This document shows, one piece after another, positions 1 through 16,337 of a stretch of 16,337 nt of DNA. A program made the translations under genes and the position numbers. This DNA is from Nanobdellota archaeon (GTDB lineage: Archaea; Nanobdellota; Nanobdellia; Woesearchaeales; JAHWHD01): positions 1 through 16,337 of the forward strand of contig JAYENX010000017.1 of the NCBI GenBank assembly GCA_034722435.1, in the 5' to 3' direction. The notes under the pieces were generated by a model. That model did not search any database and was not told the origin of the DNA. It saw only the letters and a list, made by a program, of their open reading frames with translations. Each line of letters opens with the position of its first letter. Position 1 is the stretch's first letter.

Positions 1-44
1 AATATACCTTGTGCAAAGTACTTCTATACTACAGTTTCATAAAA

Positions 45-52
45 TATATAAA
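45..52 (+). promoter_or_regulatory. Archaeal TATA box (TATATAAA) for a probable leaderless transcript of 77..781
   Basis: TATATAAA ends 25 nt before the ATG at 77; the same geometry recurs at several other genes in the window. Confidence 0.6.
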
Positions 53-76
53 TCCTGAAACTTATTTTCATATATA

Positions 77-781
77 ATGTTAGAGTTAGTCTATAGTCCG
101 CAATGGTTTTATGGTATTGACATCTTATTTGAATTTATCAACGTTATAGCAGCTCTTCTAATTGCATTTTTTAGTTATAAAATCTATAAATACACCAAAG
201 ATCGGCATTGTTTATATTTCGGATTATCATTTCTAGCAATCTCTTTAGCATTTATTTCTAAAATTCTTACAAACTTTCAAATATATTTTAATGTACTACG
301 ACAATCAAAAGTCATAGACCAGGCATTATTAACTTTAACAACACACAGAAACTTCAGTTTTTTTGTAACAGGATACTTTTTTCATAGAGTTTTTTTTCTT
401 ATGGCTTTAGTAGGAATATTTTTTATAGTTTGTAAATACGATAAAAAATTGCTCATACTTTTTGCATACTTTATTGCAATTATAACTGCTTTTAGTACAT
501 CTGAATATTTTATATTTCATGTCACTACTTCAATCATGCTAGGTTACATTTTCTACCATTACTACTTAAATTACAAATACAATCCAACCAAAAACACATT
601 TTTAGTATCATTTGGATTTTTCCTAATCCTTATAAGTCAGATAATATTTATTAATATTATACTTGGTGTGGAGAGTTATGTTGTTGCACAAATTATTCAA
701 GTGATTGGTTATGTAACTTTACTTTATGCTTACATCAGAATAAATAAAAATGACAAGAAGAACAAAGCTAGACATCATTAA
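77..781 (+). CDS. Polytopic membrane protein (about 7 hydrophobic segments), possible sensor; function unknown
   Basis: Repeated ~20-aa hydrophobic, aromatic-rich stretches with short polar loops; TATA box upstream; overlaps the next gene by 32 nt. Confidence 0.75.
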   Translation: MLELVYSPQWFYGIDILFEFINVIAALLIAFFSYKIYKYTKDRHCLYFGLSFLAISLAFISKILTNFQIYFNVLRQSKVIDQALLTLTTHRNFSFFVTGYFFHRVFFLMALVGIFFIVCKYDKKLLILFAYFIAIITAFSTSEYFIFHVTTSIMLGYIFYHYYLNYKYNPTKNTFLVSFGFFLILISQIIFINIILGVESYVVAQIIQVIGYVTLLYAYIRINKNDKKNKARHH

Positions 782-1022
782 TGATATGTTGGTGTCTATG
801 CGAGAAAAAGGCGGAAAGATTAAACCTACTCATCTTATGTATAAGGCTAATCTTAGCCATAAACTTCTTAATACTTATCTTGATGATCTTGTAAGTAATG
901 AGATGGTTACAGAAATAAAAAGTAAAGAAAATTATACCTATTTAATCATCACAGATAAAGGTCTTGAATTTTTGACAGAGTTTCAAAAGATGAAAGAGTT
1001 CCAGAAGAGTTTCGGGATTTAA
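750..1022 (+). CDS. Archaeal winged-helix transcriptional regulator (COG3432/HTH_45-like)
   Basis: RRTKLDII.DML...KPTHLMYKANLS...YL..L...Y.IT.KG.EFL pattern; 90 aa. Confidence 0.85.
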   Translation: MTRRTKLDIINDMLVSMREKGGKIKPTHLMYKANLSHKLLNTYLDDLVSNEMVTEIKSKENYTYLIITDKGLEFLTEFQKMKEFQKSFGI

Positions 1023-1042
1023 TTCAACATAATTCAATAATC

Positions 1043-1050
1043 TTTATAAA
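1043..1050 (+). promoter_or_regulatory. TATA box (TTTATAAA) for 1074..1796
   Basis: Ends 24 nt before the ATG at 1074. Confidence 0.6.
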
Positions 1051-1073
1051 ACTCTTTAATCATATTCTAAAGT

Positions 1074-1796
1074 ATGATACTCAAAGGATTTGAAATAGTG
1101 GACCTCTCTCTATATCACAAAGAATCTAAAACTTTAATCATCTCAGATATCCATATGGGCTACGAAGAAGCTCTTAATAGGCAAGGTATTTTAATACCTA
1201 GACATCAATACGTTTCTACATTTAAACGTCTAGAATTAATTCTAAACAAAGTAGAAGGTCTTGAAACTATAATAATCAATGGAGACTTAAAACACGAGTT
1301 TGGCAAAATATCGGAAACTGAATGGAGGCATACTTTAAAAATACTCGACCTTCTTTCAAAACACTGTAAAAATATAATTTTAATCAAAGGGAATCATGAC
1401 ACTATTTTAGACCCTATAGCAAAAAAACGTAATTTGGAATTTAAAGAATTCCATACAATTAACGATATTTATATTTGTCATGGTCATGTCATTCCAAACA
1501 ATTCAGAATTCAAAATAGCCAAGATAATCATTATTGGCCATGAACATCCTGCAATTTCTTTAGTTGACAATGCAAGAGTTGAAACCTTCAAATGCTTTCT
1601 TCTAGGAAAATACAAAAAACAATCATTAATAGTTCTACCTTCTTTCAATCTTGTAACAGAAGGCACTAACATTCTTAATGAAGACCTTCTAAGTCCTTTT
1701 TTAAAACAGAATCTAAATAATTTTAATGTATATATAGTCTCGGATAAAGTCTATGATTTTGGCAAAGTCAAGAATCTTATGAAATTAGTTAATTAA
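1074..1796 (+). CDS. Calcineurin-like metallophosphoesterase (COG1407-like)
   Basis: Metal-binding motifs in order: SDIHMG, NGDLKH, GNHD, HGH, GHEHP. Confidence 0.9.
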   Translation: MILKGFEIVDLSLYHKESKTLIISDIHMGYEEALNRQGILIPRHQYVSTFKRLELILNKVEGLETIIINGDLKHEFGKISETEWRHTLKILDLLSKHCKNIILIKGNHDTILDPIAKKRNLEFKEFHTINDIYICHGHVIPNNSEFKIAKIIIIGHEHPAISLVDNARVETFKCFLLGKYKKQSLIVLPSFNLVTEGTNILNEDLLSPFLKQNLNNFNVYIVSDKVYDFGKVKNLMKLVN

Positions 1797-2481
1797 CAAT
1801 CTTAACATTATCAATAAATTTGTTCAATATTTCTTTGAATTCATCTAACTTATATAATGGGTACGGATTAATATTTTTTAAGGATTCATCAATCATATCT
1901 TCTGTACTCCTGAATTGCTGTAAAGTATATGTTTTACACCCTTTAAGCCATTTACCGATTTCTGTTATTTCTTTTTCAGTAATCATTCCAGGAACAACGG
2001 TAGTTCTAAACTCAGAATTAATTCCGCTGGTTTTAATCAACTGAACACTTTCATTTATTCTTTCAATGTTAATATCAACACCTGTAACTCTGTTATATTT
2101 TTCAGGACTTGACTTAATATCCATTGCAATATGATCAACTAACTTTTTATCTATCAACTGTTTAAGAACTTCTGGAAAATATCCGTTAGTATCAATCTTG
2201 ACTAAAAAACCAAGACTTTTTAATCGAGACATAAATTCTATAATTCCTTTATTCATTAAAGGTTCTCCTCCTGTGATACATATTGCAGAAATATTTCTTT
2301 TTCTTTCAATTAAACTTTGGATAACTTTTTCTTCATCAACACTTTCAACTTTATTAAATACTAACAGAGGATTATGACAAAATCCGCACTTAAAATTGCA
2401 CCCTCCTAAAAACAATGTACTGCACATATGTTTAGGATAATCTATCAATGAAGTTTTCTTAACGCCTTTTATTTCAACCAT
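1789..2481 (-). CDS. nrdG: Anaerobic ribonucleoside-triphosphate reductase activating enzyme (radical SAM); start at 2481 preferred, 2499 possible
   Basis: CNFKCGFC (CxxxCxxC), ITGGEP, IDTNG and MDIK motifs; last gene of the nrdD operon. Confidence 0.9.
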   Translation of the reverse strand: MVEIKGVKKTSLIDYPKHMCSTLFLGGCNFKCGFCHNPLLVFNKVESVDEEKVIQSLIERKRNISAICITGGEPLMNKGIIEFMSRLKSLGFLVKIDTNGYFPEVLKQLIDKKLVDHIAMDIKSSPEKYNRVTGVDINIERINESVQLIKTSGINSEFRTTVVPGMITEKEITEIGKWLKGCKTYTLQQFRSTEDMIDESLKNINPYPLYKLDEFKEILNKFIDNVKIVN

Positions 2482-2514
2482 TTTTTCATATAAGAACATA
2501 ATTTAAAATAAAAT

Positions 2515-2745
2515 TTAAATAAATCTTTTAATATTTTCAACAGAGTTTGCTCTTCCTACCTCTTTTTCATCATCAAAAATTATAAACGTGGGAACTCCTG
2601 TGACATTATACTTTCTTGCTTCGTCTAATCCTTCAGGAGTACCTGCATCAACAAACTTGACTTCAATATCGAGACTTTTAACAAAATCCTTAATCTCAGG
2701 ACATTTAGGACAACTTTGTGTTGTAAATAATTTAAATGTTTTCAT
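2515..2745 (-). CDS. Thioredoxin/glutaredoxin-fold redoxin (NrdH-like)
   Basis: CPKC active site, GVPT cis-Pro motif, 76 aa; SD AGGTGA 6 nt before the ATG. Confidence 0.85.
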   Translation of the reverse strand: MKTFKLFTTQSCPKCPEIKDFVKSLDIEVKFVDAGTPEGLDEARKYNVTGVPTFIIFDDEKEVGRANSVENIKRFI

Positions 2746-2757
2746 GAATTTTCACCT

Positions 2758-2943
2758 TTAATTCGCAGGAGCTTGAGTTAAGCATGTTGATTCAGTTTTA
2801 AACTTATCATTACACTTAAACTCATTTTCGCAATAAACCTTTCTTTCAAAAAATTCTTGTTTTTTACCATCATTAAATTGTTGCACTGGTCTGTAATATC
2901 CTACTACTCTTGTAAACACTTCACATTTAATTACCTTTTTCAT
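2758..2943 (-). CDS. Stand-alone glycyl-radical (C-terminal) segment of class III RNR
   Basis: EVFTRVVGYYRPVQQFNDGKKQEFFER matches the NrdD C-terminal RxxGY motif (Gly15, nt 2899-2901); own SD GAGGTGA and ATG 2 nt after the nrdD stop. Confidence 0.85.
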   Translation of the reverse strand: MKKVIKCEVFTRVVGYYRPVQQFNDGKKQEFFERKVYCENEFKCNDKFKTESTCLTQAPAN

Positions 2944-2945
2944 TT

Positions 2946-4973
2946 TTAATTCACCTCTATTTTTTGTTTTACTTCAACACCATATTTGTTAAGATCTTCC
3001 TCGGAATGTTCATGAGGACATTCCCAATGTTCTCCCGATATGTATCCGTGTACCGGACATACACTAAACGTCGGAGTTATTGAAAAGTACGGGAGTCTAT
3101 AATTCTGGCACACTTTCTTAACAAGTTCCCTCGCAGTTTGCCAATCAGATATTCTTTCACCTATAAATCCATGGAGAACAGTTCCCCCTGAGTAAAGCGC
3201 TTGTAATTCATCTTGATGATCTAAAGCTTCAAAAACATCATTAGTATAGTCTACCGGTAAATACGTTGAGTTTGTATAATACGGGACTGAATTAGTTCCT
3301 GCAGTTAGAATATCTGGATAATTCTTTCTGTCGTGCTTTGCAAGCCTATAACTTACTCCTTCGGCAGGCGTAGCTTCTAAATTGTAAATGTGTCCTGTTT
3401 CTTCTTGAATTTCTCCCAATTTATCTCTCATAAATTTAAGAACTTCAACAGCAAACTCTTTACCTTTTTTAGTACCTATATCATTTTCCTTACCTAAAAA
3501 GTTCATGCAGCATTCATTCATACCGTTCAAACCTATTGTAGAAAAATGATGATCCAAATTTGCGAGGTACCGTTTCGTATACGGTAACAACCCTTGTCTC
3601 ATGTTCTTATTAACTTCCTTTCTTTTTATTTCAAGAGATTCCTTTGCAAGATCCATTAATTCTCCCAATCTCTTCAAAAATTCTTCTTTTGTTTTATATT
3701 TATAACCTAACTGCGGCATGTTAATTGTTACAACACCTAGACTTCCAGTCTGTTCTCCTGCACCAAATATCCCTCCCGTTTTCTGTACTAATTCTTTAAC
3801 ATTTAACTGTAACCTGCAACACATACTCCTTACGTCGCCCGGTTTTAAAGAACTATTAACAAAATTTTGAAAGTACGGAATACCAAATTTCGCAGTCATC
3901 TCGAATAACATTTGTGCATTTTCAGAGTCCCAATCAAAATCTTTAGTTATATTGTATGTGGGTATTGGGAACGTAAATATTCTACCATCCGCATCTCCCT
4001 CCATCATTATTTCAAGGAACGCTTTATTGATTAGATCGAGTTCTTTTTGAAACTCTCCATATCCTACATCTAATTCTTTTCCGGCAACAATAACTTTTTG
4101 ATCTTTCATATCTTCGGGTACAACCCAATCAAAAGTTATATTTGTGAACGGTACTTGATTTCCCCATCTGCTTGTTTGGTTAATTCCAAATATGAACTCT
4201 TGCAAACTTTGTTTAACTTCTAAATATGATAATTTATCGTAGTGCACTATTGGTGCAAGATATGTGTCAAAACTTGAAAATGCTTGCGCTCCCGCCCATT
4301 CATTTTGTAGTGTTCCAAAAAAGTTAACTATCTGTCCAAGGGCGGCATTAAAATGTTTTGCAGGTTTTGCAGCAACTCTTCCTGCAACTCCATTAAATCC
4401 TACTTGTAATAACTGTTTTAAAGACCAACCTGCACAATAGCCTGCGAAGGTTCCAATACTTAAATCATGTATGTGGAATTCAGAATTTCTATGTGCTTTT
4501 GCCACGTTTTTAGGATAAATATTTTTTAATGTATATTCGGCAATTATTGCTCCTGAGATATGTGCTTGTAAACCTGAAATGGCATATGAAGTATTACTAT
4601 TTTCTTTCACTCTCCAATCATTTTTTTGAACATAACCATCAACAACTCCCGCTATTCTATCCAGGAATGCTTTTTCATCCCTCATATTATTTCTTTTCTG
4701 TCTGTAAAGTATATATGCTTTAGCAGTTTTTGCATGTTCATTTTTAATAAGAGTTCTCTCTACAATGTCCTGAACTTCTTCAACTGTGGGAATCTCTTTC
4801 ACAAATTTTTGTTCAATTTCATCAATAACTAAATCAGCCAATTTTTCAGAAAGAATTTTATCTTTACCGCCTACAGATTTAGCAGATCTCCATATAGCCT
4901 CGCTTATTTTATCAGGATCAAACTTAACAATATTTCCGTCTCTTTTTTTAATTCGCCTTATAATCTTAATCAC
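2946..4973 (-). CDS. nrdD: Class III (anaerobic) ribonucleotide reductase catalytic subunit with N-terminal ATP-cone, lacking the glycyl-radical C-terminus
   Basis: IKKRDG ATP-cone, HIHDL, QNEWAGAQ, SMCCRL finger loop, NLEATPAEG, YSGGTVLH, CPVHG; GTG start overlaps the nrdR TGA; no RxxGY in this ORF. Confidence 0.95.
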   Translation of the reverse strand: MIKIIRRIKKRDGNIVKFDPDKISEAIWRSAKSVGGKDKILSEKLADLVIDEIEQKFVKEIPTVEEVQDIVERTLIKNEHAKTAKAYILYRQKRNNMRDEKAFLDRIAGVVDGYVQKNDWRVKENSNTSYAISGLQAHISGAIIAEYTLKNIYPKNVAKAHRNSEFHIHDLSIGTFAGYCAGWSLKQLLQVGFNGVAGRVAAKPAKHFNAALGQIVNFFGTLQNEWAGAQAFSSFDTYLAPIVHYDKLSYLEVKQSLQEFIFGINQTSRWGNQVPFTNITFDWVVPEDMKDQKVIVAGKELDVGYGEFQKELDLINKAFLEIMMEGDADGRIFTFPIPTYNITKDFDWDSENAQMLFEMTAKFGIPYFQNFVNSSLKPGDVRSMCCRLQLNVKELVQKTGGIFGAGEQTGSLGVVTINMPQLGYKYKTKEEFLKRLGELMDLAKESLEIKRKEVNKNMRQGLLPYTKRYLANLDHHFSTIGLNGMNECCMNFLGKENDIGTKKGKEFAVEVLKFMRDKLGEIQEETGHIYNLEATPAEGVSYRLAKHDRKNYPDILTAGTNSVPYYTNSTYLPVDYTNDVFEALDHQDELQALYSGGTVLHGFIGERISDWQTARELVKKVCQNYRLPYFSITPTFSVCPVHGYISGEHWECPHEHSEEDLNKYGVEVKQKIEVN

Positions 4974-5422
4974 CTATTTTCTATTTTTCTTATTTCTTCA
5001 GCAAACTCGCTTAAATCTTCAAACGATTTATAGACTGAAGCAAATCTTATGTATGCAACAGCATCTAATTTTTTCAATCTGTTCATTACAAGAGTTCCGA
5101 TATACTTACTTTGTACTTCGGGTGATTCTTTACCTTTAATTTTGAGTTCAACATCGCTTACAAGTTTATCAACTTCTTCTGAATTAACATTTCTTTTCTG
5201 TACGGCCATTAAAACGCCTTTCTTCAATTTTTCTCTATTAAAAGGCTCCCTTTTTCCGCCTATCTTAACTACTGTTAAATCAGCCATCTCAATTCTTTCA
5301 TATGTTGTAAACCTTTTTTCGCACTTAAGACACTCTCTTCGTCTTCTTGTAACTTCGTAATCACTAGTCTCCCTTTTATCTACAACTTTCGTTTCATCCG
5401 ATAAGCAATATGGGCATTTCAT
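4970..5422 (-). CDS. nrdR: Transcriptional repressor NrdR; start corrected to ATG 5422 (MKCPYC)
   Basis: CPYC/CLKC zinc ribbon, RRRREC, RFTTYER, ATP-cone, YIRFASVY. Confidence 0.95.
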   Translation of the reverse strand: MKCPYCLSDETKVVDKRETSDYEVTRRRRECLKCEKRFTTYERIEMADLTVVKIGGKREPFNREKLKKGVLMAVQKRNVNSEEVDKLVSDVELKIKGKESPEVQSKYIGTLVMNRLKKLDAVAYIRFASVYKSFEDLSEFAEEIRKIENR

Positions 5423-5432
5423 TTTCAAGTGA

Positions 5433-5448
5433 TAACAATATGTTGTGG
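5433..5448. promoter_or_regulatory. NrdR box 1
   Basis: taacaatatgttgtgg matches the consensus acaCwAtATaTwGtgt at 12/16. Confidence 0.75.
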
Positions 5449-5463
5449 GTATTTTCAAAAACC

Positions 5464-5479
5464 CCACAATATCTTGTGT
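5464..5479. promoter_or_regulatory. NrdR box 2
   Basis: ccacaatatcttgtgt matches the consensus at 14/16; starts 31 bp from box 1. Confidence 0.85.
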
Positions 5480-5497
5480 TTATTCTTTATTTCTTCC

Positions 5498-5505
5498 TTT
5501 AAATA
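5498..5505 (-). promoter_or_regulatory. TATA box (TATTTAAA) of the nrdR-nrdD operon
   Basis: Minus strand reads cataaaag-TATTTAAA (purine-rich BRE-like plus TATA); predicted start near 5473. Confidence 0.55.
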
Positions 5506-5568
5506 CTTTTATGTTTTGTAGTGTTATAGAAAATAATTAACACCTTAGAAATTAGTATGAAAATAATT

Positions 5569-6423
5569 TTATTTTAAGAATTCAATCACTTGACTAGGGA
5601 TTTCTGCAACCTTTACACCAACTTCATTAAACGCTTTAATCTTAGATTCTGCAGTTCCTGTGTTACCTGAAATAACTGCACCTGCATGACCCATCTTTTT
5701 ACCTTTTGGTGCTGTTCTACCCCCAATATATGCTACTACAGGTTTTGTAACATTAACTTTGATAAATGCGGCGGCTCTTTCTTCCATATCACCGCCTATT
5801 TCTCCAATTAAGACTATTTTTTCCGTATTTTCATCTTTCTCAAACAAATTTAGAGCTTTAATAAAATCAAACCCTATAACTGGGTCTCCTCCTATACCTA
5901 TGGCAGTACTCTGTCCTAAACCCGCTTTAGTAAGATCATTCACAATTTCATAAGTCAGTGTTCCGGATTTAGATACAACTCCAATTTTACCTTTCTTAAA
6001 AATATGCCCGGGCATTATTCCTATTTTACATTCATCTGGAGTTATTAGTCCTGGACAATTAGGACCTATTACGATTTTATTATTTTCTTTAGCAAATTTC
6101 ATCACTTTTATAGCGTCATGTACAGGAATATTTTCCGTGATAATTATAACATTTAAATTATTAGACATTGCCTCAATTGCTGCATCTTTAGCGAATCTTG
6201 CAGGAACAAATAGTACAGAAAAATCAGCCTCATATTCTTTAAGTGCATCTTTAATCGAGTTAAACACGGGGATTCCTTCAACATTTTCTCCAACCTTTCC
6301 TGGAGTAACACCTGCCACAATATTGGTCCCATATTTTTTCATTAAACTTGTATGAAACCTTCCTTGTTTACCTGTTATTCCCTGCACAATAAGTTTTGTA
6401 TCTTTATTGATTAAAATTGACAT
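5569..6423 (-). CDS. sucD: Succinyl-CoA synthetase alpha subunit
   Basis: QGITGKQG CoA-binding motif, IGPNCPG, SKSGTL, GIGGD, MGHAGA phospho-His loop; own TATA-like TTAATAAA at 6446-6453. Confidence 0.95.
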   Translation of the reverse strand: MSILINKDTKLIVQGITGKQGRFHTSLMKKYGTNIVAGVTPGKVGENVEGIPVFNSIKDALKEYEADFSVLFVPARFAKDAAIEAMSNNLNVIIITENIPVHDAIKVMKFAKENNKIVIGPNCPGLITPDECKIGIMPGHIFKKGKIGVVSKSGTLTYEIVNDLTKAGLGQSTAIGIGGDPVIGFDFIKALNLFEKDENTEKIVLIGEIGGDMEERAAAFIKVNVTKPVVAYIGGRTAPKGKKMGHAGAVISGNTGTAESKIKAFNEVGVKVAEIPSQVIEFLK

Positions 6424-6449
6424 AAAATCTGAGAATTCGTAGCTATTTA

Positions 6450-7004
6450 TTAAATTTTGTAATTACTTACAATATCACAAATATTTTCGCTGGACATGGT
6501 TGATTTATGGTGCATATGTCCTTTTATTTGACCCGTTCTTTCAGTTATAGGTCTCATATAAGCAGCACAATCTTTATGCATTCCGTCATTTCCTGACCCT
6601 TTATTAGGTTCATAAAAATCATTAAGACTTTCTCTTAACTTTCCAACACTGAAAGACACATAATCATCTAAAGAAGTTGCATTAACTTCTCCATTAAAAA
6701 GAATAATTCCTTCTTTTTTTTTTTTGTTGAATAAAATATTTAATTCTGAAAACGGAAATGTAACATTATTCATTAAATCTCTCAAATTACTTACTGTACG
6801 TCTCAATTCCTGTATTGAATAACCATTTTTTCTTAACGTTTCGGCAACTTTTAGAAGAACAAGGTCTCCAAATGTATAGAGTCTGTATTTACCTCTCCTT
6901 CTATAGCTAGGTATTATAAATCTACTTTTATCCCAGTATTGAATCTGTCTATATGTAATATCTACAAATTGCCTAACGTCTTTAGGTGTAAAAAATGACT
7001 TCAT
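6450..7004 (-). CDS. MerR-family HTH regulator; start at 7004 preferred over 7010
   Basis: ITYRQIQYWD...P.....GKYRLYTFGDL..LK....LR..G.SI.E; TATTTAAA (7028-7035) is 24 nt from ATG 7004. Confidence 0.85.
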   Translation of the reverse strand: MKSFFTPKDVRQFVDITYRQIQYWDKSRFIIPSYRRRGKYRLYTFGDLVLLKVAETLRKNGYSIQELRRTVSNLRDLMNNVTFPFSELNILFNKKKKEGIILFNGEVNATSLDDYVSFSVGKLRESLNDFYEPNKGSGNDGMHKDCAAYMRPITERTGQIKGHMHHKSTMSSENICDIVSNYKI

Positions 7005-7075
7005 AAGCATATAGAATATATGGCTATTTTAAATAACTTTGTCTTCATAAATATATATGGAGCAAACTATAGCTT

Positions 7076-7630
7076 CTACTTCACTTTACTGGGTTTCCAT
7101 TCTTTTTTAAGTATCCTGTATGTAATTGAATCATAATACTTGCCTTCAATGAACATATGATCCTTAAGAATCGCCTCTTTTTTAGCTCCTAATTTCTTGA
7201 TTGCTTTTTGAGACCTTTTATTTTTACTTAATGTACCTAAGATTATCTTATGCAATTTTAATTTTTTAAATGCATAATTTAACAACAATTTTTTAGATTC
7301 AATATTATAACCTTTCCCCCAATGATTTACACCAAGCCAAGTACCTGTCTCTGCCCTTTTATGTTGCCAATTTATACTGTGAAGATTTATACAACCAATA
7401 ACCTCTTTAGTTTCATTTAGAACTATTGCAAACCTTATCGCGCACGGTTTTTTTTCTCTTCGTCCAACCCACGTTTTCAAAAAGTCCTTTGCATGTTTTT
7501 TCTTGTACGGCCAAGGAAGGCCATAAATCATTTTACAAATTCTGGGATCATTAATATTTCTATAAATGTCGTCAGCATCAGACATTCTATGATTTCTTAA
7601 TGTTATATGTTCTCCTTTCAACACAATCAT
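7076..7630 (-). CDS. GNAT N-acetyltransferase, RimJ/RimL family
   Basis: LR...MSDA..IY, AETGTWL...HWGKGY..E...LL.YAF..L.LHKI, N.RS..A..KLG...E. Confidence 0.9.
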   Translation of the reverse strand: MIVLKGEHITLRNHRMSDADDIYRNINDPRICKMIYGLPWPYKKKHAKDFLKTWVGRREKKPCAIRFAIVLNETKEVIGCINLHSINWQHKRAETGTWLGVNHWGKGYNIESKKLLLNYAFKKLKLHKIILGTLSKNKRSQKAIKKLGAKKEAILKDHMFIEGKYYDSITYRILKKEWKPSKVK

Positions 7631-7688
7631 AAACAGAATTAATATAAATTCAATTTATAAATCCTTTGTCAATTGTATATAATGCCTT

Positions 7689-7759
7689 GGCTGTGTAGCC
7701 CAGTGAACGCGTCATTGATTGTAATATTATGAGGTAACATTTATAATTTATTTAATCCA
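7689..7759 (+). pseudogene. Possible decayed tRNA gene (Thr-TGT or Tyr-GTA-like)
   Basis: tRNA-like 5' end GGCTGTG-TA-GCCC-AG, TTGTAAT at the anticodon-loop position, GAGGT variable loop, TTATAAT at the T-loop position; stems largely do not pair. Confidence 0.3.
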
Positions 7760-7788
7760 AAAAATAAATGTTGTGAACGATAGGCATT

Positions 7789-8853
7789 CTATGCGCCAGT
7801 CATCTCGATTATTTTCTTAGCACAATCTTCCATAGAATCTAGACTTTCAATTCCTGCCTGCTTTAATATTTGTAAACCCTCTTTTTCATTCGTACCTATC
7901 ATTCTTACAACAACAGGAACTTCTACATTATTATTGTTCACATAATTCACAAGCCCTTGAGCAATCTCGTCGCATCGCGTTATTCCGCCAAATATATTTA
8001 TAAAAACTCCTTTAGGATTTTTCATGAGCACAATCTCAAGACTTCTTTCCATCTTTTCCACAGAAGCACCTCCGCCAACATCTAAAAAATTGGCAGGTTT
8101 TCCTCCAAAATACTTCAAGACATCTAAGGTGCTCATCACTAAACCTGCACCATTACCAATAATTGCAATATCGCCGTCAAGCTCAACATATTGCAGACCA
8201 TATTCCGTAGCTTTTTTTTCAATCTCTGTTAACTCTTCTTCTTTCTTAAATTCTGGATGTTTGTAAAGTGCATTATCATCAAGTATAACTTTAGAATCTC
8301 CTGCAATATATTTTCCTTCGGATAAAAATAACGGATTTATTTCAACTAGTTCGCAGTCAAGTTCTGTCATCAACTTATGCAAATTCATAATAATTTCAAT
8401 AATCTTTTCATTATTTATCTTTTTATTTATATCCTCTACAGCGTCTTCAATCTTAAAAAAGTTGATCTTAACAATTTGATCTTTTGGAACTGATTCAATA
8501 TCGACTCCCCCTGCTTCAGAGAATATCAATGTTAAACATTTATCTGCTCGATTTATTGTAATAGAAAGGTATAGCTCTTTTTCAATATCTACTTTATCTT
8601 CAATGAGTAACTCTTTAACTGGAAGTTCTTTAATTTTAGAATTAAATAATTCTGTACAAATTTCTTTAATATTTGCAGCACTTGCAACTTTGATACCTCC
8701 TGCTTTTCCTCTTCCCCCTACAAGAAGTTGTACTTTTACAATTGCTTCTTTTTCATCATGAAGTTCATCAATACTAGAAATAACATAACCCTCTGGAACC
8801 TTAATTCCATATTTTCTGAATAAATCTTTTCCTTGGTATTCTTTTAATTTCAT
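7789..8853 (-). CDS. sucC: Succinyl-CoA synthetase beta subunit (ATP-grasp); start at 8853 in an ATGA overlap with korC
   Basis: LKEYQGK, GGRGKAGG, EINP, GNGAGL, NFLDVGGG, NIFGGITRCD. Confidence 0.95.
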   Translation of the reverse strand: MKLKEYQGKDLFRKYGIKVPEGYVISSIDELHDEKEAIVKVQLLVGGRGKAGGIKVASAANIKEICTELFNSKIKELPVKELLIEDKVDIEKELYLSITINRADKCLTLIFSEAGGVDIESVPKDQIVKINFFKIEDAVEDINKKINNEKIIEIIMNLHKLMTELDCELVEINPLFLSEGKYIAGDSKVILDDNALYKHPEFKKEEELTEIEKKATEYGLQYVELDGDIAIIGNGAGLVMSTLDVLKYFGGKPANFLDVGGGASVEKMERSLEIVLMKNPKGVFINIFGGITRCDEIAQGLVNYVNNNNVEVPVVVRMIGTNEKEGLQILKQAGIESLDSMEDCAKKIIEMTGA

Positions 8854-9356
8854 TCTTTCCAACTATATCCATACATTATGGCTTCAACATTCTTCTCAAT
8901 ATATCTTTCAGGTAAATATTTTTGAAGATTAATTTGTGTTATGTCTATGTCCATCTTTTTTAACAATTGACCAAGGGCAATCATGTTAATGAAAATCTGA
9001 CTACCAAACTTTTCAGATGCTAAAGTCATAAATGGCATTGCAATTAATTCTTCTGTATTAAATGTTTGTTTTTCATCTTCTTTTTTGAACAACGATTTTT
9101 CAACAATCATTTTTTTAGCAGAAAATCCTTGAACTTCGGATAACATCAAAAGCATATCAGCAGTGTCAATAATTGGATTATCAATTTTTTCATTTGCATA
9201 TATTAAATTAGCAGTTATATTCCCTCCACGAACTGCAGCATCATAACTGTAAGTTAAAGTAACGTACTTATCAAGTTGAGTTAATATTCTTGCAAGCACA
9301 TTTGCTAATAATTTAACTCCTTGTCCGCCTTCCCCAACCATTATTATTTTACGCAT
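8850..9356 (-). CDS. korC: 2-oxoacid:ferredoxin oxidoreductase gamma subunit
   Basis: GEGGQGV, Y...VRGG, NMIALG. Confidence 0.85.
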   Translation of the reverse strand: MRKIIMVGEGGQGVKLLANVLARILTQLDKYVTLTYSYDAAVRGGNITANLIYANEKIDNPIIDTADMLLMLSEVQGFSAKKMIVEKSLFKKEDEKQTFNTEELIAMPFMTLASEKFGSQIFINMIALGQLLKKMDIDITQINLQKYLPERYIEKNVEAIMYGYSWKE

Positions 9357-10086
9357 TATTTACAATACCTAGTTCATTATCTTTTAATTTTTCTTCAGGT
9401 TTACTATTAACTTTAAAAGAATCTCTGAAATTCTTAAGCATGTCAAAAGGAGTTTTAAAACCTATCCTTCTTCCGTAATTAGATATACAATTTGTTTTCA
9501 CTTCAACAAAACTAAACCCGGGCCATTTGATTGCTTCTTCAATACATTTACTCAAATGTTCAACGTGCCATACAGTTGTTCTTGCATAGAAATGTTTCCT
9601 GTTAGACGTGATTATTCCTTGTATATTTATTTGTTCAAATTCTGCTCCTTTTGGACTTGTCATTGTAGGTACATCTTTTGGTGTTAATGGGCTCATTTGA
9701 CCACCTGTCATTCCATATATTTCATTATTTGCGCATATGATTGTTAAGTTCGTATTACGTCGAGCACAATGTATGAGATGATTACCTCCTATACCTGTTA
9801 GATCTCCATCTCCAGAAAATACAATCACGTTCATATCATCATTTGCCCTTTTTACACCTTCAGCAATAGGTATGGCCCTTCCATGAATTCCATTGACGCT
9901 ATCAACATTAAAATATCCTGATCCTCTGGCAGTACAACCAATTCCTGAAACTACTGTTGTTTTATTTTTTGGAAGTTTAAGGTTATCAAATACTTTAGCC
10001 GTAGTCTTTAGCAAAATACCTAACCCGCACCCTGCACACCATACTGTTGGCAGTTTATCCATTTTAAGATAATCTTCATAAGTCAT
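9349..10086 (-). CDS. korB: 2-oxoacid:ferredoxin oxidoreductase beta subunit (TPP-binding)
   Basis: WCAGCG, SGIGC, HGRA, GDGD...GGNH, NNEIYGMTGGQ.SP. Confidence 0.92.
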   Translation of the reverse strand: MTYEDYLKMDKLPTVWCAGCGLGILLKTTAKVFDNLKLPKNKTTVVSGIGCTARGSGYFNVDSVNGIHGRAIPIAEGVKRANDDMNVIVFSGDGDLTGIGGNHLIHCARRNTNLTIICANNEIYGMTGGQMSPLTPKDVPTMTSPKGAEFEQINIQGIITSNRKHFYARTTVWHVEHLSKCIEEAIKWPGFSFVEVKTNCISNYGRRIGFKTPFDMLKNFRDSFKVNSKPEEKLKDNELGIVNNA

Positions 10087-11087
10087 TCTAACTGCCTCTT
10101 TATTTCTTCTAAACTTATGTGTCCGCCATTACAATTGATAAATTCAACTTTTTGTTTTAATACTCTTTCAACTTCCTGGACATATTGACCTTCGTTCATT
10201 TCAATTACCACAATTCTTTTGTATTTTTTAGCGATATCTTTAAGTTCATTAAGGAAAGGCCATATTCTTATAGGTCTAAAAATTGAATATTCTGTTTTCA
10301 GAGGCATAATAACTCTTGATGTAATCCCGTAAGCAATTATTAATGTATCTGACTTTTCATTTTTAATATACTCATAAAAATTATAATTATCTGCAGCTGC
10401 TTTTATTCTATCTTTATACTCTTTCATCCATACTTTAAAATAAGCAATATCTTTTGTTTTTGGAACTCCATCTTTATTCAATATACCTGCAATATGTCCT
10501 GCCCCCTCTCCTAAAGCTTTCTTTGTTCGAGGAACAACTCTTAGATTAATTTTATCTAAATCTACAGATTCATACATCAATCCTATAAAGCCGTCAGTCA
10601 ATAATATCACAGGACTTAAACTATCCTCGGCTGCATTAAAGGCATGCTGAGTATATTCATAACATTCTTGTACAGAATTAGGATAAAACACTATTGGAAA
10701 ATAATCTCCATGACTTCCCCATTTAACTTGCATAATATCTCCTTGGTTAGGCAATGTTGGCATTCCTGTTGAAGGTCCCACTCTTTGTACATCAACAATA
10801 ACTAACGGCGTTTTCGTCATATGTGCGAAACCTATAGCTTCTTGTTTTAATGAGAACCCGGGTCCTGACGTGGAAGTCATTGCTTTTACTCCAGCCATTG
10901 ATGCCCCGATTGCAATGTTTATCCCCGCTATTTCATCTTCAGCATGCAAAAACCCTATCTTTTTTTTAGCCATGTAATGCATAATTTCAGAAGCAGGAGT
11001 TATAGGATAGGCTGAGAAGAATTTACAACCTGCTGCAATTGCTCCTTCAACAACTGCATGATTCCCTTGTAATAATTTTTTACTCAT
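10083..11087 (-). CDS. korA: 2-oxoacid:ferredoxin oxidoreductase alpha subunit
   Basis: GNHA...GA, YPITPASE, EDE, TSGPGFSL, QRVGPSTGMPT, EMNEGQ. Confidence 0.92.
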   Translation of the reverse strand: MSKKLLQGNHAVVEGAIAAGCKFFSAYPITPASEIMHYMAKKKIGFLHAEDEIAGINIAIGASMAGVKAMTSTSGPGFSLKQEAIGFAHMTKTPLVIVDVQRVGPSTGMPTLPNQGDIMQVKWGSHGDYFPIVFYPNSVQECYEYTQHAFNAAEDSLSPVILLTDGFIGLMYESVDLDKINLRVVPRTKKALGEGAGHIAGILNKDGVPKTKDIAYFKVWMKEYKDRIKAAADNYNFYEYIKNEKSDTLIIAYGITSRVIMPLKTEYSIFRPIRIWPFLNELKDIAKKYKRIVVIEMNEGQYVQEVERVLKQKVEFINCNGGHISLEEIKRQLE

Positions 11088-11259
11088 CTTTTATTTTCAA
11101 AGCTATATCTGGACAGAATTTTTCACACATTCTACATTTAATACATTTTCCGTCCATGATTAATTTTCCATCCTTCCATTTAAGAATCTTCTGTGGACAT
11201 ACATCTACACATATATTACATTTTTTACAACGTTTTTCATTCCACTCTAAGCTTACCAT
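11080..11259 (-). CDS. korD: 2-oxoacid:ferredoxin oxidoreductase delta subunit, 2x[4Fe-4S] ferredoxin; start at ATG 11259 preferred
   Basis: CKKCNICVDVCP and CIKCRMCEKFCP; TTTAAATA (11284-11291) with upstream GAAAACC lies 25 nt from ATG 11259. Confidence 0.9.
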   Translation of the reverse strand: MVSLEWNEKRCKKCNICVDVCPQKILKWKDGKLIMDGKCIKCRMCEKFCPDIALKIKDE

Positions 11260-11283
11260 ATAACACAACTTTAAAACCCTTAT

Positions 11284-11291
11284 TATTTAAA
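11284..11291 (-). promoter_or_regulatory. BRE/TATA of the korDABC-sucC operon
   Basis: Minus strand reads gaaaacc-TTTAAATA. Confidence 0.6.
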
Positions 11292-11392
11292 GGTTTTCGT
11301 ATGCTTCTCTATATCTAGTTTTACATTAGATACTTAAGTTCAATTTAAATTCAACCCAAATATATATAAATACATAATTCTCTGTTACAAAC

Positions 11393-11926
11393 ATGTTTTT
11401 TCATAATGCGATTAAAAAACTTCATGAATCTGATGACTTTAAGAAATGGAGAAAAGAGAATAGTAAACACTTTCTAAGTACAGGATTTATAGTGGTAGAG
11501 AAGGCTCGTGAATATCCTTGGATGATAGGATACTTTGATACAAAGACTGATAAGATTTCTTCATTTGTGGTTTCAGATAAAGAATGTTACTTTGAAAAGG
11601 TGGACGAAGTTTTTAAGAAACCTGAGGATACGGTCTTTGAGTTAAATCTTGAGAAGGTTAAGATTGATGTGGAAAAAGTGTTAGACCTTATTGAAACATA
11701 CTGTAAAGAAAAATACAATCATGAGACAATTATAAAAACTATCCTTATTATTCAGAATCTTCCTAAGCACGGAAATGTTTGGAATGTAACTCTAATAACT
11801 CAATCTTTTAACGCTATTAATATGAAAATAAACTCTGAGGATGGTAAACTCCTTGAAGATAAATGTTCTTCATTGTTAAGTTATGGCGCTCCTGATACTT
11901 TGGCAGATGCCAAGAATAATGTTTAA
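11393..11926 (+). CDS. Hypothetical soluble protein
   Basis: 177-aa ORF with TATATAAA (11363-11370) 23 nt upstream; no motif I can assign. Confidence 0.75.
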   Translation: MFFHNAIKKLHESDDFKKWRKENSKHFLSTGFIVVEKAREYPWMIGYFDTKTDKISSFVVSDKECYFEKVDEVFKKPEDTVFELNLEKVKIDVEKVLDLIETYCKEKYNHETIIKTILIIQNLPKHGNVWNVTLITQSFNAINMKINSEDGKLLEDKCSSLLSYGAPDTLADAKNNV

Positions 11927-11996
11927 TATATTTTACATTCAATATAAGTTTATATATTAGTTAATTAATAAAAAATTATAAATTGCTGGGGATTGA

Positions 11997-12061
11997 GGTG
12001 TTTAGATAAAGCTGGTGCAGAATTATATTCTGCACATCACCAGCTTAAAAGGGGGTGTTTA
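11997..12061. repeat. GC-rich hairpin (12009-12046) bracketed by 8-bp direct repeats GGTGTTTA (11997-12004, 12054-12061)
   Basis: aagctggtgcagaat-tat-attctgcac[atcac]cagctt forms a 15-bp stem with a 5-nt bulge. Confidence 0.75.
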
Positions 12062-12064
12062 AAT

Positions 12065-12865
12065 TTGGCAAAACTTCTAGATGTGAAAGAGGTAAAAGAA
12101 TTTTCTTTTGAAGAATTATTAACAAGACTTAGAAAAGTACCATTGAATCCGCAGGCCACAATAAAAGAATCTGACGGATCTTTAGTTTATATATATAAAA
12201 ATGCAACATTTGAATTAAAAACTCTTGAACCTTCTGCAGTAAACCAAAAATTGTTTACTCCGCAACCAATTGTGTACCAGGAAAGATTGGATTTTTTAAA
12301 TGACCTTCGAACTAAATTTAAAGAGCAAGGTTATGATGATCCTTTACAACTTACAAAATGTTATGATTTTGTAAGTGTTTATCTTGATGATGACGGTAAT
12401 GAGAAAGAAGAACTCTGGACACTTATGCCTCCATTGGTTGAAGTTAACACTTATCAAATGTTTGCTGAGCAACTGCAAGGATTTTTGGATTATTCTAATC
12501 ATCAGAAAAATCTTCCCTCTGAGCATAATATAAACTCAGAAATTGAATCTAAACTTTACAAAGACGTTCAGATTGGTATTACTTTTCCTATTATCTGTGA
12601 CGGTTTTCATAGAGTTGCTGCAGCTCTTGAACTTAACATTCCTATAACTGTGTTATATGTGGAAGGTTCAGATCAACGTTTTCCTTATTATGGAACACCT
12701 AGACCTGTAGCCAAGTTACACAAGCTCCAATCAAGAACTGATAAATCTGATAATTTGGTTGGTAAAAAAGAATATGTTATAAGTAAACCTAACCATAAAT
12801 CTCTTTATAGATTTTTTCCGAGTGCAGGCATACACTGTGGCGGTATACGTCCAAAAGCAAAATGA
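12065..12865 (+). CDS. Uncharacterised protein with a ParB/sulfiredoxin-like motif; start probably TTG 12065 (ORF track gives TTG 11993)
   Basis: PPLVE and IICDGFHRVAAA (DGxHR-type); SD GGGGGTG at 12051-12057; ATGA overlap with the next gene. Confidence 0.65.
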   Translation: MAKLLDVKEVKEFSFEELLTRLRKVPLNPQATIKESDGSLVYIYKNATFELKTLEPSAVNQKLFTPQPIVYQERLDFLNDLRTKFKEQGYDDPLQLTKCYDFVSVYLDDDGNEKEELWTLMPPLVEVNTYQMFAEQLQGFLDYSNHQKNLPSEHNINSEIESKLYKDVQIGITFPIICDGFHRVAAALELNIPITVLYVEGSDQRFPYYGTPRPVAKLHKLQSRTDKSDNLVGKKEYVISKPNHKSLYRFFPSAGIHCGGIRPKAK

Positions 12866-14277
12866 AATTCGAACCACAACATCACCAAACCAAATTAAAG
12901 GTAATCAATCCTGAAGGTTGTGTAGGTGTTGTAACTTTGTGGAGTCCTGTTTTATGGGTTTCTGAAAAATTCACAGAGTTCGGTATTGACCTTTCAAATA
13001 ATTCCAAGATTGTTTGTTTTGGTCAACTTTATGGGGACGGTCTGGGTAGTATGCTCAGAAATCTTCTTTATAATCCTCAGATTAAACATCTTATAGTTTG
13101 TGGTGATAACCGTTCTAATTCTTATGAAGATCTTGTTGCGTTTTTTGAAGCAGGTGTTGAAGATTATGATTGGAATGGAATCCCTATGAAACGAATTATT
13201 GGGAGAGAAAGGTTATTGGATAAAGATATGTCACCTGGCTTATTCACAGAACCTCTTAAAATTACTTACCTTGGTTCGCTTATACAAGATAATTTTTCAG
13301 TCAAATTAAAGCAAGTTCTTGCTTCAATAAACCTGTGCAATAAAGATTCTGAAAGAAAAGATATTCCTGTCCCTGAACTGAATGTTCAATCATATCCTAG
13401 TGAGGCAAGAAGTCATGTAATTTTTGGAAAAAAACCTGTTGAAGCGTGGATAAATCTTGTTCATAGAATATTTAATTTTGGAAAACTTATTCATCTTAGG
13501 AAAGGTCCAAGATGCGAGCTTCAGAATGTTAAAGTCATTATTCAAAATCCTGCTGATTATACTGAAGAAGAACTTGTTAAGTTTGGTTTCAGTATTACAA
13601 AGGTTAAAGCCTACCAAGAAAAAATTTTAAAAAAAGATTTAGAAGAAGGTTCGGCATATACTTATGGTAACAGAATTGGCGCACATTTTGGAATTGATTG
13701 TATCCAAGCTGTCGTTGATAAATTGAATCTAAATCCTAAAAGTAGACGCGCATATATTACTCTCTGGGACCCTGCTAATGATCTTACTACTCCGAAAAGT
13801 GTACCTTGTTTTTTAAGTATCTACTTCAGAAAATTTGAGGACAAATTAACAATGACTGCTACTTTCAGGTCTCATAATGGACTTGATGCTTGGCTTATGA
13901 ACCTTTTCGGATTAAAAGCTATTCTTGATACTGTTGCCAAAGCCACAAACATAGTTGCAGGACCTATCACTGTATTTTCTCATTCGATGACTATCAATCC
14001 TGACAAGTACGAATACGCAAAAACTCTTGCAGATAATAGAACTGTTAAGTACCTTTTTCATAATGAACATGATGCTGCAGGATACAGCGAATACGAAGTT
14101 GAAAGTGGCGAAATGGTTGTTAAATTTTTTTCAGACGGTATCCAGATAAGAGAATATCGTGGGACTAATTCCGAATTGTTAAGAAAAGAAATCGAGAGAG
14201 ATTGCGCAATTTTAAGCATAGGTCATGCTCTTTATGTAGGTCACATGATTGCAAAACTCGAGCAACAACTAAAATAA
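12862..14277 (+). CDS. Fusion of an MtrA-like N-terminal domain, a thymidylate synthase (ThyA-fold) domain and a DUF4346-like C-terminal domain
   Basis: N-term VGVVTLWS...GQLYG.G...RNLLYNPQIKHLIVCG; middle YTYGNR, SRRA...WDP, PC316, FRS; C-term D.AGY...RG...GHALYVG...KLE. Confidence 0.8.
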   Translation: MKFEPQHHQTKLKVINPEGCVGVVTLWSPVLWVSEKFTEFGIDLSNNSKIVCFGQLYGDGLGSMLRNLLYNPQIKHLIVCGDNRSNSYEDLVAFFEAGVEDYDWNGIPMKRIIGRERLLDKDMSPGLFTEPLKITYLGSLIQDNFSVKLKQVLASINLCNKDSERKDIPVPELNVQSYPSEARSHVIFGKKPVEAWINLVHRIFNFGKLIHLRKGPRCELQNVKVIIQNPADYTEEELVKFGFSITKVKAYQEKILKKDLEEGSAYTYGNRIGAHFGIDCIQAVVDKLNLNPKSRRAYITLWDPANDLTTPKSVPCFLSIYFRKFEDKLTMTATFRSHNGLDAWLMNLFGLKAILDTVAKATNIVAGPITVFSHSMTINPDKYEYAKTLADNRTVKYLFHNEHDAAGYSEYEVESGEMVVKFFSDGIQIREYRGTNSELLRKEIERDCAILSIGHALYVGHMIAKLEQQLK

Positions 14278-14904
14278 TTTTTCTATCTCATAAATTTTGT
14301 TTATGTTAATATCTGCAAATTCATCTTTTTCATTTGATACAAGTATTGCAGTTATATTTTTAAGATCCTCTGTTTTTTTAATAGGATAAATATCTCCTAC
14401 TGGGCTATCTCCTATATATGCCAATTCTTCAGTCTTTAGACCTGAAATATTAACCCAGTTATAATAAGGTGTCACTTCTTTTTTGAGAGCTGCAAATATT
14501 TGTATCTCAAACATTTCCACTGGAATCCCTAAACTTTTTAAAACATTTAATGAAGATATTTTATCTCTTGCAGTTATAAGGTCAAGAATAATACTTTTCT
14601 TCTTTAAATTATTAAGAATATTTAACAATTTTTCATCTTTTAAAATAAAAGGGCTCACATCAGTTTCTTGTAAGGCTTCCCATAATACTGCTTTAGGATC
14701 ATCTATACCCATACTTTTTAGAGTTTTAGATGTGCTACTTGTTTCTATTTTTATTCTTTCAAATTCTTCTTTTACCAAATTATAAGGTTTATTTATTCTT
14801 TTTGAAACTTTCTTACATATTGTAGCTCTTATAGCTTCTTGCATTTCAATACTCTGCTTATACAACGTATTATCTAAATCAAAACCAATTCTTTTTATTT
14901 TCAT
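14269..14904 (-). CDS. HAD-superfamily phosphatase, possible nucleotidase; start at ATG 14904 preferred
   Basis: Motif I GFDLDNTLY, motif II LITA, motif IV YIGDS...DI; TATATATG at 14926-14933. Confidence 0.88.
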   Translation of the reverse strand: MKIKRIGFDLDNTLYKQSIEMQEAIRATICKKVSKRINKPYNLVKEEFERIKIETSSTSKTLKSMGIDDPKAVLWEALQETDVSPFILKDEKLLNILNNLKKKSIILDLITARDKISSLNVLKSLGIPVEMFEIQIFAALKKEVTPYYNWVNISGLKTEELAYIGDSPVGDIYPIKKTEDLKNITAILVSNEKDEFADININKIYEIEKLF

Positions 14905-15019
14905 AGTACCGTCTAAATTTCTTGCCATATATATGTTTTTTTGTTTCACTGGTCAAGTGGTCACAAAATGTTTATTAAGATTAAAAATCTTCTAAAATTT
15001 AGAAAAGAGGTGATTTATT

Positions 15020-15109
15020 ATGAAAGAGGAAAAAGTGAAAAATGTCAGCTACAATGACCAGAAAAAGTGTAGAAAACTCGGAGAATTTTTTTCTTCTAAT
15101 GAAGATTAA
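15020..15109 (+). CDS. Small 29-aa ORF absent from the ORF track: MKEEKVKNVSYNDQKKCRKLGEFFSSNED
   Basis: SD GAGGTGA at 15007-15013, ATG 15020, TAA 15107-15109. Confidence 0.5.
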   Translation: MKEEKVKNVSYNDQKKCRKLGEFFSSNED

Positions 15110-16020
15110 TTTTTGCTAGGCCAATTTTCATATAAATATTTATCTTTGAGCGTTCCTTTTACAAAATCTTCAATTACTTCTGCACCTGCCCATCTAGTAT
15201 CTTTAGGCGACCTTGGTTCGTCAGTCGTTACATAAACAACTTTTGTCCCTATTTTTTCAAGAAATTCTTTAAATTTAGGATTAAGATATGCTTCTCTCAC
15301 TTTTGTCTGGAATGGTATGTTTTCAAACTTACATTTATCGTCCTTACCCCCTTCTTGTGTACACCTATCTTTCATTCTTTTAGCAGATGTTTCAGGGGAC
15401 AGTTCAAGTATTGCTGTAATGTCTGGCCGATTTTCATCAGCTAATTTATTTCCTTCAAGTTGCCTTAGTTCTTCTACTCCGCCTTTTACCGAATCATCTT
15501 GTAGTAATTGAAAAATATATGAAGTTGTTCTGTCTCTTTCGCTATATACATCAATTCCCATTTTTCTAGCAGGGATAATTAATTTACTTAATAGTTCTAA
15601 CCTATCCTCCGCATAATGTTGACCATTATCTTTACCACTATATTGCTTTCCAATATCAATATTCACCCCTTTTTTTCTTATCCATAGACCTGTGCTCGCC
15701 CATGTAGGTTCACATACTAATATTGCTTCAAAAGGAACTTCTAAACCAAAATGTTTTTGTAAATCTTCAAAACTAGGTATTACATCTGCATATAGTTCAA
15801 CATTATCATCAACAGAAATTTCTTTAACTATTTCTTTTCCATATATCTGGACAAGAAGATTGGATTCAATTTTGTCTCTGCTTTTTATTCTCCAACATTC
15901 CCTTAAATCAAGAATATTTCTTCCTTGATTAAAATATAATGTTTCTGCAATACCATCTATAAATGCTCCTTTACCATTACAATCTTGTCCTTCTGCAACT
16001 AGATATAATCCTTTTCTCAT
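15106..16020 (-). CDS. tmk: Divergent thymidylate-kinase-like P-loop NMP kinase with a ~60-aa insertion
   Basis: AEGQDCNGKG P-loop, EPT, ER...TSYIFQ, RPD...LE.SPE...KRM..R, FE...FQ.KVREAY; TTAATAAA at 16043-16050. Confidence 0.7.
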   Translation of the reverse strand: MRKGLYLVAEGQDCNGKGAFIDGIAETLYFNQGRNILDLRECWRIKSRDKIESNLLVQIYGKEIVKEISVDDNVELYADVIPSFEDLQKHFGLEVPFEAILVCEPTWASTGLWIRKKGVNIDIGKQYSGKDNGQHYAEDRLELLSKLIIPARKMGIDVYSERDRTTSYIFQLLQDDSVKGGVEELRQLEGNKLADENRPDITAILELSPETSAKRMKDRCTQEGGKDDKCKFENIPFQTKVREAYLNPKFKEFLEKIGTKVVYVTTDEPRSPKDTRWAGAEVIEDFVKGTLKDKYLYENWPSKN

Positions 16021-16168
16021 AAAAAGACGAAATAAGAACTTCTTTATTAATGTTTTTCAATATTTAAAATATAGTTTAGTTTAGACAAATATTTAAACAA
16101 CGGAACTTTTTAATTTGTTGATTAGTGATTACTAATGCTGATTTTTGACTTAATTAACGTGATAAAAG

Positions 16169-16337
16169 ATGATTCAAAGAACTTCATGGAATGAATACTT
16201 TTTAAAGATCGCTTTACTTGTATCTGAACGTTCAACTTGTTTAAGAAGGAAAGTTGGCGCGATTGCTGTGAAAAATAAAAGAATTTTAGTTACTGCTTAC
16301 AATGGCGCAGTATCCGGTGCAAAAGATTGTCTGGAAC
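16169..16337 (+). CDS. dCMP deaminase, N-terminal part, truncated by the window end; absent from the ORF track
   Basis: [46 protein letters not shown]...DC matches the R.SWDEYF...A...RSTC.R..VGA.......GYNG start of this family. Confidence 0.9.

Follow-up and report, generated by a model that had tools for sequence, protein, structure and literature searches.

The oxygen-sensitive class III ribonucleotide reductase (RNR) encoded in the window, the 16,337 nucleotides of a Nanobdellota archaeon contig analysed here, is very probably a two-chain enzyme that was inherited in this split form, with a single operon encoding both a catalytic body of 675 aa and a detached glycyl-radical domain of 61 aa. 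Class III RNRs are textbook one-chain glycyl-radical enzymes, and to our knowledge every solved structure and every mechanistic study of them has used the fused form. A search of the full-text literature outside subscription journals found no description of a split class III RNR. A natural two-chain form would provide a ready system for following the radical domain as it leaves the barrel for the activase and returns, which is a poorly understood step.

The source genome is a metagenome-assembled draft that is 94.5% complete. The genes lie on the minus strand, as do all the features described below, in the order nrdR, nrdD (the large chain), a 61-aa open reading frame (the small chain), a thioredoxin-like gene and nrdG, and these constitute, as read from the sequence, a five-gene operon. 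The repressor gene nrdR (4970..5467) encodes a Zn-ribbon and an ATP-cone, identified with Pfam and TIGR00244 (Zn_ribbon_NrdR, 64.8 bits; ATP-cone, 65 bits; TIGR00244, 185.6 bits against a cut-off of 124.65). Its true start is likely the ATG at 5425 (MKCPYC...), rather than the listed GTG at 5467, and there is a 4-nt overlap between its stop and the nrdD start. Immediately 5' of this probable start, sequence reading located two palindromes (5433..5479), ACACAAGATATTGTGG at 5479-5464 and CCACAACATATTGTTA at 5448-5433, separated by 31 bp from start to start, which by inspection resemble the NrdR-box consensus. At the other end of the operon, the 76-aa product of the gene at 2515..2745 has a CPKC motif and Pfam matches to Thioredoxin_3, Thioredoxin and Glutaredoxin, and is probably the reductant of the RNR; its homologue is joined to the small glycyl-radical chain in two relatives (L023 and L063). 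The radical-SAM activase gene nrdG (1789..2499; Radical_SAM, Fer4_12) matches the TIGR02495 NrdG2 profile with 206.7 bits (cut-off 131.15), and is two genes downstream in the operon.

The initial annotation had described an NrdD without the RxxGY motif, followed by a separate protein bearing the radical glycine, and both descriptions hold, as the NRDD profile PF13597 is divided cleanly between the two chains. The large chain (2946..4973; 675 aa, ending ...KQKIEVN-TAA) consists of an ATP-cone at residues 7-95 (PF03477) and an NRDD barrel at residues 124-660, with PF13597 matched from position 1 to 532 of 562 (584 bits), where the chain stops, and NF006126 from position 3 to 660 of 684 (1052.5 bits, cut-off 548). 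Its finger loop is M384-C385-C386-R387, which aligns with the CCR of the Thermotoga maritima enzyme (4COI), and in which C385, C386 and R387 are invariant across 32 split orthologues. The RVxGY glycyl-radical motif absent from the large chain is found in the small one, such that both chains together supply the full NrdD feature set. The small chain (2758..2943; 61 aa, beginning MKKVIKCEVFTRVVGYYRPVQQFNDGKKQEF) matches PF13597 from profile position 533 to 562 (34.4 bits, cut-off 26.2) and NF006126 at positions 650-682 of 684, with the motif R12-V-V-G15-Y-Y-R-P. Gly15, the codon of which occupies 2901-2899, is the predicted radical glycine. Only the NRDD tail was matched in the small chain, with no match to PF01228, the PFL-type Gly_radical domain. 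Nine columns are invariant in 32 small open frames (R12, V14, G15, R18, P19, N24, K27, E30 and R34), and the C-terminal tail, which has Cys residues, is weakly conserved.

The junction between the chains agrees with what had originally been claimed for it, as the listing of open reading frames and the sequence itself both place the small frame, with its own Shine-Dalgarno (SD) sequence, in a different frame from nrdD, its ATG at 2943 falling 2 nt past the nrdD stop. The SD, GAGGTGA (2951..2957), lies within the last nrdD codons (Glu-Val-Asn), 7 nt 5' of the ATG; only two of the 19 larger open reading frames in the window have an SD. The small frame remains open for 10 codons 5' of its ATG, making a stop-to-stop frame of 71 aa, and slippage by -1 along the A-run CAAAAAAT would join the two frames in the window, which may yield a minor fused product.

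That open stretch, with its A6 run, is what could be said for an indel in the A-run having produced a false frameshift, or for a -1 ribosomal shift making a one-piece NrdD from both frames. The comparative evidence at the junction led us to reject both sequencing error and programmed frameshifting, and makes an artefact or recoding highly improbable. The initial annotation had pointed to a fusing indel in these A-runs, or to close relatives all encoding a fused NrdD, as ways in which the split could prove illusory; instead, the split recurs in close relatives, with a different junction geometry. The closest of them (L001), with a large chain that is 84% identical, has the junction TAAaATG, with a 1-nt gap, a different frame offset and no equivalent of the A-run, and a third independent assembly (Logan SRR7614767) encodes a pair of 675 aa and 60 aa. 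In a further 48 split loci, a full NrdD orthologue (49-84% identity) lies directly 5' of the small open frame, and the junctions range from overlaps of 4 to 25 nt to gaps of 0, 1, 2, 9-58, 128 and 200 nt. Each of the three frame offsets is represented, in-frame stops included, and the slippery run is not conserved across the 49 loci. The small frame starts with ATG in all but one of these 48 loci, and the survey for the same arrangement that had been proposed at the outset found a GAGGTG-type SD similarly placed in nearly all of them; the last residues of the large chain are ...E-V-x, the SD as translated, in 28 of 49. The split intein, or trans-splicing, was also considered for this junction and rejected, as the 19-residue tail of the large chain and the 6 residues that precede CEV at the head of the small chain are far shorter than intein halves would be.

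Decay of nrdD, with the tail lost through a nonsense or frameshift mutation and the enzyme no longer functional, would also produce a split, and DPANN symbionts might import deoxynucleosides. Yet the small open frames evolve under purifying selection, with pN/pS between 0.04 and 0.33 (0.21 for the window's frame against that of L001) at near-saturated synonymous change, the catalytic and radical-motif residues are invariant, and the operon is intact, nrdG included, and encodes the only RNR found in the genome. Hence a pseudogene is barely conceivable, and comparative sequence analysis confirms a genuine split that is conserved across numerous archaea, bacteria and phages.

The distribution of the split extends well beyond the window's relatives. 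The glycyl-radical tail is present in 123 of 401 genomes from the window's order, in about 51 of them by our count as a small open frame, a form that represents about 40% of tail carriers in this order and extends to further orders of its class. Junctions of this type were likewise seen in Caldimicrobium, Thermodesulfobacterium, Hippea, Muiribacteriota and Aegiribacteria, as well as in one complete phage genome of 95.7 kb. On a tree of 60 large chains, constructed with the glycyl-radical columns left out, the split or fused label requires eight changes, of which at least six are forced by well-supported branches, and split and fused sister pairs occur inside one family. The fused relatives L006 and L008, of 820 aa, consist of an ATP-cone and NRDD with a C-terminal extension, as annotated with Pfam. 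Other components of the locus vary similarly: the thioredoxin-like gene is fused or free among relatives, as is nrdR in a second NrdD subfamily, and therefore fusion and fission are common at this locus.

The position of the break relative to a probable zinc site also differs between lineages. In the window, this site, C639-x2-H642 ... C652-P-x2-H656 (3006..3059), was identified by conservation and lies wholly on the large chain, with C639, H642, C652 and P653 invariant or nearly so across 32 split orthologues; the two Cys and two His of the site would be expected to bind the metal. After the site comes a tail of 19 residues, SEEDLNKYGVEVKQKIEVN, that is characteristic of the window's clade. 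Across the 49 split loci, where the distance of the split point from the putative zinc ligands varies by a few residues, the fourth putative ligand is complementary between the chains at the sequence level. In the 14 loci that retain CxxC on the large chain, no small chain has a Cys five residues before the EV of its EVYSR motif, and in the 18 loci whose large chain is without the fourth ligand, 17 small chains carry that Cys. The window's clade has its four putative ligands together on the large chain, and therefore the small chain would not be tethered by the metal.

As a proxy for the fold, a relative of the same clade (L041, 68% identical), with an in-frame TAA-ATG junction, was modelled as one chain by reading through its stop. 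The model has a mean pLDDT of 86.4, with 73-86 over the part from the small frame and 53 at the junction. It matches solved NrdD structures with overall Z scores of 34-36, the glycyl-radical domain being included in the aligned range both for 8p2s_B (Z 36.3, rmsd 2.5 Å, model range 101-722) and for 4u3e (range 107-724). This predicted one-chain fold is a proxy for the two-chain pair in the window and depends in part on similarity to solved structures, AlphaFold having seen one-piece NrdD.

The enzyme is best compared with one-piece NrdD and its NrdG (T. maritima, 4COI/4U3E; Prevotella copri, 8P23/8P2S; phage T4, 1H78; the NF006126/PRK08270 type), one of the nearest known systems. Both have an ATP-cone, an NRDD barrel, the RVxGY motif and NrdG encoded alongside, as well as a double-cysteine finger loop (MCCR in the window, CCR in T. 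maritima); the Cys/His pattern of the zinc knuckles is likewise present, in the window as a putative metal site. Unlike the one-piece enzymes, the enzyme in the window has the last 30 profile positions, radical glycine included, on a separate polypeptide of 61 aa that has a ribosome-binding site of its own; its large chain terminates in the clade-specific tail, and at some of the related split loci the putative fourth zinc ligand has shifted to the small chain. A similar pairing of a double-cysteine finger loop with a thioredoxin-family protein in the operon is found in Neisseria bacilliformis, the class III RNR of which is thioredoxin-dependent (PMC9669993), whereas the finger loop in the window starts with Met, a form compatible with formate or thioredoxin (PMC9669993). 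Division of an RNR catalytic chain over two genes is itself known from the class II enzyme NrdJa/NrdJb, the second chain of which is the C-terminal zinc-finger part (PMC9669993); in contrast to the window, this enzyme uses adenosylcobalamin, and its detached part has a reducing cysteine pair rather than the radical site.

The preferred reading of the locus as a two-chain RNR implies the following sequence of events. The 675-aa chain would constitute the whole catalytic body, with its ATP-cone, ten-stranded barrel, double-cysteine finger loop and putative zinc knuckles, while translation of the small chain would start at its own SD and ATG and would probably be coupled to the end of large-chain synthesis 2 nt 5'. 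We infer that the small chain docks at the position of the C-terminal domain of one-piece NrdD, placing Gly15 beside the finger-loop cysteines. NrdG and SAM would generate the radical on Gly15, from which it would move to a cysteine, starting NTP reduction. The adjacent thioredoxin-like protein would then re-reduce the active site, with the MCCR finger loop keeping formate possible too, and high dATP would cause NrdR to repress the operon. The arrangement would be an inherited and selected one within a clade of DPANN archaea, Thermodesulfobacteriota, other bacteria and phages, with splits at the same linker having appeared, or been reversed, on several occasions.

In the window's own genome, this split NrdD is both the only NrdD and the only detectable RNR. 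At 94.5% completeness, it yielded no class I or class II RNR, no second copy of the small gene or full-length NrdD, and no match anywhere to the PFL-type glycyl-radical domain (PF01228); nor is there a stress gene beside the small gene. Hence the small chain is here a regular subunit rather than a spare, as it is the sole glycyl-radical domain in the genome. DPANN organisms may also obtain deoxynucleosides by scavenging, and its position as sole RNR in the search is therefore no proof that the enzyme is essential.

What the split is for, if anything, is a separate matter. Small, free-standing glycyl-radical proteins are known as autonomous cofactors that serve as spare parts for pyruvate formate-lyase (PFL), namely GrcA/YfiD from Escherichia coli and the phage T4 protein Y06I (PMC8683613), and a 2026 review treats as an open question whether such proteins exist for glycyl-radical enzymes beyond PFL. 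A two-chain NrdD would make this question directly testable. Like GrcA/YfiD and Y06I, the small chain in the window and at the 48 other loci is essentially a free-standing glycyl-radical domain, presumably activated by the cognate radical-SAM activase, with unlinked and phage-borne copies in relatives. Unlike them, it is NrdD-type rather than PFL-type in sequence, and in contrast to GrcA/YfiD, it is in the window the only radical domain of the enzyme, there being no full-length NrdD to back up.

This precedent suggests that the split might create a renewable radical module, in which a 61-aa chain cleaved by O2 leaves and is replaced by a fresh one, sparing the 675-aa body, so that oxygen damage would cost 61 rather than about 736 residues, an idea that we regard as tentative. 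Relatives with split nrdD (in one, G102, at least an nrdD-type small frame) have five unlinked extra copies of the small gene, four of them within about 2 kb of oxidative-stress genes. One has a 4-nt overlap with the stop of the gene for a Fur-family regulator, and is followed by three rubrerythrin genes (L027); another lies between a thioredoxin gene and genes for rubrerythrin and desulfoferrodoxin (L048); a third is about 0.6 kb 5' of the best peroxiredoxin gene of its genome, with a pentapeptide-repeat gene in between (L052); and a fourth is about 0.7 kb 5' of peroxiredoxin and ferritin genes (L055). Matches to stress proteins are few in the carriers (1-6 rubrerythrin and 0-4 peroxiredoxin per genome), and proximity to a stress locus by chance was roughly estimated at about 2% per copy. 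Tandem pairs of open frames of about 80-100 aa, a zinc ribbon and a glycyl-radical domain, also adjoin an AsnC-type regulator, and in L073 rubrerythrins. The complete phage G598 (84.9 kb, with direct terminal repeats; CheckV 100%) has two small glycyl-radical open frames and nowhere in its genome the NrdD catalytic part, and the small gene alone was seen in seven further, incomplete viral records. With the small chain not metal-tethered in the window's clade, these observations would fit an NrdD glycyl-radical chain that is a renewable cofactor, the first spare part outside PFL, with extra copies in Fur/PerR-type operons and stand-alone phage copies sustaining host dNTPs; we consider this extension possible but doubtful.

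This circumstantial support comes from relatives rather than from the window's genome, where the sole glycyl-radical domain has neither a second copy nor a neighbouring stress gene, and where tight translational coupling suggests synthesis in a 1:1 ratio with the large chain. Furthermore, a zinc ligand seems to come from the small chain in roughly one in three split loci, which points to a stable complex in those cases, and the unlinked copies number only five, from related genomes that are not independent. Neutral fission, in which the flexible stretch joining the putative zinc knuckles to the glycyl-radical loop can accommodate a stop and restart to no benefit, the two chains reassembling into the ordinary enzyme, has about an even chance of being correct, and accounts for the window equally well. 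It is favoured by the repeated changes between split and fused states on the tree and the mixed sister pairs, by the drift of the split point relative to the zinc ligands, by the fused or free state of the neighbouring genes and by the low pLDDT of the modelled junction. However, it leaves unexplained both the copies in oxidative-stress loci and the phages with the small gene alone, and the split is frequent, and found across domains of life.

The expectation that small NrdD-tail frames would be present in other genomes is borne out on a larger scale, with at least 7950 small proteins matching in the public protein collection. In sequence records such frames go by the name 'hypothetical protein' or, despite being oddly short, 'anaerobic ribonucleoside-triphosphate reductase', and the large frames may pass for truncated genes. 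The cultured genera with the same type of junction, Caldimicrobium, Thermodesulfobacterium and Hippea, would allow the experiments that the archaeon of the window does not.

The window encodes a known enzyme, class III ribonucleotide reductase (RNR), in a genuine two-chain form; its genes lie in a compact minus-strand operon identified from the open reading frames (ORFs) and the sequence. The genes, whose assignments were confirmed with Pfam and NCBIfam, are nrdR (5467/5425-4970), with a 4-nt overlap between its stop and the start of the following gene; nrdD (4973-2946), encoding the 675-aa large chain; a 61-aa ORF (2943-2758) beginning 2 nt past the nrdD stop; a thioredoxin-like gene (2745-2515; 76 aa, with a CPKC motif) after a 12-nt gap; and nrdG (2499-1789) after a 15-nt gap. 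The Pfam NRDD profile is shared out without loss or overlap, the large ORF covering positions 1-532 and the small ORF positions 533-562; the latter contains the canonical glycyl-radical loop (...KCEVFTRVVGYYRPVQQFNDGKKQEF...), the radical glycine being residue 15. A Shine-Dalgarno (SD) sequence, GAGGTGA, lies 7 nt 5' of the small ORF's ATG, within the last nrdD codons (Glu-Val-Asn), and is not background, since just two of the window's 19 larger ORFs are preceded by one of this kind. The ORFs, domain matches and SD agree in every detail with the initial annotation, which had proposed a split NrdD with a separate 61-aa radical protein. Directly 5' of the probable nrdR start are two 16-bp palindromes, 31 bp apart (5433-5479, minus strand), which we take to be NrdR-box-like, suggesting that the nrdR-nrdD operon may be autoregulated by NrdR. 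Elsewhere in the window (12862-14277 on the plus strand, 15106-16020 and 8850-11087 on the minus strand) are nucleotide-metabolism neighbours, namely a thymidylate-synthase-like protein of 471 aa, whose tail is a pterin-binding DUF4346, and a weak thymidylate-kinase-like protein, as well as a 2-oxoacid:ferredoxin oxidoreductase encoded by three genes and genes resembling succinyl-CoA synthetase.

Before the ATG of the small ORF, its frame stays open for a further ten codons, a stretch that includes an A-run, and therefore an indel or a -1 slip is the obvious alternative to a true split. Comparative data exclude this explanation, as relatives are also split, with differing junctions. The closest, a metagenome contig (L001) with a large chain 84% identical to that of the window, encodes a pair of 675 aa and 62 aa separated by a 1-nt gap (TAAaATG), in the other frame offset and without an equivalent A-run; the indel that the initial annotation had named as a potential objection thus found no support. 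A Logan assembly likewise contains a pair of 675 aa and 60 aa. When 401 genomes of the same order were searched with the small ORF, the glycyl-radical tail was present in 123, approximately 51 of which, counted from the individual rows, had it in a small open frame. Junctions were then analysed by script in 60 loci fetched from these matches, plus loci from an additional search, and in 48 loci besides the window a separate small ORF of 38-171 aa immediately followed a full NrdD orthologue (49-84% identity). These junctions comprise overlaps of 4 to 25 nt, most commonly ATGA, and gaps of 0, 1, 2, 9-58, 128 and 200 nt, in all three frame offsets, and nearly all 48 have a GAGGTG-type SD 5-10 nt ahead of the ATG; 28 of the 49 large chains end in E-V-x, which is the SD translated. 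The small ORFs share nine invariant columns (R12, V14, G15, R18, P19, N24, K27, E30 and R34), and their pN/pS is 0.04-0.33, with synonymous sites nearly saturated. The split is therefore a two-gene arrangement under selection.

The cut always falls within the second zinc knuckle or immediately past it. The C-terminus of fused relatives reads C-x2-H-G-Y ... C-P-x-C-x3-[TC]-E-V-Y-S-R-[VI]-V-G-Y, and across the 49 split loci the fourth zinc ligand is complementary between the chains. The CxxC is kept in 14 large chains, and in none of their small chains (0/14) does a Cys precede the EV of EVYSR by five residues; the ligand is lost in 18 large chains, and 17 of the 18 small chains have that Cys, spaced as in the fused proteins. 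In the window's clade, the large chain reads C-P-x-x-H and the small chain lacks a Cys at this position. The window's putative zinc site (C639, H642, C652, H656) would thus be wholly on the large chain, with no metal bridge holding the small chain; zinc probably bridges both chains in other lineages. As a proxy for folding, the stop of L041, a locus from the window's clade with a 68% identical large chain and an in-frame TAA-ATG junction, was read through, and the product modelled as one chain with AlphaFold from a 33-row alignment. The model (mean pLDDT 86.4, pTM 0.81; pLDDT 53 at the junction, and 73-86 over the 42 residues from the small ORF) superposes on solved NrdD structures, glycyl-radical domains included, matching P. 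copri 8p2s_B (Z 36.3, rmsd 2.5 Å, model residues 101-722), T. maritima 4u3e (107-724) and T4 1h7b (133-706). This predicted structure shows the read-through pair to be compatible with the canonical NrdD fold, and is weak evidence for chain binding, as one-piece NrdD is already familiar to AlphaFold.

Searches of the genome that contains the window (94.5% complete, 60 contigs) gave no class I/II RNR large subunit, PFL-type glycyl-radical domain or other NrdD, making the split enzyme the only RNR detected. Its large-chain finger loop is MCCR; double-cysteine loops go with thioredoxin-type reduction, with formate still possible where Met leads the loop (PMC9669993). The redox domain is a separate gene in the window, whereas in its closest clade a thioredoxin-like domain is fused C-terminally to the small radical chain (L023, L028, L034, L036 and L047, 144-171 aa; L063, 139 aa). 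Pfam Glutaredoxin matches this CxxC-containing, glutaredoxin/thioredoxin-like domain in both L023:2365-2835 and L063:2689-3105, and BLASTP aligns the window's thioredoxin-like protein with the L023 small chain (E 5e-10). These fusions tie the redox protein to the radical chain. A similar C-terminal redox domain is also present in many Clostridia NrdDs (L188-L262), which are one-piece.

The two-chain class III RNR is widespread in sequence data and undescribed within searchable papers, where we found no account of a split class III enzyme; a split class II RNR is already known (PMC9669993). In a maximum-likelihood tree built from 60 large chains after exclusion of the glycyl-radical columns, the split/fused label requires eight changes, at least six of them forced by well-supported branches, a meaningful count even in a sample of nearly all split loci and only 14 fused, the proportions of which are meaningless. 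Split/fused sister pairs include L042/L082, both from one family. A profile of the small ORFs identified the split in other orders of the class; the same-order, other-order and locus tallies include unpublished genomes (G001, G002, G122, G133, G206, G210, G335, G374). The public protein collection contains at least 7950 matching small proteins, some of them contig-end fragments, with deposited names including 'hypothetical protein [Candidatus Woesearchaeota archaeon]' and 'anaerobic ribonucleoside-triphosphate reductase [Candidatus Nanoarchaeia archaeon]'. In GTDB, using one genome per species, the same junction type occurs in Thermodesulfobacteriota (Caldimicrobium, Ca. Thermodesulfobacterium syntrophicum), Muiribacteriota, Aegiribacteria and Pacearchaeota, the large chain ending ...CP-x-PH-[TS]-EE-x-L-x-K-[FY]-G... 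and the small chain starting ...V-P-C-E-V-Y-S-R; a Hippea contig has a small-frame tail past the nrdD end. The split recurs in a second NrdD subfamily (L084, L085, L087, L088, L090, L091, L092, L095, L098), whose members share approximately 30% identity with the window's NrdD and often have NrdR fused at the N-terminus; here the zinc ribbon is divided such that the first CxxC ends the large chain and the second starts the small chain (51-72 aa). The same-genus G001 and same-family G002, the two unpublished genomes that are the sole basis of this comparison, have only distant (30% identical) fused NrdDs, not the window's split type; the operon may have been acquired laterally. They carry three tandem one-piece NrdDs of this distant kind (L020 and L019, respectively). 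Many close homologues (P0128-P0277) are 1000-1900 aa and match in 2-5 separate stretches, suggesting inteins or other large insertions are frequent in the window's NrdD clade.

Spare-part proteins are known only for PFL, with other glycyl-radical enzymes undetermined (Andorfer et al. 2021, PMC8683613), as a 2026 review also states (PMC13450708). The window by itself provides no test of the initial annotation's suggestion of an exchangeable carrier, as there the small chain is a regular subunit, and neutral fission at a permissive linker accounts for the window equally well. Evidence bearing on it comes from relatives, in which five additional, unlinked small-gene copies occur in genomes with split nrdD (G102 having at least an nrdD-type small frame). 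Four of these copies are within approximately 2 kb of oxidative-stress genes, and each carrier genome has only a handful of such loci. One (L027:2704-2835, minus) shares 4 nt with a Fur-family regulator gene and lies upstream of three rubrerythrin genes; another (L048:2620-2826, plus) lies between a thioredoxin gene and rubrerythrin and desulfoferrodoxin genes; two are upstream of their genomes' best peroxiredoxin genes, by approximately 0.6 kb (L052:2689-2817, minus) and approximately 0.7 kb, with ferritin also nearby (L055:2686-2802, plus). The fifth (L051) adjoins a PLP enzyme. Stand-alone NrdD-type glycyl-radical ORFs (approximately 48-150 aa) also occur in many viral contigs, with 51 small frames among the best 80 matches (L103-L182). 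One complete 84.9-kb phage genome (L117/G598) has two small genes and no NrdD catalytic chain, and in a second (L172/G600) the two genes of a split pair are separated by 1.4 kb. A renewable, trans-acting radical module would be expected to give such patterns, which constitute circumstantial support, from few cases in other genomes. Renewal of the detached chain is therefore a minority reading, kept as a tentative possibility because of the oxidative-stress neighbourhoods of the orphan copies.

Several further glycyl-radical ORFs were observed. A phage-like contig (L002) carries a 54-aa copy of the small ORF. Tandem ORF pairs of approximately 80-100 aa each, combining a Cys-rich zinc-ribbon-like head with an NrdD-type glycyl-radical tail, are divergent from an AsnC-type regulator gene (L068:2530-3086; L069:2506-3092; L073:2557-3073, plus), that of L073 also being near rubrerythrins; these genomes additionally carry fused NrdDs. 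The small ORF at L099:2971-3240 (minus) has Trp at the radical glycine position (SRVVWYYSII), and may be a decayed or repurposed copy. Past the glycyl-radical motif, small-ORF tails are poorly conserved and often contain cysteine pairs (CC, CxC, CxxC), as in the window (2758-2830, minus) and at the C-termini of L024, L025, L043, L052, L056 and L067; as pure speculation, these might recall the C-terminal redox-shuttle cysteines of class I/II RNRs.
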